From a virus (taxonomy: Duplodnaviria; Caudoviricetes): a stretch of DNA of 64,000 bases. Positions within the stretch are counted from its first letter, which is position 1; each line of letters starts with the position of its first letter. The stretch lies in IMG/VR virus record IMGVR_UViG_3300027917_000018, positions 64,001 through 128,000 of that record; one strand, 5' to 3'. Below the pieces are notes generated by a model that had not been told where the DNA came from, made no database searches, and worked only from the letters and a program-made list of their open reading frames with translations. Shown here in pieces: positions 1 through 64,000 of the stretch. The position numbers were made by a program, and so were the translations under genes.

Positions 1-2
1 CC

Positions 3-353
3 ATTATTTGGGATGACGCCTCGATGTGGAACGCGTCAGCGACGCCAACGCCAGGCTTCAATGTGCTCGGCGTTGACGCCTACATGCTTAACTGGAGCCT
101 CGGCCAGAATTCTCCTTTGGTCATTCCGGCGGGCGTCTCGCTGGAAATTGGTTTGGGGTTCTGGTCGGTGAGCAGCTACCAGGGAACGGCTTATCAGCAA
201 ATCGTGGGCGACGGCGTGACCGAGAACAAATTCTACGGTCAGACCAGGTTCACTGGGTTCACATCGGTTGCGATGCACCCTGTTTTCAGGCACAACCACA
301 CATCTCCCATTGCCGTGGGCCAGCCTTATTGGAGCATCTATCGTTTCACCTAG
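3..353 (+). CDS. Hypothetical protein, 5'-truncated by window edge (beta-rich, possibly virion-associated)
   Basis: Frame is open from base 3 (IIWDDAS-M...) to TAG 353; G/S/T/aromatic-rich. Confidence 0.55.
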   Translation: MIWDDASMWNASATPTPGFNVLGVDAYMLNWSLGQNSPLVIPAGVSLEIGLGFWSVSSYQGTAYQQIVGDGVTENKFYGQTRFTGFTSVAMHPVFRHNHTSPIAVGQPYWSIYRFT

Positions 354-904
354 ACCCAGTCCGGCAGCTGTTCGGGCCGGTAAGGCAATTGCTTCTGCTT
401 GAGCGCGACGCCCAGGCGATCACCGCGCTCCCTGAGCGAGGCTAGGAAGCCCATAATCGACTTGATGATGTGGGCTTCGGGGTCCTCCAAGCTTTCATCC
501 AGCGCCACGTAAACGGGCGGCCCACTGGCCTCCTTGCCCACCACGATTTGGATGGCGAACTCGCTTTTGATTTCGTCGGCCAGGCGGTAGATGCAGCCAC
601 CGTGTTTGGCCTTCCTACCCTGTGCCCCGACGGTCCAGGACGTGACATAGGCGACGTTCTCAGGCCGCTGAACCCGGAAATCGAGCAGAACGCCCGCGTA
701 GTGCATCGAGACGCTGTGCTCGCACTCGTAATGGGTCTGAAAGCCAAGATCGCGCAGGATGCCCGCCACGCGCTTTATTCCCGCCCTGTAGGCGTCGACG
801 CGTTCCTCGCGGGACAAGGCTCGGCGCGGCTGCGGCAGCTGATCTGAGCGAACAACAAGGCCGTTGGCGTCCGCGATCCACGTAAGCTGCTTCTGTTCAG
901 CCAT
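350..904 (-). CDS. Hypothetical protein
   Basis: 184-aa ORF with GC3-biased codons; GTTCT motif 7 nt before ATG. Confidence 0.7.
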   Translation of the reverse strand: MAEQKQLTWIADANGLVVRSDQLPQPRRALSREERVDAYRAGIKRVAGILRDLGFQTHYECEHSVSMHYAGVLLDFRVQRPENVAYVTSWTVGAQGRKAKHGGCIYRLADEIKSEFAIQIVVGKEASGPPVYVALDESLEDPEAHIIKSIMGFLASLRERGDRLGVALKQKQLPYRPEQLPDWV

Positions 905-916
905 ACCCTATAGAAC

Positions 917-946
917 AAAAAGCCGTCTCCCCGGAGGAAGACGGCT
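917..946 (-). terminator. Intrinsic terminator for the 968-1480 gene
   Basis: Stem AGCCGTCT (921-928)/AGACGGCT (939-946) followed on minus strand by T-tract (A917-921). Confidence 0.7.
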
Positions 947-967
947 GTGTGAAGACTGCTAACCAGA

Positions 968-1480
968 TTACTGGTAGCGCGGATCGGCGGTCGGGTCGAT
1001 GGCACCACTGCCAGAATTGACCGAACCCCACTTCTTCCGCAGCTCGGGCGGCGCAAACGCGTCGTCCACAGTCCAGCCACGGCGTCCGACGGCGACCAGG
1101 TCGATCTGCGCTCCACGGATGTCACCCTTGTTGTGGATGACCGCCGTGATGTTCGCAGTGGTGGACGTGACGTATTTGCTCACTCCACCCACGGTGACCG
1201 TCGCGGCAACGCCGGAGCCGAAAAAGCCGACCCGCCTTGAGAGCAGGTTGTAGCTGATCGTCCGTTTGCCACGGGCAGCGACCGAGTACTGGGCACCAAC
1301 GTTCGCATAGCCGGACGGCGAGGTCGTTCCGTCGTACCGGCGCAGCTGGAAGGCCAGCGCAATATCACCAGTATTCTCGACAAGGAAGTCGACCGCACCG
1401 AGCCGTTCGTTTGCGGCCTGGGCGTAGCCACGCAAGGTGGTTGCGTCATTGCCGAAACCGATTGAGCTTAGTTGGTTCAT
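968..1480 (-). CDS. Hypothetical, likely virion structural protein
   Basis: ORF from ATG 1480 (MNQLSS...); beta-strand/Gly-Thr-rich; followed by terminator. Confidence 0.65.
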   Translation of the reverse strand: MNQLSSIGFGNDATTLRGYAQAANERLGAVDFLVENTGDIALAFQLRRYDGTTSPSGYANVGAQYSVAARGKRTISYNLLSRRVGFFGSGVAATVTVGGVSKYVTSTTANITAVIHNKGDIRGAQIDLVAVGRRGWTVDDAFAPPELRKKWGSVNSGSGAIDPTADPRYQ

Positions 1481-1620
1481 ACTTTGTTCCTGTTGGTTTC
1501 TGTTGCCCGCCACTCAGCGAGCTGTTGTTCACGCTAAAAACCTGGTAACGGGCCTCGGTGCTTCCTTCGATTGAACTTCAATTGTTAAAGTTGGCGGCCC
1601 GTAACAGCGAGTGCGATCCG

Positions 1621-2658
1621 TTATTCCGCTTCAACCAGCTCCAAGCCAAGTTCCACTAGCTCCTCGGGCTCGATTTCGATGTTGCGGGTTCCAGGCGGCA
1701 CGCGCTCTGTGTAGCGCCGCATCACGTCCTCCCTGGACCAAAGTTTTTGCGCATCGGCGGCCTTGGCGACTTCGGTCGGAAGCTCGAAGCTGTAGACCGG
1801 TTCGGCGCGGCCCATCAGTGGATGAGCGTAGAACGCTTCCGCCTCGTCCGAATTGGCCAACAGGACCTGGAAGCGGTCTTCGCTTTTATCGCTCGCCTCC
1901 TTGCGCCAGGTATCGAAATCGACCACGCGATAGCGCGGGTAGCCAGGCAGCGGGACCCAGGTGATGTCGAAGGTATCCAGGTCAAAGACGGCCACGCGCT
2001 TGTCTTCGTCGCGTTCCCCGAAGTCCTGCTGGAACGGGCTCCCCACGTAGAAGCCTGATTTGCCGACTTTCTGCGGCTTGTGGATGTGTCCCAGGAATGT
2101 GACGCTGAAAGGCTTGAGCGCTGCCGCTGGAATGCCAGTTACGGCCTGGCCGCTGTTGAGCAAGCTGCCGACGACCTGGAAATGGCCGAGCAGCACGGAA
2201 TCGCGTCCGTGTACTTTGTGCCCGGTGTGCTTCAGCCAGTCGGTAAGGACACCGTCCGTCGACGGAAACGCGGCGCAGGCAATATAGAGGTCGTCAAACT
2301 CAATCAGGTCCGTGCGGTCGACGATCCGAAACGTTTTCCTAAACATTCTGCCGACGTGGACGGTGGTGTCGCGCAGGTACTGCTCGTGGTTGCCGATCAG
2401 CTTGATGTTCAGGTCGTGGGTCGGGAACGGCTCCAGGCCCTCCATGACCGCGTCGATCGCGGGGACGGGCAAGGAACTGCGGTCATCGGTCGTGTCCCCG
2501 AGGTCCCACAGGCAGTCGCAGCGGTGTTCCTCAAAGACGGCGTGGAGGTCCCGGTAGAACTTGCGCACGCGCATCAGCTGGAGCGGCACGTTGGCATCGA
2601 GAAAGGACATTTCATGCCCGTCGGTGGCCTGGAGGTCGGTGTAAATCAGGGCTTTCAT
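1621..2658 (-). CDS. Mre11/SbcD-family metallophosphoesterase nuclease (T4 gp47-like)
   Basis: Motifs D-L-Q, LGD, GNHE, GHFQ, GHIH and GSPFQQDFGE. Confidence 0.9.
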   Translation of the reverse strand: MKALIYTDLQATDGHEMSFLDANVPLQLMRVRKFYRDLHAVFEEHRCDCLWDLGDTTDDRSSLPVPAIDAVMEGLEPFPTHDLNIKLIGNHEQYLRDTTVHVGRMFRKTFRIVDRTDLIEFDDLYIACAAFPSTDGVLTDWLKHTGHKVHGRDSVLLGHFQVVGSLLNSGQAVTGIPAAALKPFSVTFLGHIHKPQKVGKSGFYVGSPFQQDFGERDEDKRVAVFDLDTFDITWVPLPGYPRYRVVDFDTWRKEASDKSEDRFQVLLANSDEAEAFYAHPLMGRAEPVYSFELPTEVAKAADAQKLWSREDVMRRYTERVPPGTRNIEIEPEELVELGLELVEAE

Positions 2659-2939
2659 GAATTTGGTTTACGGCACGGGCCGCCTGGCTTAAAAAGGAGC
2701 GTGCCCGCGCTTCGACATAAGAGAAGAACGGCGGAAGCGTTGACGTTGGGCGAATTGATCACGGCGGCTTACTCCCTCTTTCCAGAGCCCATCGCGGCCT
2801 GGCTGTTGCGGGAAATGATGCGCCGTGGCTCCATCAAGCGCCTTGCCTGAATACCGTTGACGTAATTGACGTACCGTTTTTTAAGACGCAAACCCCAGGC
2901 TCCACCGATAGCGTTCTATAAGGTGCGGAGCTAAGGGTG

Positions 2940-3095
2940 ATGCGACTCTACACGCTTCAAGTCAACAACGAGACCGTGATCCAGGTCGACGCGGAGCTTC
3001 CGAGCTGGTTGCCAAGAAGGCCCCGGCTCAACCTTCGGTGGCTTAGGAACCTGCTGGCGTCGTCTCTGCGTGAGCTGCTCTTGGATGCCGCGTAG
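2940..3095 (+). CDS. Small hypothetical protein (51 aa), not in ORF track
   Basis: ATG 2940 to TAG 3095; stop overlaps the GTAGTTA motif of the next gene. Confidence 0.4.
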   Translation: MRLYTLQVNNETVIQVDAELPSWLPRRPRLNLRWLRNLLASSLRELLLDAA

Positions 3096-3102
3096 TTAAG
3101 GC

Positions 3103-3474
3103 ATGAATCTGAAGCAGCTGGCTCAGCTGTTGATTGAGGGACCGAATGCTGCCGAGCAGGCTCCTGAAATCGACAAGAAGATCGCGGTTTTCCTCAACCG
3201 CGTGCTGCTGCGGCATTGGAATACGCCCAGTTTCCTCTCCTTCCTCAAAGACGTGGCGATGTTCCCGAAGGACGATGAAAGCGGCCAAGTCGTAATCCAA
3301 TTCGTTTACAATCGCCTGCCCGAGGAAGCGATCCCTTCCCTGGCCCGTTTGCTGGCTTCGCCTTCGGACCCCAAGTACTCGCGGTTTGTCGACAACGGCC
3401 AAGCCTATACCGGCGTTGAGCTGTGCGTTAAGCCGGATGACTTCGGCGGCGAGGAATACGACTACGCTTACTGA
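3103..3474 (+). CDS. Hypothetical protein with N-terminal LAQLLIEG peptide
   Basis: 123-aa ORF; GTAGTTA at 3092-3098. Confidence 0.7.
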   Translation: MNLKQLAQLLIEGPNAAEQAPEIDKKIAVFLNRVLLRHWNTPSFLSFLKDVAMFPKDDESGQVVIQFVYNRLPEEAIPSLARLLASPSDPKYSRFVDNGQAYTGVELCVKPDDFGGEEYDYAY

Positions 3475-3485
3475 CGTAAACGAAA

Positions 3486-3794
3486 ATGAGCGCGGTCGCA
3501 AAGAGGATCATGGGCACGTACATCGCGGACGCGGCCCTTCCTATTTCTTCCACACGGGCTTGGCTCCAGACTCAGATGCGGCAAGGCGTCCTGCGGGGCG
3601 TCATCGAGAGGTTTGTCCGGGAGCAGCCCGAGGACTTGGACGCAGGCTTGGTGCTCGTGGAAAAAGTGGATGAATCCGTGGTAGTTGGGCGGATTCCGTG
3701 CTACGCCTACGATCACGAGAATCCGCACCCGTTTCGCACGGAAGTCCGGTTTAGCCTGGACTTGGCCAGGCGCGCCTTCACCCGGCTGGTGTAG
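3486..3794 (+). CDS. Hypothetical protein
   Basis: 102-aa ORF directly downstream, same strand. Confidence 0.6.
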   Translation: MSAVAKRIMGTYIADAALPISSTRAWLQTQMRQGVLRGVIERFVREQPEDLDAGLVLVEKVDESVVVGRIPCYAYDHENPHPFRTEVRFSLDLARRAFTRLV

Positions 3795-4029
3795 CCACCG
3801 CCGCCTTGGCCACTTCGACTTCGTAGGTGGTCTTTCGGGCTTTCTCAGTTTTCCAGCGGAGTCGCCCCATCGCGTAGTCCATCGCCAATTTGCGGCACAT
3901 GTCGAACGCGCTGCGCACGCCCTGGATGTCCGTTTTGTCCTGGTCGTAGGCTTTCTCGAAGAGGGCGTACTCTTCAGGGGTTAGCCGGAACGCGACCACT
4001 TTGCTCTTGATGACTTTGCCGTTTGCCAT
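3778..4029 (-). CDS. Ribbon-helix-helix-like DNA-binding protein
   Basis: KVVAFRLTPEEYALFEKA beta-strand/helix pattern; GTTCT motif 7 nt before ATG. Confidence 0.55.
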   Translation of the reverse strand: MANGKVIKSKVVAFRLTPEEYALFEKAYDQDKTDIQGVRSAFDMCRKLAMDYAMGRLRWKTEKARKTTYEVEVAKAAVATPAG

Positions 4030-4079
4030 GCTTGGTAGAACGGCATTTTCCAGTTCTTATGTCTCGGTAGTTAAAGCAA

Positions 4080-5999
4080 ATGGCACAGACCATCGGAACC
4101 AATCTTCTGCGCTACTTGGGCATGGTCGGCTCGACTGGCGTAAACACGGGGCGGCTTGTACCTCCTGCGGCCAGCGCCATCGCCAATCAGTTCCTTTTCA
4201 GGGAATTCGAGGAATCGGGCGCGGTGGCCGACCCCGACATCTGGACCAAGTACAACAGCGTCATGAAGCGTCCGACGACCTTCGACGCGATGCTCCAGCT
4301 GTGGGAAGAAATGGCCGATTGGGACCTGATGCACGCCGCTTTGGTCGAGGTCGTGGATGAGGCGACCGCCGTGGATATTACCAGCCCAGGCGCGATTTGG
4401 TACCAGTGCAACGACAAGGCTTTTGAGGACGAGCTGAACAGCCTGCTGGTCAAGGTGGATGCGGAGACCATCATTCGCAGCCAGGTCTGGCACGTTGCCG
4501 CCGTCGGAAACCACTTTGAGAAGATCGAGTACGCCCCGGTGGAGGGCGTGTTGGGGCTGTCCTTCGTTCATCCGATGGACATGCGGCGGTATTGGCTGGA
4601 GCGGAACCGGAAGTGCATCGGCTTTAAGTGGGCTGGGCACCGCCCGGACAAGGAGCCGGTGTTTGTTGGGCCGGACAACCAGACGCCGGTTGAGCGCGTC
4701 GCGCTTTCCACAGGCCAAAACGTTGAGGAATTGTGGTATCCGTGGGATTTCCTGCACATGCGCCGGATGTACCGGCTGCGCATTTCCGAACACGGCGAGC
4801 CCCTCTTCGCCGAGGCCGAGGGCATCTACAAGAAGCTACGGATCGCCATTGACCAGATGGTGGTTCACCGTGCCCAGGTTCAGCCCGACCGCTACGCCAT
4901 CAACATCGACGTTCAGGAGCAGCCTCCGGCAGAGCAGATGCGCACGGTCCAGCGGTGGAAGCAGCAGCTTCGGGCGAAGCTGGCGTTCGGCCAAACTGGA
5001 AACGTAAACAGTTTGAACGCGCCCACGGACTTCAGCAGCTACTACAACGCCTGGGCGCTGGACACCATCCTCTACGTGGCCCAGCCCAAGGGCTTCAATC
5101 ACGTGGTCAACAAGCTTCAGGGCACGCAGCAAGTCCCTGACGTTTACGATATTGAGCTGCTCACCGACCTTTTCTACAGCATCATCGGCATGCCGCGTTC
5201 CTGGTTTGGCGGCCAAAAGGAGGGCCAGACTTCACCGTCGGGCAAGGCGCTCCTGGCCCAGGACATCCGGTTCCTGCGCAAGATCAAGTCCATTCGAGCG
5301 CCCATCATCCAGGCGTACGTGTGGCTGGCCTACTTCCACGCAGTCCTCAAGGGCAAGGACATCCGGGAGCTGGACATCAAGGTCCTCATGCCGCCCATCG
5401 GGAGCTTGGAGGACCAGATGAAGCTGGAGATGCTCAAGCTCCAAACTGAAGTCCTGTCCGAGCTGGCCGACGTGATGCAGAAGTACAACCTGCCGCAGGA
5501 AGCCTGGGTCGAGACGGTTTTCAAGCGCTACATGCACCTGCCGGATGAGGTCGTGAACATGTTCATCACGGCCATGCCGCTGCCGTCGGAATCCTCCGAT
5601 GTGACGGGCGGCCCGGCGGAAGGCCGCAAGCCCGCGCCCAGGGTTGGAAAGCTCATCCAGGAGGCTGAAGCCCTGGCGGACAAGAATCCCAGGCTGCGCC
5701 AACTGCTGGGTCAGATGCGCGAGGCGCAATGGGGTGTCAATGTCACGGATGTCAACCGGGCCGTGCTCCGCCGCTTCAAGACTCGCGACGATGTCGCCCT
5801 TGCGCCGCAGCTTAAGGAGAACGATCTGATCATCAGTTCCTTTGGCAAGCACCCGCTCGAACTCAAACGCGTAAACGGAAATGGTTCGAGCCAGGGGCGT
5901 ATGTCTTTGACCGAGCAGTTGCAGGAAGGCATCACCCAGGGCGAGCCGGTCGCCCAGCCTAATGGCGGTTGGCGGCAATTCTATCCTGAGAAGTTCTGA
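4080..5999 (+). CDS. Portal protein (T4 gp20-like) with C-terminal extension
   Basis: YKKLRIAIDQMVVHRAQVQPDRYAINIDV and LLAQDIRFLRKI resemble gp20 conserved blocks; context next to gp25-like gene; GTAGTTA at 4067-4073. Confidence 0.85.
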   Translation: MAQTIGTNLLRYLGMVGSTGVNTGRLVPPAASAIANQFLFREFEESGAVADPDIWTKYNSVMKRPTTFDAMLQLWEEMADWDLMHAALVEVVDEATAVDITSPGAIWYQCNDKAFEDELNSLLVKVDAETIIRSQVWHVAAVGNHFEKIEYAPVEGVLGLSFVHPMDMRRYWLERNRKCIGFKWAGHRPDKEPVFVGPDNQTPVERVALSTGQNVEELWYPWDFLHMRRMYRLRISEHGEPLFAEAEGIYKKLRIAIDQMVVHRAQVQPDRYAINIDVQEQPPAEQMRTVQRWKQQLRAKLAFGQTGNVNSLNAPTDFSSYYNAWALDTILYVAQPKGFNHVVNKLQGTQQVPDVYDIELLTDLFYSIIGMPRSWFGGQKEGQTSPSGKALLAQDIRFLRKIKSIRAPIIQAYVWLAYFHAVLKGKDIRELDIKVLMPPIGSLEDQMKLEMLKLQTEVLSELADVMQKYNLPQEAWVETVFKRYMHLPDEVVNMFITAMPLPSESSDVTGGPAEGRKPAPRVGKLIQEAEALADKNPRLRQLLGQMREAQWGVNVTDVNRAVLRRFKTRDDVALAPQLKENDLIISSFGKHPLELKRVNGNGSSQGRMSLTEQLQEGITQGEPVAQPNGGWRQFYPEKF

Positions 6000-6748
6000 T
6001 GGCCTTGAGGATTTACGACGCGGGCGGCACGGACATTCTGGCCAACAAGCCAGCGGAGGTCACCTTTCGGATTCCGAGCGGCACCTATGCGGTGGCCGTC
6101 TATGCCGAAATCGTGGAGGATGACCTGTGTCTGCCCTACCGGCTGCTCAAGGCAACGTTGGATTGGAATGACGGAACCCAGCCCGTCTCCTTCCCCGAGA
6201 CGAACTATTCGACCTCGCCTTTAATCGTAAACACTTCTCGCCGACTTGGGTTTGGCGCGTACGCGATCACGCTCATCGTGGAGAACAACCGCCTGCCGAT
6301 CCGTGATTCTGAAAAGATCACGTTCTATGTGAACGTAGAGCCGGTCCAGGCGACGACCGAGCAGACCAAACTGTTGCTCGGGCCGATCTTGCCGAAGGAC
6401 ACGGGATTGCCCAATCGGCAGACGTGGATGTTCGACGTGGAAAACGACATCGCGCTCCTGGCCAGCTCCGTGAAAATGCTGCTGTTGACGACCAAGGGTG
6501 AGCGGGTGATGCAGCCCACCTACGGCACGAACCTGCGGCGCATATTGTTCGAGCTGAACATCGAGAGCGTGGAGTCGATCGTGCAACAGGAAATTTCGAC
6601 CGCCCTTGCCGCCTGGGAGCCTCGGGTGGTGATTCAAAGCCTTGGAATCACCCGGTACCCCAATGAGCGCAAAGTCGAGGTCCTAGCGTCCTTCCTGGCG
6701 AGAACTGCGGCCCAGCCTTTCGAGGTTCAGTTGAGCTTTGGCTCCTGA
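5999..6748 (+). CDS. Baseplate wedge subunit, gp25/GPW-like, with N-terminal PKD-like domain
   Basis: SVKMLLLTTKGERVMQPTYGTNLRRILFE...AWEPRV is the typical gp25 signature; LDWNDG PKD-like strand. Confidence 0.85.
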   Translation: MALRIYDAGGTDILANKPAEVTFRIPSGTYAVAVYAEIVEDDLCLPYRLLKATLDWNDGTQPVSFPETNYSTSPLIVNTSRRLGFGAYAITLIVENNRLPIRDSEKITFYVNVEPVQATTEQTKLLLGPILPKDTGLPNRQTWMFDVENDIALLASSVKMLLLTTKGERVMQPTYGTNLRRILFELNIESVESIVQQEISTALAAWEPRVVIQSLGITRYPNERKVEVLASFLARTAAQPFEVQLSFGS

Positions 6749-7077
6749 TGGGCAAACGCAACGTAGTCACCCGTCGAGACTTCATCCGCAAGTTCATGGA
6801 CTGCGGATTGACGTTCGACCAGGCGTGCCGCTGCTACACCGGCATGGTCTCGGTGTTCGAGGACGCCGTTGTGCGCGCCGAGAAGATCGGCATTGGCCGC
6901 GTAGGTTGCCTCACGCCCACCATTTGCCCTCCACGAGACGTGGTCATGGGATTTCAGCGCGGAAAAGGCGGCAAGGTCGTTCGGACCAAGCGCCTCTACC
7001 ACTTGGATGAAAGAGTCAAATACCGGTTCACCCTGTACCGGGAATTCAAAACGAAACACGGCCTTCAGGGTAGTTAA
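6748..7077 (+). CDS. HU/IHF-like DNA-binding protein
   Basis: Two N-terminal helices then IGIGRVGCL and basic beta-arm; 109 aa. Confidence 0.65.
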   Translation: MGKRNVVTRRDFIRKFMDCGLTFDQACRCYTGMVSVFEDAVVRAEKIGIGRVGCLTPTICPPRDVVMGFQRGKGGKVVRTKRLYHLDERVKYRFTLYREFKTKHGLQGS

Positions 7078-7080
7078 GAC

Positions 7081-8547
7081 ATGAGCGACATCCGCCCACT
7101 TGATTTGCCGACCGCTGCCGGTATGGACTTCGGCTCGGGAGACGTGCGCCATTTCAGCGAAGACGACGCCGTAAACGTGCCGGGGCTCCAAAACCCGACG
7201 CGGATGCTCGCGGAGCGCGATAATCTGATCGCGGTCAAGCTCAACGAGGTCGTCACGGAGGTCAACAACAAGGAGCAGGTTGTCCCGCTGCCCATTCCGC
7301 GCACCGGTATTCCGTCCTCGACCGAAGAGGTTGTCTTCAATTTCAAAATTCCCGACGGCTTTGAGGCCCGCATTCTGAGCGCCGCCATCGGCAGCAGCCC
7401 CGTCACGACCGACCTGACCCTCAAGATTTACTTCAGCACCGGCTACGGCAACACCACTGGAACTGAGCTGGTCTCGACCACTGGCTCTTTCGACAGTGGC
7501 GTGGCCTTTTACAACACGGGCGAGTTCATCGTCGCCGTGGTCAACGATGGCAGCCAAAGCCTCGACGCCGTGGCCAGCGTGATCCTAACGGTCCGTCCGA
7601 TGGGCTCCGAGGCCAGTCTCCTGGTCGGCAGCATCATTCGGGGTGCTCGCGGCTATACGGGCGGTAGGGGCGACAAGGGCGACAAGGGTGATCCGGGCGT
7701 TGGCGGCGCTGGCACGCCTGGCCTTTCCTGGGCCGGAACTTTCTCCTCCGCAACCAGCTACAATCCTCCCCAGGCGGTTTATTACACACGCGAGAACGGA
7801 TCGACCGAAAGCTACATCGCGATTGCGGCCAATCCGTCCCCGGCCAAGCACCCGACCGACTCGGCTTATTGGGACCCGCTGGCGGCGGGTGCGGCGGCAG
7901 TGCTGACGTGGCGCGGGCCTTGGACCTCGGGGCAAAACTACTATCTGAACGACGCGGTTAAGCACAACGGGTCCTCTTACATCTGCATTCAGACGGTCAT
8001 CAACAGTACCGTCAACCCGGCCACGGATACGACAAATTTTGACCTCCTGGCCGAAGCCGGTACCGATGGCACCGACGGCACTTCAGTCTCCTTTGCCAGC
8101 CAGCCTGTTGGTTTCCCGGCGGCGGACGGCGGCAGCCTCGCCTCCACCGCTCCGGCGGAGGGCGACTACGAGCTGATCAATGTTGGCGGTTTGCCCGGAA
8201 CGATCACCGGCAAAGCCACGGAGTACTGCATCCTGGGCGGGCCGGACGACAGCTACCCTGGCCGTTACGTGATCATGAACGGGGCCTTCCTGGCGAAGTT
8301 CGTGGGCACGCTCAGCATCACCATGCCGGTGTCCTACTACACCCAGCAGCAGTACACCCAAAGCAATGTCCAGGTGACCGCTACCGCTCAGGGCGATCAG
8401 CCCGTGCCGTTCCCTTCACCGGCAGGAACGCACGCGGGCGGGGTGCGGATCGATTGGCCGTCCTCGACGCAGGTCGACATCATTGTGACCGAGACCGTGG
8501 GAGAGCAAAAGGTCGTCGTCAATGCGACGGGATTTCAGATAGCCTGA
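7081..8547 (+). CDS. Fibre-like virion protein with collagen triplets and two carbohydrate-binding-like repeats
   Basis: GARGYTGGRGDKGDKGDPGVGGAGTPG (G-x-y x9); WxGxF/W-x4-Y-x4-V-x3-GSxY repeats; GTAGTTA at 7070-7076. Confidence 0.75.
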   Translation: MSDIRPLDLPTAAGMDFGSGDVRHFSEDDAVNVPGLQNPTRMLAERDNLIAVKLNEVVTEVNNKEQVVPLPIPRTGIPSSTEEVVFNFKIPDGFEARILSAAIGSSPVTTDLTLKIYFSTGYGNTTGTELVSTTGSFDSGVAFYNTGEFIVAVVNDGSQSLDAVASVILTVRPMGSEASLLVGSIIRGARGYTGGRGDKGDKGDPGVGGAGTPGLSWAGTFSSATSYNPPQAVYYTRENGSTESYIAIAANPSPAKHPTDSAYWDPLAAGAAAVLTWRGPWTSGQNYYLNDAVKHNGSSYICIQTVINSTVNPATDTTNFDLLAEAGTDGTDGTSVSFASQPVGFPAADGGSLASTAPAEGDYELINVGGLPGTITGKATEYCILGGPDDSYPGRYVIMNGAFLAKFVGTLSITMPVSYYTQQQYTQSNVQVTATAQGDQPVPFPSPAGTHAGGVRIDWPSSTQVDIIVTETVGEQKVVVNATGFQIA

Positions 8548-9976
8548 GCAACTGTTTGACCCAGCGAACGCCCCAGGCACAGTAGCCCAGCAGTCCGCAG
8601 ATGGGCCGGACCACGTTGAAGATCACGGTTCCGGCTAGGTTGTCTTTCGGATGCACCCCATGCAAATAGGCCATGTGGTAGGTCCACGCCTTGATGGCGG
8701 GCAGCCAAAGAAGCAAAAGCCAGTTGTGTCGGTAGAGCTGCCGCGAGAGCGGGAAAGCCCACAGCGCGTAGCCGTCCTTCACTGCGCGGCTCACGTGGCG
8801 CTGGGTGTAAATCAGGTCGGCCAAATAGATATGCTTCGGGATGTAGCCCCGGTGATAGGCCACGGTGCAGAGCCAGCTGGAGGACCGGTCCTTCATGTGG
8901 TTGTAAAACGCAGGGAAGCTAACGCTTGTGCCACCACTGTCTTCGTTGGTGATGGTTAAGCGCAAGTACCACGCGCCGCTGTCGTCACCGCCCGGTGTTC
9001 TTAGACCACATCTGAGAAAGACTTCGCCCGAAGCGTCCACAGCTTGTGCGATATAATCGTCCCCATCTGGAGGGTTATCGTCAATCTGGCACGGATTAAC
9101 GTCATCGCGGTTGGTCCAGTCAATAGGCGTCAGTCCGCAGCCGTTACCAGTTTGAAAACCTCCGCGAGGCACCCGCGTCCAATTGCCGGTGCCGATCTTG
9201 TACTCCCACAGGTAGCAAAGCGGCCTGGTTCCCTTGATTCCCGTGTACGTGAACCTGACATAACTCGGCCACGGATCGCCGCCGTCCACGTGGTAATAAA
9301 CGGTGTTGTTGCTCGTGTTGTAGTAGAAGGTGCCGTGGATTGGCGGCGCAAAGTAAACGCTCGGAGTAAGGCTACTGGTAAGGCGCGGATTCTGAAACGG
9401 ACCTCCCAGCCGGGTATCCGCCGGGATTTCCCAAACGAAGTTGTTGACCTGGATGCGCACGCGGTTGCGGCCCACGGTGTCCCCATTGCTGTCGAGGACA
9501 CTTGAGCTGAGCGCGCTTAAGGCGAAATGGGCGTTCTGCGACGACTTGCGGGTGTGCTCCAGGAGCAGGCTGTTGGTGTTGACCGCAGCCGCGCTTTCAA
9601 GCGTCACAAATTCGGTGATGAGCGTGGTGCCGATCGGCTCGTCCGAAATTGCGTCAGGCTCGACCAGTGCGCCAGTATCCTCGGGTTGGCCCGCTAAAGC
9701 CGTGTCGAGTGCTGGGGCGTAGTAGGGCTGCCCGTTGATGACGAACCGGATGAAGTTAAAAGCGTTTACGTCCGTGTTCGACCACGTGTCGCCGTTGGAG
9801 TCCTGGTAAATGCGCAGGTCATTGCCGTAGCCATCCACATAGCCCTTGACCAAAGCAACGCCGTGGCCTTTATCGAGCGGGCCATTGATGTGGTAGGCCA
9901 AGTTCTCGGCCAGGAGCGCCAGCGCCTCGTTGAATTCGCCCAGCTCACTTTGGGTTGCCAGTTGCTCGCTGCCCAT
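8519..9976 (-). CDS. Fibre-like virion protein with C-terminal WLCT...GYALWA domain
   Basis: Repeated H-x8-H/DSNGD modules; hydrophobic C-terminal domain after a Ser-rich linker. Confidence 0.65.
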   Translation of the reverse strand: MGSEQLATQSELGEFNEALALLAENLAYHINGPLDKGHGVALVKGYVDGYGNDLRIYQDSNGDTWSNTDVNAFNFIRFVINGQPYYAPALDTALAGQPEDTGALVEPDAISDEPIGTTLITEFVTLESAAAVNTNSLLLEHTRKSSQNAHFALSALSSSVLDSNGDTVGRNRVRIQVNNFVWEIPADTRLGGPFQNPRLTSSLTPSVYFAPPIHGTFYYNTSNNTVYYHVDGGDPWPSYVRFTYTGIKGTRPLCYLWEYKIGTGNWTRVPRGGFQTGNGCGLTPIDWTNRDDVNPCQIDDNPPDGDDYIAQAVDASGEVFLRCGLRTPGGDDSGAWYLRLTITNEDSGGTSVSFPAFYNHMKDRSSSWLCTVAYHRGYIPKHIYLADLIYTQRHVSRAVKDGYALWAFPLSRQLYRHNWLLLLWLPAIKAWTYHMAYLHGVHPKDNLAGTVIFNVVRPICGLLGYCAWGVRWVKQLLRLSEIPSH

Positions 9977-10500
9977 TATTCCTCCACCGTGACGTACGCC
10001 TCGGCGCTGGTAACCGAGCCGTACTGGTTGGTGATCACGCAGTAATAGGTTGCCTGGTCAGCTTTGACGACGCCCGTGTTCAAATAGAAGTTCGCGGTTG
10101 CCCCGCTGACGGCCTCATCGTCCTTGTACCACTGGTAGGTCATCGGAACCTCGCTGATCGCCACCGTGATGAGCGTCAGCTGATCGCCAACGCCGACCGT
10201 AATGTCAGTAGGCTGAACAACGATCTGTGGCGCGCTGCCAGGTGTAAACGCGGCTCCGTAGGCGATAATGGGCGTGATCACGGCCCGGTCGCCCGAAGTG
10301 TCGGTCAACAGCATGCGCAAGCTGTAGACAGCGCAGGTATGCCCGGCATCGTCCGCGAACTCTTGGTTGTAAACGCGAACGGCATTATGCCGACCCCAGT
10401 CACCGCCGGTATGCGCGGCTACACCGTTGCCAAAGCTGGCCAAAACCAGCTCCGCTGCCGCCTGGGCGGCCTGGGTAACCAGTGCGGTGTTGTCACTCAT
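9976..10500 (-). CDS. Immunoglobulin (I-set-like) domain virion protein
   Basis: PQIVVQP...TYQWYKD...DQATYYCVITNQYGSVTS canonical Ig pattern. Confidence 0.85.
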   Translation of the reverse strand: MSDNTALVTQAAQAAAELVLASFGNGVAAHTGGDWGRHNAVRVYNQEFADDAGHTCAVYSLRMLLTDTSGDRAVITPIIAYGAAFTPGSAPQIVVQPTDITVGVGDQLTLITVAISEVPMTYQWYKDDEAVSGATANFYLNTGVVKADQATYYCVITNQYGSVTSAEAYVTVEE

Positions 10501-10514
10501 TCCTTAGAAGAACG

Positions 10515-10946
10515 CTATTCGGCTGGCGGGGCAGGAAGCCCCTCCGGGCCACCGCGCAGAAGTTCACGCGGCGAGGGCACTTCCTCGGGGCCAATACCAC
10601 CGCCTGGGCCTTCCTCGGGGCCTTCTTCCGGCGGCGCTCCGGGGCCTACCGGCTCCTCGCCGGGCTTGGGAAGCAGGTCATCGGCACTGGGCTTGACGGG
10701 CCGTCCCTCCCCGGCTTCCTTGTCCGCCATGCCGCTTTCCTCGGCATCCTCGGCGGCTTTGATGTCCTCCTCGCTCTCGCCAGGGCCGGGAATGTTGTCC
10801 AAGTACCAGGTAAGCTCGGCGTACAGCTCATCGGCCAACGGATCGGCGTGATCAGCGGCCAGGGCGTTGCGCATGGCTTCGAGCTGCCCGAAGGACATCT
10901 CGACCTGGTAGTCGTTGTAGGTGCCTTTGATCTTCTTAATTTTCAC
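10515..10946 (-). CDS. Acidic protein with Pro/Glu-rich tail (possible scaffold/core)
   Basis: GTG start; low-complexity P/E/G C-terminus containing SPRELL. Confidence 0.6.
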   Translation of the reverse strand: MKIKKIKGTYNDYQVEMSFGQLEAMRNALAADHADPLADELYAELTWYLDNIPGPGESEEDIKAAEDAEESGMADKEAGEGRPVKPSADDLLPKPGEEPVGPGAPPEEGPEEGPGGGIGPEEVPSPRELLRGGPEGLPAPPAE

Positions 10947-10990
10947 AATGACCTCGTAAAAGCTTTCCCTAAATACTGTTCTTCCAAGGC

Positions 10991-12247
10991 ATGAACATCG
11001 TCACGTTCGCAGAACCTGTCACCGTTGCCTTCAAAAAGTCCGCTGGCGGGTCCACGGCGGTTTTTGAGCCCATGCGCCCGTACATCATCACCGGAGCGCA
11101 GCTAGACCGCATTACCCAGGACGAAAACGTCAGGAACCGGCTTTACAAGTGCTCCCGGCTGGAGCCCCGCCTCGGGCCGTTTCACCCCGGCATGCGCAAT
11201 CCCAATGGCTCCAACCGGCTGCTTTTCTACAACGGCAGCGGCGGCTACGGGGATGCCATGATGAGCTGGCCGCTAACCAAGTGGCTGGCCGAGCAGGGCT
11301 TTGAGGTCCACGTCCTCAGCGATCCGGGCAATCAGGTTTGCTGGTACGGCTTTCCCTGGATCAAAACCATCCAGATGACGCCCATCGCCTACGACGCCTG
11401 GAGGCTGTTTGACTTTCACTTCGTCATGGAGCACGTGAGCAACCTGGACGAGCACCAGGACCAGCTCCATCCGGTCGACGCGATGTTCACGAAGATGGGC
11501 GTTGACCACCGTTCAATCGACGCCAGTCATAAGGTCGTCCACCCAATTTTCACCTGGGCCGAGCAGCAGGGAGCCAGCCAGGACATGCCGAATCGGACCA
11601 AGCTGGGGTTCTACCAGCTATCAAGCGCCAATCCAGTCCGGGCCAGCCTGCCCAACGATTCAGCCTTTCTGTTGTCCCGGATCGCGGAAGCTTTCCCGGA
11701 CATCCACTGGCTGGCTCTTCACGATGAATTCGTGCCCAAGACTTACGTGGAGGCGCTCAAGTGCCGTACCTGCGGCGGTACTGGCACCCTGGGCGTGCCG
11801 GAGCAGGGCACCGTGGCCACGGAAGGCACGGCTGCTCCAGTGGTCCCCGCGCAGCCGTGCCCGGACTGCAAGGGCTGGAAATGGCTGGCCCCTAACGTCG
11901 AACCCTACGTTTCCGGCAGCCTGCGGGCGCTGTGGGCACTGATCTGGCGGCGGGCGACGGTCTGTGTCGGCCCGGACAGCATGATCGTCCACGTGGCCGG
12001 TTCTATGGGCATTCCGTGCGTTGGGTTGTGGGGACCTGTCGCGCCGCCCAACCGGGTTGGCTACTACAAAAATCACATGCCGGTTTGGCACCGAGAAGCC
12101 TGCCCGCACACGCCCTGCTACGCTTATCTGGCCAATTTCCCCAAATACTGCCCGCCTCGGGGCGCGGGAGCACGCACCGTCTGCGAGGTCATGGCCGCCG
12201 TAACCCCGGCAGAAGTCATTGACGCTATCGCCAAGATCAAGCGATAA
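10991..12247 (+). CDS. GT9-family (heptosyltransferase-like) glycosyltransferase with Zn-finger insertion
   Basis: GGYGDAMM N-lobe motif; VGPDSMIVHVAGSMGIPCVGLWGP C-lobe motif; CRTCGGTG...CPDCKG insert. Confidence 0.8.
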   Translation: MNIVTFAEPVTVAFKKSAGGSTAVFEPMRPYIITGAQLDRITQDENVRNRLYKCSRLEPRLGPFHPGMRNPNGSNRLLFYNGSGGYGDAMMSWPLTKWLAEQGFEVHVLSDPGNQVCWYGFPWIKTIQMTPIAYDAWRLFDFHFVMEHVSNLDEHQDQLHPVDAMFTKMGVDHRSIDASHKVVHPIFTWAEQQGASQDMPNRTKLGFYQLSSANPVRASLPNDSAFLLSRIAEAFPDIHWLALHDEFVPKTYVEALKCRTCGGTGTLGVPEQGTVATEGTAAPVVPAQPCPDCKGWKWLAPNVEPYVSGSLRALWALIWRRATVCVGPDSMIVHVAGSMGIPCVGLWGPVAPPNRVGYYKNHMPVWHREACPHTPCYAYLANFPKYCPPRGAGARTVCEVMAAVTPAEVIDAIAKIKR

Positions 12248-12264
12248 TTCGTTTACGAATTTGC

Positions 12265-14058
12265 ATGATCAAGCTGATTGAGCGCTCACGCTACATCCAT
12301 CTTGAAGGTGATCAGGAACAGCTGAAGTGGCTGCGTTCCAAGTTGCGCTATCGGCCCAAGAACTATTGGCGCAGTGATGCCTACCGGTGCTACCGGCAGA
12401 CCGACGGCAAGAAAGGCTGGGACGGGTACCGCTACCCATTGAGGTACTACGCCAACCAAGGCTGGGCTGTACTGCGGGGTCGGAAGGATGACATCCTGGA
12501 GCTGTGCGCCGAGGAAGGCATCCGCGTGGACCGCGACGGCCTATTCAAAAGCCCGTTTGCGGAATGGACCCTGGACGACATCCCGGATGACCTGATCCAG
12601 GCCGACTTCGCGCTGGACGACCACCAAAAGGAGGCGGTGCTTCAGTGGCTCCAGAACTGTTTCGGCATCGCCAATATGGCCGTAAACGCCGGGAAGACCG
12701 CGACATTCGCGGCGGCGGCTTCGCTGATCAAGCGCAACTACGGGAAGGCCAGGTTCCTTTACTTCACCTTCTCGGAGCGGCTCGTGCGCCAGGTCTACGC
12801 CGCCATGCGCGAGTTCCTGCCCGGCTGGGAGATTACCCAGTACGGCGGCGGCAAGAAGGACAAGACCGGCCAGGACATGGTGGTGGCGACCCAGGCCATG
12901 CTTAACAAGCACTTCCCGGAGCTTCAGCAGGAAGGCTGGTTTGATTCGTTTACGGGGCTTCTCCTGGACGAAAGCCACCACACCCAGTCGGAGACCGCGC
13001 AGAAGATCATTTTGGCCTCCAAGGCTCTGTTTAGGCTCGGGGCGTCCGACTCCACCAAGGAGGCCGACCCGGACAAATGGAACGCCATACGCGGGCTTTG
13101 CGGCCCGGTAAGGTGCGGTGTGAGCAGCTCCTGGCTGATCGACGAAGGCCGGAGCGCGGCCCCGGTCGTCTACATCGTCGACGTGCCGGAATGGAACAAC
13201 CTGTACGAGGGCGCACCCCATACGGCGGAGCCCAATAGCCCGGCCCGCTGGTTCCGGCATGGCCAGTGGGTGGACGGCGTTTATCGTGGTCCGGTCCTGA
13301 AGCGAGACGACGAAGGCAAGACGGTTTGGCGTAAGCGCCGGATTTGGGACGACGAAGAGGAAACCTGGAAGACGGAAACGGTGGCTGAAACCGAGCCCAG
13401 CCTTCACCGGGTTGAATTCGACGGCAGGATTTGGAGGGCGGACGCCCGCTACGTTCTGCTGGATCGTCGCTACGACGAGGCCATCATCCGCTTCGACCGG
13501 AGGAATCAGATGATCGCGGACTGGGTCCGCTTTTACAGCGGCAAGGGCTGGCCGACCCTGGTGGTCGCCACGCGCACCCCGCACGTTCTGCTGCTGGAGG
13601 AGATGCTCAGGGAGGTTGTGGGCAGCAAGGTGACACTGCTCTTCGGGGAGGACACGAGCGCTCACCGGGACAAGGTCTTCGACTGGTTCAAGCGGACGCC
13701 CGGATCAGTCCTGGTGACGCCGCTGGTCAAGGAGGGCGTGTCGATCAACGAAATCAAAGCCGGGGTCATCGCCGATCCGATCGCGGACATCGAGGTAGCC
13801 CGGCAGATCATCGGGCGATTCATGCGGCGCAAAAAGGACGAAAACGTCTGCCACATCACCTGGTTCCTGGATCGGCAGCACCCGAGGTTTCGGCGCAACG
13901 CCACCGAGATTATCGGGTCCCTGGAAAAACTGAAGGGGTTTACCTTCTACTACCCTTGCGCTGGCCCCGAGACGATCGGCCAGGCTTTGATCCATCGAGG
14001 CGGTTCCCCAGGCCAAAGTGCCACGCCTGGTCGGACGCGAATTCTAAAGCGTTCGTAA
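12265..14058 (+). CDS. Superfamily 2 helicase (UvsW-like)
   Basis: AVNAGKT Walker A, DESHH, GASDST, KEGVSI, QIIGRFMR motifs. Confidence 0.88.
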   Translation: MIKLIERSRYIHLEGDQEQLKWLRSKLRYRPKNYWRSDAYRCYRQTDGKKGWDGYRYPLRYYANQGWAVLRGRKDDILELCAEEGIRVDRDGLFKSPFAEWTLDDIPDDLIQADFALDDHQKEAVLQWLQNCFGIANMAVNAGKTATFAAAASLIKRNYGKARFLYFTFSERLVRQVYAAMREFLPGWEITQYGGGKKDKTGQDMVVATQAMLNKHFPELQQEGWFDSFTGLLLDESHHTQSETAQKIILASKALFRLGASDSTKEADPDKWNAIRGLCGPVRCGVSSSWLIDEGRSAAPVVYIVDVPEWNNLYEGAPHTAEPNSPARWFRHGQWVDGVYRGPVLKRDDEGKTVWRKRRIWDDEEETWKTETVAETEPSLHRVEFDGRIWRADARYVLLDRRYDEAIIRFDRRNQMIADWVRFYSGKGWPTLVVATRTPHVLLLEEMLREVVGSKVTLLFGEDTSAHRDKVFDWFKRTPGSVLVTPLVKEGVSINEIKAGVIADPIADIEVARQIIGRFMRRKKDENVCHITWFLDRQHPRFRRNATEIIGSLEKLKGFTFYYPCAGPETIGQALIHRGGSPGQSATPGRTRILKRS

Positions 14059-14356
14059 GCTTGGCGACGCGTTCGCCGCGCTCGCGGGTGGCGGGCTTCT
14101 TCATTTCCGCGTCCAGCGCCTTGATGACGGTGCGGCTCATTCCCACCAGATGCTTGAGCCAGCGCCGGACATTTTGGGCGTCCGAGCTGAGGGGCCGCAG
14201 CAGTGCGTAATGGTGCGTGACGCCTGGGAAGCTGTAGATGTCGCCCTGGTCCTGGTTTAGCCGCCACTCAAGCGCTTTGGCCAGCTCGCGATACCGGGCC
14301 TTGGTAACCGGGCCTTCAACAACCAGCCGAATGTGAAACTCGTGCTCCTCTTTCAT
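13940..14356 (-). CDS. Hypothetical protein
   Basis: 138-aa ORF, ATGA-coupled to upstream minus gene; 3' end overlaps helicase 3' end by 119 nt. Confidence 0.55.
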   Translation of the reverse strand: MKEEHEFHIRLVVEGPVTKARYRELAKALEWRLNQDQGDIYSFPGVTHHYALLRPLSSDAQNVRRWLKHLVGMSRTVIKALDAEMKKPATRERGERVAKLTNALEFASDQAWHFGLGNRLDGSKPGRSSRGQRKGSRR

Positions 14357-14667
14357 CGGTCGAAAAAGTGGGTGGGGTCGCTGTCCTCGTAGAAGGGTTT
14401 GGGCGGCAGCTTGGGTTTCGGCCTGGGTTCCTCTGGCCCTAAAACCTCCACATCAACAGGCGTGTCTTCCAGAAAGTCGGTTACAGGCGTCTCCTTGGGC
14501 GCGAACGTAAGCGGCATTTGGTTGTTGAGCATGAGCGGCTGGTTTAGAGCCGGGCACATTGCCCAAAAGACCCAGTGGCTCTCCGGGTCGTGATTGGTCA
14601 GCGGCGCAAACTCAAGGTCCTCGTGCGTGCCGCCGCACCGCTCGCACTGTATCACGGTCACTTTCAT
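14353..14667 (-). CDS. Hypothetical Zn-binding protein
   Basis: CERCGGxH ... CP; ATGA coupling. Confidence 0.6.
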   Translation of the reverse strand: MKVTVIQCERCGGTHEDLEFAPLTNHDPESHWVFWAMCPALNQPLMLNNQMPLTFAPKETPVTDFLEDTPVDVEVLGPEEPRPKPKLPPKPFYEDSDPTHFFDR

Positions 14668-14996
14668 TCCAGAATGCAGTCAAAATCGATCGGCTTTTCT
14701 TTCGGATCACTCTCGGCGCTGATGATTGCGTGGCAGGACCAGCCGTCGCACATGTCGACGCGGCACATCAGCCGAATCTTCAGCTCCCGGAACCGATGCA
14801 GCCGCCACGTCAGCTCGCGGGGCACGAAGCCAATATGGTGCCTGCCCTTGTAAACGGCGATGGCCCACGGGTCGTGGCCATTCTCCAAATCCCACTGCAA
14901 CGCCAGCAAGTCGCCCGGCTGCAAGTGGGCTGCATCGTAGGTTTTCTGGCGGTACTTGATGCCCGCCACGGCAAAGGAGGTAACGGGTCTGCTCAT
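14664..14996 (-). CDS. HIRAN domain protein
   Basis: VAGIKYR...LQWDLENGHDPWAIAV...HIGFVPRE is the HIRAN consensus. Confidence 0.88.
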   Translation of the reverse strand: MSRPVTSFAVAGIKYRQKTYDAAHLQPGDLLALQWDLENGHDPWAIAVYKGRHHIGFVPRELTWRLHRFRELKIRLMCRVDMCDGWSCHAIISAESDPKEKPIDFDCILE

Positions 14997-14998
14997 GA

Positions 14999-15685
14999 TT
15001 ATTCGATCATTTTGGTGGCTCTTTCTTCAAGCTGCTGGGCTACTGCGGCAGCTCCAGCGCTTTGCAAAAGCTGCTTGGTGTACGAAGACAAGTCTGACTT
15101 GGCCTCGTTGAGCATGTCGTCCAGAGCTTCGTTCCATTGGGACGCCATGAAGGGCAGATTCTGGCCGATTTGGCACTTGAGCATCTGGAGCGCCTTGACG
15201 AACTCCACGCGTTCCTTCTTGGGCACTCGGTCGGCCTGGGCCATCGTTTCGGCGGTGGTGATCACTGCGTCGCAAATCTGGTCCAGCTCCTGCATCTTCC
15301 GCCGAAATTCGGCCTCCAGCTCCTGGCGCTCGTTCTTCTCGGGGCAATCGGGCTGTTTCTCAAAGTTGATGGCCTCGATCGTGCAGGGAACGCCGTCCCC
15401 GACGTTCATGTGGCTCAAGAGCTGGCCAAATTGGGCCTCGGTTAAGCTGATTTCGATGATCGGCTTGGACATCATGTACCGATCGGCGTAAAGCTGCCGG
15501 TGCTTCTCGGCGTGCCCAATGCGGATGGTCACGCCCGCATGGTGCCGGATGGACGATCCGAAAAAGTTCTGAGGCGGCGTGCAAGTGTACCGGCTGACGC
15601 CGATCATGCCGTAGCTGGGGTGCTCCTCGATCGTGCTGTCGTGATCGCCTTTACGGATCGTCGGAGGGACTGTGGTTGTTTTCAT
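14999..15685 (-). CDS. Hypothetical protein with coiled-coil C-terminus
   Basis: Start re-chosen at ATG 15685 (MKTTT...); HPSYGMIGVSR N-terminal block. Confidence 0.65.
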   Translation of the reverse strand: MKTTTVPPTIRKGDHDSTIEEHPSYGMIGVSRYTCTPPQNFFGSSIRHHAGVTIRIGHAEKHRQLYADRYMMSKPIIEISLTEAQFGQLLSHMNVGDGVPCTIEAINFEKQPDCPEKNERQELEAEFRRKMQELDQICDAVITTAETMAQADRVPKKERVEFVKALQMLKCQIGQNLPFMASQWNEALDDMLNEAKSDLSSYTKQLLQSAGAAAVAQQLEERATKMIE

Positions 15686-15686
15686 A

Positions 15687-16052
15687 TCAGTTGCTGGCCG
15701 AAGCATCGGCCAAATCGAGCCTGGCAATTGAGCTTCGGCATTCGGCGCAGAAAACCTCAACAAAACCAGCGTTCCATTGGTAGGAAGCCCATACACCCGC
15801 TTTAGAATGGCAGACCGCCTTGATCTGCGTGGCTTGAAGCGGTTCACGCAGTTTAAGAACGACAATCGTTCGGTAGCACTCGCGGCACGAGATGGTCGCG
15901 ACCTGGCCCTTGATGTCGATTTGGGTCGGTTCATCCAGGTGGCACTTGCCGTGAAGAAAGACCTCCTTGGTATGGTTCTGGTGGTCACAGCCTGGCATCG
16001 TGCAGCCCCTGACCGCGATATTGTCCATTTGCTCTTTGCCTAGAGGGTTCAT
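15687..16052 (-). CDS. Hypothetical protein with two CH...CxxC repeats
   Basis: ATG 16052 overlaps upstream stop (ATGA); GKCH...CREC and AVCH...CAEC internal repeat. Confidence 0.6.
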   Translation of the reverse strand: MNPLGKEQMDNIAVRGCTMPGCDHQNHTKEVFLHGKCHLDEPTQIDIKGQVATISCRECYRTIVVLKLREPLQATQIKAVCHSKAGVWASYQWNAGFVEVFCAECRSSIARLDLADASASN

Positions 16053-16453
16053 GCCTTGAGTTTCTGAAAAGCTTCGCGCCATTTGGGGTCCACCCGGATG
16101 GCCGTCAGCATCTGGTAGATGACGCCGGGGCTGAAGAGCGCCTTGGCCATCTTGTCGGCGGGGCACAGGTTGGTGTCCACGATGAAGCGCGGCAGCGTGT
16201 CCCCGAGGTCGGTGATGAGCGGGTAAAGCTGGCATTCCAGCGGTTTGCGTTCCTGGACTTTGCACATGCCGCCCTCGTAGTAGACGCACTGGCCGTCCGG
16301 CTTCTTGGCGACGGTCTGAAATTCGACTCCCTCGAACGAGCGGGACTCGGTCTGGTAGCCCTTGTTCAGCTCGTGCGGAAACAGCACTGGGATCAGGTTT
16401 GGGTTGACGCAGCACTTGCCGCAGTCCATGCAGTTGATGATGACAGGAGTCAT
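16049..16453 (-). CDS. YkgJ-family (CxxCxxCC) Fe-S/Zn cluster protein
   Basis: CMDCGKCC, C-x6-C-x4-RKPLECQLYP. Confidence 0.85.
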   Translation of the reverse strand: MTPVIINCMDCGKCCVNPNLIPVLFPHELNKGYQTESRSFEGVEFQTVAKKPDGQCVYYEGGMCKVQERKPLECQLYPLITDLGDTLPRFIVDTNLCPADKMAKALFSPGVIYQMLTAIRVDPKWREAFQKLKA

Positions 16454-16656
16454 TGTCGGTAGAGCAAGTGGCGGATGATTTTTCCTTCGTGGTCGATGAA
16501 GCAGACGTGGCCTTCGCGCCCGCAAATGCAGCGGATGTCCCACTGTAACGGATCGCTGTAACGGCAGGAGCCGGGCACTTCCCAGGCGCGCCCACAGGGA
16601 CATGGGTGTTGGGCCATGTAATCTCGCATGCGTTGCAGCTCTTCTTCCTGGGTCAT
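16450..16656 (-). CDS. Small Cys-rich hypothetical protein
   Basis: CPC...CIC; coupled ORF. Confidence 0.55.
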   Translation of the reverse strand: MTQEEELQRMRDYMAQHPCPCGRAWEVPGSCRYSDPLQWDIRCICGREGHVCFIDHEGKIIRHLLYRQ

Positions 16657-17177
16657 AAATCCATGCGCCCTTTTCCAATGAAGTGGTCGAAAATTTCCGT
16701 GGTGAGGTAGATGCGCCTAACGAACAAGGGCAAAGGCTGCCTGGCTTGCCTCGCTTGCCTCATTTCGGCGTCGGTGGGCCGCCGAACAAGCCATCCGGTA
16801 AGCTCGCCAGGTTTTGGCGGCATGTCCCGAGGGTCAATCGGAGGAGACTGTAACGGAAAAGCGGTATTCACGGGCGACTGGCTGTAAGCCGCGAGCAGGT
16901 CTGTGAAACCGGCGTCCGTAACCGCCCAGGTTTCGTCGTGCATCAGCAAACTCAAAAAGTCATGCAACGACACGGTGGTCCAGGAATTCGGACTGACGTT
17001 CCGAAGGCTTTCCAGCTCAGTGCTGTTGACGAGAAGTGTCGCCCCGTTCCCGTCAGGGATGTTGACAGTGCGCAGCACGGTGTCTCCTTCGGCAGGAGCA
17101 CAACCGACTGTCAGCCCTTTGGCCTTTAGCACTTCAGCATCGATCATTTCATTGATATTGGCTTGTTCCGGGCTCAT
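16653..17177 (-). CDS. Hypothetical protein
   Basis: 174-aa coupled ORF. Confidence 0.6.
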   Translation of the reverse strand: MSPEQANINEMIDAEVLKAKGLTVGCAPAEGDTVLRTVNIPDGNGATLLVNSTELESLRNVSPNSWTTVSLHDFLSLLMHDETWAVTDAGFTDLLAAYSQSPVNTAFPLQSPPIDPRDMPPKPGELTGWLVRRPTDAEMRQARQARQPLPLFVRRIYLTTEIFDHFIGKGRMDL

Positions 17178-18070
17178 AGGTCTTCGCTCAGTTCATTCCA
17201 TTGTTCGGACACCGCCTGGAGCTTTTTACGGGCCGCCTCTTCGGCCTCGTCGCGCTCCGCCCAAAGGTCAGCGTCCCGTACAGAGAACACGGCGTCGCGG
17301 ATCAGGTCGGCAATAACTTGAGGTTCGAGTGCGTCCAGCTCCCAGCTGTCGTTGCCGAATTGGGCAATGTAGGCGGCGGCCCGTGAATCCGTGATCTTGG
17401 CCGGATTGGGCGGCGGCTGGAACTGGTCGATCTGGTCCATGTTGAGCGCCAGCCGCTTGATTTCGATGTCGCGGCCCGCAAACTCGGAGAGCCGGTCCAC
17501 GATGTCGCGGGTCATGTCCTTGCCGGAGGGGTCGTGGTCGCCCAAATGGAACACGAGCGGCGTCTGCCCCTGCCGGGCAAACTTGGCCAGGCGCTGCGCG
17601 GCGCTCCACATCTCCGATTGGCTGGTGTAGCCCCGGCAGGAGAAGTAGGGCACGTCGAGGTCGTTGCACACGCCCTCGATGACACCCACCAGCGCATCCT
17701 TCTCGATCCAGACCTCGACGTGGTAGGGCTGGTCATTCCATTTGTCGAAGCGGAACTGGTTCGCGCAGGCCCGAATGATGTCCGAGGGCGATTCCCAGTG
17801 GGCTAGGCTGCGCAAGTTCCGGGTCCGGTCGACGATGGCCTCCCAGTCAATCAGCCCCGCCAACCGGGCATCGCTGATGATGTCGCCGAGGTTCTTGTAG
17901 TCCTTCTGCGTATTGGGGATCAGGTCGCGGCTGACGAACTGGTAGTAGAGCTGGCGCAGTGTCAGGGTGAATCCCTGCTGCGCGTATTCCGCGATGATCT
18001 GGTTCGCGGTCTCGATCAGCGCCTGGCGGGCCGCGCTGAACCTCTTCTCTCGGTAGCAAATCTTTGGCAT
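17174..18070 (-). CDS. wHTH-Toprim protein (Topo VI-A/JetD-like fold)
   Basis: TLRQLYYQ wHTH; VWIEKDAL, SCRGYTS, HLGDHDPSG Toprim motifs. Confidence 0.8.
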   Translation of the reverse strand: MPKICYREKRFSAARQALIETANQIIAEYAQQGFTLTLRQLYYQFVSRDLIPNTQKDYKNLGDIISDARLAGLIDWEAIVDRTRNLRSLAHWESPSDIIRACANQFRFDKWNDQPYHVEVWIEKDALVGVIEGVCNDLDVPYFSCRGYTSQSEMWSAAQRLAKFARQGQTPLVFHLGDHDPSGKDMTRDIVDRLSEFAGRDIEIKRLALNMDQIDQFQPPPNPAKITDSRAAAYIAQFGNDSWELDALEPQVIADLIRDAVFSVRDADLWAERDEAEEAARKKLQAVSEQWNELSEDL

Positions 18071-18117
18071 GGTACTATCCTTATACCCAAATCTCGGCAG
18101 TTTTTAACCCTTGGCCC

Positions 18118-18426
18118 TTAAGGTTGAGGAAGATTGCCGCTTCCAACGGTGTCGTCCTGAATGGGCTTGTCCGACTCGTCGCGCACTGTCCAGCCCGCCA
18201 GGGGCAGGAGCGATTCGGTGGATTCGTCGCCGGGGCCGGTGCGCCAGAGGATACAATGCTTTTTGTCGACGCGGTAGATGGTCAGCGACCTGGGTATAGC
18301 CCAGGTTCCGCCGTCGTTTATGCGCCCCAGGTGCGCGAGAAGCCACGTCAGCGCCGGGGCAATGTCCTCCCGGCGGGCAAGACTCAGCTGGCCCTTACGA
18401 AGGCGCTCTAAAGCTTGCTTATTCAT
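18118..18426 (-). CDS. Hypothetical protein
   Basis: ATG 18426 (MNKQ...) ATGA-coupled to upstream micro-ORF. Confidence 0.55.
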   Translation of the reverse strand: MNKQALERLRKGQLSLARREDIAPALTWLLAHLGRINDGGTWAIPRSLTIYRVDKKHCILWRTGPGDESTESLLPLAGWTVRDESDKPIQDDTVGSGNLPQP

Positions 18427-18515
18427 AGTAGCGTGCTGGTGAAAGCCCAAACCAGAGCAACAAGCGCCGCCACGAGCAAAATAACGGCGGCGCAGCCAAG
18501 GTCTTCGCGGCTCAT
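18423..18515 (-). CDS. 30-aa single-pass membrane microprotein, not in ORF track
   Basis: MSREDLGCAAVILLVAALVALVWAFTSTLL; ATGA overlaps at both ends. Confidence 0.6.
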   Translation of the reverse strand: MSREDLGCAAVILLVAALVALVWAFTSTLL

Positions 18516-19702
18516 AGGTCCCTCTGAGAACAGGTCATGTAGTGTCCGGCGCTGGGTTCCGCGCTGCATTCGGGGCACGCAACTGGCAACGTTGCCAGTT
18601 CCTCTTCCACCTTGTCGGGAATGTCGGCGATAGCGATTTCAGGATGCTGCATGGCGTAGGCAATCCACGGAGCGGCCTCGGCCATCGTCTTTCCACGGCG
18701 GATGGCTTCGTCCTGAAGTGCGTTCCACCGGTCGAGCTTGGACTGGAACTGGGGCTCGGCGAGCACTGGGTTGGCCTTGGCGATGGCCTCCTCGTCGACC
18801 GCCAGCTTGAGGATGCGGAAGTTGGCGGGGCGCTTCCAAAAGCCGAATAACGGATCGCCTTCCTTGGGCTCGACCGTGGCCTTGAATTCGACCGTGTCGC
18901 CGACCTTGAGAATGTCGGACACGTAGGCGTCGTGCCCAGGCTTCTGCCAGTCGTGGCCCCGCGAGATGTTCACGTCGTCAAAAACCGTGCGCTCCGGGCA
19001 GCTGCCCCACAGCTTCACACCGTTGCCGAGGTCAACCAGGACCTTGGCCGTGTAAGTCGTCAGGGCCGAATAGCGCGACCGCTCGCGCTCCTCCAGGCGA
19101 ATCTTGCGGACGATGCCACGGATGACCTGCCGCCCGGCCTTGGCGGTCCCGGTCGCCTTGGCCCGACGGTCAATGTCGTCCTGGCGAACCTTCTCCAGCA
19201 GCGCGAGCTGCTTCTCGGAGATGTTGCCGTACCGGCGCAGCTTCTCGCAGATGTCCCGCGAAATGCGCGGAGCGTTGGGGCGCTTGGACCACTGGATGAC
19301 GCCGATCGCGTCGGGATTGGCGGCGAGGAAATCAGCCTCGCGCTTGTCGCACGCGATGCGCTGTGCCAGGGCCACCGTCGCGCCCTTGATAATGTCGCTG
19401 TAGCCCGCGAGCGCCTTGACGGTCTTGGCGCAGTCGCGGCCAATCCAGTAACCGTTGCCGGTGGGCCTGTGGGTGACGGCGCAGGCGATCTTCAGGCCGT
19501 GCCCGCACAGGGCGCACCGATTGGCCTCCTCCTTGGGCGCATTGAACTTCTCCCAGTCGGCCTCGTTAAGGACCTCCATCTCGACCACTGGAAGCTGCCG
19601 TCCCGTCTCCTCGTCCTCGTAAACGTCGGTGATTGACGCCACCGCCGTTATCGAAAGCTCGTTGAGGGGCAGGCCCTTGATGCTGTCGGCGCGGGGTGTC
19701 AT
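18512..19702 (-). CDS. Hypothetical protein with Zn ribbons and OB-fold-like region
   Basis: Start at ATG 19702; CALC...C..H, GDTVEFKATVEP...GFWKRP, C-terminal CPEC. Confidence 0.65.
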   Translation of the reverse strand: MTPRADSIKGLPLNELSITAVASITDVYEDEETGRQLPVVEMEVLNEADWEKFNAPKEEANRCALCGHGLKIACAVTHRPTGNGYWIGRDCAKTVKALAGYSDIIKGATVALAQRIACDKREADFLAANPDAIGVIQWSKRPNAPRISRDICEKLRRYGNISEKQLALLEKVRQDDIDRRAKATGTAKAGRQVIRGIVRKIRLEERERSRYSALTTYTAKVLVDLGNGVKLWGSCPERTVFDDVNISRGHDWQKPGHDAYVSDILKVGDTVEFKATVEPKEGDPLFGFWKRPANFRILKLAVDEEAIAKANPVLAEPQFQSKLDRWNALQDEAIRRGKTMAEAAPWIAYAMQHPEIAIADIPDKVEEELATLPVACPECSAEPSAGHYMTCSQRDL

Positions 19703-19704
19703 GG

Positions 19705-20073
19705 CTATTTCCTTCCGGCAAGGGTTTCGATGGCGGCGACGGCGGCGGCCATCTCGCGGCTGCGAGCGGCGGCGTTTTCGGCCTCGATGGCGGCGACGAA
19801 CTGCCCCACGGTGCGGTGCTTGCCCGCTTCGGCGGCGAAGCGCTCGGCGCGCTGGCCGTGCGTCTCGTCCTTGCGCAGCGCAGACCACTTGCTGACGAGC
19901 TGAAGCTGGCGCTTGGACTCGGTCGGGTCGTTGCTACCGGCCACCAAAACGGTGTCGCTGTAGCGGTTGATGCGCAGCTCCACGGAGCCGCCGCTGGGGT
20001 ACTGAACCTTCACCACGAGGCGGTCGTAAGAATCCCGTCGGGTGACCTTGGTTTCGGTAATTCGCTTTGTCAT
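19705..20073 (-). CDS. Hypothetical early protein
   Basis: 122 aa; first gene behind the sigma70-like promoter at 20083-20111. Confidence 0.65.
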   Translation of the reverse strand: MTKRITETKVTRRDSYDRLVVKVQYPSGGSVELRINRYSDTVLVAGSNDPTESKRQLQLVSKWSALRKDETHGQRAERFAAEAGKHRTVGQFVAAIEAENAAARSREMAAAVAAIETLAGRK

Positions 20074-20082
20074 AGCACCACC

Positions 20083-20111
20083 AATATGGCAGCAGCCACG
20101 ACCCAGCGCAA
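20083..20111 (-). promoter_or_regulatory. Sigma70-like promoter
   Basis: TTGCGC-17 nt-(TG-c)CATATT, AT-rich upstream element, 9 nt before ATG. Confidence 0.6.
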
Positions 20112-20147
20112 GAACAAATTAAAGATTTTTGGATACGTCTAACTGGC

Positions 20148-22337
20148 TCATGTGAGCGTATCTACGCCCCACCAACCCGCCGGGCGAGCGGCTATGACCA
20201 TCCAGCCCGTTGCCGCTACTGAAGTCCAGTCTCGCAGGTCGTAGGACGCGTCGTTGAAAAGCGTGTATGGGAAGCCGTTTGGCCCCAAAAGGTCCCTGAG
20301 CTGCGTGTGCAATGCGACCGCCTCGTCCCTGAGCCCGGCACCGACCCAGGCGTGAACCACGCCCGCCGTGCCCTCAATCCAGAGGCCGCCGGATGCGCCC
20401 GGATACCCGTAGTCCGGGCTGTAGGGCGTGTAGCCAACGAAGGTGCCGGACTGGGTGCCGTAGTAGGTGCCGCTGAACTCGCCGACCGGGGCAAAACTGC
20501 CGAAAAACGTGCCGTTGCTGTAAATGCCTCGGGTTTGGTAGTCGGGAATGATGTCCAGGACCACGGTGCCGTGCGGAGCGCCCACGTCCCGGACCACGCT
20601 GGAGTACCAACTGGCCACGTCCAGGGCGTGCGCCGTGTCCGGGCTGCTGTTGTTGGTCATGCCCTGGTAGGCCCGTGGCGGGCTGTAGGTGCCTTGCCAG
20701 AAGGTGGTGTTGAGGACCTGGCCGATGCGCGTGCCGTAGTCGTGCCACGCCTGGCTGCCGGTCATGGCGTAGTATTCCTTGGCAAACCAATAGGCGTCGG
20801 TATTGTGCTCGGTCGAGACCCACGGAACCTGGTAGGTGCCGTTGAATTCCCACACCGGAAGCTGATAGCGGCCCCTGCCGCCCCGGAAGGTGGAGACCTG
20901 CTTGTCATCGCTATCGACCCAGTACTCCGTGACCATCGTTCCGGCGAACTCGCCCAGGACGTGCTCGATCGAGCTTTGCAGGTCGGGCGGCACGGTCGGG
21001 GCCTTGTTCAGGTACCAGGCCAGGGCCGAGGCGCACCAGAAGTTGGCCCCGGTTCGGTAATACGGATCGGGAGGAACGGCGGAGACCGTGTTTACCGAGA
21101 AAGCCCACTGGCGATCCAGCGGGGTCCACGCGGCGACGAGGCCCCGCGACCAGCGCTCGGCGGTCTCCCAGTCCTCCATGCCCACGGCGGCCACAATTGA
21201 GAGAGCCTGATCGTAGGTGTAGGTGCGCTTGTAGAGGTAGGGCCACGACGGATCGCTCTGGTCCATGCCGTAGGAGCGGAGCAAGCCCTGACCCCAGTAA
21301 TGCTCGGCGATGAGGTTCTCCTCGGGAACCTTGACCAGTTTCAGGGTCTTGTAGCCAGGGGTGCCGAACGGGATTGAAAACCCGCCCAGCACCGCCCCGG
21401 ATTGCCCGACCGTGGTGCCATACGCGTTGGCCACCAAATCTGCGCGCTTGATGCCTGAATCGGTCTCCGCCACGAATCCGTAAACGAACGGCGCATAGGT
21501 GTGGCCGAAGATGCCACCGTCGCTTTTGCGGATGAGCTTGGCGATCTTGGTGCCCGTAAACGCTTGGGCCGCCGCCCAAGTGCCGTCGCCTTGGATCGTG
21601 CCGGTGGACTGGTAGTAATCCTGGTCGGTCTTGCTAAAGACCTGAATTTCATAGTCAGCGTACTGGCCGGGGTCCAGGCCCTCCACGCGGCCCACGATGG
21701 GGCCGAAGCTGCCTGAATACGGGTAGGGCTCGCTGAAAAGCACGGCTCCCGTAAACAGATTCGAGCGGGAAATCAGGTAGGGGATGTCGCTGACCGCGTA
21801 GATGTCCACGCGGAGGTCAGTGCCTGTGAAGTCGGACGGAAAGGCGGTGGCGCGACCAGCGGCACTTCCAGTATAGCCGTAGTCGTAGGTGCCCGTCTGG
21901 CTGTAGTCGAAGGTGCCGTCCGGGTTCGTTCCGTAGAAAACCAGTTCAGCCCGGTTGGGCGTGGCGCTCCCGACGAAGTAATCAACGTCGCTGGTGTTGT
22001 ATCCCCGGATCGAGTACTCGGTGTAAGCGTCGGTGCCGATGCCGGTGACGATGCCCGACACTTCGCCAACGTAGCTGGGCGCGTACGATCCTGTAAACGA
22101 AAGGCCGCTGGTGCCGTTGTAGAAGGTCGGCGGGTTCTCCAGCGTTTTGAGGACGGCGAAGGTTTCGTTTACGAAGTCGGCATCAAAATAGGCAAGCGGT
22201 GGCGTGGGAGGCGTGGGCGGAGCTGGATTGACCGGCCCGCTGCCATCGCTGCGGCCCGTGCGGCTGGTGTTCCAATAGGACGGAGCTGGCCATTTGTCCC
22301 CGGTCCTATCGAACGGGCGGATGACAAACGGAGGCAT
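20148..22337 (-). CDS. Six-hairpin (alpha/alpha)6 glycosidase-like protein with beta-rich N-terminal half
   Basis: YTYDQAL, WVSTEHN, LWIEGTAG, SVAATGW motifs; aromatic-rich. Confidence 0.65.
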   Translation of the reverse strand: MPPFVIRPFDRTGDKWPAPSYWNTSRTGRSDGSGPVNPAPPTPPTPPLAYFDADFVNETFAVLKTLENPPTFYNGTSGLSFTGSYAPSYVGEVSGIVTGIGTDAYTEYSIRGYNTSDVDYFVGSATPNRAELVFYGTNPDGTFDYSQTGTYDYGYTGSAAGRATAFPSDFTGTDLRVDIYAVSDIPYLISRSNLFTGAVLFSEPYPYSGSFGPIVGRVEGLDPGQYADYEIQVFSKTDQDYYQSTGTIQGDGTWAAAQAFTGTKIAKLIRKSDGGIFGHTYAPFVYGFVAETDSGIKRADLVANAYGTTVGQSGAVLGGFSIPFGTPGYKTLKLVKVPEENLIAEHYWGQGLLRSYGMDQSDPSWPYLYKRTYTYDQALSIVAAVGMEDWETAERWSRGLVAAWTPLDRQWAFSVNTVSAVPPDPYYRTGANFWCASALAWYLNKAPTVPPDLQSSIEHVLGEFAGTMVTEYWVDSDDKQVSTFRGGRGRYQLPVWEFNGTYQVPWVSTEHNTDAYWFAKEYYAMTGSQAWHDYGTRIGQVLNTTFWQGTYSPPRAYQGMTNNSSPDTAHALDVASWYSSVVRDVGAPHGTVVLDIIPDYQTRGIYSNGTFFGSFAPVGEFSGTYYGTQSGTFVGYTPYSPDYGYPGASGGLWIEGTAGVVHAWVGAGLRDEAVALHTQLRDLLGPNGFPYTLFNDASYDLRDWTSVAATGWMVIAARPAGWWGVDTLT

Positions 22338-22344
22338 GGACCAG

Positions 22345-22620
22345 CTACTTCTTCCTCATCACCTTGCCGGGCGGCTTCGCAATGACGTTGAGCATCTTTT
22401 TGGATCGTGCCTCGGCCACTGGCATTTCCACATCTTCCTGCCGGTAGCTGACCTTGCCCGGTGACTTGGCCACCGGAGCCGTGCCGCTGCTGGACGCGCC
22501 CTTTTGCTTGGCCTTCTTCATGGCCTTGGGCACGCCCATCTTAGCTTCGGGCATTTCGATCTTCTCGCCGCTCAAGAGTCGTTGCGCTACGCGCTCGGCT
22601 GTTTCGCGAATGTCGTTCAT
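22345..22620 (-). CDS. Small basic protein with ETAERVAQRLLSGE N-terminus
   Basis: Lys-rich; GTAGTTA on minus strand at 22628-22634. Confidence 0.65.
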   Translation of the reverse strand: MNDIRETAERVAQRLLSGEKIEMPEAKMGVPKAMKKAKQKGASSSGTAPVAKSPGKVSYRQEDVEMPVAEARSKKMLNVIAKPPGKVMRKK

Positions 22621-22664
22621 ACGTTCCTAACTACGGCGTCCAGGTTAACGCGTTCTATCTGGCC

Positions 22665-23765
22665 ATGCAGCAAATTCTCATTCACCGAAAACAGCGGGAC
22701 CCATTCAATCGGATTCCGAAAACGATCGCCGAAAATCCAGAGCTGACCCTGGCGCAAAAAGGGCTCTTCACCTACCTCCTGGGCAAACCGGAGGGCTGGC
22801 GCATCATCACCAACGACGTGGTCAAGCAAACCAAGGACACCGAGTACAAAGTCCGCAAGGTCATGAACGAGCTGAGAGCGCTGGGTTACATGGCCCTGGT
22901 TAAGGCACGAGAGGGCAGTCAGATCACGGCCTGGATTTGGCTCATCAGCGACGAGCCTATCTTCGCTACGCTTGAAGAGCTGGAAACCCTGGACCGGCAA
23001 TACGAGCTGGCTAATGTGGAATACTCACGCCTGGAACGGCTTAGGAAGAAAAGAGGCCCCAACGGCTCCGCTTCGAGCCAACTTCCTAAAAATCGAGAAG
23101 TTGTCGATTATGATGAGAATTTTCAACATGGGCCGGATCGCCACCATAGTAAGAAAGAGAGTAAGCAAGAACCAAATAAAGCAAGAACCACCACCACTAC
23201 CGCCGCTGGCGCGGGCGGTCCAGCCGCTGGCGCGGCTGGTGGTGGTAGTAGTGTCGCCCTATCGGGCGGGGAGGAGCAGGCTGCAAGCCCGCAGGCCGCA
23301 GGCGAGGAACCCAGCCGCAGGGGCAGGCCAGGTGGCAAGCCCAAACACAAAGAGCTGACCTTGCAGGAGCAGGAGGCAGGCGTCTTCCTGGCTCATTACA
23401 CCACCAAGCTGGGAAGGATGACCCGGAACTTCCAGATTCGGATTTCCCAGGAAACTGTGATCGAAGCCGGGAAGTTCTTCGAGGCGCATGGGCGGTGGGC
23501 AGGTTTGGACATAGTCCTGGTCTGCGCCCTGGCATGGGCCTGTGCCTACCAGAACCGCGCTCCGGGAAAGGGTAATTTCGACCGGTACTTCTACTCCAGG
23601 CGGTATGCCACCCGTCCAGAGAAGCTGTTCCAGGAAATGAACGGCCAAACCGTCATTGAACACATGGCCCACGAGGTCCGCTACGACTTCACCCAAACGT
23701 ACGATCAAGCCTGGGCCACCCTGGAGAGCTTGGTGGCCGAGGTTTCCAAGGGCTGGGGTAGTTAA
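22665..23765 (+). CDS. Phage replication initiator-like wHTH protein
   Basis: LTLAQKGLFTYLLGKPEGWRI...VRKVMNELRALGY; low-complexity linker; GTTCT 8 nt before ATG. Confidence 0.7.
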   Translation: MQQILIHRKQRDPFNRIPKTIAENPELTLAQKGLFTYLLGKPEGWRIITNDVVKQTKDTEYKVRKVMNELRALGYMALVKAREGSQITAWIWLISDEPIFATLEELETLDRQYELANVEYSRLERLRKKRGPNGSASSQLPKNREVVDYDENFQHGPDRHHSKKESKQEPNKARTTTTTAAGAGGPAAGAAGGGSSVALSGGEEQAASPQAAGEEPSRRGRPGGKPKHKELTLQEQEAGVFLAHYTTKLGRMTRNFQIRISQETVIEAGKFFEAHGRWAGLDIVLVCALAWACAYQNRAPGKGNFDRYFYSRRYATRPEKLFQEMNGQTVIEHMAHEVRYDFTQTYDQAWATLESLVAEVSKGWGS

Positions 23766-23769
23766 GGCA

Positions 23770-24633
23770 ATGGCAGACAAACCAAATCGCCCCGTGCGCG
23801 ACTGGCTCAAGAAGGTGGAGACCACCGGGCCGCTCACCACGCGATTACGGGCCGCCAAAATCAAGGACCCGACGCTGTACGTGGGCGCGGCAATCCGTGA
23901 AAACGGCAGGTACCCGCACTTCGGGGCTTTTGAGCCACAGGTAGAAGTCACCAGTGAGACCCAGGAGTCGGGCGACGAGTTCTATGACGCGATTCACAGC
24001 ACCCTGGTTGAGTGGCTGGCCGAAGAGGTTCAAAGCTTAAACCGCGAGTTTTTCAAAATTCTGGAGACCGAGTACGACTACCAGGTGAGCGATGAGGGCG
24101 TGGCCGACAGCCTGGACGCAAACGAAATGCACTTTGATGCTGATGGCCAGCCCGCCGACCTGAGCCACTACTACCACATCGATCAGTTGCCCAAACCGGT
24201 GGCGGTCAAGGTCATCGGCCTGTACTCGCGGATGTTTGGTAAAACGGAAGAGGAGGTTGCCGAGGCGCTCCTGGCCAACAAGATCAAGTTCGACAAGCGG
24301 GGCAACCGCGTGGACACCGACGAGTTCAAGCGCGTCAGCGAGCTGCCGCCCGAAGTTCGCAAAAAGGTCCTCGAAAAGCATCGTTACTGGAACGTTGAGG
24401 ACAACGACTGGGCGCACTGGCTTCAGGAAAACTTCGCCGAGGAACGCTTGCAGGGCTGGCGGAACCCACAGTTTGAGTGGGAACTTTACGGATCGGTCCA
24501 CGCTGCCCGAATTCTGACGGACAACGTCGACCTGGACACTTTCATTCCCGAGGCGGAAAAGCACCGGCAGAGCCAGTCAAGAAAGCAAACGAGCGAGGCC
24601 CGGCAGGTGGCACAAAGGGTTCTCGTAACATGA
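23770..24633 (+). CDS. Hypothetical protein with internal ~40-aa repeat
   Basis: Start re-chosen at ATG 23770 after GTAGTTA (23758-23764); EYDYQVSDE...ANEMHFD block. Confidence 0.7.
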   Translation: MADKPNRPVRDWLKKVETTGPLTTRLRAAKIKDPTLYVGAAIRENGRYPHFGAFEPQVEVTSETQESGDEFYDAIHSTLVEWLAEEVQSLNREFFKILETEYDYQVSDEGVADSLDANEMHFDADGQPADLSHYYHIDQLPKPVAVKVIGLYSRMFGKTEEEVAEALLANKIKFDKRGNRVDTDEFKRVSELPPEVRKKVLEKHRYWNVEDNDWAHWLQENFAEERLQGWRNPQFEWELYGSVHAARILTDNVDLDTFIPEAEKHRQSQSRKQTSEARQVAQRVLVT

Positions 24634-25073
24634 AACTCGACGCGGAAACCCATGACTACATCGCCCAACGAGCGCAGTGGTACTTCGACGTTTACCCGGC
24701 GGGCTACCCATACTCGGTTGAGAATTTCGTTCTCACCGGGGACGGCGTGGACGATCTTGATTTCGCCATCACGCGGATCGAGGCGTACGGAACCATCCGC
24801 CCGCCTCGCATTGTCTGCGAGGTCGGCACGAGCGGCACGGTCATGCTCGGGAACGCCTTTCCCAAATATCTTCCCTGCGACGTTGAAGATGTTAGAGCAA
24901 TTCGTGAAGCGTTTATCGCATGGTATGGGACGGTCAACAGGCCGGACATCTACGCGACCGGGACCGGTGCGTCTATGGAGACACCCTGCCAGCCACAAGC
25001 TGTTTGCGTGTGGTGTACCACCGGGTCCCTCACCGGGACTTACGCGGGTACGGTCTTTCCGGGACAATGCTGA
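24630..25073 (+). CDS. Hypothetical protein
   Basis: ATG 24630 coupled to upstream stop; Cys cluster near C-terminus. Confidence 0.6.
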   Translation: MKLDAETHDYIAQRAQWYFDVYPAGYPYSVENFVLTGDGVDDLDFAITRIEAYGTIRPPRIVCEVGTSGTVMLGNAFPKYLPCDVEDVRAIREAFIAWYGTVNRPDIYATGTGASMETPCQPQAVCVWCTTGSLTGTYAGTVFPGQC

Positions 25074-27103
25074 TGAAGAAGGTTACGGAAGCGGACGGCG
25101 GAGCTGAGCGCGCCCGGCGCGACTTCAAAGCCATGATTCAGGCCCAGCGCGACGCTGAGGCCGCCAAGGCGCGTGCCCGCGAGGCGGAACGGGCCACGGC
25201 CCGCCACCAAAAGGTCTTGGATAACGGGCCGCCGCTGCGGGACGGCGAGGAGGATAACCCGAAGATGATGTGGTTTCGGGAGAACCTGGAATGGGAGCCG
25301 CACCCGGAACTGTGGTGCCCGCCGAGTACTGGCTACAGCGACGGCAGCGGCAGCTTCGTCGAGCGCTCCAACGCCAAGTGGTTCACCGAAAACATGGGTG
25401 AAATCTTCAGCCAGGTCGGCGGCGGCTACGGCACGGTATGGACCGGCATTACCGATGAGGACCGGTGGGTCATCACCGACGAGCAGTTTGAGCAGCTCAA
25501 GGATGTGGTCGAGGGCCTGGAGGGCTACCCCATCATCGACGAGCAGCTCTACAGCGAAATGGAGTACGACGCCTACAACGAGTACTACCAGGGCGAAGGG
25601 CGCAAGGACCTGCGCCAGGCGCTCCTGCAAAGGTTCTCCGGCGACCCCGAGGCGCAGATGGCCGTGCGCTTCAGCTCGGTCGACGCGTTCGACCACCTGG
25701 CCTGGAATAGCGACATCAGCCAGGCTTTTGAGACAGAAACGGGCGGCGGCGTTTACTTTCGGGCCAACGCGGCTGCCGAAGGCTTCAACCGGGACGAGGT
25801 CGTGGACCTGGTCAGCGAGGAGGAGGCCCGCACGGCAATGGCCAGCGCGTGGGCCGAGCGTATTCAGCCTGGGTGGATCGACACGCTGGCTGAGGTTCGA
25901 CGCGACGATGAACGGCTGGTCAACACGGTCGCGGAGCTGGAGCCCTCGTCAGGCTTCAATTTGTTTACGAAATTGATGGTTAAGGTTGGAGCCGACTGGG
26001 AATGGGATCAGCGGGAGGATGAGGCCAGGGACGCGTTCGACATCGATAGTGATTCTATGAAGGAAATGGCGCAGGCACTGGAGCCGGGCATGCTGAGCGG
26101 TCTTCGCCCCGAGGACCCGCGCCAGCTGCGCTTGGCCATCGAGCAGATTCTCAATGGCGAGCCGACCTTCACGCTCTTCGAGGGGTTTAAGGAGAAGAAG
26201 CAGCTTTTCGTCAGCCAAGGCGCGAGCCCCGAGGAAGTCGACGCACTCCTTACCCAGTTCAAGCGCCTGAAGCAACGCGGCCTGCTCCAGGGTGAGGAGG
26301 CCGACATCGACCGGTACACTGACTTGGATTCGCTGCGGCAGGCGGTCGAAGCCGCGTCGCAGAAACAGAGCAAAACGGGGCGCAAGCGGGAGGTTCGGCA
26401 CAAAGAGGCTATCGTGCTCCGGGATGACGAGGAGATGCAGATTGTCGTTCCGAAAACCTGGGCCGCCGCGAAAGCCTACGGCAAGGGGACCAAGTGGTGC
26501 ATCAGCATGAAGGAGTACCCGAGCCACTGGACCGAGTACCACAAGAAGCTCGCCAAGCATTACATGATCTGGAACAAGCGGCTGCCCGCGCCCACGATGG
26601 GCACCCACGGCGAGCCGATCGGCGGCAGCCCGCTCTACAAGATTGCCGTTACGATTTACCCGGACGGCCATTCATCGATCTACAATGCGCAGGACCAGGC
26701 CATCACCGAGCAGGACCTGAAACGAGCCACCGGTTTCAGCCTTTCGGATTTCAAGTCTTGGGAGGAGCACGAGCTTGCGGGCCGCGACCTGTTCCGCCTG
26801 ATGGGCGCGAAGAACGTGCCGTTCCGCGAGCGTGTGGAGCGGATCGGGGCCGAGGGCTGGGCCGAGATGGGCAAGAATGTGGCCATGCGCGAACTGTGGT
26901 CCAGTGACCAGGCCGAGGACCTGAAGGGCAAAAGCAAAGAGGAGGTCGACGCGGCCTGGGACGAGTTCTGGCAGAAGGCCCGGCAGGAGCTGCTGGACTA
27001 CCCGGACGACGAGGACTACGAAAAGAGCCTGAAGTTCTACGTCGAGTCGCTGCGGCTGCCGCCCGGCAAACAGCTGGCACTGCTGGAGGACGCCGATGAA
27101 TAG
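25067..27103 (+). CDS. Multi-domain protein (YPIIDE domain plus GTKWC-motif domain)
   Basis: LEGYPIIDEQLYSEME; IVVPKTWAAAKAYGKGTKWCISM; linkers with LFE/LLE. Confidence 0.7.
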   Translation: MLMKKVTEADGGAERARRDFKAMIQAQRDAEAAKARAREAERATARHQKVLDNGPPLRDGEEDNPKMMWFRENLEWEPHPELWCPPSTGYSDGSGSFVERSNAKWFTENMGEIFSQVGGGYGTVWTGITDEDRWVITDEQFEQLKDVVEGLEGYPIIDEQLYSEMEYDAYNEYYQGEGRKDLRQALLQRFSGDPEAQMAVRFSSVDAFDHLAWNSDISQAFETETGGGVYFRANAAAEGFNRDEVVDLVSEEEARTAMASAWAERIQPGWIDTLAEVRRDDERLVNTVAELEPSSGFNLFTKLMVKVGADWEWDQREDEARDAFDIDSDSMKEMAQALEPGMLSGLRPEDPRQLRLAIEQILNGEPTFTLFEGFKEKKQLFVSQGASPEEVDALLTQFKRLKQRGLLQGEEADIDRYTDLDSLRQAVEAASQKQSKTGRKREVRHKEAIVLRDDEEMQIVVPKTWAAAKAYGKGTKWCISMKEYPSHWTEYHKKLAKHYMIWNKRLPAPTMGTHGEPIGGSPLYKIAVTIYPDGHSSIYNAQDQAITEQDLKRATGFSLSDFKSWEEHELAGRDLFRLMGAKNVPFRERVERIGAEGWAEMGKNVAMRELWSSDQAEDLKGKSKEEVDAAWDEFWQKARQELLDYPDDEDYEKSLKFYVESLRLPPGKQLALLEDADE

Positions 27104-27803
27104 CCAGGCCCTCCGTCTCGCCCGATGCCTGCTGGAGCAGAAGTTCAGCTACAGCACAACGCAGATCAATCTGCCGTCGCCGCTCGACGATTTCGTCGTG
27201 AAGTGGGGCCGGATGCACGTGCAGGACCAGGACCTCTACTACTTTGACGATGGCGGCGGTGGCCGTGAAACCGAACCTCATATCACGGTGCTTTACGGGC
27301 TGCTGGAACCCGAGCCCAGCGATGCGCTCCGGCAAATCGTCCGCCGGACTTCGCCCTTCTGGATTCGGTTGGGGCCGACGAGCCTCTTCGAGAACGAGGA
27401 CTTTGACGTGCTCAAGTTTTCCGTGGTGAGCCCCGACTTGGAGGCGCTCAGCGGTGCGATCCGCCAGGCGTGCCCAAACGAGAACAAGTACCCGAAGTAC
27501 ATCCCGCACGCCACAATAGCCTACGTGAAAAAGGGCCGCGCCAAGCACTTGAACGGGCTGTACCCGTTCGAGGGTTATCCGCCCGTTCCCAGCGAGTTCG
27601 AGGCTAACACGTTGATTTTCAGCGCTGCCGGGGATGACGACGACCCGAAGCGCCGAACAGTGAGGCTTCCATTCAACCGGACGAGGAACGAAAGTCTCAA
27701 TCAGGACAGCCCATTCCAGGGTTTATGGTTCCCGGCAGACGCGTCCGAGCTGGCCAGCAAGATTCTCGGACTCAAGAAACAAGACCCAAAGCAGGTTGTT
27801 TAG
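27096..27803 (+). CDS. 2H phosphoesterase (T4 gp57B/Acb1-like)
   Basis: Two H-x-T motifs: EPHITVLYG and PHATIAYVKKG. Confidence 0.85.
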   Translation: MNSQALRLARCLLEQKFSYSTTQINLPSPLDDFVVKWGRMHVQDQDLYYFDDGGGGRETEPHITVLYGLLEPEPSDALRQIVRRTSPFWIRLGPTSLFENEDFDVLKFSVVSPDLEALSGAIRQACPNENKYPKYIPHATIAYVKKGRAKHLNGLYPFEGYPPVPSEFEANTLIFSAAGDDDDPKRRTVRLPFNRTRNESLNQDSPFQGLWFPADASELASKILGLKKQDPKQVV

Positions 27804-27836
27804 CACTCATCCTGCGAAGGGGTAGTTAGAGCAGGC

Positions 27837-30800
27837 ATGAGCTTAATCAACCTGACCGAAGATTTCCTCTACGACCGGCTGCCCGAGGGGCTGATCCAGC
27901 TGGACGAGAGGGGTCTGATCCAGGCTGTCCTCGGTGGGTTTCAGGACCGCATCGAGGATTTGCGCTTCTACGCCAAGCGCTTCCAAAGCTTCTACACGCC
28001 GATCCCCGAGGCGCTTTATCGCCCAAACGTCGTGCTGGTCACTTATCGCACCGATCAGGGGCGCGACATCACGCGGAGCATTGACCTGGAGACCGAAACG
28101 CCGCAGGACGGGACGAGCGACCTGCTGGTATGGGCCGCCACGCAGCTGAATGTCGATACGGACCGAGTCTCCAACGCCCGCTATGGCGTGGACCCGCTGC
28201 GAGACATCGAACCCAGCCTGCTCGATTACCTGGCCACCAACGTCGGGGCCGTCCTCTACGCCAGCGCGATCCTCAAGGAGAGCCCGTCGGTTACGACCAG
28301 CACGGGCACACTGACCGCCGCCAATTACGCCTACAGTAAGCTCTTGGAGACGTACTTCCCTCGGCTCAAGTTCAAGGGCACGGCCAAGAGCTTCGAGGCG
28401 CTTGGCAAACTGCTGGGATGGGATGACGTGCGGGTCACGCCGCTTTGGGGCCGGGTGAGCCCACGGCTGCCAAACGATCCAGGCAGCGACGTGAACGACC
28501 CGGACTTCTCGGAGATGCCGGAATTCTGGCCGCAGCAAACGATCGGGCCTTTTTACGACCCGCTCGACCAGGCCGATGGGCCTTTTTACGACTGGACCGG
28601 GACCGCGTCGGCGGGCACTGCGTCAACGAAGTTTTACAGCCAGGTCGTAAACGGATTTCAGCCGTACGTGGAGGTTCTCGTGACCGGGACCGCCTCCGGC
28701 ACGGTCATCCAGCACCCGTCCAGCGGCAGTTACGTGCTGGCCGACGGAGCGCCGCACCAAAAGGCGATGGTCGACGCCGGGGACATTCAGTTCCGGGCGC
28801 TGGGCGAGGGCGAAAGCTACAACGGCGTCACGGTCACCGTCTTCGACGTGGTGGACGCGGACTTGCGGGGCGTCAACGTGGATGGACGCCTTTCCTCGAT
28901 CAAGTACCGGACCAGCTTCTACAACCTGGGTCTGACCATCACATCGGAGAAGGCGCAAGCGGTTTTCGGAACCCTGACGGCCAAGGCCAACAAGGACCTG
29001 GCGGTCGCGCCCCACGAGTACCAGAGCTTTGTCGGCAACCTCACGGCGGTCAGCCCCTACCGGCCATTCACCAGCGGCACCGTGGCCCTGGACACGCTGA
29101 CCACGGACTGGCTGACGCCGTTTACCGGGACGATTTCAACCTACACCGAGCGTCGGGAAGCCGGGTTGGGCGATCGGCAGGAGAATTGGGACGACCTGTC
29201 CCGCGCCGGAGCCCAGGCCACGCAGGCGCTGGAGGAAGTGCGGGCCGCCACCCGGCGTCCTCGCGTCAGCTCCTTCGGCTATCTGCAAAAGGACCAGGTG
29301 GGCTACGCGCCCTATCCGGCGCAGGACTGCCTGTTTACACTTTACGGTTCGATCGTCGCGGGGACGTATCACGGCACGTTCAGCACTTACCCGCTGCCGC
29401 CCTATTACGCCGACGTAGGCTATGTGAGCGGTGGCTTTGTGACCGTTTTCGACGCGGGGACCAATCCGGCCTTTCCAGGCATCGTCACCTATCAAAATTG
29501 CGCGGACGGCGGGACGATCGCGGGTACGATCGGCTACACCGGCACAGGCACGAACTCCTATTTGTTTACGGCGACGGGCACGTGGCCTCAATGGGGTACT
29601 GTTTGTGCGCTGTTCACGGTGACCGACACTGAAGTTGTCCGGCCAGAGCCCTTCAGTTGGTCGACCGGCACGACGGTCCTGGCTGCCTTGGCGGATTACG
29701 GCCTGGCGGGCACGAACCACGATGAGGTCGCCGCGCTCATCAACAGCTGGAGCCCGCAGGCGGTCGTGGCGATGGGCGACAACAACTACCCGGACGGACA
29801 GGCGGCCACGATTGCGGCCAATAACGTCGGGTACGAGAGCTACATTGTCAGCGACCGTTTCTTCCCGGCGATCGGCAACCACGATTACTGCTGCTCCTCG
29901 ACCGGGACCGACCTCACGCCGCACCTGACCTATTTCTTTGACGGCACCGCTCCAGGCGAAGGTGGTCGCTACTACAGCCGCCGGATCGGCAACGTCGAAA
30001 TCTTCTGCCTCAACGCGGGCTGGAACAGCAGCCAGGCAGCGGCAGCCGTCGGCGACCCTTATTACGTGACCACGCAGGAGCCCAGCGGGAACAGCCTGAC
30101 CAGCACCCAGGCGCTCTGGCTCAAGCAGGCCCTCCAGGAATCGACGGCGACGTGGAAAATCGTTTACAGCCATTACCCGCCCTACGCGTCGGAGACCACA
30201 ACGAACAACTATGCGCCCGGTTACCCAAGGCTGCGCTGGCCGTTCAAGGCGTGGGGTGCTGATCTGTACCTGGCCGGGCACGTTCACGCCTACGAGCGGC
30301 TGGAGGTCGATGGCCTGACCTACATTACGTGCGGCGTGGGCGGGGCGGGAAATCGCGTCTTCGACGGTTACGTGTCTCCAGGGAGCGTGGTCCGCTATGC
30401 GCCCTTGGGCGCAACGACCGAGCATGGGGCGCTCCGCATCTTCGCGACCGGCCAAGGGCTCCAGATTGATTTCATTCTCGACACCGGCCAGGTCATCGAC
30501 CGCGTGTTCTTGGACGCCACCAAGAAGTATCTGGCGCGGCCCGAGGACGAGATTGACGACGATGAGGTCTACGGCACCGCCGACATGTACCCGTGGCGGC
30601 GCGACATCGTGGGCAACGGCGAGCTGGTCGAGCAGGACTACTACACGGCTGGCACCAACAACCTGGCCGTCTCGATCCTGGAGAAGACCATGACCGTGCC
30701 GGACCAGACCGGTGCGGAATACGACGTTTACGCGATTAAAGGCCAGGAGCCTTACCGTCTGGTGGCGGCGCTTCGCGCCACGAGTCCGGCCTCGGATTAC

Positions 30801-33125
30801 GTGCCCGGCCAGCCCAGCGTGGCCTTCAGCGGCACGTTCCGGGATCAGGCTGGCCTCGGGGCCGACGACCTCAATCCGTACGTCAACCCACACGACCCGG
30901 ACAATTTCCGAACCCAATTCAGCCGGATTGACTACGACACGGTTTTCAATCCCGGCTGGGCGATTTACAACGCGGGCCTGGTTCAGGGCGTTTTGGTCGC
31001 CGACCCGGACAAGTTCGGCGGGGCCTACCACACCGAGAACCTGGTGGGCTGGCTGCCGTTTAACGAGCACCCGCTTGATGACCTCACTGTCACGGATCAC
31101 GCCCGCACGCTGGCTGTGAGCCAGTTTCTGAACGCAGCACCCGAGGACCGCGTTTGGGACGACACCTTTGGGTGGGTCCTCTACATGCGGCCCGGTGCCA
31201 CACTTCAGGTTTTCGCCGACCGGGAGATGACGACCGAGGGGCTGATGACCTTCTGGATCAACGTGGACTCGACCACAACCGGCCCCACACAGGAAATCAT
31301 CTTTGAGTTCGGCCCGATGCGCTGGACGTTGGACGCCGGGGCCAACCAGATCACGTCCTGGGGCAATGTTCCTGGGGTTGGCTGGACGGTTAGCTCCAAC
31401 TACCCTGTGACGCCCGGCCAATGGCATCTGTTCGGTATGGGATTCACCACGACCGCCGACGTGTTCCTCGATGGCGACCTGTCATCGTTCAACTATTCGG
31501 CGCTCGGCGGAGGCGGCCTGGTGGCCACAACCGACGACACGGTTCTGTCGCTGTCCGGCAAGTCGCGGCGCTACAAGATTCACGACCTGCGCATTTGGAC
31601 CGAGGTCAAGACCTACGGTCAGATGGAGCTGGTCCACAACTACCAGCCGAGGCCGACGCAAACCCTTTACAGCCTGGGCCACATTCTGGCCGCCAACGAT
31701 GGCGACCGGTTTGGGCTGAAAGTGCTGCCCCGTGGCTGGCTGGTTCCAGCACAGCTTCCGGCCTGGGTTCGCACGCCCAAGTACGCCCGCGTGGAGCGCT
31801 ACGACGGCGGCGGGGAATACCAGGGCGAGGCGCGTTTTAAGGAGGTCGGGCTCGGCGGCGGACAGATGCCTCCCTACAATTGGCAATTGGGCACGCAGGG
31901 GCCGACTTTGACCGGCGCTGGGACTGTGGTGGTAAGCACGCAGATCGGCGCGTACCCCGGCACGAACGCCTACTGGGGCAAAGATTCGATTCCCGGCACC
32001 TATATCGAGTTGAGCGGTTCGACGGCGAGCGGGTCGATCGCCGTGGTTCAGACGTGGGGAAGCGGTGGACTGCCGTGGCCGCACCACATGGAGGCGACCA
32101 ATCCCTGCTTTGACGCGGTGTGGGTGCCGGACCAAACTGGCCACGTTTACAAAGTCACGCTGGAGGCTGGCTCGGATTACACCGCCAGGTTTGTGGCGAC
32201 TCCGGGCACCTACGGTAACCAGGAGGAGACCGGCGCGCACGTGGGTTTGAGTGGCACGACGGCGGCGAACTACCTGGTCGTGACCGGCTACGGATCGGTT
32301 GTTCAGCAGCCCTACGCGGGGACACTTACCACGCCTCCGCTTTACATGTACCTCCATGACGTGCTGCTGGAGGATGTGGGCGGCTCCACGACCTACAACC
32401 GGTGGACTGATCCGAACGTGGATGGGCAGTCCATTGGCTACCCGACCATCGATCAAGCTGGTGAAATCTCGCTGACCAACAGCACCAGCCTGCGGGCCGG
32501 AACCTACCGGCTCAAGGTGACCAGCGGCAACTTGGGCAAGGTTGACGAGGCGTTCGACGGATTCAGGGTGCTCATTACCGTTGGTGACGCCACCATCGAC
32601 CGGACACTGCTGGCAGGCTACGGCGGCAACAACTTCACCGGCACGGATGAATTTGAGTTCAGCCTGGACCACGACATCGACGGTGAGTGGTTGCTCACTT
32701 TCGACTGGACCAATCCCTATGAGGACGTGACACGGGGCACGATCCGCCAACTGGTCATTTACGGCTACCAGCTCCGGCGGCTGGAGACCAACATTTACAA
32801 GGTTGACGTTCAGGTCGCCGGGACGGAGCCCGACGTGGAACGCATGGCTATCTTTGGTGAGACGGGCGACGGCGGCGTGACGCCCGGCGGCTGGATGGCC
32901 CAGTACAACGACTACGGCACGGTCGCGACTTGGCGGCACGAGGGCACGGTTTACCCCTCCAACGACACGCTGACCAGCCGGTACCCGTTGGCGAATTTGC
33001 TCACCGGGATGACCGGGGACAAGCGGGAGGACGTTCTATTCACTGTCTACGGCACCCGTAGCTGGTTTGTCCTGCCGACGGCCTCGACAACCACCTTGAG
33101 CGGGACCTCGACCATTGTGACATGA
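27837..33125 (+). CDS. Large baseplate/tail protein with inserted metallophosphoesterase and LamG domains
   Basis: N-terminal LLDYLA...LKFKGTAKSFEALGKLLGW wedge-like block; DYG/GDNNY/GNHD/H/GHVH motifs; GWLPFNE...IHDLRIW; GTAGTTA at 27822-27828. Confidence 0.8.
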   Translation: MSLINLTEDFLYDRLPEGLIQLDERGLIQAVLGGFQDRIEDLRFYAKRFQSFYTPIPEALYRPNVVLVTYRTDQGRDITRSIDLETETPQDGTSDLLVWAATQLNVDTDRVSNARYGVDPLRDIEPSLLDYLATNVGAVLYASAILKESPSVTTSTGTLTAANYAYSKLLETYFPRLKFKGTAKSFEALGKLLGWDDVRVTPLWGRVSPRLPNDPGSDVNDPDFSEMPEFWPQQTIGPFYDPLDQADGPFYDWTGTASAGTASTKFYSQVVNGFQPYVEVLVTGTASGTVIQHPSSGSYVLADGAPHQKAMVDAGDIQFRALGEGESYNGVTVTVFDVVDADLRGVNVDGRLSSIKYRTSFYNLGLTITSEKAQAVFGTLTAKANKDLAVAPHEYQSFVGNLTAVSPYRPFTSGTVALDTLTTDWLTPFTGTISTYTERREAGLGDRQENWDDLSRAGAQATQALEEVRAATRRPRVSSFGYLQKDQVGYAPYPAQDCLFTLYGSIVAGTYHGTFSTYPLPPYYADVGYVSGGFVTVFDAGTNPAFPGIVTYQNCADGGTIAGTIGYTGTGTNSYLFTATGTWPQWGTVCALFTVTDTEVVRPEPFSWSTGTTVLAALADYGLAGTNHDEVAALINSWSPQAVVAMGDNNYPDGQAATIAANNVGYESYIVSDRFFPAIGNHDYCCSSTGTDLTPHLTYFFDGTAPGEGGRYYSRRIGNVEIFCLNAGWNSSQAAAAVGDPYYVTTQEPSGNSLTSTQALWLKQALQESTATWKIVYSHYPPYASETTTNNYAPGYPRLRWPFKAWGADLYLAGHVHAYERLEVDGLTYITCGVGGAGNRVFDGYVSPGSVVRYAPLGATTEHGALRIFATGQGLQIDFILDTGQVIDRVFLDATKKYLARPEDEIDDDEVYGTADMYPWRRDIVGNGELVEQDYYTAGTNNLAVSILEKTMTVPDQTGAEYDVYAIKGQEPYRLVAALRATSPASDYVPGQPSVAFSGTFRDQAGLGADDLNPYVNPHDPDNFRTQFSRIDYDTVFNPGWAIYNAGLVQGVLVADPDKFGGAYHTENLVGWLPFNEHPLDDLTVTDHARTLAVSQFLNAAPEDRVWDDTFGWVLYMRPGATLQVFADREMTTEGLMTFWINVDSTTTGPTQEIIFEFGPMRWTLDAGANQITSWGNVPGVGWTVSSNYPVTPGQWHLFGMGFTTTADVFLDGDLSSFNYSALGGGGLVATTDDTVLSLSGKSRRYKIHDLRIWTEVKTYGQMELVHNYQPRPTQTLYSLGHILAANDGDRFGLKVLPRGWLVPAQLPAWVRTPKYARVERYDGGGEYQGEARFKEVGLGGGQMPPYNWQLGTQGPTLTGAGTVVVSTQIGAYPGTNAYWGKDSIPGTYIELSGSTASGSIAVVQTWGSGGLPWPHHMEATNPCFDAVWVPDQTGHVYKVTLEAGSDYTARFVATPGTYGNQEETGAHVGLSGTTAANYLVVTGYGSVVQQPYAGTLTTPPLYMYLHDVLLEDVGGSTTYNRWTDPNVDGQSIGYPTIDQAGEISLTNSTSLRAGTYRLKVTSGNLGKVDEAFDGFRVLITVGDATIDRTLLAGYGGNNFTGTDEFEFSLDHDIDGEWLLTFDWTNPYEDVTRGTIRQLVIYGYQLRRLETNIYKVDVQVAGTEPDVERMAIFGETGDGGVTPGGWMAQYNDYGTVATWRHEGTVYPSNDTLTSRYPLANLLTGMTGDKREDVLFTVYGTRSWFVLPTASTTTLSGTSTIVT

Positions 33126-34393
33126 ATCAGGTAGGCGACGACAAGACGTTTTACGTGGCGGCCCACACCAGCGGTGCCCGCTACGTCTGGAAGTACTGGG
33201 ACGGGGCCACGGCGGTCTCGGCGCAGAGCGCTGGCAGCAACGTCAAGCGCCTCAACCTGGGCGGCAATCCGGCGGAGGGTTTCACCGTGCCGGTGCGGTG
33301 CGAGGTCGTCGACCCGATCAAAGGCGAAACCGTTTACATCACGACGGGCCGCCTCCCGGTCAACAACCAGCCGACGCTTTACGGCAGCCCGACGGTCAGC
33401 AACAACGACGCGGCTTTCCCCTACCAGACCACCATCGCGATCCGGGCTTATGACTTGGAGGACGCCGGAATTCAGTTCCTGTGGTACTCCGGCAGCAACC
33501 CGGTTAGCGGGTTGGACACGACTTCGGCGAGCATCAGCGTTGAGGGCACCTACTACGGCACGCTGACGGGCCTGACCCGCCAAACCTACCTCAACCAGTT
33601 TAGCACGACGATTTACGGATCGGGCACGACGATGACCTGCAAGATCATCGACGGGGACGCCGGGACGCGCAGGCTGAATTTCGACTTCCGGGGCTACGAT
33701 CCGGCGGCCCCGTCCTTCTCGGTGGCCGCCACGCCCGACGCGCTGACCGCGCAAGCTACCGCCCTGACGACTCAGTTCATCGCGCCGGGCCAGGTGGCCA
33801 ACTTGAGCGCCTACGCCTATGATCCGGTGCCCGGCCAGTTGGTGTTTACGTGGGACCTGAACGGCACCAACGGCTGGAGCGCCCCGGACATTCCCTTCAT
33901 CTACGCCAACGACGGCACGTCGGTCGAGCAGGGCTACAAGAGCGAGTGGCAGCGGCAGTTGGAGGACGAGACGGTCGGTGGCCGAAAGCGGGTGATTGTT
34001 TGGGTGACCAATCCGACCACGAACAAAACCACCAGCACCTATTTCGACATCAACACGGCCATTAACCAGGCCCCGAGCTTCAGCAGCGTCGACATGTACG
34101 ACCCCATTAGCGGGGAGCAGATCACCAGCATCACCAAGGCGGCCTTGCCCACCAGGACCCTCGTCCGGTTTTCCGGCACGGCCAGCGATCCCAACTCGGA
34201 CGTGGTGACCTACAAGTGGGATTTCACGGTTCCGGTTTCGCCCAGCACCTACACACTTTATGGGCGCGATGCGTTCGTCGATGTCAGCGATTGGCCGTCC
34301 GGGGCCTACAGCACTTTGGGTATCGTCACGGCCTACGACCGGTTCGAGCAGGCCAGCAGCCCGGCCAACATTCCCAGTCTGACGGTGACTTAA
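33122..34393 (+). CDS. Virion protein with PKD/Ig-like repeats
   Basis: NNQP...AYDLED..IQFLW, AYDPVPGQLVFTWD, NQAP...ASDPNSDVVTYKWD repeats. Confidence 0.75.
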   Translation: MNQVGDDKTFYVAAHTSGARYVWKYWDGATAVSAQSAGSNVKRLNLGGNPAEGFTVPVRCEVVDPIKGETVYITTGRLPVNNQPTLYGSPTVSNNDAAFPYQTTIAIRAYDLEDAGIQFLWYSGSNPVSGLDTTSASISVEGTYYGTLTGLTRQTYLNQFSTTIYGSGTTMTCKIIDGDAGTRRLNFDFRGYDPAAPSFSVAATPDALTAQATALTTQFIAPGQVANLSAYAYDPVPGQLVFTWDLNGTNGWSAPDIPFIYANDGTSVEQGYKSEWQRQLEDETVGGRKRVIVWVTNPTTNKTTSTYFDINTAINQAPSFSSVDMYDPISGEQITSITKAALPTRTLVRFSGTASDPNSDVVTYKWDFTVPVSPSTYTLYGRDAFVDVSDWPSGAYSTLGIVTAYDRFEQASSPANIPSLTVT

Positions 34394-34402
34394 AGATTAT
34401 TG

Positions 34403-34431
34403 TTGACGGCTAGTTGCTTCAGTGCCATATT
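34403..34431 (+). promoter_or_regulatory. Sigma70-like promoter
   Basis: TTGACG-17 nt-(TG-c)CATATT, 9 nt before ATG 34441. Confidence 0.65.
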
Positions 34432-34440
34432 ACTCCCGCT

Positions 34441-35094
34441 ATGGCACTAAAACGTCTTAAAGTCAAAACGGTCCCGGCCTCTGCGAAGCCGGGAGAAATT
34501 CCTGAAATCTCCATCGAGGGCGACCTCGTTCGGCAGTACAACAAGGCCAGCGATGCGGCCAAGCAGGCGGAGGCCACGATGAAGGAGCTGAAGCCCGATG
34601 TCCTGGAAATTGGGCAGGGCGAGGTCCTCACGCGCTCCGTTGCCGACCCCATTCACCCGACCTTCACGGTCAAGCTGGTCGACGAGACTGGCGAGGCGCT
34701 GCGGGTCCAGTTCACCAAGCGCTATGGGCAGATTGCCGACGTGGACGCCTTGGAGCAGCTCTTCGAGGAAGCCGACGTGGACATCAACCAGCACGTTCAG
34801 GAGAAAGTGGTTGGTGTTTTCGATTCCAAGGTTTTCCTCGACGACAAGGGCGAGTTCAGCCGTAAGAAGTACGATGCCTACCTCAAGGCGGTACAGGCGG
34901 TCGCGGCCAAGTTCGGCGACAGCTGCCCGTTGTCCACCGACAAGCAGATCACGCCCAAGGATACGTGGCACGACAAGCGGTGGTCGGTCTTCACGAGCGT
35001 TGAATCCCAGGCCGAGCTGGTGCGTCTGATGCCCAATACGACTCAGATTGTGCCGGTCCGGGCCAAGAACGGCGACAAATTGCCTGCTGAGTAG
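34441..35094 (+). CDS. Hypothetical protein
   Basis: Start at ATG 34441; bracketed by its own promoter and terminator. Confidence 0.7.
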   Translation: MALKRLKVKTVPASAKPGEIPEISIEGDLVRQYNKASDAAKQAEATMKELKPDVLEIGQGEVLTRSVADPIHPTFTVKLVDETGEALRVQFTKRYGQIADVDALEQLFEEADVDINQHVQEKVVGVFDSKVFLDDKGEFSRKKYDAYLKAVQAVAAKFGDSCPLSTDKQITPKDTWHDKRWSVFTSVESQAELVRLMPNTTQIVPVRAKNGDKLPAE

Positions 35095-35120
35095 TCCCTA
35101 AGTCCCAGCCCAACCCCAGG

Positions 35121-35151
35121 CGGGCCACCAGCAATGGTGGCCCGTTCTTTT
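35121..35151 (+). terminator. Intrinsic terminator
   Basis: Perfect 10-bp stem CGGGCCACCA/TGGTGGCCCG, GCAA tetraloop, TTCTTTT tail. Confidence 0.8.
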
Positions 35152-35466
35152 ATGGTGATGAAGAACAACGGCAGACCCAAGCATCAGACAAAGCCAGAAC
35201 GTTTACGCGAGCGACTTCGGGGCCGACCAGACAACGACTTCAAAGTCGCTATGATTCAAGCCATTCAGAAGGTGGAAATAGTGAGCCATCCCAGCCAGCA
35301 GGAAGCCTTTGACCTGTTGGGCATGGCGATCACATTCTACGACCGCAAGGACGCGCTTCGGGCGCAACTGGCCATGTTTTTCGCCGGGGCCATCGCGGAT
35401 GACCGGGTGGCCGAAAAGGTCCGTGCCCTGGTGTTCTCCCATACGACCGTCCCCAAGCGGAATTGA
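35152..35466 (+). CDS. Hypothetical protein
   Basis: ORF after terminator; start uncertain (35152/35158). Confidence 0.55.
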   Translation: MVMKNNGRPKHQTKPERLRERLRGRPDNDFKVAMIQAIQKVEIVSHPSQQEAFDLLGMAITFYDRKDALRAQLAMFFAGAIADDRVAEKVRALVFSHTTVPKRN

Positions 35467-35564
35467 AAATTATTGATTACCTGTAGCAGATCGTTTACAT
35501 TAGGTGTGTGCCTCATTACTGGTGGTTTTATGAGCCAGCACACCGGCAGCGCGGTCGGCATTCT

Positions 35565-36110
35565 ATGCAACCTGAATCAGTCAAAGAGAAAGCAGTCGAG
35601 GATTTCCGCCGTGGTGACCCCTTAAAGGACATTGCGATCCGTTACGGCGTATCCGAAGGATCGGTCAGTCTATGGGCCAAGGCGGCGGGCTTGCGCCGCA
35701 GCCGAGGTTGTCGGCCCAAGCTGCGGCCTAGCCGCACGGACTGGGAAATCGTCGAAGCCGTGCGCTCCGTGACCAACGGCCACCCGACGCTCAAGGAGAT
35801 TGGCGAGCAGTTCGGCGGCATGTCGCGGGCCGGGGTTCATCGCATCTACAAGAAATGGCGGCACTGGAAACCCAAGATGCCATTCCCGAAGGGCTCGGTG
35901 ATTCGGTACGGCAAGCACGACTACGAGGTCGTCGAGCCGGGACTTTTTGCCGGGCTGGTTCGTGGAATCGATACGGGCCGGACCCGCGAGGTTGAATGGG
36001 TGACCACAACCACACAGGCGGTCCTTCTCAAGGGCCGCCGCCGTTCAAAGACTCTTTCGTATGAGGAGCCTGTTTCAAACCATCGGAAGATGGCTCGACG
36101 GCTGGAATGA
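35565..36110 (+). CDS. Double helix-turn-helix DNA-binding protein
   Basis: LKDIAIRYGVSEGSVSLW and TLKEIGEQFGGMSRAGVHRIY. Confidence 0.7.
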   Translation: MQPESVKEKAVEDFRRGDPLKDIAIRYGVSEGSVSLWAKAAGLRRSRGCRPKLRPSRTDWEIVEAVRSVTNGHPTLKEIGEQFGGMSRAGVHRIYKKWRHWKPKMPFPKGSVIRYGKHDYEVVEPGLFAGLVRGIDTGRTREVEWVTTTTQAVLLKGRRRSKTLSYEEPVSNHRKMARRLE

Positions 36111-36198
36111 GCATCCGAGCCATATTATCACCCTTGGCGTCGTCGCCCTGATCCTGGGCGGGTTGGCCATAACCTTTGCGTTATTGGCCACCCCATGA
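36061..36198 (+). CDS. 45-aa single-pass membrane protein, not in ORF track
   Basis: ...HIITLGVVALILGGLAITFALLATP; ATGA-coupled to next gene. Confidence 0.55.
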   Translation: MRSLFQTIGRWLDGWNEHPSHIITLGVVALILGGLAITFALLATP

Positions 36199-36743
36199 GG
36201 ATTCGACTCAACCCAAACCGGGGCCGCCTGGCCTTAACCCTCGGAGGACTGATTGTCGGCATCATGCTTTTGATCGTCGGCTTCGCCGTCGTTTTCCTGC
36301 TCTTGCGTTTGGCCAAGATCAAGCCGCGTGAGCTTCCCGACGACGTTCAGGAGGAGATGGAGCGGGAGTACCCAGGCTACGAGACCAACCACAGCGCTCA
36401 GGCGTGGCCGGTACACTACGTTCCAGCGGCCCTGGACTTGGTAACGCCCGAACCCAACGCGCCGATTTACGAGAAGGTCCTCATCGACAACGACTTTCTG
36501 GTTCAAAAGTGCATCGACGGGACGCTGACCAACTGGCTGACCGAGTTCCACTGGATCATCAGCGGGTACTCCTTCGACATGGCTGAGGACGAGAACGGCG
36601 TGCCGTGGGTTTCCGGCTTTGCTGCGTTTACGAACGAGGGTGTCTCGTATCGAATGAAGGAGGACTACTCGGGCTTCGACATCCAAGTCGCGCCCGAGGT
36701 CATGGCCACCAACCGGGCGATGTTCTGGAGGACGACCAAGTAG
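36195..36743 (+). CDS. Single-pass membrane protein
   Basis: N-terminal hydrophobic helix LALTLGGLIVGIMLLIVGFAVVFLLL. Confidence 0.65.
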   Translation: MRIRLNPNRGRLALTLGGLIVGIMLLIVGFAVVFLLLRLAKIKPRELPDDVQEEMEREYPGYETNHSAQAWPVHYVPAALDLVTPEPNAPIYEKVLIDNDFLVQKCIDGTLTNWLTEFHWIISGYSFDMAEDENGVPWVSGFAAFTNEGVSYRMKEDYSGFDIQVAPEVMATNRAMFWRTTK

Positions 36744-36765
36744 TTCCGCGCCCTGTAATTAGGGT

Positions 36766-37278
36766 GTGATCTATCGGTTCCGCAGTCCCGCCTTCGTCGG
36801 TGCGCTCGGTGGACGGCCCAACGACCAAATCGAGGGCTATACCGCCGGGCCGTACGACACCTTCGAGGGGTACACGCCTGCCGACCCCGTCACCAAGACT
36901 CTGAACTACGGCTACGGCTGGACTGGCCCGTGGGTTCTAGCCTCAAGCGAGTTTGGGGCGACGGCTGAGGATTCGTACGAGAGCTATCCGACACAAGACC
37001 CAATTGGCACGCTGAACCAGGGCACTGGCTGGCAGGGCCAATGGATCGCGTCAGACAGTGCTTACGGCCTTCAGTCCACAGAGACGTTTGAAGATTACGG
37101 CACCGGCCAGGTCACGGAAGTTTTGCAAGGCGGTACCAACTGGACCGGCACAGCTTCGTTCTTCCTGAACTACCTTGGCACCGAAACCTTTGAGTATGGA
37201 ACCGGGACAGCCGTTCCGTCGGCGATGATCGACGGCCTTGGATGGAACGGCACGACGAGCATCGAAACCAACGTTTAG
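36766..37278 (+). CDS. Repeat-containing virion-like protein
   Basis: Four [DE]-[TS]-[FY]-E...[LM]-x2/3-G-x2-W-x-G repeats; GTAATTA variant motif at 36755-36761. Confidence 0.7.
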   Translation: MIYRFRSPAFVGALGGRPNDQIEGYTAGPYDTFEGYTPADPVTKTLNYGYGWTGPWVLASSEFGATAEDSYESYPTQDPIGTLNQGTGWQGQWIASDSAYGLQSTETFEDYGTGQVTEVLQGGTNWTGTASFFLNYLGTETFEYGTGTAVPSAMIDGLGWNGTTSIETNV

Positions 37279-37280
37279 CT

Positions 37281-38015
37281 ATGGCACTGATTGGCCTGAC
37301 AACCTTCGGAGACGGCGACCACAAATACCTCCAGCTTGGCAACGAGGAATGGGGCCGCGAGTACTCAATGGGCACCAACTGGACCTTGCTGCGGGTTGTG
37401 GCGCTCGTAAACGTCGTGCCCAGCGGCACCAGCAACATCCCCAACGGCCATCTGCGCTTGGGCGTTTCAGCTGCCAGGGATGATCACCTTGGCAGTGGGA
37501 GCGCGGGATTATGGTACGGCTCAATCGCTTGTGGGAACAACACATCCGCTTCGTTGGTAGGTGGCGTTTGGACGTACAACGCGGGCGGCGGCGAGCCTTA
37601 TTTCAGCAGCTCCAGCCACTATCGCATGCGGTCTGTCGGCGGTGTGCTGAGCGGCAGCTCCAACGCGGGCGGCCATTACATTCCGACCACAGAAGGAACG
37701 CCGCGCCGGGGTATCCTGGCCACCGAATGCTACAAGAGCGGCCTGAACATGATTGTCGGGGCCAACTACGTTACGGCCTCGACAGTCGACTTCACGCTCA
37801 GTAATGCGATCGAGTTGGCTGAAACCGGGTTCACCAAAGTTTTGGGTGCAGGCTTCAGTGTAGCCGGTCAAACGGTCAACGGCGGGAGCACCACCTTTGG
37901 CGCTCACGACACGAACGCCGCGCTCTACGGGGACTCAATCGCCGCCCACATTTCCTGGAGTTCAACCGTCTATCCCCTACGTGTTTACGCCGTAGCCGTA
38001 GCCCGGATCGCCTAG
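37281..38015 (+). CDS. Putative fibre/receptor-binding protein (paralog A)
   Basis: G/S/T-rich; GTNW-x2-LR motif shared with next gene. Confidence 0.65.
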   Translation: MALIGLTTFGDGDHKYLQLGNEEWGREYSMGTNWTLLRVVALVNVVPSGTSNIPNGHLRLGVSAARDDHLGSGSAGLWYGSIACGNNTSASLVGGVWTYNAGGGEPYFSSSSHYRMRSVGGVLSGSSNAGGHYIPTTEGTPRRGILATECYKSGLNMIVGANYVTASTVDFTLSNAIELAETGFTKVLGAGFSVAGQTVNGGSTTFGAHDTNAALYGDSIAAHISWSSTVYPLRVYAVAVARIA

Positions 38016-38018
38016 CTT

Positions 38019-38768
38019 ATGTCTGCGTCAATCATCATTCGTGACTTCGAGGCCGCCGATCAAAAGCGGATCGTGCTCAGCAATTCCGAGATGGCCAGGA
38101 TTTTCGACATTGGCACGAATTGGAATCAGCTCAGAATCGGTGTCCACTACATCCTGACCGACCCAGGCCACGACCTGTACACACCCAGGAATTACTACGG
38201 CGTGATTGCCAGCCCCAACGGCAGCAACGGCGTGCTTACCTCCTCCACGAGCCATTTCCTGGGTTGTCGTAACAATCCCTCAATCGCAATGGTTCGGATC
38301 GGGATCGTTGGGGACACGCCCGGCCAGTCCTACTTCCGGGCGAACAACACCAGCAGCCACCAGGTTGTCAAGCGCATCGGTTCAACCGATACGGCAGTTG
38401 CCGTTGCGACTGGCAACCAGTCCTTGGTTGGAACGCCGACGACCCGGCGCAGCGTGCTCCTGGTGGAAATCACCAAGGGTAGCCCAAACTTCACGGTTCA
38501 GGCTGCCGCTTTGCGCGGCGACCAGGCCCTTACGACTACCGGCGTGCTGGATACGACCACCGCAAATTTGACGGCGGCAATGGAGGCTGCCGACATGACT
38601 GGAGCGGTAACGGCGCTCAACCTGGGCATCAGCTATCTGCTGCGGACTGCGAGCACCATCGCCGTAAACGAGGCCGCCGACGGCTATTTCAATGCTGTCT
38701 GTATCGGCTGGGGCCATACGACGCACTTGATGGAGGTCAGCAACCTGCTGGTCTCGAAGGTCAGCTAG
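38019..38768 (+). CDS. Putative fibre/receptor-binding protein (paralog B)
   Basis: Similar termini to paralog A. Confidence 0.65.
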   Translation: MSASIIIRDFEAADQKRIVLSNSEMARIFDIGTNWNQLRIGVHYILTDPGHDLYTPRNYYGVIASPNGSNGVLTSSTSHFLGCRNNPSIAMVRIGIVGDTPGQSYFRANNTSSHQVVKRIGSTDTAVAVATGNQSLVGTPTTRRSVLLVEITKGSPNFTVQAAALRGDQALTTTGVLDTTTANLTAAMEAADMTGAVTALNLGISYLLRTASTIAVNEAADGYFNAVCIGWGHTTHLMEVSNLLVSKVS

Positions 38769-39270
38769 TCAGGAAGCGGTCGTCGGTGACCTGGATCGGC
38801 ACGCCCTTCAGGTCGATGGGGAACCAAAGATTGACGGCTTCCTTGGCCGGACCCATTGGCTCCATCTCCACCGCCTCGGACTCGCGCACGAGTTTTTGGA
38901 TGCCAAAGAGGTTGAGGATGCGCTGGACGCTGCCGATGTCCGGGTAAAGGCGGGGCAGGCTGCTGCTGACCTGGAAATGGGCTTTCCAGCCGTCGGTATG
39001 CTGCTCGATGACGAAAACGACCCGGCAGGCGTTCTTGCTGCGCTGTGCCGTGTCCGGTTCCGGGCTGCTGGAGGGCCGCTGTACCGGCTCCAGGGCGTCG
39101 AGCATCAAGACATGGTTCGGATCAGCGCCGGGCGGCTTGGTGCCCGCAGCGAGCCGTTTACGCATGTCCGTGAGGCTGTAGCGGTGGGCCAGGGCAAATT
39201 CGCGCACCTGGGCGGCCCGCTGCTTGGCTTCCTCGTCGATGATGTAGGTCCGCAAATCGGTGTTGGCCAT
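38761..39270 (-). CDS. Hypothetical protein
   Basis: Start re-chosen at ATG 39270; GTTCT 7 nt upstream. Confidence 0.65.
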   Translation of the reverse strand: MANTDLRTYIIDEEAKQRAAQVREFALAHRYSLTDMRKRLAAGTKPPGADPNHVLMLDALEPVQRPSSSPEPDTAQRSKNACRVVFVIEQHTDGWKAHFQVSSSLPRLYPDIGSVQRILNLFGIQKLVRESEAVEMEPMGPAKEAVNLWFPIDLKGVPIQVTDDRFLTS

Positions 39271-39284
39271 ATCTCCTAGAACGG

Positions 39285-39584
39285 TTAATTGATGGCGGCG
39301 GCAAAGCCCCGGACCGTTTCCCGCCACCATCCCAGGACGACCGGATCGGCTTTGAGGACATCCGCCAGCGCGTCGTACGGCTGCTCGAAGGTTTCCGCCA
39401 CGAACGTCTGGTGGGGCAGGAGCGTCAGGTCCACGGGCTCGAAGAGCACCACGTCGCAGGTGGTTGTGTCCGGGTCCCATTTCCACATGAACCCGATGAT
39501 CTGGTCCCCGTTGAAGATGGCCTGACCTGGCCGGACATCCAGCGAGTGATCCCGCATCTGCATTTGATAGTGCTGAACTCTCAT
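39285..39584 (-). CDS. Hypothetical protein
   Basis: 99-aa ORF in minus-strand run. Confidence 0.55.
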   Translation of the reverse strand: MRVQHYQMQMRDHSLDVRPGQAIFNGDQIIGFMWKWDPDTTTCDVVLFEPVDLTLLPHQTFVAETFEQPYDALADVLKADPVVLGWWRETVRGFAAAIN

Positions 39585-39588
39585 TTGT

Positions 39589-39879
39589 TTACAAATCTAT
39601 CAAGGCCGCTTCACGCTTGTTCTCTTGTAGAACGGCTTCGCCTTTGTCCCGGTCAGCATCCAGGAGCGTGAGCTGCTTTTCGTGGTACCACGCGGTAACG
39701 TGCCAGCCATCCGGCTCGTGGACCAGCAGGTTGTAATCGTGATGGTTGTTGCCGCCGTAGGCATCGCTGTAGCTGTGGACGACGATCGCCTCAAGCCCCG
39801 CTGGAAAGTGGGTCATTGCCGGGCCAAGATTGTCAGCGATCCTGACGCGGTGTCCCCGAAAGAATTTCTGCTTTTTCAT
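39589..39879 (-). CDS. Small SH3/KOW-like hypothetical protein
   Basis: MKKQKFFRGHRVRI...AWYHEKQL; start at ATG 39879. Confidence 0.6.
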   Translation of the reverse strand: MKKQKFFRGHRVRIADNLGPAMTHFPAGLEAIVVHSYSDAYGGNNHHDYNLLVHEPDGWHVTAWYHEKQLTLLDADRDKGEAVLQENKREAALIDL

Positions 39880-40394
39880 AATGCGACGTGCCCGTAGAAG
39901 ACCCGCTCGGCCCGGTAGTTGAAGTTGGAGCCGGTGACCGCCGCGATGAAGCTGACGCGGTTGTTCTTGTCCCAGCCGTCCAGTTCGCACTGGCCGTGCC
40001 ACATGCCGTGAGCCAGCAGGTAGCAGTTGCACCTGAACTTGGCCCATATCATCCGTATTCGGCTGGGCGGGCTCTTGCAGGATTCCACCAGCTCCACCTT
40101 GGCCGTCGGGCTCAAGGTGATGCTGAAAGCGTGGTCGCCGGTCAGGAACCGGTAATCGCCCTGGAGCAGGTCGCCGTAGCCGAAGGGCTTGCGATCCCCG
40201 CACCGGATGCACTCATCCCATTGGTTGCCCGTGATGTCCCGGTTGCCGTGATAGTCGCAGGGCGTGGCCACGCATTGGGTGACCCAGCGCTCCCTGGGGT
40301 GATAGGGATTGCCGATCACGTGCGGCCCGGCGTGGCCCTCGGCCATCGTGCATGGGCTGCCGGTATCGGGGTTGGTGCTGGGGCACGGCTTCAT
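39876..40394 (-). CDS. Cys/His-rich hypothetical protein
   Basis: CP...C..H, C.H...CIRC motifs. Confidence 0.55.
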   Translation of the reverse strand: MKPCPSTNPDTGSPCTMAEGHAGPHVIGNPYHPRERWVTQCVATPCDYHGNRDITGNQWDECIRCGDRKPFGYGDLLQGDYRFLTGDHAFSITLSPTAKVELVESCKSPPSRIRMIWAKFRCNCYLLAHGMWHGQCELDGWDKNNRVSFIAAVTGSNFNYRAERVFYGHVAL

Positions 40395-40420
40395 AAGGAA
40401 GTGAGGAGGCCGCAGGTGGA

Positions 40421-40777
40421 CTACTTGCTCGCGTGTGTCGCAGGTTCCGTTCTAGCGCCACGCCCTTTCTTGCGAGGGCGGCTCCGGCGCGGCTTTGATC
40501 CGGGAGGCGCGGCCTCCTCAAAGGCTTTCTTGACGATCGACTGGTCCAAGGGCGCGAACTTCTTGCTGAAGTGAACGGTCTCCCGGAGCATCCGGCTCAC
40601 GATTTCCAGCCGGAGCGCGGTCAGCTCGTGGGCCACCTGGTCGAATTCGTCCCGGAAGTAGAGGATGACCTCCACCAGCTCGGCCTTGGTGGTCTTGGGC
40701 GAGAGCATGTCCTCCGAGATGTCGTTGCTGATCTGGAGGATTCGGTCGATTGGAATGCGATAATGTTTACGCTTCAT
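40421..40777 (-). CDS. Hypothetical protein with basic tail
   Basis: Start at ATG 40777. Confidence 0.55.
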   Translation of the reverse strand: MKRKHYRIPIDRILQISNDISEDMLSPKTTKAELVEVILYFRDEFDQVAHELTALRLEIVSRMLRETVHFSKKFAPLDQSIVKKAFEEAAPPGSKPRRSRPRKKGRGARTEPATHASK

Positions 40778-41144
40778 AAAGTCGAATTGCGGTTCGTTCC
40801 CAGTAGGCTTGCCGCTCCCGCTTACCGTCAAACACCCAGCTGGCGTGCTGGACGACGTTGTCGGTCGCGTCGTCCGTAAACACCCACCCGCCCTCGGTTG
40901 CCAAGAGAATCGTGCCGTCCCGGCGCGGCCCGACCGCCACCAGGCAGAACGGCCACCGAAGATACTCGAAGTTGTGGCACCACAGCTCTTTGGCGACCAC
41001 GTAAACGGCTGCCGCGTCGATCCGCCTGGCCACGTGAATCAGCTTCTCGGGCAGCTGGAACCGGATGAAAGGCACGGCTTCGTCGGGCGTGTGGATGGCC
41101 TCGGTCGCCTTGATCGCCCGCAAAGCTCGTTCCTTCAGGTTCAT
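40767..41144 (-). CDS. Hypothetical protein
   Basis: Start at ATG 41144 (MNLKERAL...), ATGA coupling. Confidence 0.55.
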   Translation of the reverse strand: MNLKERALRAIKATEAIHTPDEAVPFIRFQLPEKLIHVARRIDAAAVYVVAKELWCHNFEYLRWPFCLVAVGPRRDGTILLATEGGWVFTDDATDNVVQHASWVFDGKRERQAYWERTAIRLYEA

Positions 41145-41419
41145 CGCGCCATCTTCAAAAGCCGCTCCGCATGCTCCTTGCGCAGGACTTCGGCCATTTT
41201 GATCAGCGCCTCGCCCATGACCTGGTTCATTTCGTTGGTTTCGATGCCTTGCAGGGCGTGGCCGTAGCTTTCCAGCACTGCCGCCTCGTAAAGGGGCTTC
41301 TGCTTGAGCCAGTCGATCTGCTCCTGGTACTGCTGCGGCGTCGGGCATTTGTGCAGCAGCATGACCGTGAGCAACGTCGCGCACACGGCGGACCAGAGCA
41401 CTCGTTCTTTGTTTCTCAT
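41141..41419 (-). CDS. Membrane-anchored helical protein
   Basis: N-terminal hydrophobic stretch VLWSAVCATLLTVMLL. Confidence 0.55.
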   Translation of the reverse strand: MRNKERVLWSAVCATLLTVMLLHKCPTPQQYQEQIDWLKQKPLYEAAVLESYGHALQGIETNEMNQVMGEALIKMAEVLRKEHAERLLKMAR

Positions 41420-41862
41420 GACGTGCGGTTCAACAGAATTCGGGTCAAAGCGACCGATCTTTGGGTATAGAACAGCAATTCGTCGCCGTAGTGGTAGCCC
41501 GTCATGTTCATGAGCCAGTGGAGCACGTCGCCAATTTGCTCCTCGCCCGCGCCTTCCAGGACACAAGCCAGCTCGAACGCCTTGGCGTGCTTGTCTGATC
41601 CGCCGCACTTCTTGAAGGTCGCCGACAGGATGTCAGGCCGGTCGAACCATTCCCGCAGCTCCGGGGTGATCTTCACGTTTTTGATCTGGAAGGCGACCCG
41701 CTTGCTCAAGTGGTCGCTGTAGCGGGCAAAGAACAGCGGCTCGCCAAAGTGCTCCCGGAGCGCCTTGCCCGTCTCCAACGCCCACCGGCAGTAGTCCTCG
41801 TGGGACATGTCCGTGTCCAGTTCCACGGTGACCATCGTCCACTTCCTGGCAAACAAGCCCAT
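41416..41862 (-). CDS. Hypothetical protein
   Basis: Start at ATG 41862; FFARY and LHWLMNMTG blocks. Confidence 0.6.
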   Translation of the reverse strand: MGLFARKWTMVTVELDTDMSHEDYCRWALETGKALREHFGEPLFFARYSDHLSKRVAFQIKNVKITPELREWFDRPDILSATFKKCGGSDKHAKAFELACVLEGAGEEQIGDVLHWLMNMTGYHYGDELLFYTQRSVALTRILLNRTS

Positions 41863-41863
41863 A

Positions 41864-42079
41864 TCAGCCCTTTTTCGACCGGCGCTTCTTCTCTTTTTCA
41901 CGCTGTTCCTTCCAATGACGTTCCATAGATTCCAGCTCAGCCCGGAGAACCGCGACAAAGCCTGGGTTGTCTGCGTAGAGGCGGATGCGCTCCTGAAGCT
42001 TGGCCCTTTGTTTGTAGTAGCGGTTGCGCAAATAATTGCGCTGCGTTTCCTCCATCGCGGCTTGTTGCATCGATCCCAT
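41864..42079 (-). CDS. Small coiled-coil protein
   Basis: Charged helical ORF in coupled run. Confidence 0.55.
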   Translation of the reverse strand: MGSMQQAAMEETQRNYLRNRYYKQRAKLQERIRLYADNPGFVAVLRAELESMERHWKEQREKEKKRRSKKG

Positions 42080-42080
42080 A

Positions 42081-42452
42081 TCAGCTTTCCTCCGGCTCAC
42101 GGCTCTCGATGGACGACGGCAACGGCGGCAAGGGCACGGCCAGGATGTCGGGGTGCTTGGGCGCGGTCATGATCTTGCGGGCGGCGCAGAAGCGCTTGCT
42201 GTAGGCCAACAGAGCGTCGCGTTCCCTTTCCGGCACGCTGTTCAATTCGTCCTCGGTAGCCCGTCGCACTTCCAGGTCCTCGCCAAAGCGCATGATGCAC
42301 CCGCACATGGCGCACACTGACCAGTCTCCAGGCTCAGGCATGCGGCCCGTAGGACTGGAGGCAGCGTCCATCTTCTCGTGGCAGTCCGGGCAATACCCCG
42401 CCTCGGGCACCCGCCGCCGTTTCAAGCCTGCTGGAATGATGATTCGTGACAT
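42081..42452 (-). CDS. Zn-ribbon protein
   Basis: CPDC ... CAMCG. Confidence 0.65.
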   Translation of the reverse strand: MSRIIIPAGLKRRRVPEAGYCPDCHEKMDAASSPTGRMPEPGDWSVCAMCGCIMRFGEDLEVRRATEDELNSVPERERDALLAYSKRFCAARKIMTAPKHPDILAVPLPPLPSSIESREPEES

Positions 42453-42455
42453 AAT

Positions 42456-42848
42456 TCAAGCGCCGTGGTTCTTGCACACGGCCATCAACGTCTGTAGAAC
42501 GTGGTTGTAATCCCCGCTCATGGCCTCGTCGGTCAGCTCCTTGATGCGGGCGTCCGGCCACCCAGCCTTTCGAGCGCCCCGGCGAACCTGTGCGATCAAG
42601 TTCATGGCATTGCCGTCAAGGCCGACGAGCCGCACAGGCACCTTGGGCAGGTCGGCGAATCGGGCTTCGAGGGAGCCTGCGGCATTCCATTGTTGGCTGT
42701 ACTTCTCCACAGCGGCACGAGCCTCATCCATGCTGATGTCACCGGGGACGCAGGCGTAGGTCGCCTGGGCGAATTCGGCGGGTGTGCCGTGCTTTTTGGC
42801 CAGCTTCCTTTGAGCGGGCGTCAGGGTGTCAGTGAGCTTGGGTGGCAT
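42456..42848 (-). CDS. Hypothetical early protein
   Basis: VRLVGLDGNAMNLIAQVRR...SGDYNHVL C-terminal domain; AT-rich upstream region. Confidence 0.65.
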   Translation of the reverse strand: MPPKLTDTLTPAQRKLAKKHGTPAEFAQATYACVPGDISMDEARAAVEKYSQQWNAAGSLEARFADLPKVPVRLVGLDGNAMNLIAQVRRGARKAGWPDARIKELTDEAMSGDYNHVLQTLMAVCKNHGA

Positions 42849-43001
42849 GGATTAAAGAATTACATTGACCAGTAAGTCATGCAAGCGTAATCTGTTCGGG
42901 CATTTCTGCTAAATCGCACGCGCCGAGTTAAAAACGTTTGACGGGAAAGCGCTCACGGTTTACGCCAGCGATGCGTAGTCAGCCGGTTTATGCAACGAGC
43001 A

Positions 43002-43031
43002 AAATAACGGATCGCCAAATAACGGATCGCC
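43002..43031 (+). repeat. Tandem 15-bp repeat x2
   Basis: AAATAACGGATCGCC twice, ending 1 nt before ATG 43033. Confidence 0.95.
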
Positions 43032-43032
43032 C

Positions 43033-43848
43033 ATGAAGGAACCAAGAAACGCTGCTGACCCCAAAGCGCTCCAGCGGTTTGTCGATAGGGTGCGCAGGCA
43101 AGCTCACCGCCAGTTCGGCGAGGACATCTTCGTTGATGTTTACGACAGCGCCGTGGCCCAGCGGCTTCAGCTGCTGGCAGTGCCCCACTACCATCTTTGC
43201 GAAACCAACGAGGAATTGCTGCGCGGAGCGGAGCTGGCGATTGCCAACTTGAGGCACGTCTGCGACTACACTGACGCGTGGCTGCGGCATATTGAGTTGG
43301 CGCACCGCGACGACCGCGAAATGCGCGAGCTGGAGGCGCTGGCCAAAAAGCTGTGGCCAGGATTCCCCGTTGCTTTTTCGACAAGCTACTCGGGTTTTGA
43401 CCGGCGCTCGGACGAGGTCATTCGGCGGCCCAAGCAGCTTGCAAGCTTGCGCACGGACAGTGATTCGCGTGCTGGGCTTCACAAAGAGCGCCTGGCCTAC
43501 CTTCATCTGGCGGCTAAGGAAATGGCCAAGCCTACGTGGCGGCGCGGCATCACGATCAAGGAAATCCTGGTCACGATGACGAGCTATTCCATGAGCGTGT
43601 ACGCCAGGACCAACATCACGCAGGAAGAGCTGCGGCGTGCGGCGGCGTACCGGGAAACGATGCGTGACGCCGACAAGGCGGTGGCTGAATGGGCAGCGGC
43701 GCACGGCCTTGAAAAAGAAGGTATTTCCCGTCGAGAGCTGACGCGAATGATTGAGTTCTTTGCTAAGCAGACGCTGAAGGCTTACGCCAAGAAGCGGCGA
43801 TCCGTAACACGGCGATCCGTAACACGGCGATCCGTAAAACGAGGATAG
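43033..43848 (+). CDS. Hypothetical helical protein flanked by inverted repeat arrays
   Basis: 271-aa ORF; C-terminus RRSVT x3 encoded by the repeat array. Confidence 0.7.
   Translation: MKEPRNAADPKALQRFVDRVRRQAHRQFGEDIFVDVYDSAVAQRLQLLAVPHYHLCETNEELLRGAELAIANLRHVCDYTDAWLRHIELAHRDDREMRELEALAKKLWPGFPVAFSTSYSGFDRRSDEVIRRPKQLASLRTDSDSRAGLHKERLAYLHLAAKEMAKPTWRRGITIKEILVTMTSYSMSVYARTNITQEELRRAAAYRETMRDADKAVAEWAAAHGLEKEGISRRELTRMIEFFAKQTLKAYAKKRRSVTRRSVTRRSVKRG
43795..43839 (-). repeat. Tandem 15-bp repeat x3, inverse of the 43002 core
   Basis: CGGCGATCCGTAACA x2 plus CGGCGATCCGTAAAA; reverse complement contains ACGGATCGCC. Confidence 0.95.
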
Positions 43849-43851
43849 GAT

Positions 43852-44130
43852 ATGAGCGCAGAAAGTGAGCAGCTGAAGGCTTTGGCCAAGGCGGTAGAGG
43901 GTTTGGCCAAAGAAGCAGGCTCAATCGGCATGCTCAGCATGTCGCTTGACGATCTGAAGGATAAAGTTTCCGCCAACCAGGAGTACACTATCGCGCATCT
44001 GCTTGGTGAGATTTCTCTTTCAGGTTACAGGATAGCTGACGGCCTTGTGCTGGTCGCTCACGCAATCAATCCTGATCTGATCACCAAGGAAGACGTGGAG
44101 GGTTTGATGGCTAGGCATCCACGAGCATAG
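43852..44130 (+). CDS. Hypothetical protein (lower GC)
   Basis: 92-aa ORF with GGA-containing upstream sequence. Confidence 0.55.
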   Translation: MSAESEQLKALAKAVEGLAKEAGSIGMLSMSLDDLKDKVSANQEYTIAHLLGEISLSGYRIADGLVLVAHAINPDLITKEDVEGLMARHPRA

Positions 44131-44231
44131 AATGAGCAAAGCAACGATTTGGGGAGCCGCCCAACGGGTGACGACTGGAGGCGCTGAGTGGCGTCTTCGG
44201 GCTCCCCTTAACATCCGATCCGTAATACCAC

Positions 44232-44696
44232 ATGGAATCCAAACTCAAGCTCGGACAGACGGTCACGGACAAAATCACCGGCCTGACCGGCGTCATTACC
44301 TGCATCGCCGAATTCATGCACTCGCCGCCCCGCGTCTGCGTGACGCCGCGCAAGAAGCCCAAGGACGCGGAGAAAGAGAGCGACCACTGGCTGGACGAGG
44401 CCAGGCTCAAACCAGGCAAGATCGCGCTGAAGGTGGAACGGAAGCCCGCCACGGTTCCTTTTGGCCAGAAGGTCAAGGACCCGATCAGCGGTTTCAGCGG
44501 CGTGGCCACCGCCCGGTTCTTCCACATCAACGGGTGTATCCAAATCGAGGTCACCCCGGACAAGCTCAAGGCGGACGGCAGCATCATCAAACCGTGGGCC
44601 TTTGACGAGCAGCGCCTGGAATGGAAAGGCAAAACCGAGAGTAAGGCAGGTCCGGGCGGCCCGTCGATCGAATGCCCAGGTTTACCGACATGCTAG
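44232..44696 (+). CDS. Tandem SH3/KOW-like repeat protein
   Basis: GQTVTDKITGLTGVIT...WLDEARL and GQKVKDPISGFSGVAT...FDEQRL. Confidence 0.7.
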   Translation: MESKLKLGQTVTDKITGLTGVITCIAEFMHSPPRVCVTPRKKPKDAEKESDHWLDEARLKPGKIALKVERKPATVPFGQKVKDPISGFSGVATARFFHINGCIQIEVTPDKLKADGSIIKPWAFDEQRLEWKGKTESKAGPGGPSIECPGLPTC

Positions 44697-44953
44697 CAAA
44701 ACTTGCCAGACTGACAGTTTGTGACTGTGGTTTTCCGACGCTCGATGAGCGCATTCCGCTGGGCACGGAGTACGAGATTGATCCCGACAAGCGAAAGCAG
44801 GCCACGATGTTTTGTGGAGGTTGCGGCAAGCCAATAGAACTTGTGGTGGTGTACGCCGCCCCGCGCCTGTTTGGGCAAACGGGCGGTTTTTTGCCGGAAT
44901 GTTTGTTCGACAATTTGCCCCGGCGGGCGTCGGCGGAGGCACAGCCGGACTGA
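44690..44953 (+). CDS. Small Zn-binding protein
   Basis: CDC ... CGGCG. Confidence 0.55.
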   Translation: MLAKLARLTVCDCGFPTLDERIPLGTEYEIDPDKRKQATMFCGGCGKPIELVVVYAAPRLFGQTGGFLPECLFDNLPRRASAEAQPD

Positions 44954-45007
44954 AAATCCGTCGAGTGAGACCGTCCGGTCGCCGGGGCACCTATTACAGG
45001 AGTAGCT

Positions 45008-45295
45008 ATGACGAAGGAACAAGCGGAAAGACTGATCGTAGTGCTTGAGACCTTGGTAAACGGAGGATTGTCTGACGCGGCTGCCGCAGCCTGCGCGGGC
45101 GCTGTCAGCGACAATGTTGAGTCAATAGCCACGAGTTTAGCTGACGTGGCCAACTCAATTTCTGACGGCAGGTTGCCCTCTCTTAGGCCAGCTAGTCCAG
45201 AGCCGTCGTTGTCAGAAGCGGTAAAAGGAGCTGGGCAGAATATCCGCAAAGGTCTGGAAACCTTAGCCGACGCCATTCTGGCAGGCAAGTCCTGA
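45008..45295 (+). CDS. Hypothetical helical protein (lower GC)
   Basis: 95 aa; repeated ESIATSLADVA / KGLETLADAI helices. Confidence 0.55.
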   Translation: MTKEQAERLIVVLETLVNGGLSDAAAAACAGAVSDNVESIATSLADVANSISDGRLPSLRPASPEPSLSEAVKGAGQNIRKGLETLADAILAGKS

Positions 45296-45387
45296 TGATT
45301 TGCGCTGGGTGGCCCCAGTGCGGCGGCGGGCGCGCCTCTGTGAGGCTTAAACGGGTTGTAGCCCGCCGCCTTTCCGTTCTATTGGGT

Positions 45388-45711
45388 ATGAGCGCACAAT
45401 CGTTTACATCCAATCATTGGACCACCCCGGACGGCGTGCCAGCTGGTGGCTGCTCCTTCGGCACGGGCTTCTGCATCTCCTGGCAAAACGGGCCGCTCGG
45501 TCGCGGCGAGGATCGCTTGCCGCACAACGGGGCGTTTGTCGAAACTTTGCTGGAGGTCGTGGCCGACCGGCTGGTGTACTACCAGAACAGCCGGTTCGCG
45601 TGCGACGAGAACACCGACGCCCTTGAGCACATCGGCAAGGCGCTGGAAACACTGCGTTCCAGGACGGCCAAGCGGGAGGCCCGCCAGGTGGAGGGTACTG
45701 CGGAGGTTTAA
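45388..45711 (+). CDS. tad1: Tad1-like anti-Thoeris nucleotide-sponge protein
   Basis: ISWQNGP...NG...LLEVVADRL..YQ...F...EN..AL.H...AL..L..R...R..RQVEGT matches the Tad1 pattern recalled from memory; GTTCT 7 nt before ATG. Confidence 0.75.
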   Translation: MSAQSFTSNHWTTPDGVPAGGCSFGTGFCISWQNGPLGRGEDRLPHNGAFVETLLEVVADRLVYYQNSRFACDENTDALEHIGKALETLRSRTAKREARQVEGTAEV

Positions 45712-45713
45712 CA

Positions 45714-46202
45714 ATGCCACGCGATACCAGTGCGGAGGCGTACGCAGCTATCAGGGAGTCCGGCTACTTGGGGCAAACACTGTGGGCTGTTTACGATTGC
45801 CTTTACAGGTTCGGTGGGCGCTACGGTGACGGCCAGGGGCTTTCTCAGACCGAATGCTACCACACCGCAATCGATAAGGGGCTTGTTGAGGCCGACAAAA
45901 AGGACTCATTAGGCCCGCGCTTTGCGCCGCTGGAGCGAATGGGCATCATACAGCGCGTGGCCAAACGTCAGTGCCACTATACCGAACGAACGGTTTGGTG
46001 CTACGATGCGACAAGCTTTGTGCCTACTTCCGAGCAAGTCGCGGAGGCGCTTCGACGCCCGAGGACATTTTGGGCCGTGTTGGGTAAAGGCGAGCGGGCT
46101 GGCGTTCTTTGGCTGGACAAGAAGGAGGCCAAGGAAGACTTGCGACAAACAAGCGCCGAGCTGCCCGGCAGCGAGATGTTTGAGGTTACGGAGAGGGTAT
46201 GA
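45714..46202 (+). CDS. Winged-helix-like hypothetical protein
   Basis: TSAEAYAAI N-terminus; PRFAPLERMGII. Confidence 0.6.
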   Translation: MPRDTSAEAYAAIRESGYLGQTLWAVYDCLYRFGGRYGDGQGLSQTECYHTAIDKGLVEADKKDSLGPRFAPLERMGIIQRVAKRQCHYTERTVWCYDATSFVPTSEQVAEALRRPRTFWAVLGKGERAGVLWLDKKEAKEDLRQTSAELPGSEMFEVTERV

Positions 46203-46684
46203 GGTCGACGGGCACTCACATTCCCTTCACAGTGCTGGCGGCGACGCTTTGCCCAAGCTTGCCGATGGCGGAGCTGGGCATGGGCCATTACAGCACGCCC
46301 ATCTTCAATGCCTTGGCCCGCCTGGGCCGCCGGGTGCTGAGCTACGAGACGAACGAGACCTGGCTCAAGGTTTTCCAGCCCTTAGCCCACCCCAACCACC
46401 AGATGCTGCTGGTCAAGGACGGCTGGGAGAACGAGCGGCTGGAGCAAAAGTGGGGCTTCGTCCTGGTAGACATGGAGCCGCCCGAGGCCAGGGCTCCGGT
46501 GATTCGGCGCTTATCGGACTGGGCGCAAGTCCTCGTTCTCCACGACACCCAGGACCCGATCTACGGCTACGCGCCCATTTGGCCGCTGTTCAAGTACCGA
46601 GCGGACTATACGTTTTGGCCGACAACAACGGCAGTCGTGAGCAATGCCATTGACGTGCGGAAGTTCTTTCCGGGACCAGAATGA
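46199..46684 (+). CDS. Class I SAM-dependent methyltransferase-like protein
   Basis: ELGMGHYST motif I, VLSYE, FVLVD, LVLHD. Confidence 0.75.
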   Translation: MRSTGTHIPFTVLAATLCPSLPMAELGMGHYSTPIFNALARLGRRVLSYETNETWLKVFQPLAHPNHQMLLVKDGWENERLEQKWGFVLVDMEPPEARAPVIRRLSDWAQVLVLHDTQDPIYGYAPIWPLFKYRADYTFWPTTTAVVSNAIDVRKFFPGPE

Positions 46685-46701
46685 GAATTATGGAAATTTC
46701 A

Positions 46702-46730
46702 TTGACGGCTATCTTATGCCGTGAGAACGT
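46702..46730 (+). promoter_or_regulatory. Sigma70-like promoter (weak -10)
   Basis: TTGACGGCTA identical to 34403-34412; 17-nt spacer; TG-a-GAACGT. Confidence 0.4.
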
Positions 46731-46736
46731 GTAAGC

Positions 46737-47321
46737 ATGAAGCTTTCTCCAGAACTGGCTGACAGCCTGCCCAAAGCCGAGACCCCGGCCAGGCTGGTGG
46801 GCTCGCCTCGGCAAATCGGATGGGCTGAAACCATCCGGCAGCAGATGCTCGACAAGGTTTCCAGGGCCACCGCCGGGCTTGGCGAGGGATGGGCCGGGCA
46901 GGTCGAGGTCTACAGCGTCTTGCTTGCCGCCGACGACGCCTCTTGGTTCATCGCCAACAAGGACAAGGAATTTTGGGAAATGAACTGGGACTGGCTCGGG
47001 CTGACGCCGGAACAGCGGCAGGAGCGGAAGCAGGCGCACTATCGAGCGAGTGGCAGGCCCAGCGGGCGCACCAAAGGCATTCAGGAAGACACTGAAGATA
47101 CCCCGGCACCCCAGGCCAAAAGGCGCGAGCAGGCACAAGCTTACCTGGTTTCTTTCCGTCAGTCCATTAACGGCAAAGTCAAAATCGCAAATGCGCTGAC
47201 CACACGGAATCCGGTCGACTGGCTGACCGGCGTGCTGGAGCGCGGGGACGATGTGGCGCTTGTAAACGCGTGGGCCATCTCGCCGGAGCAGTACACCGCC
47301 CTTGCCCGGAAGCTTCCGTAA
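46737..47321 (+). CDS. Hypothetical protein
   Basis: LVGSPRQIGWAETIR motif common in phage early proteins. Confidence 0.65.
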   Translation: MKLSPELADSLPKAETPARLVGSPRQIGWAETIRQQMLDKVSRATAGLGEGWAGQVEVYSVLLAADDASWFIANKDKEFWEMNWDWLGLTPEQRQERKQAHYRASGRPSGRTKGIQEDTEDTPAPQAKRREQAQAYLVSFRQSINGKVKIANALTTRNPVDWLTGVLERGDDVALVNAWAISPEQYTALARKLP

Positions 47322-47326
47322 CGCGT

Positions 47327-47893
47327 ATGAGTATTTGGGACCGAGACTTTTCCATCAGGCTGACGAGCAGCCGGGTCATTGGCAAAACCCGCAAGCTCAA
47401 GACCCGCTGGAGGGTTGAGGAGGGGCAAGACCTTCAAGCTTTCCATTCTGCCGACGCCGAGGACGCGTTGGCCGTTGAACTGGGATACGAACCGCCACCC
47501 GGAGTAAGCACCATGAGACAAATCCACATCAACAAGACCGAACTGCTCGCGATCGTGCGGAAGAACCGCGCCGAGCACCGCGACATCTTCCTGAAGTCGC
47601 AGAAGAAGTACCGCCAGGTCGCCATCAAGGCCCTGGACGCCCAGCTCAAGGCGGCCCGTAACGGCAGACCGTTCCAGCTTGCCAGCCTGATCCAGCTCGA
47701 AGCGCCCGAGGACCACACCGAGGAATACGACCGAGCGATCAAGATGCTGGAGATGAGCACCGACGAGACCATCCTGATCACCAACGACGAATTCAAGTGC
47801 TACGTCGAGGACAAGTGGCACTGGAGCCGCGAGTGGGCGGTCAGCAACATGCGCTACACCAAATCCGCCAAGCTGTCCGCCTTGGCAAGATGA
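47327..47893 (+). CDS. Hypothetical protein (alternative start 47513)
   Basis: INKTELLAIVRKNRAEH helical domain. Confidence 0.6.
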   Translation: MSIWDRDFSIRLTSSRVIGKTRKLKTRWRVEEGQDLQAFHSADAEDALAVELGYEPPPGVSTMRQIHINKTELLAIVRKNRAEHRDIFLKSQKKYRQVAIKALDAQLKAARNGRPFQLASLIQLEAPEDHTEEYDRAIKMLEMSTDETILITNDEFKCYVEDKWHWSREWAVSNMRYTKSAKLSALAR

Positions 47894-47894
47894 C

Positions 47895-48296
47895 GTGGAG
47901 GCCCCGTATCCAGCCCACATGCCGTACGCGCCGGAGCCGGTGGAGAGCGCCCGCAAGCGCATGCCCGCCGCGCTCCACGACGTTTACGATCCGCTAGAGG
48001 TTGAGGCTGGCAAGCAAACCAGGCCAGGGCTGCTGCGCAAGCATGTCTTTGACTTTGAGGACGGGATGCGCATGATCGTTTCCCGAGAGACAATGGACGG
48101 CAAGCTCTGGATTCATGCCAGCTTCAGTTGGTTTGCGCCACCGCCGGTTCTGGAGATTGCGGAATCAAGGATCGAGGAACGGCTGCGACAGGCGGTTGGC
48201 TACACCGGCTTCATGCAGTTGGTGATGCGGTTTGCCACGCCCAAGGGAATTCTGCATCTCCTCATGGACCCGGACCGGGTCGACTCGTCACCGTGA
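47895..48296 (+). CDS. Hypothetical protein
   Basis: GTG start; HVFDFEDGMRMIVSRE. Confidence 0.55.
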   Translation: MEAPYPAHMPYAPEPVESARKRMPAALHDVYDPLEVEAGKQTRPGLLRKHVFDFEDGMRMIVSRETMDGKLWIHASFSWFAPPPVLEIAESRIEERLRQAVGYTGFMQLVMRFATPKGILHLLMDPDRVDSSP

Positions 48297-49189
48297 AAAA
48301 CAAGCCCGAAAAAACCCACGTTTGTCCGCACTGCGCGGAAAAGTTTGAATACCCAGCTTGGTTGAAAAGGCACATCAAGAGGCATCATGCGACCGCCCAA
48401 ACGGACCGCTTCCAAATCCTTGGCGCACTGGCGCAGAAAGGTCCCGAGTCGTCCGTGGAGGACATGCTTGGCCAGGCCCACGCGGCGCTGAACCGGCGGC
48501 TGGTAAATCTCGCCGAGGAGCGGGCAAGCCTTAACAAGCAAGCCGACCAGCTCAACGAGAAAGCCGACAGGGTTGTCCGCCGGATCAGGGAAGTTGAGGA
48601 GGAGATACGGCGGCTGGAGGCGGAGCGCCAAAAGGCTGAGGCGGCTCTCAACGCGATTCCCAGCCTCCCGGACTTGCCGCAGCCTCAGCTTCCGGCTCAA
48701 AGCCCGCTTGCCGCTGAGAGCGAAATGCAGGAGGTCCCAGTAGAAAGGCGACGGCGCAGGCTTAACGAAAAGCTGGGCAAGGTCGTGGTTCAACAGGGCG
48801 TAAGAGTCTCCGTGAACGACAATCCAAGGTTTTTGCGCTTTCGCCGCATGCTGGAGCTGATGTTTAGAGGCGACCCGGCCTGGAACAGGCAGATGATCAA
48901 CTCGGCTTACAAGGCGTACGTCATCACGAGCCTGAAGCTGTATCCGGCAAACGACCCTGTGCGCGTCAAGTGCGGCAAGGGCAGTAAACTCAGCAATACC
49001 AAGGTCGACATCGATTGGCTGGCTTCGCAGCTGGCCAACCGGTGCCCGAAGTACGGCCAGAAGCCTGATGAGGTTGCCAAAGCAATCGCCGATGCCGAGC
49101 GCGACGCAGCGGCGTTGAACAGGGCATGGCGTGACCGATGCCTCGAACAGCGCGACAAGCTCAGGGGTCACGCCGATGAAGACGCATGA
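48293..49189 (+). CDS. C2H2 zinc-finger plus coiled-coil protein
   Basis: CPHCAEKFEYPAWLKRHIKRH = C-x2-C-x3-F-x5-L-x2-H-x3-H; GTG start overlapping upstream stop. Confidence 0.75.
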   Translation: MKNKPEKTHVCPHCAEKFEYPAWLKRHIKRHHATAQTDRFQILGALAQKGPESSVEDMLGQAHAALNRRLVNLAEERASLNKQADQLNEKADRVVRRIREVEEEIRRLEAERQKAEAALNAIPSLPDLPQPQLPAQSPLAAESEMQEVPVERRRRRLNEKLGKVVVQQGVRVSVNDNPRFLRFRRMLELMFRGDPAWNRQMINSAYKAYVITSLKLYPANDPVRVKCGKGSKLSNTKVDIDWLASQLANRCPKYGQKPDEVAKAIADAERDAAALNRAWRDRCLEQRDKLRGHADEDA

Positions 49190-49559
49190 GGAGAAGGTCC
49201 GCACCGCCGAGGCCAGCCTGATTAGGTTGAGCCGGACCCGCCGTATTGGCTTTGTGATCTTCGGTTTTGGCGTGCCCATGCAGTTTCTTCAGGTGGCGGC
49301 GTGGGCGCTCTCCTTGAGCCTGGGGTTCGACTGGCTGGAGGTCATTCCGCTGGTGATCAACACGGTCATCCTGTTTTGGTGGGCGCTTCTAGCACGCAAC
49401 AACTACCTGGAGTGGAAAGAGGTTGAGGCGATCCGTAAGCTTTGGGCGCAGTTGAAGCAGCCCCTGCCGCACGGCTACTTGCTCCATGTTCAGGACCAGA
49501 TCGAGGCGTTTTGCGAGCGCGTGGCCAAACGGCCATCTCTGTGGACGGGCCGTTGTTAG
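49176..49559 (+). CDS. Membrane protein with two predicted TM helices
   Basis: IGFVIFGFGVPMQFLQVAAWALSL and VIPLVINTVILFWWALLA. Confidence 0.65.
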   Translation: MKTHEEKVRTAEASLIRLSRTRRIGFVIFGFGVPMQFLQVAAWALSLSLGFDWLEVIPLVINTVILFWWALLARNNYLEWKEVEAIRKLWAQLKQPLPHGYLLHVQDQIEAFCERVAKRPSLWTGRC

Positions 49560-49566
49560 TTAAAGC

Positions 49567-50001
49567 ATGGTAGCATCGAAGATCGATTCGACGTTTTGGA
49601 TCGGCACCAGCCAGGCTCCCGGCTATTTGGTCGATGGCGGCAAAATCAAGGGTGTCATGAACTGCGCGTTCGACCTGGACATCCAGGTGCCTGACGGCGT
49701 GCTCTACGCGAAGGTGCCCTTGGTCGATGGCCCCGGCAATGCGCTCCACGCGCTCATCGGCGCGGCCCTTTGCCTGCGGCAAATCGTGGAGCTGGGCAAA
49801 GTGCCGGTGCTGGTCCATTGTCACAGCGGGTCTTCTCGTAGCGTGGTGGTTTTAGCAACGTACCTGGCATGGCAAAAGAAATGGACAGTGCAAAAGGCCC
49901 TGGCCCTGATTCAGAGCCAGCGCGAGATTGCCGCCCCGAAGCCGGAGCTGGTGGAGCTGGCCAGCCGCAGTGTCGACCTGCTGAGCGTCCTGCTCTGGTA
50001 A
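49567..50001 (+). CDS. Dual-specificity protein phosphatase
   Basis: VLVHCHSGSSRS (HCx5R) and PLVD general-acid loop; TTAGTTA variant motif upstream. Confidence 0.88.
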   Translation: MVASKIDSTFWIGTSQAPGYLVDGGKIKGVMNCAFDLDIQVPDGVLYAKVPLVDGPGNALHALIGAALCLRQIVELGKVPVLVHCHSGSSRSVVVLATYLAWQKKWTVQKALALIQSQREIAAPKPELVELASRSVDLLSVLLW

Positions 50002-50311
50002 TCAAGGACCATGCCTGTCGAGCGCTTGCCGAGCCGCTGACTGTGTGGGTGCCGCTCCGGCTTCCTCAAGGTCCGATCGGAACAGCTCTTTCCGCGCAGT
50101 TGATCGGGCTTGCCGAACAAGGCATACCCATTTCCACTGGCGGGCGCATCGCGCATCCGCTGTTCCAGTGTGACTTCGACTTAGAGCATAGGCGCGTGCT
50201 CGTGCCGAAATTACGGATCGGCGAAATAGTTAACGTTTCTGTGCGGTGGGGCATTGGTCGTGACGGCGAGCCCGAGGTTCTCGGCATGGACCTTTGCCGT
50301 TCTTCAAAGTC

Positions 50312-50773
50312 ATGAGAGCCACCGTGAGCATCAGCACTGCCGCTGAGGCCATCGACGAAATCAAGAGCTACAAGCGCATTCGTCGTTCCAACGACCCAAG
50401 CAAGAAGTTCCGAGACTGGCACTTCTCACTTGGGCACGGACTGCCTTCGATGGACATTGATTTTGTCGAGTACCGCCCGAACAGGGAAGGCGAGCTTATC
50501 CCGGTGGCGATGTACGAGCTGACCTGCTCTGAAGTGGTGCCGATACCGCCGCGCTACCTCGACCAGGTTTGGACCCGGCTATTTCACGACAAGCCCCAGG
50601 CGCGGGTGATGCGCTACATTGCCAGGATCATCAATGTGCCCGCGTTGATCGTGCTTCACACCGAGGACTTGACCGACATTTGGGTCTACAACGTGCTGAA
50701 GATGGGCCGCTGGTACCACACGACCCTGGAAGATTTAGGTGAGTGGATTGACGGCCTGAGAGTACGCGAATGA
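50312..50773 (+). CDS. PD-(D/E)xK-like hypothetical nuclease-fold protein
   Basis: MDIDFVEY...VAMYELT; GTTCT 8 nt before ATG 50312. Confidence 0.5.
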   Translation: MRATVSISTAAEAIDEIKSYKRIRRSNDPSKKFRDWHFSLGHGLPSMDIDFVEYRPNREGELIPVAMYELTCSEVVPIPPRYLDQVWTRLFHDKPQARVMRYIARIINVPALIVLHTEDLTDIWVYNVLKMGRWYHTTLEDLGEWIDGLRVRE

Positions 50774-51549
50774 TCGAACATGTGGTCCAGTACAGTGGTG
50801 GGGCCTGCTCGTTTTGGGCGGCCAAACGGGTGATTGACCGTTACGGATCGGACACGGTGGTCCTGCTCTTCGCCGACACGAAGATGGAGGACGAGGACCT
50901 CTACCGGTTCCTGGACGAGACCAGCCAGTTCCTGCGCGTGCCCATCACCAAAATCGAGGACGGGCGGACCCCGTGGCAGGTGTTCTTCGACGAGCGTTTC
51001 CTGGGCAATACCCGCGTCGATCCGTGCTCCAAGATTCTCAAGCGGGAGCTGCTTTGGAAGTGGATGACTGAGCACGCCCCGAAGGCCACGGTCCACGTGG
51101 GTCTGGATTGGACCGAGGACCATCGCCTGGAGCGCCTGCGCACTTATCGGCCTGAATTCAAGATTGAAGCACCGATGATGTGGGACCCGCTGGTGGACAA
51201 GCCAGACATGCTCATCGAGCTGAAGAAGCTTGGGTTCGAGCTGCCTCGGCTCTACAAGCTCGGGTTCGCCCACAATAACTGCGGCGGCTTTTGCATCAAG
51301 TCAGGCCAGGCGCAGTTTCGTTTACTGCTCACCGAAATGCCCGAGCGCTACGCGTTCCACGAGGAACAGGAGCGCAAGCTGCGGGCCTTCCTGGACAAGG
51401 ACGTGGCCGTGCTGCGGGACCGGCGCGGTGGAAAAACCAGGCCGATGACGCTTGAAGAATTTCGTAAACGCCTTCAAGCTGACGGTGATGAGCCCTCTGA
51501 CTGGTATGCAAGGGACGAATTTGGAGGTTGTGGTTGCGCCATAGACTGA
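50770..51549 (+). CDS. PAPS-reductase-like PP-loop protein with Cys clusters
   Basis: QYSGGACS PP-loop, LFADT, RVDPC, HNNCGGFC, C-terminal GGCGC. Confidence 0.8.
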   Translation: MIEHVVQYSGGACSFWAAKRVIDRYGSDTVVLLFADTKMEDEDLYRFLDETSQFLRVPITKIEDGRTPWQVFFDERFLGNTRVDPCSKILKRELLWKWMTEHAPKATVHVGLDWTEDHRLERLRTYRPEFKIEAPMMWDPLVDKPDMLIELKKLGFELPRLYKLGFAHNNCGGFCIKSGQAQFRLLLTEMPERYAFHEEQERKLRAFLDKDVAVLRDRRGGKTRPMTLEEFRKRLQADGDEPSDWYARDEFGGCGCAID

Positions 51550-51767
51550 TGAGACTTGCACGAGGCATCCAGTTCACCGTTGGCCAATCTTTGGCGGAGA
51601 CAGTGGAGCCGAGGTCAGGCGGATGGTGGGTGTGCATCGTAGAGGATCATGCGTACGACGTGCGCATTCACGAATTCGCCATCGCTGAGGCGCTTGCCAG
51701 GGAGGCGTCACGATCAAGAGACCATGAAGAAGGAATCAAATCCACCGCCGGTACTGCCGCGCCCTAA
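51549..51767 (+). CDS. Small hypothetical protein
   Basis: TGATG coupling. Confidence 0.4.
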   Translation: MRLARGIQFTVGQSLAETVEPRSGGWWVCIVEDHAYDVRIHEFAIAEALAREASRSRDHEEGIKSTAGTAAP

Positions 51768-52113
51768 TCCGCCGCCCGCGCCGCCCGCTTCGGACGGATA
51801 CCGCAAGCTGGGCAGCCTCTTCGTCCCGGAATCGGTGACGGAGACGCAACCGATCGTCAACTGGTTCGCGACCGAGATGGAGCGCCAACTGGCCGCCGCC
51901 AAGCACAAGGACAGTCCGGCCCACTGGCGGTCGACCGACGTTTTCAGTCTCAAGAAGCGGCTTTGGGACTGTCGAGCCAACCTTAATGCCGCCACCAACG
52001 AAAACCCAACCCAGGTCCTCCAGGAGGCCGCCGCGATGGCCAACGTGCTGTTGATGATCGCGGACTGGTACGAGAGCCGACTGGTGATCCTGGACATCGA
52101 CGGAACAGAATAG
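51724..52113 (+). CDS. MazG-like (all-alpha NTP pyrophosphohydrolase) protein, degenerate
   Basis: FATEMERQL...HK...W...VLQEAAAMANVLLMIAD pattern. Confidence 0.5.
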   Translation: MKKESNPPPVLPRPNPPPAPPASDGYRKLGSLFVPESVTETQPIVNWFATEMERQLAAAKHKDSPAHWRSTDVFSLKKRLWDCRANLNAATNENPTQVLQEAAAMANVLLMIADWYESRLVILDIDGTE

Positions 52114-52133
52114 CCTAACCTAGAGGATTACCT

Positions 52134-52766
52134 ATGTGGCACCAATGCTTGGACGATTTGGAAGACCCTTGTTTGGTCATCACAGACGCCGGGAGCTTGC
52201 AGTACCTGATGAACCGTTTCGTTGAACACCTGTGCGCCGATTTGGAAGACCGCGACTTTAAGCCAAAAAAGGCGTGGCTGGCTTTACGCAAGAAAGTCTT
52301 TGACGTGCCAGAAGACGAAGACCTGCCTTATGACAGTGACGTGAGTCAGGATGACTTGGACAAAATCTTCCAACTTTGGCTCTCGGACTGTTCAGCACAA
52401 CACGTTGAAGATGAAACTTACAGCGTGGCTGCCAAATTAAGATATGGGCTCGCTGCGGGAGCTGTGTGGTTCACCGCTTTAGAATGCTACAAGTTTTGGG
52501 AGGGCGTGGCTTGGTCTGAGAACAGTCCGGCTGAATTCTATGACGTTGACGATGGAGATGATGAACATGCCAGAGAGGTCGCGCTGTGGGGTGCGCTGCT
52601 GAATATATGCCAGCCGTCAGATGCAGAAGACGGTGAGATGGACGCGGAGGACGCGGGCCTCGAAGAGGAAGCGGCTGAAAGCCTGCAAAATCAACGGAAT
52701 CTTTTTGAGAAGTTCGGAATAGAGATTAAGTGCCGCAAGCTTAGCCGTGGTGACACAGATGAGTAG
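52134..52766 (+). CDS. Highly acidic protein, low-GC gene
   Basis: About 51 D/E versus 19 K/R in 210 aa (hand count); about 47-50% GC in sampled lines. Confidence 0.65.
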   Translation: MWHQCLDDLEDPCLVITDAGSLQYLMNRFVEHLCADLEDRDFKPKKAWLALRKKVFDVPEDEDLPYDSDVSQDDLDKIFQLWLSDCSAQHVEDETYSVAAKLRYGLAAGAVWFTALECYKFWEGVAWSENSPAEFYDVDDGDDEHAREVALWGALLNICQPSDAEDGEMDAEDAGLEEEAAESLQNQRNLFEKFGIEIKCRKLSRGDTDE

Positions 52767-53055
52767 CCCGCCCGGACCTGATGCCGGTGCGCCCCGCCGT
52801 TTTCATCAGGCGGCGGGGACGGCCACTTTCAAACCGAGGCGCAGGAGCATGATTCGGGTCCTGCGCGAGAAATGGCCGCAGCTGACCTGGACGGCGCACC
52901 GGGTCGGTTTCGGATCGTGGCTCTACGAAGCCTCCAACGGCTGGATGGGCTGGTGGACCGCGTCGATGGATGAGGACGCCGATCCGTTGTGGCACCGCTT
53001 CTACGTTTACAAGTCCTCGACCAACGAACCGCCCGAGCAAGTTTTCCTATCGTGA
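52759..53055 (+). CDS. Trp-rich hypothetical protein
   Basis: ATG 52759 overlapping upstream gene end. Confidence 0.5.
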   Translation: MSSPPGPDAGAPRRFHQAAGTATFKPRRRSMIRVLREKWPQLTWTAHRVGFGSWLYEASNGWMGWWTASMDEDADPLWHRFYVYKSSTNEPPEQVFLS

Positions 53056-53067
53056 TATAGTTTGGTC

Positions 53068-53298
53068 ATGAACTACGCGAGCGCCTACGAGCTGGTGATG
53101 GCCGGGTTTGTCCGGCACCACCGGAGGAAACCAACACAAATGGAGGCCAGGATGCTGATGAAGTGCCTCAAGTCGCGCCAGTTTCACCAGCACCTGGAGC
53201 AGGTCACCGCAGCCCATCCTGGCGCTGAATACGTCGTGACTTTCGACGGTGAATTCCTTTCCATCACGCCCACGGACGAGCAGGCTTTCTCCGCATGA
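53068..53298 (+). CDS. Small hypothetical protein
   Basis: Coupled run of small ORFs. Confidence 0.5.
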   Translation: MNYASAYELVMAGFVRHHRRKPTQMEARMLMKCLKSRQFHQHLEQVTAAHPGAEYVVTFDGEFLSITPTDEQAFSA

Positions 53299-53513
53299 GC
53301 CAGGTATTCTGGAAATCCTCGATGGGTGAGTGGCACTGTTACGGATCGGACGGTTGGAGCCTGTGCGGCTTCTTTCAGCTCAAAGCGCAGCGCAAAGGGC
53401 CGCAGAAGGAGCCAAAGTTCCAGGAAGCCTTTGACCGCATTGAAGCCTGCCAGCGCTGCTGGAACGAATACCAGCGAATAAAGGCTTCCACCAATGGCGG
53501 ATCACGTTCTTGA
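53295..53513 (+). CDS. Small Zn-binding protein
   Basis: WHC...SLCG...CQRC. Confidence 0.55.
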   Translation: MSQVFWKSSMGEWHCYGSDGWSLCGFFQLKAQRKGPQKEPKFQEAFDRIEACQRCWNEYQRIKASTNGGSRS

Positions 53514-53718
53514 TCGCATGAACGATCGAGAACGCCTGGAGTTTTTGAAGGCGCTGGACAAGGCGGATTTTGAGGTTTCCGATTGGGAAGCCCAGTTTAT
53601 CGAGAGCCAGCTGCGGCGCGAGCAGGAGTACGGCGATTTTGAAGAGATTTCGTTTACGCCGAAGCAGCGCCAGTGTATTGATGACCTGGTTTCCAAGTAC
53701 GACCAGCGACTGAAATAA
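53494..53718 (+). CDS. Small hypothetical protein
   Basis: SDWEAQFIES...FTPKQ. Confidence 0.55.
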   Translation: MADHVLDRMNDRERLEFLKALDKADFEVSDWEAQFIESQLRREQEYGDFEEISFTPKQRQCIDDLVSKYDQRLK

Positions 53719-53722
53719 GCTT

Positions 53723-54145
53723 ATGAGCACCTGGTTTGAAGTCTATCACGAAAAGCTGCCGCTGAAGGTCACCGTGCCCACCGAAGAGGATGCGAGGAAG
53801 CTTGCGGAATCCTTCGATGGGCTGGCAGCCAACGGTGTGTGGAGGTACCGACGCGTCGGCGTAAACGATTGCCCGAGGCCGCCACAGGCACCAGAGCCAA
53901 CGCACCCAACCGTCGAGGAGCTGCTTCAGCTCATGCTCCAGCACGGCCAGGACGTGGCGGTATTGTTTGTATGGAACAGCAAGACAGGCCCCACCGTTTT
54001 GACAGCAGGGCACCAGGAGCAGGACTCACTCGCGGCCATCGAGGCTGGCCAGAAGCTTCGTGTGGCCTTGGGCTTGGGCGACGATATGACGGAAATCGAA
54101 AACCGAACCGACGAACACGGACCATGTGGGACGCCGTCAAACTGA
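53723..54145 (+). CDS. Hypothetical protein
   Basis: 140-aa ORF. Confidence 0.55.
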   Translation: MSTWFEVYHEKLPLKVTVPTEEDARKLAESFDGLAANGVWRYRRVGVNDCPRPPQAPEPTHPTVEELLQLMLQHGQDVAVLFVWNSKTGPTVLTAGHQEQDSLAAIEAGQKLRVALGLGDDMTEIENRTDEHGPCGTPSN

Positions 54146-54336
54146 CTGGCTTTTGGATAGTCGCGGCGATCCTGGCCGTTCCAGCGATCGTTGGTGCGGT
54201 TGTTGCCGTCGTTCTGGCCGTGGTTGCGCTGGGAATTGCGGCCATCGGCATCATTCCGGTGCTCATCTGGCTTATCCTGGCTGATGCCCGCTACTGGAAA
54301 AATCTCGCTACCCGAGGGGTTGAGCACCGCAATTAA
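54124..54336 (+). CDS. Very hydrophobic small membrane protein
   Basis: About 45 consecutive apolar residues. Confidence 0.6.
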   Translation: MWDAVKLTGFWIVAAILAVPAIVGAVVAVVLAVVALGIAAIGIIPVLIWLILADARYWKNLATRGVEHRN

Positions 54337-54526
54337 GCGGCGGGCACTAGAGGTCTTGACCACAGCCTGTCACTGGTGCGGTGCTCCGGGTGCCACGCGT
54401 CAGCCCTGCCGGACGGCCTACGCGGATGACCGGCTCAATGAGGTCCATGCGCTATGCCCTGAGTGCGCGGAGGAATACCACGCCTACTGGGACGCAATGT
54501 GGGCCGAATATCACGCATCGCGATGA
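54320..54526 (+). CDS. Small Zn-binding protein
   Basis: TTG start; CHWC ... CPEC. Confidence 0.5.
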   Translation: MSTAIKRRALEVLTTACHWCGAPGATRQPCRTAYADDRLNEVHALCPECAEEYHAYWDAMWAEYHASR

Positions 54527-54753
54527 ACGAAGAAGAAAAAGCCAAGCTGTGGAAGCTGGTGGCCCGGTGGCATAAGGACGCCGACCAGTACGCCAAGCAG
54601 GTGGAGGAGGCGCGAGCTGCTGGAACACCGTACGAGCAAATGCTGGCGGCCAAGACCTTTCTGCGCCAGTGCGGCAAGGATTTGGAAGCAGTCGTTCATG
54701 AAATCACGGCCCCGAAAGAACAGCCGAAGCCCGAAAAGTCAGCTGAAGGCTAA
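54523..54753 (+). CDS. Small helical protein
   Basis: ATGA coupling. Confidence 0.55.
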   Translation: MNEEEKAKLWKLVARWHKDADQYAKQVEEARAAGTPYEQMLAAKTFLRQCGKDLEAVVHEITAPKEQPKPEKSAEG

Positions 54754-54902
54754 GCTGGCGAGACTGGCACTTGAGTACGCTCACTGCATTGCCCGCAAGA
54801 ACTACTGGGCGCAGCGGGCGGAAAACGTCGCCATCCGCAAGACGCTCCTGAGTAATCCCACGATGACCCTCCAGGAGCTTCGCCCGCGTAGTTAAAGGCA
54901 AG

Positions 54903-55934
54903 ATGCCAAAGTATGCAGTCGTGCCAAGCCACCTGATGGGCGGCCCGGAGAATCCCGGCATGCGCTGGGATGCCGCCTATTTGATGATCCTGGCCGACCT
55001 GCTCAATCCCCAGCTGTCGATCGAGGAGGCTACCGATCTTTTGGAGAAGCACCTGGAGGAGAAGAAAATCCGGGTAGGCGACCTGTGGCGGCTTTCCGGG
55101 ACCCCATCCGCCGTCAAGGAGCTGGGCAAGAAGTTTGGTCTCGAAGTTACGGATCGCGTTCGCCCGCGATTCACGGCGGTCTTCATGGAGCTGCTCCGGC
55201 GGCACAAGGACCGGCTCCGGCACCAGGCCAAGAGCATCGAGCAGCAACTGGACGACCTTGACCAGCGTTTCCAGGCTGAAGCCCTCGCCGCCAGCGTGCT
55301 CGAAGGCTACAGGGAGACGGATGATTACAGCGCCGAGTACGCCAAGTTCAACGATCTATCCAAATGGCCAATTTCTGCAAAAAGAGGCGCTTTCTTGGAC
55401 TATGGACTGGCCAAGGAATGGGCTCGGTATTTGGCAAACGGAACCTACACACTTGATTGGTGGGGCACGCGGCTGGAGGACATTCCTTGGGCTGCCGAAA
55501 GCATAGCCAGGTTTTTTGGGTCCAAATGGGAACGGAAAGAAGACAGGGAAGCCGTTCAAACTCTCAATAATGCAGCGGCTCAAGTCATTGACGTTGAGAC
55601 GATCCACGAGCCACTAGCGCTCCCGCCTCCGCGCACGACCGGCGAATCCTTGGCCGCCAGCGTGCTCGAAGGCGTCGTATTGGAGGGTGAGGGCATCGAG
55701 GCCCGCCTCAAGGCTGCCGCCAAGAAGATCAAGCATTCCGGGGATTACGGGATGCTTTACTACCATCCCGAGAAGCACGAGGTCCACTGGACGGCGGCGG
55801 ATTCGGACGGTGAGCCGGAGCACACGGGCGGCCCCGAAATCATCAAGCTGCTGAAGCTGGATGGCATCAAGCACGTCGAGGTCGGTGACGAGTGGTCCCC
55901 GGACGAGGACGAAGGCTGGAAACGCCTGATATGA
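54903..55934 (+). CDS. Three-module protein with repeated AASVLEG linkers
   Basis: GTAGTTA at 54888-54894; EALAASVLEG and ESLAASVLEG. Confidence 0.75.
   Translation: MPKYAVVPSHLMGGPENPGMRWDAAYLMILADLLNPQLSIEEATDLLEKHLEEKKIRVGDLWRLSGTPSAVKELGKKFGLEVTDRVRPRFTAVFMELLRRHKDRLRHQAKSIEQQLDDLDQRFQAEALAASVLEGYRETDDYSAEYAKFNDLSKWPISAKRGAFLDYGLAKEWARYLANGTYTLDWWGTRLEDIPWAAESIARFFGSKWERKEDREAVQTLNNAAAQVIDVETIHEPLALPPPRTTGESLAASVLEGVVLEGEGIEARLKAAAKKIKHSGDYGMLYYHPEKHEVHWTAADSDGEPEHTGGPEIIKLLKLDGIKHVEVGDEWSPDEDEGWKRLI
55287..55673 (+). repeat. Exact 21-bp direct repeat flanking a low-GC module
   Basis: GCCGCCAGCGTGCTCGAAGGC at 55287-55307 and 55653-55673. Confidence 0.95.
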
Positions 55935-57124
55935 CGCCCAATCAGCAAGATCGCGCTCTGAAGAATGCCAGCCGGTGGCTGCACAAGTACCGGCGGGCCG
56001 CCCGGCAGACCCTTGGCCCGGAGCGCGCCAAGTATCAGCAAGCCGCCCGGAATTATCGTGGATGGATTTCAACGCTGCGCCGGGACATTGCGAACCGGCC
56101 CACAGAAGAAGGAATTGAGATGAGCAAACTGCACGAAGCTTACGGCTGGGTGGTCAGCTATGACGCCCCAGGTGGCACGAAATGGTACTGGGGCCAGAAA
56201 GGCTGGGTTCAGGACCGGCATCAGGCCAAAGCCTCGATGAAGAAGGCCGATATGATCAGCCTGGCGCAAAGCTTGGTGCGCAACGCCCCGGCCTTGCAGG
56301 ACCGCATCGGCGTTCAGGTGAACGCACCGAAGTTGGAGGGCATTCCTGCAAACACGGGCGAAGATGAAGGGTTCCGTCGGATGAAGCGCCTGGCCGCCAG
56401 ACCGGACAGCGAGCTTGGACCAAGCGCACGCCGCGCCAAAGCGCGGTTCCTGGCGAACAACAAGAAGGCCGATGCCATGTTCAAATGGGCTAAGGGCGTC
56501 AAGGAGGACGTGCCTTTTGCCCAGCCTGCCGGTGGGCCGGACGACCCGTGGCGGCAAAGCATAGTGAAGGTGCCTTACGACCAGTTCGATTTCAGCGGCA
56601 AGCGCGGCAAAGAAGACGTGGAGGACGAGGACGACGAGGAAAAAGAGACCGAGAAGCCCAAGGCCAAAAGCCGTTTTGACCTCAAGTTCGATGAGTCCGA
56701 GACGCTCGCCTCCAGGGTCCTGGAGACTGGCGAACGCAGCAAGCGCGACATCTACAATGAGCTGGAGCGCTTGTGGGCGGAGCGCGACGAGATGCAGCGG
56801 CTCCAGCGGTTCATGGCCAAGTGGGCGCTCATCAAGGACGAGCTGGGCATCAGCGACGCGGACATCCAGGCCCTGGACATCGAAACCAAGGGCGACGGCA
56901 GCAAATGGGCGGTGGGCATCTACCTCAAGGAGCCGCGCTATGACCTGAAGATGCAGCGGGCCGACGCCCGCCGTAAACGTTTGGATCGTGAGTGGGCCGA
57001 GAAGAATCCTCATTTGCACCGCAGTCAGAAGCCGTCGTGGTCGCCGGGTCACCGGCATTCCAGCTCCAGCTACATCGCTTTGGAGCAGCCGCTTTATCTG
57101 CCCAAAGCCTACTTCAAGAAATGA
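55931..57124 (+). CDS. Multi-module hypothetical protein
   Basis: ATG 55931; linkers LHE, KLEG, ETLASRVLETG. Confidence 0.7.
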   Translation: MTPNQQDRALKNASRWLHKYRRAARQTLGPERAKYQQAARNYRGWISTLRRDIANRPTEEGIEMSKLHEAYGWVVSYDAPGGTKWYWGQKGWVQDRHQAKASMKKADMISLAQSLVRNAPALQDRIGVQVNAPKLEGIPANTGEDEGFRRMKRLAARPDSELGPSARRAKARFLANNKKADAMFKWAKGVKEDVPFAQPAGGPDDPWRQSIVKVPYDQFDFSGKRGKEDVEDEDDEEKETEKPKAKSRFDLKFDESETLASRVLETGERSKRDIYNELERLWAERDEMQRLQRFMAKWALIKDELGISDADIQALDIETKGDGSKWAVGIYLKEPRYDLKMQRADARRKRLDREWAEKNPHLHRSQKPSWSPGHRHSSSSYIALEQPLYLPKAYFKK

Positions 57125-59262
57125 AGGTTGCCGGGCACGAGGTTGAGACCGTCACCCATCCGCATCACGGCGGCTGGATGGCGATAGCCTACCTCGAAGG
57201 CGGCAAGCAAGTGGCCGGAGCGCCGTGCGACACCAAAGAGCTGGCCGAGAAAGACCTTCACGACAAGCTCTACGACATGCTGCGGCCCAAGTTCGATCCG
57301 AAGAAAACCTACGAGCAATCCGAGGAATACCAGCAGCGCGTGATTGCGAGAGCAGAAACGTTTACGCCTTTCAAGCGAGCGATGTGGGACCTCGATGTGG
57401 CACTGACTGACCGCGCCTTCGAGGCCGCCAGCCAGTACCACCACTACCCGGATACGCCGGATAAGTGGTTTGCCCAGGGCGGCGAATGGTACCTGAGCGA
57501 TGGAGGTTACAGCCGCGTCGTTTACAGCGAGGAGACCGGGAGGCTGTTCCTGACCAGCAACAGCCGCGACCAGGTCAAGGCGCGGTGGGACGAGGCGCTG
57601 CCCCAGCGGGCCAAGGCCGAGGCCATCATTAACGACTACATGCGCCAGGAGCTGGGCGAGGCCAAGACCAAGTTTGCCGCCGTGGTGCTGCTGAAGGACA
57701 AGGACGACCCCAAGGCTCTGATCATCAAGCGGGATGACGAGCCCGAGGCGGGCAAGTGGGCCTGTCCTGGTGGCCACTGCGATCCGGGCGAGGACGACGA
57801 GGCGGCAGCCCACCGGGAGCTGAAGGAGGAGACGCGCTTGTCCGCCGAGAGCCTGGTTCCGCTGGGCAAGACCGCCGATGGCACGGCCATGTTCTGCGGC
57901 TGGGCCAAGACCGAGGACGCCAAAGGCACAGCCACCGACGACGCCGAGGGCCTCAAGTGGGTCTCGGTCGACAACCTGCCGGAGCTGGCATTTGGCAACG
58001 AAAAGCATATCCGCCAGGCCGTTCGCAAGCTCAAGGCCAAGGAGGAGGCACTCCAGCTCGCCCGCGAGGTTCTTAATGAGGTCACGCCTCGGGAGCTTTT
58101 AAGTCGGCACCCCGGAGAGGCAGAGCCGTACGTTTTCTTTCAGCCGTCGGGCATAGAATCGTTCAAGCTACCCCTCCAAAAAGTGGCTTCGACTTACGGT
58201 TGGGATTACACACAGGCTGAGCTTAGCCAGGAACAGCTAAACTGGCTCGACCTCCACGGTGAGTCTGTTTTTATAGCCTTGAACGACTACGGAGCAATCA
58301 ATAGCGACATTCTGGACGCAAACGACGAAACTGCGGGTACTTTCAGCGTCGTTGGTAACCTCGATAGCGCTACAGAAGTCAACAGTCTCGAACGTCTCAC
58401 GCCGCCGTGGCGCACGGAAGGCAAGATCGGCAGTCCGCGCCAGAACCGTTGGAACCCGATGGGGCTTCACCGCAATCACCGGGGCCAGCTCGTGGACAAG
58501 TACGGGCGCGTCATGGACGTGGACTGGGATGAGTTTGAGCGCAAGCGCCTGAAGCCCGGCGAGGAATTGAAGAGCCCGAAGGTGCTCAATCCGCTTCACC
58601 AGGCGGCCAAGGCCACCGGCCAGGTCGAGGCGCGGGAGCCAGAAAAACCGGGAAAGCCGATCAGTCCCCGCGAGCTGCTCAGGAAGTACCCGCGTGAACA
58701 GCCCTATCTGCTCAAGGGCGAGATTGAAGACACCCAGCGCCTGGTCAAGGTCCTGGACCGGTTCGACAACGAGGAGCACATCTACGATGACGGCTACGGG
58801 CCGCTGTGGGTCATGCGGGAAAGCCTGGGCATCACCGGCATTGCCCGAGCCCGTTCGTGGGAGGATGCCTATAGCATCGCCGAGGACGAGTTCTTCCATG
58901 AGGCGGATGAAACGGTCGAAGAGCTTCAGAAGGAGTACGGCTTTCGGCGCGAGCACGTCAAGATCGTGCGCGATCCGAAAACCGGCGAGGAGCGAGATGT
59001 TCAGCAGGGCGACTATCCGTTTGCGGAAACCGGCGTCGAGTTCGTGCGTTGGGAGACTAGGGAAACCCCTGACCCGGACGGCTGGATTGACAACGAGCTG
59101 TTCCAGGAGGCGTACGGCTTCAGGCCAAACGGCCCCAATGCCCGCGACACGCACCAGCACGGTATTTACCAAAAGGACCTCAACGGCGAGGTCTTGGACG
59201 AGCTGACGCCAGCCCTGGCCGAAGAGCTTCAGTTGAGAATCTACGTGGAGGACGAAGAATGA
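57121..59262 (+). CDS. Multi-module protein containing a Nudix hydrolase domain
   Basis: PGGHCDPGEDDEAAAHRELKEETRL Nudix box; linkers LAREVLNEVTPRELL and ISPRELL. Confidence 0.8.
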   Translation: MKVAGHEVETVTHPHHGGWMAIAYLEGGKQVAGAPCDTKELAEKDLHDKLYDMLRPKFDPKKTYEQSEEYQQRVIARAETFTPFKRAMWDLDVALTDRAFEAASQYHHYPDTPDKWFAQGGEWYLSDGGYSRVVYSEETGRLFLTSNSRDQVKARWDEALPQRAKAEAIINDYMRQELGEAKTKFAAVVLLKDKDDPKALIIKRDDEPEAGKWACPGGHCDPGEDDEAAAHRELKEETRLSAESLVPLGKTADGTAMFCGWAKTEDAKGTATDDAEGLKWVSVDNLPELAFGNEKHIRQAVRKLKAKEEALQLAREVLNEVTPRELLSRHPGEAEPYVFFQPSGIESFKLPLQKVASTYGWDYTQAELSQEQLNWLDLHGESVFIALNDYGAINSDILDANDETAGTFSVVGNLDSATEVNSLERLTPPWRTEGKIGSPRQNRWNPMGLHRNHRGQLVDKYGRVMDVDWDEFERKRLKPGEELKSPKVLNPLHQAAKATGQVEAREPEKPGKPISPRELLRKYPREQPYLLKGEIEDTQRLVKVLDRFDNEEHIYDDGYGPLWVMRESLGITGIARARSWEDAYSIAEDEFFHEADETVEELQKEYGFRREHVKIVRDPKTGEERDVQQGDYPFAETGVEFVRWETRETPDPDGWIDNELFQEAYGFRPNGPNARDTHQHGIYQKDLNGEVLDELTPALAEELQLRIYVEDEE

Positions 59263-59705
59263 GCGACGTTGTCAGGCGCATGTTAGGTGAGAGCGTGTGG
59301 GACCCGCCCAAGGGCATGGTTCAGTGTCCGGCTTGCGAGGCAATGGGCTACGTCGATGAGGAAGGCAATCCCCACGGTCCCGACACGCCCGGCGCGGAGC
59401 CTTGCTACTTGTGCCACGGCAAGCGCTTTGTGAAACCCGAGGTTGCCAAGGACCATGAGGGCAGGACCAAGGCCAAGATGCGGGAGTACGGCATGGAGTC
59501 TCGGGATGAAGTGCGAGCCGTTATCGAGGACACGCGGCCCGTGAAGTTTTACCGGTGCCCGCACTGCAACGAGGAGATTTTCGAGAAGCACGACTACGTT
59601 GACGAGTCCGGCGTGACCCGCCACCGGGGCTGTGGCGGAGCGTTTAAGTGGCCACCGCCGAGCCCGGAACAAAAGGCGTGGCTGGACAAACTACTGAGCA
59701 GGTAA
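59259..59705 (+). CDS. Protein with two Zn-finger modules
   Basis: CPACEAMG...CYLCHG and CPHC...HRGCG. Confidence 0.65.
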   Translation: MSDVVRRMLGESVWDPPKGMVQCPACEAMGYVDEEGNPHGPDTPGAEPCYLCHGKRFVKPEVAKDHEGRTKAKMREYGMESRDEVRAVIEDTRPVKFYRCPHCNEEIFEKHDYVDESGVTRHRGCGGAFKWPPPSPEQKAWLDKLLSR

Positions 59706-59708
59706 GCT

Positions 59709-60278
59709 ATGCCAATTGTCAAAAACTTCACCCGGCAGGCCAGCAGTGCTGGCGGCGACCTCGTGCCCGTGCTCAAGAGCCTGGGCGGCGACCAGTTTGA
59801 TGAGCGCACGATGGAGCTGCGCAATTTCTTTGGCATCAAACTGACGACCACGGACGTTAATCGCAGCGGCGCGTCTACTCCGGTGGACGACCAGTTCACG
59901 GTGGCGCTCACGCAAGGTGTTCAGGTCATGCTGGAATATCGAATTGCCTGGACGCTTCCGGCGTCTCCGACTGCTACAGGCATTGAGTTTGGCTGGAATT
60001 TTCCGCTCTCTCCAGCCTTCACGGACGGCTACCAAATCAACTGGTATGAGTCGATCGCCGCAGGTGCCAGCACTATTGTAGGTCTTGTTTCCAATGGCGA
60101 GGGAGCGCCTGTGCCCATCTTTGCCAACACCACTGCCATTCGGAACAACGGCAGGTGGCACGTCGAGGGCTTCTTTGTTGTGACACCCACGTCGAGCGGC
60201 AACGCCGAATTCTTTTGGGGCAATTGCACGGATGTTACCCGCAGCGCGGGCAGCCACGTGCGCGTCACACCTGTATGA
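59709..60278 (+). CDS. Beta-rich putative virion protein
   Basis: T/G/V-rich beta-sandwich-like composition. Confidence 0.6.
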   Translation: MPIVKNFTRQASSAGGDLVPVLKSLGGDQFDERTMELRNFFGIKLTTTDVNRSGASTPVDDQFTVALTQGVQVMLEYRIAWTLPASPTATGIEFGWNFPLSPAFTDGYQINWYESIAAGASTIVGLVSNGEGAPVPIFANTTAIRNNGRWHVEGFFVVTPTSSGNAEFFWGNCTDVTRSAGSHVRVTPV

Positions 60279-60610
60279 GTCGAGCCCGCGCCATCTTGGA
60301 AGCGGAGACGCCCAAGAGCGTTATGGCGGAGCTGCCATCGGATGAAATTGAAATCCGTTGTCACCTTCAGGACAATCGGCTTCACAGCGGGCGGGAGGTT
60401 TCCGATCCTGGCAGTCACTTTGACCGCGTGGTTGTTTCGGGCCGCGATTGGCCAAAGGTCGAGCAGCTTGGGCTTTGGCTGGAGCCCGACCCGGACGAGC
60501 GTGGCGTTTACTGGTGCGGCGACCTTTACGTCACCGAGCTGCAAGGTGCGCTTGACGATGCCGGGATCAAGCATGACTGGTGGGAAAGCGATCCCCTGGA
60601 GGACGAATGA
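60275..60610 (+). CDS. Small acidic protein with MSRARAILEAE leader (copy 1)
   Basis: ATG 60275 overlapping upstream stop. Confidence 0.65.
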   Translation: MSRARAILEAETPKSVMAELPSDEIEIRCHLQDNRLHSGREVSDPGSHFDRVVVSGRDWPKVEQLGLWLEPDPDERGVYWCGDLYVTELQGALDDAGIKHDWWESDPLEDE

Positions 60611-60945
60611 GCCGCGCCCGAGCCATCCTGGAGGCTGAGCCTCGCGACCTGATGCGCCGCGCCGCCCAGCGTGAGAAGGCCGAGGCAGGCAAGTGGCCGG
60701 TTCAACCCGGCGACAAGGGCTTCCTTTTCATTCTCGGCGAGAATCCGAACCTTTCTTTGAACGTCTACGCGCCGACCACCGCCCTGGCCGTCGAACGCTG
60801 CAATCAGGTTCTTAAGGAGCTGTTCCCCGACGGCTTGATGCACCGGAATGACCGCTGGGACACGACCTTTCATTTTGATTGGACGAAATTGGAGGCCAGG
60901 GACTCGGACATCTACGATGAGTGGGCGCTGGATGCTGAGCGGTGA
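60607..60945 (+). CDS. Small protein with MSRARAILEAE leader (copy 2)
   Basis: ATG 60607 overlapping upstream stop. Confidence 0.65.
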   Translation: MSRARAILEAEPRDLMRRAAQREKAEAGKWPVQPGDKGFLFILGENPNLSLNVYAPTTALAVERCNQVLKELFPDGLMHRNDRWDTTFHFDWTKLEARDSDIYDEWALDAER

Positions 60946-60981
60946 TTGACGGACAGCTACTAAAGTGAAACGTTTTAGCAG

Positions 60982-61143
60982 ATGGTTAGTATCAAACAGC
61001 GCGCCCTGGTGGCGTTGGTGCTGTTCGCCCGCCGCGAGAAGGCGCGGGCGCTTCGGGCCAAACATGCTTTGGCTCAGCAGGTAACGCGTGCATACGCCAG
61101 AAAAAAGATCAGGAAGTCATGGTACGTCCGTATCCGTGTTTGA
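60982..61143 (+). CDS. Small basic protein (53 aa), not in ORF track
   Basis: MVSIKQRALVALVLFARREK...; fills gap between coupled genes. Confidence 0.4.
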   Translation: MVSIKQRALVALVLFARREKARALRAKHALAQQVTRAYARKKIRKSWYVRIRV

Positions 61144-61151
61144 GAAAGCGG

Positions 61152-61307
61152 ATGAAGCTGCGGCAGCTTGCCATTCTGCGTCAGCAGCGGGCGGAGACGG
61201 CTATCCTCGAAAATCTTCCCAACTTCACCCGTGAAGAGATTGAAAGCCTGCGCGGTTTCTGTGTCCCTGTGGAAAAGCTGCGCAAGCTGTTGCTGGAGCA
61301 TTCTTGA
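61152..61307 (+). CDS. Small helical protein
   Basis: MKLRQLAIL...AETAILENL. Confidence 0.45.
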   Translation: MKLRQLAILRQQRAETAILENLPNFTREEIESLRGFCVPVEKLRKLLLEHS

Positions 61308-61352
61308 AGAATTTTGTTTACGACATAAGCGTGCGGGCTTAAATTCGTTTAC

Positions 61353-61664
61353 ATGAATCGAGTCCGCATCACCCTCGAAGTCGACAGTAGTTTCCTCAAT
61401 CTTCTCCGGGCCAAATGTACGCTCAAAGGCTGGACCCGCTGGTCGCCCAACTACAAAGGTGAAGAGCTTCCTCCAGAGCTTGATCCGGCAGGCGTGCTGG
61501 CCATTCTGGTTCTTGGGGAAGGATTGGGCCAGGTCTCTGAGGTAATCGACGCGACGGTGCCGCCGACGTGGCGGCCCCACGTGGATGTGATCCACGACGA
61601 ACGCCGCGTTTACAGCGAAGGAAAGCAGATCGGCGGACCGAAGTATGAGGTACCCACCAGTTAA
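61353..61664 (+). CDS. Hypothetical protein
   Basis: 103-aa ORF. Confidence 0.55.
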   Translation: MNRVRITLEVDSSFLNLLRAKCTLKGWTRWSPNYKGEELPPELDPAGVLAILVLGEGLGQVSEVIDATVPPTWRPHVDVIHDERRVYSEGKQIGGPKYEVPTS

Positions 61665-61851
61665 GATCATCGAGGCTGTCCTGCGGGGCAGCATAGACCA
61701 TCGCGTGCGGCGCTCCGTAACGCATTTCAGGCACTTCTTCCGGGCGTACGACGCCAACGGGGAGATAACCTCCGAGCCGGACCAGGTCGTCCGGGTAGAA
61801 CCCACCCAGCGGTGCCTGGAGTACCAGGAAAGCCTCTCGGCTACAGCCTAA
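61645..61851 (+). CDS. Small hypothetical protein
   Basis: 68-aa ORF overlapping upstream gene. Confidence 0.45.
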   Translation: MRYPPVKIIEAVLRGSIDHRVRRSVTHFRHFFRAYDANGEITSEPDQVVRVEPTQRCLEYQESLSATA

Positions 61852-61877
61852 CCGCCCGCCCGGCGGGTAGTTAGAGA

Positions 61878-62045
61878 GTGAAGAAACCGGCCACAGACCA
61901 GGTCTTTGCGGGTCTGGCAGCCCTCTCGTTTCTGGCGGGAATCGTTTTGATCTTCTATGGGGAAAAGGCCATTGGGTCCGCCTGTGTCTGCCTGGGAACA
62001 TTTTTCCTGTTTCTTTCGGTAATCCTTCAGACGCCTGAGACTTAG
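61878..62045 (+). CDS. 55-aa two-TM membrane protein (holin-like topology), not in ORF track
   Basis: MKKPATDQVFAGLAALSFLAGIVLIFYGEKAIGSACVCLGTFFLFLSVILQTPET; GTAGTTA at 61867-61873. Confidence 0.65.
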   Translation: MKKPATDQVFAGLAALSFLAGIVLIFYGEKAIGSACVCLGTFFLFLSVILQTPET

Positions 62046-62071
62046 CCGTATCCAATAATCTTAAATTCTGC

Positions 62072-62108
62072 TTGAAGAGGCGTGGCGGCTGGTGTAAGTT
62101 CAAGCCGC
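62072..62108 (+). promoter_or_regulatory. Sigma70-like promoter with flanking inverted repeat
   Basis: TTGAAG-17 nt-TAAGTT, 9 nt before ATG 62110; GCGGCT-N12-AGCCGC brackets the -10. Confidence 0.5.
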
Positions 62109-62109
62109 T

Positions 62110-62376
62110 ATGACAGGTCATCTTGATGAACGGTGTTTTCGGTGTCACCAGCCTTTGTCCTTTGAGTCCACGGGTGCGGGCTGGACGGTTTTCTGCGGCT
62201 ACGGCCCCTGCAAGCTGGTTCCAGCCAATACAGGCGCTACGGGCCGGACCCAGGAGGAGGCCCTTGCCGCATACAAGGCGCTGGAGGACCAGCTGTGCCC
62301 GGATTGCGACGGCAACGGGGTGGACGAGGACGAGAACTGCTGCCCAGCCTGCAAAGGCTCCGGCCTGGAGGTATGA
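62110..62376 (+). CDS. Zn-finger protein
   Basis: CFRC, CGYGPC, CPDCDGNG...CPACKGSG. Confidence 0.7.
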   Translation: MTGHLDERCFRCHQPLSFESTGAGWTVFCGYGPCKLVPANTGATGRTQEEALAAYKALEDQLCPDCDGNGVDEDENCCPACKGSGLEV

Positions 62377-63491
62377 ACTACGACGACTACAACCGCATGT
62401 GCGAGAACATCGCGCCCGAGGCCGCCAAGGTTTGGTGCTCGATCGTCGACTTCATGAAGCAGGTCAGCGAGCACCATTCAAAGGACGTGGTTTGGAATCT
62501 GGTCGAGCCTCGGCGCACGGTCGCCCCGAACGGCTATCACCCGCATAAGATCGTGGCCTCGATGCTCTACACGACGCTGGTGGAGGCGCACGACAAGGCT
62601 GCTCACCAAATCGATCCAGTCGGCATGGAGATTACGGCCACGGCCATTGCCTACCAGGTCGTGCGCCACGAGGTCCCGGTCTATTACGTGAAGGAGGAAT
62701 TTGCCCGCGCCGTGGCCGCAACCGATTTGCCCGACGACTTCTTTTTGGCTGACCTACATTGGCCGCGCCCCGCGATGGTGATTGGCTGGCCGGTGGCGTT
62801 CATGAAGGAGATGGTCGGGGCCGATGTCTCCTACGTCTTTGCCGCGAGCTTCCAAAAGAATGTCGACTACAAGCCGCCCTTTCCGCTCCAGGGCAAGGTC
62901 ATCTTCATGCCCGACGACAAGGTTGCCTGGCATCACGTGTTGTGGGAGCAGGGCAACGTCGGCAGCTACCTCTCAGCCTACTGGACGAGGGATCGCGTGG
63001 CGGACACGGTGACCAAGTACACCTACACCGATTTTACCGGCAGGCACGACGAAGCTAGGATTATGGTCGACGAGGAGCGCAGCAACAAGATCAGCGGCCT
63101 CATGCTCAAGCTGCTCCTGGTGCTCAACATGATGCCCCACCTGATCGAGACCGGCACGATTCAGCGCAAGGAGAAGGTCAAGAAGGGCATTGTGCGCCAG
63201 GCGCTCTGGAATCCGAACATCATCGGCGGCAAGTACCGCGTCAGCACATCGGGCCAGGGCGATGGCACCCACGCCAGCCCCAGGATGCACTGGCGGCGCG
63301 GACATGTCGCCTTCGTGGCCCGACGGAAAAAAGGAGCAGACTTTCTGTCGGTCGGCGTCATGCCGCGCCGAACAGATGGTAACATCGATTGGGACAGAGT
63401 CACGCCTGAGCAGCGGGAACTTTTCTGGTCCTGCCATGAGCGCAAATGGCTGGAGCCGGTCCTGGTCATGGCCCCGGAGGATGTGGAATGA
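62373..63491 (+). CDS. Hypothetical phage protein with HASPRMHWRRGH motif
   Basis: ATG 62373; H-x-R-R-G-H C-terminal motif seen in many phage hypotheticals. Confidence 0.7.
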   Translation: MNYDDYNRMCENIAPEAAKVWCSIVDFMKQVSEHHSKDVVWNLVEPRRTVAPNGYHPHKIVASMLYTTLVEAHDKAAHQIDPVGMEITATAIAYQVVRHEVPVYYVKEEFARAVAATDLPDDFFLADLHWPRPAMVIGWPVAFMKEMVGADVSYVFAASFQKNVDYKPPFPLQGKVIFMPDDKVAWHHVLWEQGNVGSYLSAYWTRDRVADTVTKYTYTDFTGRHDEARIMVDEERSNKISGLMLKLLLVLNMMPHLIETGTIQRKEKVKKGIVRQALWNPNIIGGKYRVSTSGQGDGTHASPRMHWRRGHVAFVARRKKGADFLSVGVMPRRTDGNIDWDRVTPEQRELFWSCHERKWLEPVLVMAPEDVE

Positions 63492-63772
63492 GCTGTCACC
63501 ACACCTGGCACCAAGTCGACACGACCGAGGCTGTCGAGGACGGCGTGACGGTCCGCACCTACGTTCACGAGTGTCCCGCCTGCGGCAAGCGCAAGCGCAC
63601 CAAGCGGGCGATTAACGCCATGCCGACTTACGCCAAATGGAAGCGGGAGCTGGAAAAACTGGTGGAGAAAGCCTGGGACGCCGGGCTGGCCTTCGACGTG
63701 GACGGCAAGCCCCTGACCCTGGACCGGGTGTCGACCCGGTACTTAAGGCATGAAGACGGAGCGAAAGGGTGA
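63488..63772 (+). CDS. Small Zn-ribbon protein
   Basis: CHHTW...HECPACG. Confidence 0.55.
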   Translation: MSCHHTWHQVDTTEAVEDGVTVRTYVHECPACGKRKRTKRAINAMPTYAKWKRELEKLVEKAWDAGLAFDVDGKPLTLDRVSTRYLRHEDGAKG

Positions 63773-64000
63773 CGTTTGGAAGTGCTGGACACGACAGATC
63801 AGCCGCTTCAAGCACGTGGAGCTGCAAGCCAGCCGATGGAAGCATTGGTGCTGGTTTTCTTTTGTTGCCGAGTGGACCAGGTGTCAGGACCACGCCGGGC
63901 TGCGGCTGGAGGCCGAGGTCCTGGGCTACAGCCTCATCTTCCTCATCTACGACCAACGTCATTGGGACCACGATCGCAACGATTGGAGCCGACTGCCCTA
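63750..64000 (+). CDS. Trp-rich hypothetical protein, runs to window end
   Basis: ATG 63750, open to end of window. Confidence 0.45.
   Translation, partial: MKTERKGDVWKCWTRQISRFKHVELQASRWKHWCWFSFVAEWTRCQDHAGLRLEAEVLGYSLIFLIYDQRHWDHDRNDWSRLP

Follow-up and report, generated by a model that had tools for sequence, protein, structure and literature searches.

Shuffling at conserved linkers is already known in T4-type phages, both between genes, at PeSLs, and within adhesin genes, at glycine-rich motifs (GRMs). PeSL cassettes (Arbiol et al. 2010, PMC2839356; PMC4122927) consist of an ORFan-like unit flanked on both sides by a short repeat that is intergenic, about 100 bp long and equipped with a promoter and a terminator hairpin. 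One phage carries the cassette between two copies and a near-identical sister phage has a single PeSL, and the flanked ORFans excise as mini-circles (PMC2839356). Homologous recombination between the copies, with excision and re-insertion of the circle, has been proposed, and in T4 less than 50 bp of homology is enough for recombination (PMC2839356). The gp38 adhesin likewise shows exchanges at conserved coding motifs: its GRMs separate variable segments and recombination yields in-frame chimeras (PMC3157838); recombination in or near conserved motifs of T-even tail fibres is described by Tetart et al. (1996, 1998), as cited in PMC3157838. A third related system concerns the phage head, where T4-type proteases cleave on the C-terminal side of Glu and internal proteins are loaded by means of CTS leaders (PMC5694885, PMC3012670). 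The T4 proteins IPI-III and Alt carry such a CTS, which is cut by the prohead protease gp21; one short peptide ending in hydrophobic-x-Glu heads many unrelated proteins, and T-even IP loci are highly polymorphic.

The locus analyzed here belongs to a T4-type (jumbo) phage from marine sediment, whose genome of 202,975 bases (~203 kb) is a metagenome assembly; the window is a stretch of 64,000 nt of this genome, with positions equal to genome positions minus 64000. The gene P0001, at positions 54903-55934 on the plus strand, is defined by the list of open reading frames and its translation and encodes a three-module protein of 343 amino acids. Its N module (aa 1-125; 54903-55277) is helical in the AF2 model and ends in a long helix (aa 87-133). 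The first junction copy, E-A-L-A-A-S-V-L-E-G (55278-55307), leads into a middle module (aa 136-247; 55308-55643) that is predicted to be helical with low confidence, and the second, E-S-L-A-A-S-V-L-E-G (55644-55673), begins a predicted helix (aa 250-273) that runs into the C domain. Copy 2 is abutted by a third VLEG, within V-VLEG-EG (55674-55694; codons GTA TTG GAG GGT), after which comes the C domain itself (aa 265-343; 55695-55931), a small alpha/beta fold modelled at a pLDDT of 85-95. All of these features lie on the plus strand, and the next gene starts with an ATG at 55931 that overlaps the stop codon of this one. Pfam contained no family for the whole protein or for any single module. 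A fold search of the whole model gave nothing at E < 0.1 in BFVD; in a VIA-wide search the best match, of the N module to AerR, scored Z 7.0, and the C domain reached Z ~6 against the MamM/CzcD C-terminal domains; both values are within the tool's stated noise level, and we therefore claim no function for the modules of P0001.

This organization resembles each of the described systems in part. As in PeSL cassettes, a short repeat flanks an ORFan-like unit in a T4-type phage, the unit lies between two copies in one phage, and a near-identical phage, here represented by a contig from an estuary (run X4), has a single junction; homologous recombination between the copies, with excision as a circle and re-insertion, can be proposed in both cases. 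Unlike a PeSL, the P0001 repeat measures 21-30 nt, is intragenic, encodes a peptide, keeps the reading frame and has no inverted repeat; protein modules rather than genes would move, and the PeSL mini-circle has no observed counterpart in the present data, which consist of contigs. The likeness to GRMs lies in coding motifs that separate variable segments. However, GRMs make up the structural core of a single domain, and the segments swapped there are homologous loops, whereas P0001 gains or loses entire unrelated modules, and its motif is a leader or junction peptide common to many genes. With the CTS system the locus shares a T4-type protease, a gp23-type capsid protein, a short peptide heading many genes and polymorphism, but the T4 CTS is N-terminal on single-module proteins, whereas P0001 has a half-motif between modules and no N-terminal leader. 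Here the linker is a putative head-protease or targeting peptide between unrelated modules, and both states, with and without the module, were for once caught in phages 96-99% identical around it.

The two junctions contain an exact direct repeat. The 21-mer GCCGCCAGCGTGCTCGAAGGC occurs on the plus strand at 55287-55307 and 55653-55673 and reads AASVLEG both times; the copies are 366 nt (122 codons) apart and in frame inside the open reading frame at 54903-55934. The repeat and its conserved frame were as described in the original prediction, and they proved unique to this locus genome-wide: no further copy was present in the window at up to three mismatches or in all 202,975 bases at up to four substitutions, and two 21-mer matches occurred in none of 100 shuffles. 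Among the exact repeats of the genome the pair ranks fifth in length, and repeats at chance level end at about 19 bases. The full repeated unit spans 30 nt, of which 27 are identical, and is exact only over the last 21 nt; no inverted repeats were found at or beside the 21-mers. Copy 1 is preceded by GAAGCCCTC, which has resident-type codons, and followed by the low-GC3 module, and copy 2 is preceded by GAATCCTTG and followed by the resident C domain; taken together, the flanking sequences on each side of both copies fit a single crossover. Exact DNA pairs among the junction and leader copies of the genome comprise two local ones only, this one of 21 nt and a second sharply bounded island of 27 nt, which is located at another place in the genome, within DNA that codes for a leader, and has unrelated flanks. 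Four copies of the RARAILEAE leader have 22 of 54 codons in common (41%). Junction copies elsewhere in the genome are not conserved at the DNA level, so the peptide code is no general DNA-level handle and the identity is local.

The middle module also differs in composition from its surroundings. Its GC content is 0.536 and its GC3 0.583, compared with a GC of 0.615 and a GC3 of 0.79 and 0.83 in the flanks. The GC3 difference is strong (Fisher's test, p = 2.9e-5), which bears out the original prediction, for which a formal GC3 analysis had been named as a check; the low GC it reported also held, whereas its figure of 45-52% was slightly too low, the mean being 54% and the lowest 120-nt windows 48-49%. 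Among 3,623 genome windows of 115 codons (mean GC3 0.771, standard deviation 0.065), the insert falls at about the 1st percentile, 2.9 standard deviations below the mean, and GC3 in the other leader-bearing genes is not unusual. The dip spans codons ~135-232, with the composition break at copy 1; over the final ~18 codons ahead of copy 2 the sequence returns to a high GC content. The frame of the insert is open, with two to five stops in each of the other five frames.

No relatives of the middle module were detected. Searching 1.84 billion representatives with phmmer returned its own protein alone, the ESM Atlas gave no feature match (TM at most 0.42), and Pfam and PHROGs gave nothing; its AF2 pLDDT is 47 when modelled alone and below 55 in context. 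The protein, ESM Atlas, JGI metagenome, N-module and N-module-end searches revealed no donor, no other insert and no circular form, and the lack of homologues of the insert leaves no candidate for the donor. Origins of the insert as a mobile element, an intein or an intron were considered and rejected. A transposable element (MITE or IS) with a target-site duplication does not fit an insert that lacks terminal inverted repeats and has no other copy in the genome by tblastn, and an intein or group I intron does not fit the lack of any Pfam family or Rfam match at E up to 1.

Distant homologues place the junctions at module boundaries. The N module is 73% identical to residues 1-137 of P0003, the sole other protein with this module among 5.8 billion proteins searched and the only one retrieved with the N module alone as query; a fragment from the end of the N module retrieved none. 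P0003 keeps the N module and a junction, AESLAANVLEG, and then continues into an unrelated module, the middle module being absent. The C domain is common to 14 proteins with unrelated N-terminal parts (62-81% identity) and also occurs within a head-maturation-protease fusion protein of another phage (40% identity). Homology between P0001 and P0003 stops just past copy 1, and homology to the 14 C-domain proteins begins just past copy 2, so that the junction sits at the module boundary. Within the family, P0016 and P0013 carry their modules in permuted order, the breakpoints falling at h-x-E motifs. A blastn search of INPHARED found no relatives of the phage; IMG/VR yielded two loci only, with a 40% C domain, when searched with the P0001 protein and none when searched with the next gene, and JGI metagenomes yielded none with the N-module alignment. 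A metagenome match to the pattern of the C-domain start (L007) proved to be a chance match in an unrelated gene.

An allele without the insert is present in an estuary metagenome from another study, as a 151-base contig assembled at a depth of 3 (run X4, record 13). This contig differs from positions 55185-55262 at 3 of 78 letters (96% identity to the N module) and from 55676-55716 at 1 of 41 (98% identity to the C domain), and between the matched parts it has 32 other letters with one junction and no insert. Read in frame, it gives ...DDLD-VRFAAESLAQD-VLEGEGIEARL, and its VLEG corresponds to the third VLEG of P0001. It thus joins the N module to the C domain through a single junction, as anticipated by the original prediction, in which relatives with one linker and no insert were proposed. 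The insert-bearing joint, in turn, was recovered at 150/151 identity from a marsh sample of another study (run X6), in a contig spanning the insert, copy 2 and the C domain. Because a near-identical phage lacks it, the 115-residue module is evidently an in-frame cassette that was recently gained or lost and is polymorphic among near-identical phages. The insert is present in runs X1, X3 and X6, and insert words are listed for X1-X3 and X6 alone. Coverage of the insert in X4 is nil, and since neither holes in coverage nor small shares are evidence of absence, the bridging contig alone counts. A precise 366-nt deletion was not seen in the contigs of X1 or X3, which drop rare variants and are uninformative on this point. 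Short matches of ~86%, with unlike flanks, also occur in records 12 and 14 of X4 and record 11 of X3.

The block that differs from the estuary allele extends over positions 55263-55675 on the plus strand, 413 nt against 32 nt, a net difference of 381 nt or 127 codons. Similarity to the X4 contig stops at 55262/55263, 25 nt before copy 1, and restarts at 55676, so the variable block encloses both 21-mers and is not bounded by them. Over the 45 nt of junction codons, identity to the estuary allele is only 58% (hand count), and the first 12 nt of the copy 2 junction match the estuary junction at 11 of 12 positions (hand count). Given these breaks and the divergence of the junction, the estuary allele is not a simple product of deletion from 21-mer to 21-mer, nor can the crossovers be located in the 21-mer. 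The estuary junction resembles that of P0003, VRFAAESLA being present in both.

We slightly favor the reading that P0001 is a modular gene whose lower-GC middle cassette was recently acquired, entering by homologous recombination at the code for the junction peptide. A small, possibly circular DNA carrying the lower-GC module and one junction copy would enter, and a single crossover with the resident junction would integrate it in the manner of Campbell, the reverse of mini-circle excision at PeSLs in T4-type phages. Such a crossover would duplicate exactly the stretch common to both partners, the 21-mer, so that donor sequence would lie between the copies and recipient sequence beyond them. 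The linker code had been proposed in the original prediction to serve as a recombination handle, and this idea stands in part: the insert-free allele, the module swap in P0003, the GC3, the codon identity and the 27-nt island speak for it, whereas the variable block exceeds the 21-mers, no donor was found, and other junctions are not conserved at the DNA level.

The extent of the variable block speaks for a different account, which we regard as possible but doubtful, namely that a diverged allele was imported as a block by ordinary homologous recombination within the N and C modules, which are conserved, with the 21-mer uninvolved; the identical copies would have pre-existed in the donor or been homogenized later by a short gene-conversion patch. 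Both similarity breaks (55262/55263 and 55675/55676) lie outside the 21-mers, the end of the N module (QRFQAEALA versus VRFAAESLA) is replaced along with the insert, and the P0003-like estuary junction makes the P0001 version look imported; the 27-nt island, with unrelated sequence on both sides, is also what short-patch conversion leaves. However, a donor with a foreign module between identical junction codes would itself still require insertion at a junction, and conversion tracts of 21-27 nt without flanking homology would be unusual. The opposite direction of change appears unlikely: the middle module would be ancestral, with a low GC3 owed to constraints of its own or to acquisition long ago, and deletion with local change would have removed it from the estuary phage. 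A single insert-free contig is known, two alleles give no direction, and direct repeats favor deletion in T4-type phages (PMC2839356). Against this, QRFQAEALAAS is the expected outcome of a deletion, whether from 21-mer to 21-mer or from the first VLEG to the third, whereas VRFAAESLAQD is seen; P0003 also lacks the module and has an estuary-type junction; the GC3 of the module is far below the genome mean, with the other leader-bearing genes normal; and no other phage has a homologue.

The repeat itself might also have arisen without any exchange, if the two copies of a selected peptide came by chance to use identical codons, most of them preferred ones; G or C is the last base in six of the seven, and GCC, GCC and GGC are the codons most used for their residues. 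We consider this very unlikely: the probability of seven identical codons is 5e-4 from codon usage, and that of exact identity is 0.002 from the empirical codon identity among other leader copies; CTC accounts for only 0.22 of Leu codons; and the third VLEG, 4 nt downstream of copy 2, uses four different codons. Silent sites vary freely among other copies of the junction peptide, and the exact identity is therefore a pointer to recombination. The genome being a metagenome assembly, a chimeric contig joined at the short repeat could be imagined, but the probability of such an artefact is negligible, because in each of two samples a 1,820-nt Logan contig covers the whole gene with 0-1 differences, the unrelated marsh contig reads through the insert, copy 2 and the C domain, and a 21-nt repeat is shorter than the 31-mers behind Logan contigs.

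If acquisition at the junction is the correct reading, in-frame insertion and excision at the junction code would offer a testable route to varied multi-module, possibly head-delivered, phage proteins, and the cassette suggests how orphan protein modules may spread. A broader and more tentative idea is that junction peptides of this phage group act as in-frame attachment sites that need no integrase: the recombination system of the phage itself would release any module between two junction codes as a small circle, which could re-enter whichever junction code a co-infecting phage offers, so that head-delivered proteins would become combinatorial. The same peptide would then be both protease site and recombination joint, serving a shared pool of modules; were the junction also a cutting site, one short peptide would couple module evolution, loading and release.

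The genome encodes the head machinery that such a role would involve, with a T4-type prohead protease (Peptidase_S77, PF03420, 73.8 bits; match at G000:C1:17418-17888, protease at 17331-18995) and a gp23-type capsid protein (PF07068, 94 bits; 19314-20438). The junction, h-x-x-V/I-L-E-G/A, agrees with the (L/I/V)-x-Glu sequence at which T4-type prohead proteases cut and for this reason probably also separates or addresses head modules, with cutting and packaging as predicted consequences. A CTS protein would carry at its own N-terminus a leader, about 10-25 residues long, that ends in (L/I)-x-Glu; the N-terminus of P0001, MPKYAVVPSHLMGG, has no leader and does not match the leader profile, which matches internal half-motifs alone, so its place among head cargo is uncertain and putative. 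In this genome, a leader peptide of the family (M)SRARAILEAE-S/T-P-R..., with the subclass LA.AVLEG-ESPR, heads about 20 genes, and AASVLEG is a weak match to its first half. In a half-1 matrix built without both copies, the two junction copies score 9.7 and 6.0 bits, copy 2 ranking 20 and copy 1 ranking 29 of 59,160 proteome positions, and eight of ten junction residues are identical to EALAKAVLEG at G000 200388. The match to the full 25-column leader profile is weak (6.0 and 4.0 bits; E 2.7 and 12), and the second half of the leader (E-S/T-P-R/K-x-h-h-K/R) is absent after either copy, with YRETDD following copy 1 and VVLEGEG following copy 2. The next gene contains an internal junction peptide, ETLASRVLETG... 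(56696-56734, plus strand), that scores 24 bits against the leader profile. Two full leaders, MSRARAILEAE..., head neighboring genes starting at 60275 and 60607 (60272-60642, plus strand), scoring 42.6 and 34.3 bits, and their DNA differs at silent sites.

The window corresponds to bases 64001-128000 of one 202,975-base virus record, and the 21-mer GCCGCCAGCGTGCTCGAAGGC occurs in it on the plus strand at 55287 and 55653. Each copy is read as AASVLEG in the frame of ORF 54903-55934, which encodes a 343-aa protein (P0001), and the two lie 122 codons apart; the exact in-frame repeat of the original prediction was thus matched at both positions within one ORF. No third copy was found in the window with up to 3 mismatches allowed, a search of the whole genome (202,975 bases) allowing four substitutions returned these two sites only, and two matches were obtained in 0 of 100 shuffles. 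Together with the three preceding codons, the copies encode E-A/S-L-A-A-S-V-L-E-G. Counted in full, the repeat extends over 30 nt, of which 27 match, and because all 3 mismatches fall within its first 9 nt, the exact part is sharply bounded at both ends. By length, the 21-mer ranks fifth among the exact repeats of the genome. Of the four that exceed it, three have closely spaced copies (15-159 nt apart), and lengths of 16-19 nt are no more than chance would give.

Judged from its homologues, P0001 is composed of three independent pieces. The N module (aa 1-~137) shares 73% identity with residues 1-137 of P0003 (211 aa, found in a different sequencing run), and the match extends through the junction (AESLAANVLEG) to an unrelated 70-residue tail. 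No further N-module protein beyond these two was found in a collection of 5.8 billion proteins. The C domain (aa ~262-343) recurs at 62-81% identity in 14 proteins, at their C-terminus or internally; the rest of each protein shows no relation to P0001, and many of the 14 carry a short N-terminal peptide of the type M..A..IV.KLLE. Relatives of the middle module (aa 136-~247) were not detected: phmmer against 1.84 billion representatives returned this genome's own protein alone, and Atlas, Pfam and PHROGs gave no match. No module of P0001 was assigned a Pfam family, and fold searches with the P0001 model yielded matches at noise level only. In the AF2 model, the long helix of aa 87-133 ends at junction copy 1, copy 2 starts a helix running into the confidently modelled C domain, and the middle module is poorly modelled.

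A 40%-identical copy of the C domain lies at residues ~380-457 of a 656-aa protein on another viral contig (L001:4945-6915, IMGVR_UViG_3300037466_003244), the N-terminus of which is a head-maturation protease (phrog_80, 5e-14); contig L002 has the same C-domain match. This fusion hints that the C domain resides in the head interior. Two C-domain proteins of other phages, P0016 (L006:4001-5089, NCBI GCA_040384245.1) and P0013, have two modules and the C domain in common, and a ~55-residue module ending EPH-Q/W-I/L-VRE precedes the large module in P0016 but follows it in P0013, ahead of the C domain. Their breakpoints lie at short h-x-E motifs (h, hydrophobic; x, any residue). Module order is therefore fluid across this protein family, not in P0001 alone.

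The composition of the insert sets it apart from its flanks. GC3 is 0.79 in the N part, 0.58 in the 115 codons between the repeats and 0.83 in the C part (Fisher's exact test on the third-position contrast, p = 2.9e-5), with the dip spanning codons ~135 to ~232; the lower GC of the original prediction holds up in formal GC3 analysis. A GC3 this low is reached by only about 1% of 3,623 windows of 115 codons taken from a rough gene set of the whole genome (mean 0.771, sd 0.065). Twenty other genes with a short V/I-L-E peptide at their head or between modules (the leader/junction peptide) are not atypical, with a mean GC3 of 0.746 versus 0.741 in the remaining genes, indicating that the anomaly is a property of the middle module rather than of the gene class. 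The reading frame of the insert is open, with 2-5 stops in each of the other five frames. The repeat and the compositional contrast are solid observations. Transposon, intein and intron readings of the insert were considered and rejected.

The genome encodes a T4-type prohead protease (PF03420, 73.8 bits) and a gp23-type capsid protein (PF07068, 94 bits), and about 20 genes begin with, or carry between modules, the consensus (M)SRARAILEAE-S/T-P-R-x-h-h-K, including a subclass LA.AVLEG-ESPR. The P0001 copies, which are similar to the first half of the leader alone, score below significance against the full leader profile and rank 20 and 29 among 59,160 proteome positions with a position matrix built without them; they are likely members of this peptide family. 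The junction peptide ends in V/I-L-Glu. Glu is the residue after which T4-type prohead proteases cut, and T4 internal proteins are loaded via a short leader that is taken off by the prohead protease (PMC5694885, PMC3012670). The junction peptide may also serve as a cutting or addressing site. P0001 agrees in part with the definition of a capsid targeting sequence protein, being without an N-terminal leader.

Several features of neighboring genes were also observed. The gp23-type capsid gene, located before the window (G000:C1:18999-20495 in whole-genome coordinates), encodes ...SRFTEVLEWG... ~25-35 residues past its likely start, and this junction-peptide-like V-L-E motif is a candidate propeptide cutting site. 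Just 3' of this gene, an AT-rich 20-nt exact repeat (TTAAAGAATTTTGTTGACGG) at G000:C1:21011-21030 and 21861-21880, 850 nt apart, may be a regulatory element. An open frame of 555 codons (G000:C1:17331-18995) holds the prohead protease domain; beyond that domain the frame runs on into a long scaffold-like stretch that is charged and helical, so this may be a protease-scaffold fusion. The second gene downstream of the P0001 gene (56992-59262 in the window), within the junction-bearing cluster, encodes a protein of 756 aa, in which residues 229-338 form a NUDIX hydrolase domain (PF00293, 2.5e-17) surrounded by parts of no assigned family.

Junction DNA is generally not conserved in this genome. 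Among four leader copies of RARAILEAE, 22 of 54 codons are alike, which is the codon-usage expectation (about 0.27-0.54 per residue). Seven identical AASVLEG codons would arise by chance with a probability of 5e-4 (codon usage) or 0.002 (empirical rate), and all four codons differ in a third VLEG 4 nt 3' of copy 2, indicating recent common descent of the 21-mers beyond peptide likeness. Only one further dispersed exact repeat exceeds 21 nt, a 27-mer at G000:C1:136259-136285 and 137457-137483, 8-9 kb past the end of the window. Its two copies belong to different genes and code for EAAETPRSV, which corresponds to the second half of the leader: one is placed between modules of an open frame of 750 aa, the other within the leader of a small gene situated 1.2 kb downstream. 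The flanks of the 27-mer are unrelated on both sides, making it a second sharply bounded island of identity in leader code. Leader/junction code thus accounts for two of the three longest dispersed repeats in this genome.

We compared Logan contigs from four runs with window positions 54500-56400. Two marine-sediment runs (X1 and X3), the probable source of the genome, each gave a 1,820-nt contig that spans the whole gene and is identical or nearly so to the window. Over 54528-54724 (197 nt, in the upstream small ORF 54463-54753), both X1 and X3 had separate contigs, one with 19 differences and one with 3. The 19 are mostly spaced at multiples of three and fall in third codon positions, as if a co-occurring strain had a diverged patch here, with the remaining region identical. 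A 151-nt contig from a marsh run of another study (X6) covers 55594-55744 with one difference, so insert, copy 2 and C domain are also joined in this way elsewhere.

An estuary run from another study (X4) yielded a 151-nt bridging contig that matches 55185-55262 (3 differences in 78), continues with 32 other letters and matches again at 55676-55716 (1 difference in 41), and a second contig covering 55741-55888 with 2 differences. The bridging contig reads in frame as ...KSIEQQLDDLD-VRFAAESLAQD-VLEGEGIEARLKA, leading from N module to C domain via a single junction, and is shorter than P0001 by 127 codons. Alleles with one linker and no insert had been envisaged in the original prediction, and this one, known from a single 151-nt contig, is of that kind. 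Both allelic states are therefore seen at the P0001 locus, and the middle module is present or absent among phages with 96-99% identical flanks; the event is therefore recent, in agreement with the unadapted GC3.

The two alleles stop matching closely at 55262/55263, 25 nt ahead of copy 1, and match closely again from 55676, which is 2 nt past copy 2; over 45 nt of junction codons identity is only 58% (manual count). The comparison did not place the crossovers within the 21-mer. A plain deletion between the 21-mers would read QRFQAEALAASVLEG-VVLEGEG, and the X4 junction differs. These breakpoints and the low junction identity indicate that the X4 allele is not a simple deletion product. This allele combines a P0003-type junction peptide (VRFAAESLA) with N-module DNA like that of P0001 and with the codons of the third VLEG of P0001; the junction region is thus a mosaic among the three known alleles (P0001, X4 and P0003).

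The P0001 gene combines one exact stretch in duplicate, resident-type sequence 5' of copy 1 and 3' of copy 2, foreign-type sequence 3' of copy 1, and another spelling (GAA TCC TTG) 5' of copy 2. All four features would result if a small circular DNA carrying the middle module and one junction copy had undergone a single crossover with the resident junction, the duplicated stretch being the sequence common to both partners. We lean towards such Campbell-type integration at the junction code. It would be the reverse of a process demonstrated experimentally in T4-type phages, in which ORFans flanked by promoter-early stem-loops (PeSLs) are excised as mini-circles with one chimeric PeSL; ORFan192 lies between two PeSLs in RB49, phi1 has a single PeSL, and less than 50 bp of homology suffices for recombination in T4 (PMC2839356). 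Exchange at conserved coding motifs is on record for gp38 (PMC3157838).

The X4/P0001 breakpoints are better explained by import of the block 55263-55675 from a diverged allele, with crossovers in the N and C modules and the identity of the 21-mers inherited from the donor or produced by short-patch conversion. However, an earlier insertion at the junction in the donor lineage would still be needed, and we consider this import, the main rival, rather unlikely. Less likely than import are three further explanations. Loss of the middle module in the estuary lineage would account for the shorter allele, which is not a simple deletion product, and appears quite improbable. Codon coincidence, set against the chance probabilities for AASVLEG, is very improbable, and an assembly artefact, beside gene-spanning contigs in two runs, is scarcely credible. 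The proposal that the linker code doubles as a recombination handle is thus upheld in part: DNA identity beyond peptide conservation and the insert-free allele argue for it, but the crossovers were not placed in the 21-mer. Evidence for the junction code as the actual crossover site is indirect, with one short contig (X4) on the insert-free side.

Our literature search returned no paper joining ejection proteins, polyprotein, prohead protease and domain shuffling. The P0001 repeats are not PeSLs, which are intergenic and have a promoter and a hairpin that these repeats lack. The arrangement would work like a PeSL cassette or a segment bounded by glycine-rich motifs, but it is placed in a reading frame and tied to a leader/junction peptide belonging to a T4-type head system.

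Follow-up and report, generated by a model that had tools for sequence, protein, structure and literature searches.

In an uncultured T4-like jumbo phage of ~203 kb, two adjacent genes (ORF A and ORF B) whose products appear unrelated in sequence beyond their starts begin with the same 11-residue peptide, MSRARAILEAE, and selection on this shared leader acts at the level of the peptide. The leader belongs to a genome-wide family with the consensus MSRARAILEAE-(S/T)PRxFLKK, a tag of ~20 residues carried by ~20 unrelated proteins. By analogy with the internal head proteins of phage T4, the tag would be a capsid-targeting and cleavage label on fast-changing cargo, a reading that we hold to be somewhat more probable than its negation, and from which we infer that the tagged proteins are targeted, cut, packaged and ejected.

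Genome setting and the A/B operon

The record is a single contig of 202,975 bp with 59.8% GC; marine-sediment samples (e.g. JGI 3300028815, ENA ERZ27279932) contain the phage. The window, the whole stretch of 64,000 nucleotides that was analysed, comprises bases 64001-128000 of the record, and positions below are those of the window unless given as genome positions. The genome (G000 where it has to be told apart from its relatives G001, G002, G004 and G005) encodes a T4-type portal (PF07230, Portal_T4), a gp25-like baseplate protein, a gp23-like capsid protein (Gp23 match at 94 bits) and a Peptidase_S77 (T4 gp21) protease (PF03420, 73.8 bits). The precomputed label "AcrVA2-like" on the gene at 62373-63491 was not reproduced by Pfam search.

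ORF A (60275..60610, + strand) and ORF B (60607..60945, + strand) end a seven-gene, translationally coupled operon (54903..60945, + strand) whose junctions are 4-nt overlaps or a 3-nt gap. The five genes before them, also on the + strand, lie at 54903-55934, 55931-57124, 57121-59262, 59259-59705 and 59709-60278. The start of B overlaps the stop of A by 4 nt (ATGA), and GGAGG is present 6-10 nt upstream of the B start. Both ORFs display coding-type codon usage in the annotated frame only. On four further assemblies, taken from other samples and 99.9-100% identical across this stretch (a divergence too low for dN/dS), gene calling gives the same two starts.

ORF A, 111 aa in length, starts with a leader (aa 1-20; 60275..60334, + strand), which is followed by a compact cargo domain of alpha/beta type (aa 21-105) and by an acidic tail, DWWESDPLEDE. 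Its leader reads MSRARAILEAE-TPKSVMAEL, in which element 1 of the tag is the helix ending I-L-E, followed by Ala, and element 2 is T-P-K-x-V-M. ORF B, 112 aa in length, joins the common leader (60607..60663, + strand) to an unrelated ORFan cargo; here the leader reads MSRARAILEAE-PRDLMRRA, with one residue fewer before the Pro than in A. The positions and sequences given in a preliminary description of this DNA, namely that both ORFs start with MSRARAILEAE, with TPKSVM next in A and PRDLM next in B, are thereby confirmed. With a one-residue gap the similarity between A and B reaches residue 17 (13/17 identical).

A TAGTTA box (GTAGTTAA with flanking bases; 54889..54895, + strand) precedes the operon, 8 nt ahead of its first start codon. 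This box, typically GTAGTTA[AG]G, occurs in 37 copies in the genome, 30 of which are 0-15 nt, mostly 4-8 nt, before an ORF start. It also heads the portal, tail sheath (PF17482), baseplate hub (PF04717) and 1762-aa baseplate protein genes, and likewise precedes the tagged genes g130517 and g182454. The box common to the A/B operon and structural genes, a putative promoter, hints at co-expression.

The operon gene at 57121..59262 (+ strand) encodes a 713-aa multi-module NUDIX protein. It starts MKVAGHEV, without an N-terminal leader, and has two internal junction copies of the tag, AREVLNEVTPRELL at 58060..58101 (+ strand) and QVEA...KPISPRELLRKYP (QVEA..SPRELLRKYP) at 58621..58692 (+ strand). 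The modules of this protein are separate genes or parts of other fusions in G001 and G002.

A genome-wide family of two-part tags

The leader shared by A and B is genuine, as first described, but the pair is not unique: an iterated HMM run on the six-frame translation of the genome identifies 19 tag sites at i-E<0.01. About 17 copies are at gene starts and other copies are inside longer ORFs, at junctions of multi-module proteins. The copies at gene starts cluster at genome positions 124.3, 130.5-139.0, 149.3-151.3, 175.0-177.7 and 182.5 kb, and the tagged genes are mostly linked by ATGA or GTGA overlaps.

The tag has two elements with 1-5 spacer residues between them. Element 1, a short helix, closes with [IVL]-[ILV]-[E/D], and Ala usually comes next; element 2 is [STN]-P-[RK]-x-[FLVI]-[LIM]-[KR]-[KR]. 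Within 8 residues upstream of element 2 a hydrophobic-x-Glu/Asp is found in 21/25 copies, with Ala next in 13 of these 21, at N-termini and internal junctions alike. MSRARA occurs at true N-termini only; internal copies keep the ..VVE-A.. part plus element 2. A Sec/Tat secretion signal was rejected on inspection of the sequence, MSRARAILEAETPKSVMAEL being amphipathic and charged, without the hydrophobic core of ~10 or more residues expected of a Sec signal and without the RR of a Tat signal.

Tags in related phages

Sixty viral contigs encode a capsid protein that is 64-82% identical, and four large relatives, G001, G002, G004 and G005, were compared as whole genomes. A quick genome search of five relatives with the G000 leader HMM gave no match because the relatives use different tag sequences. 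The tag of G001 was found by de-novo clustering of start-proximal peptides, for which G000 served as positive control.

MSRARAILEAE is absent from G001 (199 kb, 53% GC), which has its own tag, M.AKQLVNRLLEVGPDEVDPKDYLKK, in 26 copies, at least 8 of them internal short forms such as ..EALDPDEVDPKDY... The tags of G002 (238 kb) are M.AKEIIQHLLEDDDESWKDL and MKRINEILRALLESDDDDFDLKDL, with ..LENLDDDVSVKDL.. internally, and its NUDIX domain lies within a 1545-aa multi-module ORF. Orthologous cargo wears the local tag, MSRARQIIEAAETPRSVI of G000 corresponding to MTARVVVDTLLETGPDEFNPRTVA of G001, and a G000 module located behind an internal tag copy is a stand-alone gene with a full tag in G001. The search of other phages for the leader that had been proposed at the outset thus returned, in G001 and G002, lineage-owned versions on orthologous cargo. 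Element 2 is the part best kept between lineages, with P-[RK]-x-[FY]-L-[KR]-[KR] in both G000 and G001. Strict clustering and HMMs detected no tag family in G004 or G005 (capsid protein 68-73% identical). The top start-peptide clusters of G004 were collagen-like repeat artefacts.

Association with head assembly

In T4, the cut made by gp21 falls after L/I-X-E and was first observed at a Glu-Ala bond (PMC9026906). Within the capsid-targeting sequence (CTS) of T4 IPIII, of which the 10 residues are identical in IPII, targeting depends on residues 4 and 7 and processing on residues 8 and 10; with Asp at position 10, processing is blocked but targeting persists (PMC9026906). In A and B, I-L-E at residues 7-9, followed by Ala, is a sequence match to the gp21 L/I-X-E rule.

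The same signature recurs in proteins of the clade that are known or likely substrates of the protease. The G000 protease is part of a 554-aa protein that also has a scaffold-like coiled-coil tail and is encoded just before the gp23-like capsid gene; the protease domain lies at genome 17334-17980, and the N-terminus, MQQLLEG, corresponds to RQYLIEG or ILLED in relatives. The propeptide region of the capsid protein is conserved clade-wide as ..AIMLE-N.. and ..RLDE-VTRT... In every lineage having them, two conserved proteins of the head module begin with a helix that closes in LIE or LGE. A 123-aa gene for a conserved head-module protein (3103..3474, + strand), ~0.6 kb upstream of the portal gene (4080-5999), starts MNLKQLAQLLIEG, with an N-terminal helix ending L-I-E; it is preceded by a TAGTTA box, and its G002 orthologue starts MTDKELAQVLIEE.

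On the proposed mechanism, A and B would be members of a set of ~20 fast-evolving cargo proteins, each bearing a tag in two parts at its N-terminus. The first, element 1 (MSRARA-I-L-E, then Ala), would work like the T4 capsid-targeting sequence: its N-terminal part would direct the protein to the prohead core, and the gp21-type (Peptidase S77) prohead protease would cut at its hydrophobic-x-Glu end. The second, element 2, (S/T)-P-R-x-F-L-K-K, would remain on the mature N-terminus. Synthesis of the cargo would fall late, together with that of the head proteins; loading and release by cutting would follow, and probably delivery along with the DNA. Since element 2 recurs with the cut site at every junction, it may be either part of the protease recognition or a per-module retention or ejection signal.

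Several lines of evidence favour a capsid-targeting and cleavage label. The leader is common to unrelated proteins, lies outside the folded domain of A and is selected as a peptide (see below); its hydrophobic-x-Glu fits the T4 gp21 rule, a gp21-type protease gene sits by the gp23-like capsid gene, and the capsid propeptide, the protease and the head-module N-termini show the same signature. The split between address and cut site, MSRARA being N-terminal only, matches the division of labour within the T4 CTS. In addition, the box before the A/B operon is also that of the portal, sheath, hub and baseplate genes, the tags on orthologous cargo are lineage-specific but alike in design, and the cargo is hypervariable, as are the T-even internal-protein genes, whose products are diverse with the CTS alone in common (PMC3012670).

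Other observations weaken it. Hydrophobic-x-Glu is short and common in amphipathic helices, and the tag is without sequence similarity to the T4 CTS, in which element 2 has no equivalent. Some tag copies carry Asp or Asn at the would-be P1 position, and Asp is the residue that blocks processing in T4 (PMC9026906). The T4 internal proteins are basic, with lysines contacting DNA (PMC9026906, PMC3012670), whereas A is acidic (26 D+E vs 11 K+R) and several of the tagged cargo proteins are likewise strongly acidic. The 713-aa NUDIX protein has junction copies but no N-terminal address, G004 and G005 encode the protease but have no detectable tag family, and on the contig of P0003, a homologue of the A domain, related starts (MGRARDIIMG.., MSGLARDQIMR..) are without the acidic residue of the would-be cut site. 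A complex prediction from the alignment of the protease domain and that of the leader scored 0.02, below the mark, and speaks neither for nor against the label.

The same observations can be read differently, with the tag as a portable docking or recognition peptide for a partner outside the prohead. This partner could be a modifying enzyme, a chaperone, a factor for degradation or regulation, or an assembly other than the capsid. On this reading the fit to the protease rule would be a coincidence and the junction copies would be flexible linkers bringing each module to the same partner. Portability and peptide-level selection suit any trans-acting reader equally, the best-kept part of the tag, element 2, is without a T4 counterpart, and acidic cargo is unlike the T4 internal proteins. 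However, no candidate partner was found, and this reading leaves unexplained both the similar N-termini of the head-module proteins and protease and the operon's sharing of the structural-gene box. One specific reader, a co-encoded radical-SAM/SPASM maturase (RiPP-like), was rejected for want of a constant association with the tagged genes: PF04055 has no match in G002, which does carry the tag family, and the single radical-SAM gene of G000 (248 aa) is 10-60 kb from the tag clusters. A docking peptide of this kind is considered rather unlikely, though it is the most credible of the alternatives.

Portability of the leader and the tagged proteins

Past the leader, A and B show no BLASTP similarity, and hhalign gives a probability of 0.6% for the A-family profile against B; the fold of B is poorly modelled (pLDDT 46), so that a very remote structural kinship is just conceivable. 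These sequence comparisons support the view that the two bodies are unrelated, as had been claimed for the downstream domains, and full-length paralogy, the outcome that had been named as refuting the claim, was looked for by BLASTP and profile comparison and not found. The AlphaFold2 single-sequence model of A has a pLDDT of 78.7, with 83-93 over the domain at aa 21-105; residues 1-20 are disordered (pLDDT <50) and outside this confident domain. The B model is unfit for fold comparison, and the predicted order of secondary-structure elements, which differs between A and B, is to be read with the weakness of that model in mind.

Apart from remote matches both proteins are ORFans. The fold of A has no significant Foldseek match in PDB or BFVD. 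In the ESM Atlas neither protein has feature hits, and the structural neighbours are all at TM<0.55. Pfam and PHROGs returned nothing credible for either, A having one sub-threshold BRK match. No close relatives of A or B were found in the viral contigs searched, and a word search of 5.8 billion proteins with both returned self clusters only.

An exhaustive HMMER search recovered four genuine homologues of the domain of A, P0003-P0006. Their alignment shows homology beginning at ~residue 25 of A (EIRC.LQDNR..SG.E ... DLF.TEL). P0006 (77 aa) begins directly at the domain, without a tag, and P0004 has a short, different N-terminus before it. P0003 has the A-type domain as its second module, and a tag-like linker, ..AVVQHLLRQEGRASEVIKKIG.., precedes it. 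The tag is therefore portable, as the domain can lack the leader (P0006) or follow an internal linker (P0003). The portability of the leader, advanced in the preliminary description, is borne out by its position outside the modelled domain of A, by these tag-less homologues and by the tagged family as a whole, in which removal of the tag leaves 0/153 protein pairs with a relation at E<1e-3. On the MAG contig with P0004 a neighbouring gene has ..ATSLLDEGESPKEFFKRL.., and G000-type tags therefore exist outside this record. Three further HMMER matches, P0007-P0009, were discarded as low-complexity repeat proteins.

These results bear on the possibility that the tagged genes are ancient full-length paralogues whose bodies have diverged beyond recognition, with the N-terminus kept by a common fold or oligomer interface. 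Tandem, translationally coupled arrays are the usual product of duplication, A and B are alike in length and both small alpha/beta proteins, and the model of B is too poor for a comparison of folds. Besides the BLASTP and profile results, however, the tag is disordered and outside the domain of A, and the domain family exists without it. The tagged cargo proteins measure between 53 and 703 aa, with NUDIX-linked, DUF6166 and phosphoribosyltransferase-like modules among them, some cargo modules match different stand-alone PHROG families of function not known, and unrelated modules are joined internally by the same tag. Paralogy is thus regarded as very unlikely.

Codon-level evidence for selection on the peptide

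At the two starts 6/11 codons of MSRARAILEAE differ, all 6 synonymously, and 0 of the ~22 non-synonymous sites in the shared leader are changed. Four of the 10 non-Met codons are identical, against 4.1 expected from independent draws with the codon usage of this genome, and 4 is the likeliest count of identical codons under such draws. Other exact or near-exact copies of the leader (genome 138707, + strand, and 133933, - strand) give the same picture at the codon level. With the synonymous sites saturated and the peptide unchanged, the constraint is on the peptide and the similarity is not due to recent copying, which agrees with the original claim that synonymous divergence implies selection on the peptide itself. 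The chance of 10 residues being identical at two adjacent starts is negligible. Of the internal controls within the tag family, the A/B pair shows most clearly that selection acts on the tag as a peptide.

It is most improbable that the shared start is instead a feature of the DNA, either a recombination linker for cassette shuffling or an initiation or coupling context in which ATGAGC gives the ATGA overlap: most tagged genes do start ATGAGC or GTGA.. over the upstream stop, and modules are shuffled between fused and separate forms in relatives, but saturated synonymous sites leave no conserved DNA to recombine on and no RNA constraint past codons 1-2, the motif is also found inside ORFs far from any start, and the exact back-translated leader pattern has no other occurrence in IMG/VR.

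Comparison with known systems

The closest system to the proposed capsid-targeting label is the T4 CTS, carried by IPI, IPII, IPIII and Alt and removed by gp21 (Mullaney & Black 1996, reviewed in PMC9026906, PMC3012670). In both cases a short, identical or near-identical N-terminal peptide is found on otherwise unrelated proteins, as for the IPII propeptide, which is that of IPIII. In both the tag ends in the protease's hydrophobic-x-Glu rule, an N-terminal part can be distinguished from a cut-site part, and the cargo genes are hypervariable between relatives with the tag alone kept. Both phages encode a gp21-family protease plus a gp20/gp23-type head. The tag here differs from the T4 CTS in having no sequence similarity to it, in its ~19-25 copies vs four proteins in T4, and in the second conserved element, (S/T)-P-R-x-F-L-K-K, downstream of the presumed cut. 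The cut site and element 2 also join modules in long, polyprotein-like proteins, which is not described for T4 cargo in the literature found, and many of the cargo proteins are acidic rather than basic.

A second comparison is offered by the head and ejection proteins of giant phages, which are cut by gp21-like proteases (phiKZ gp175, SPN3US gp245; PMC5694885). SPN3US gp53 and gp54 have identical 15-aa N-termini holding AXE/SXE cut motifs (PMC5694885). The resemblance to phiKZ and SPN3US is that of jumbo phages with head-internal propeptides cut after Glu and identical N-termini on diverged proteins. However, gp53 and gp54 are recognisable paralogues (34% identity), which A and B are not; the propeptides of these phages are often >100 aa, with the motif A/S/G-x-E, and the phage described here is of T4-like, not phiKZ-like, lineage.

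In the literature search the published parallels were the T4 and SPN3US systems only. A third likeness is to encapsulin cargo-loading peptides, which are short and portable and address unrelated cargo inside an HK97-fold shell. Element 2, retained on every module, may by analogy have such a role. Encapsulin peptides differ in being usually C-terminal and uncleaved and in having another sequence.

The principle is known from T4 and in part from phiKZ and SPN3US (PMC5694885). The scale, the two-part design, the use as a polyprotein joint and the lineage-specific versions on orthologous cargo look new, and the A/B pair adds the cleanest codon-level proof of peptide selection together with the tag-less homologues of A. 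A broader proposal is that the clade has a general cargo-loading system, in which a lineage-specific two-part peptide could be grafted onto any small protein and could also act as a polyprotein joint. Dozens of unrelated effectors would be packed, separated from one another through cutting by the head protease and injected along with the DNA, and the retained element 2 would be a new per-module retention or ejection signal without a T4 counterpart. This proposal is plausible, although we place it a little short of an even chance.

Should the tag work in the way proposed, a virus could make an injected effector of any small protein with ~20 added residues, and these phages would do so for modules by the tens, polyproteins included, well past the four T4 proteins known. 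The tagged genes would then be a large and quickly changing store of candidates for host takeover or anti-defence, with folds that are mostly unknown, and the tag a natural, lineage-tuned packaging signal for phage engineering. The tag can also serve as a cheap annotation flag for probable virion cargo in uncultured T4-like phages. At the junctions of multi-module proteins it is exemplified by the peptide DVVEAETPREFLKK.

Sequence signals and structural genes

Expression of the structural genes and of the tagged cargo may share a common signal. The hexamer TAGTTA, typically within GTAGTTA[AG]G, lies no more than 15 nt, and mostly 4-8 nt, upstream of an ORF start at 30 of its 37 occurrences in the genome. 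Copies are found in the window at 3093, 4068, 7071, 23759, 27823, 49557, 54889 and 61868, with additional ones at other genome positions. Genes headed by this box include those for portal, sheath, hub and baseplate as well as the tagged cargo operons, and the box looks like a structural-gene promoter or a leaderless-mRNA signal. Within the head genes, the prohead protease (S77 domain) and a 340-aa Glu/Lys-rich coiled-coil tail are encoded in one ORF (genome 17334-18998; L001:1417-3081), with the capsid gene directly downstream. The coiled-coil tail looks like a scaffold. An equivalent open frame of 539-612 aa is present in all relatives checked.

Genes surrounding A and B

Just 3' of B, a 62-aa ORF (window 61119-61307) carries a tag-like stretch, RAETAILENLPNFTREE, mid-protein at aa 24-40; it could represent a tagged gene that has decayed or whose start is miscalled. 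A 148-aa gene (59259-59705), located two positions ahead of A, has the N-terminus MSDVVRRMLGESVWDPPKG; its M-L-G-E is similar to the LGE-type N-termini of the 140-aa head-module protein, and CxxC pairs are also present. Precomputed annotation on other assemblies labels a 372-aa gene (62373-63491), with homologues in both G001 and G002, as PF26125 AcrVA2-like. This label was not reproduced in a Pfam search of the protein, which gave no match even at E<=1. Also in the window is a 235-aa 2H-phosphoesterase (27096-27803; 2_5_RNA_ligase2, 49.6 bits), for which the match to Acb1 (anti-CBASS) is weak and sub-threshold.

Tagged and tag-less genes in other genomes

A tag-less A-type gene adjoins a 290-aa gene bearing the tag of the G000 type on a contig of 44.7 kb that was assigned to a MAG bin (L125; NCBI GCA_029980445.1, JARYGD010000103.1). 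This contig probably represents a related phage or prophage and may offer a clue to the host. Among the polyprotein-like cargo ORFs seen, the largest is a 1545-aa multi-module open frame in G002 (72128-76762), with NUDIX at about aa 1034 and acidic linkers (..DDD..KDL..) between its modules.

A second, distinct common N-terminus, MIPE.G[ST]..EFK[RH].VL, is found in G001 (the record of L008; loci L070-L079) on at least 25 small genes, mostly at 192-198 kb on the minus strand and the majority within a single tandem array. Kinship beyond this N-terminus is evident in just 3 of 300 protein pairs. Here too there is an I-x-E, placed at the start, and the E-F-K-R motif resembles element 2, (S/T)-P-R-x-F-L-K-K.
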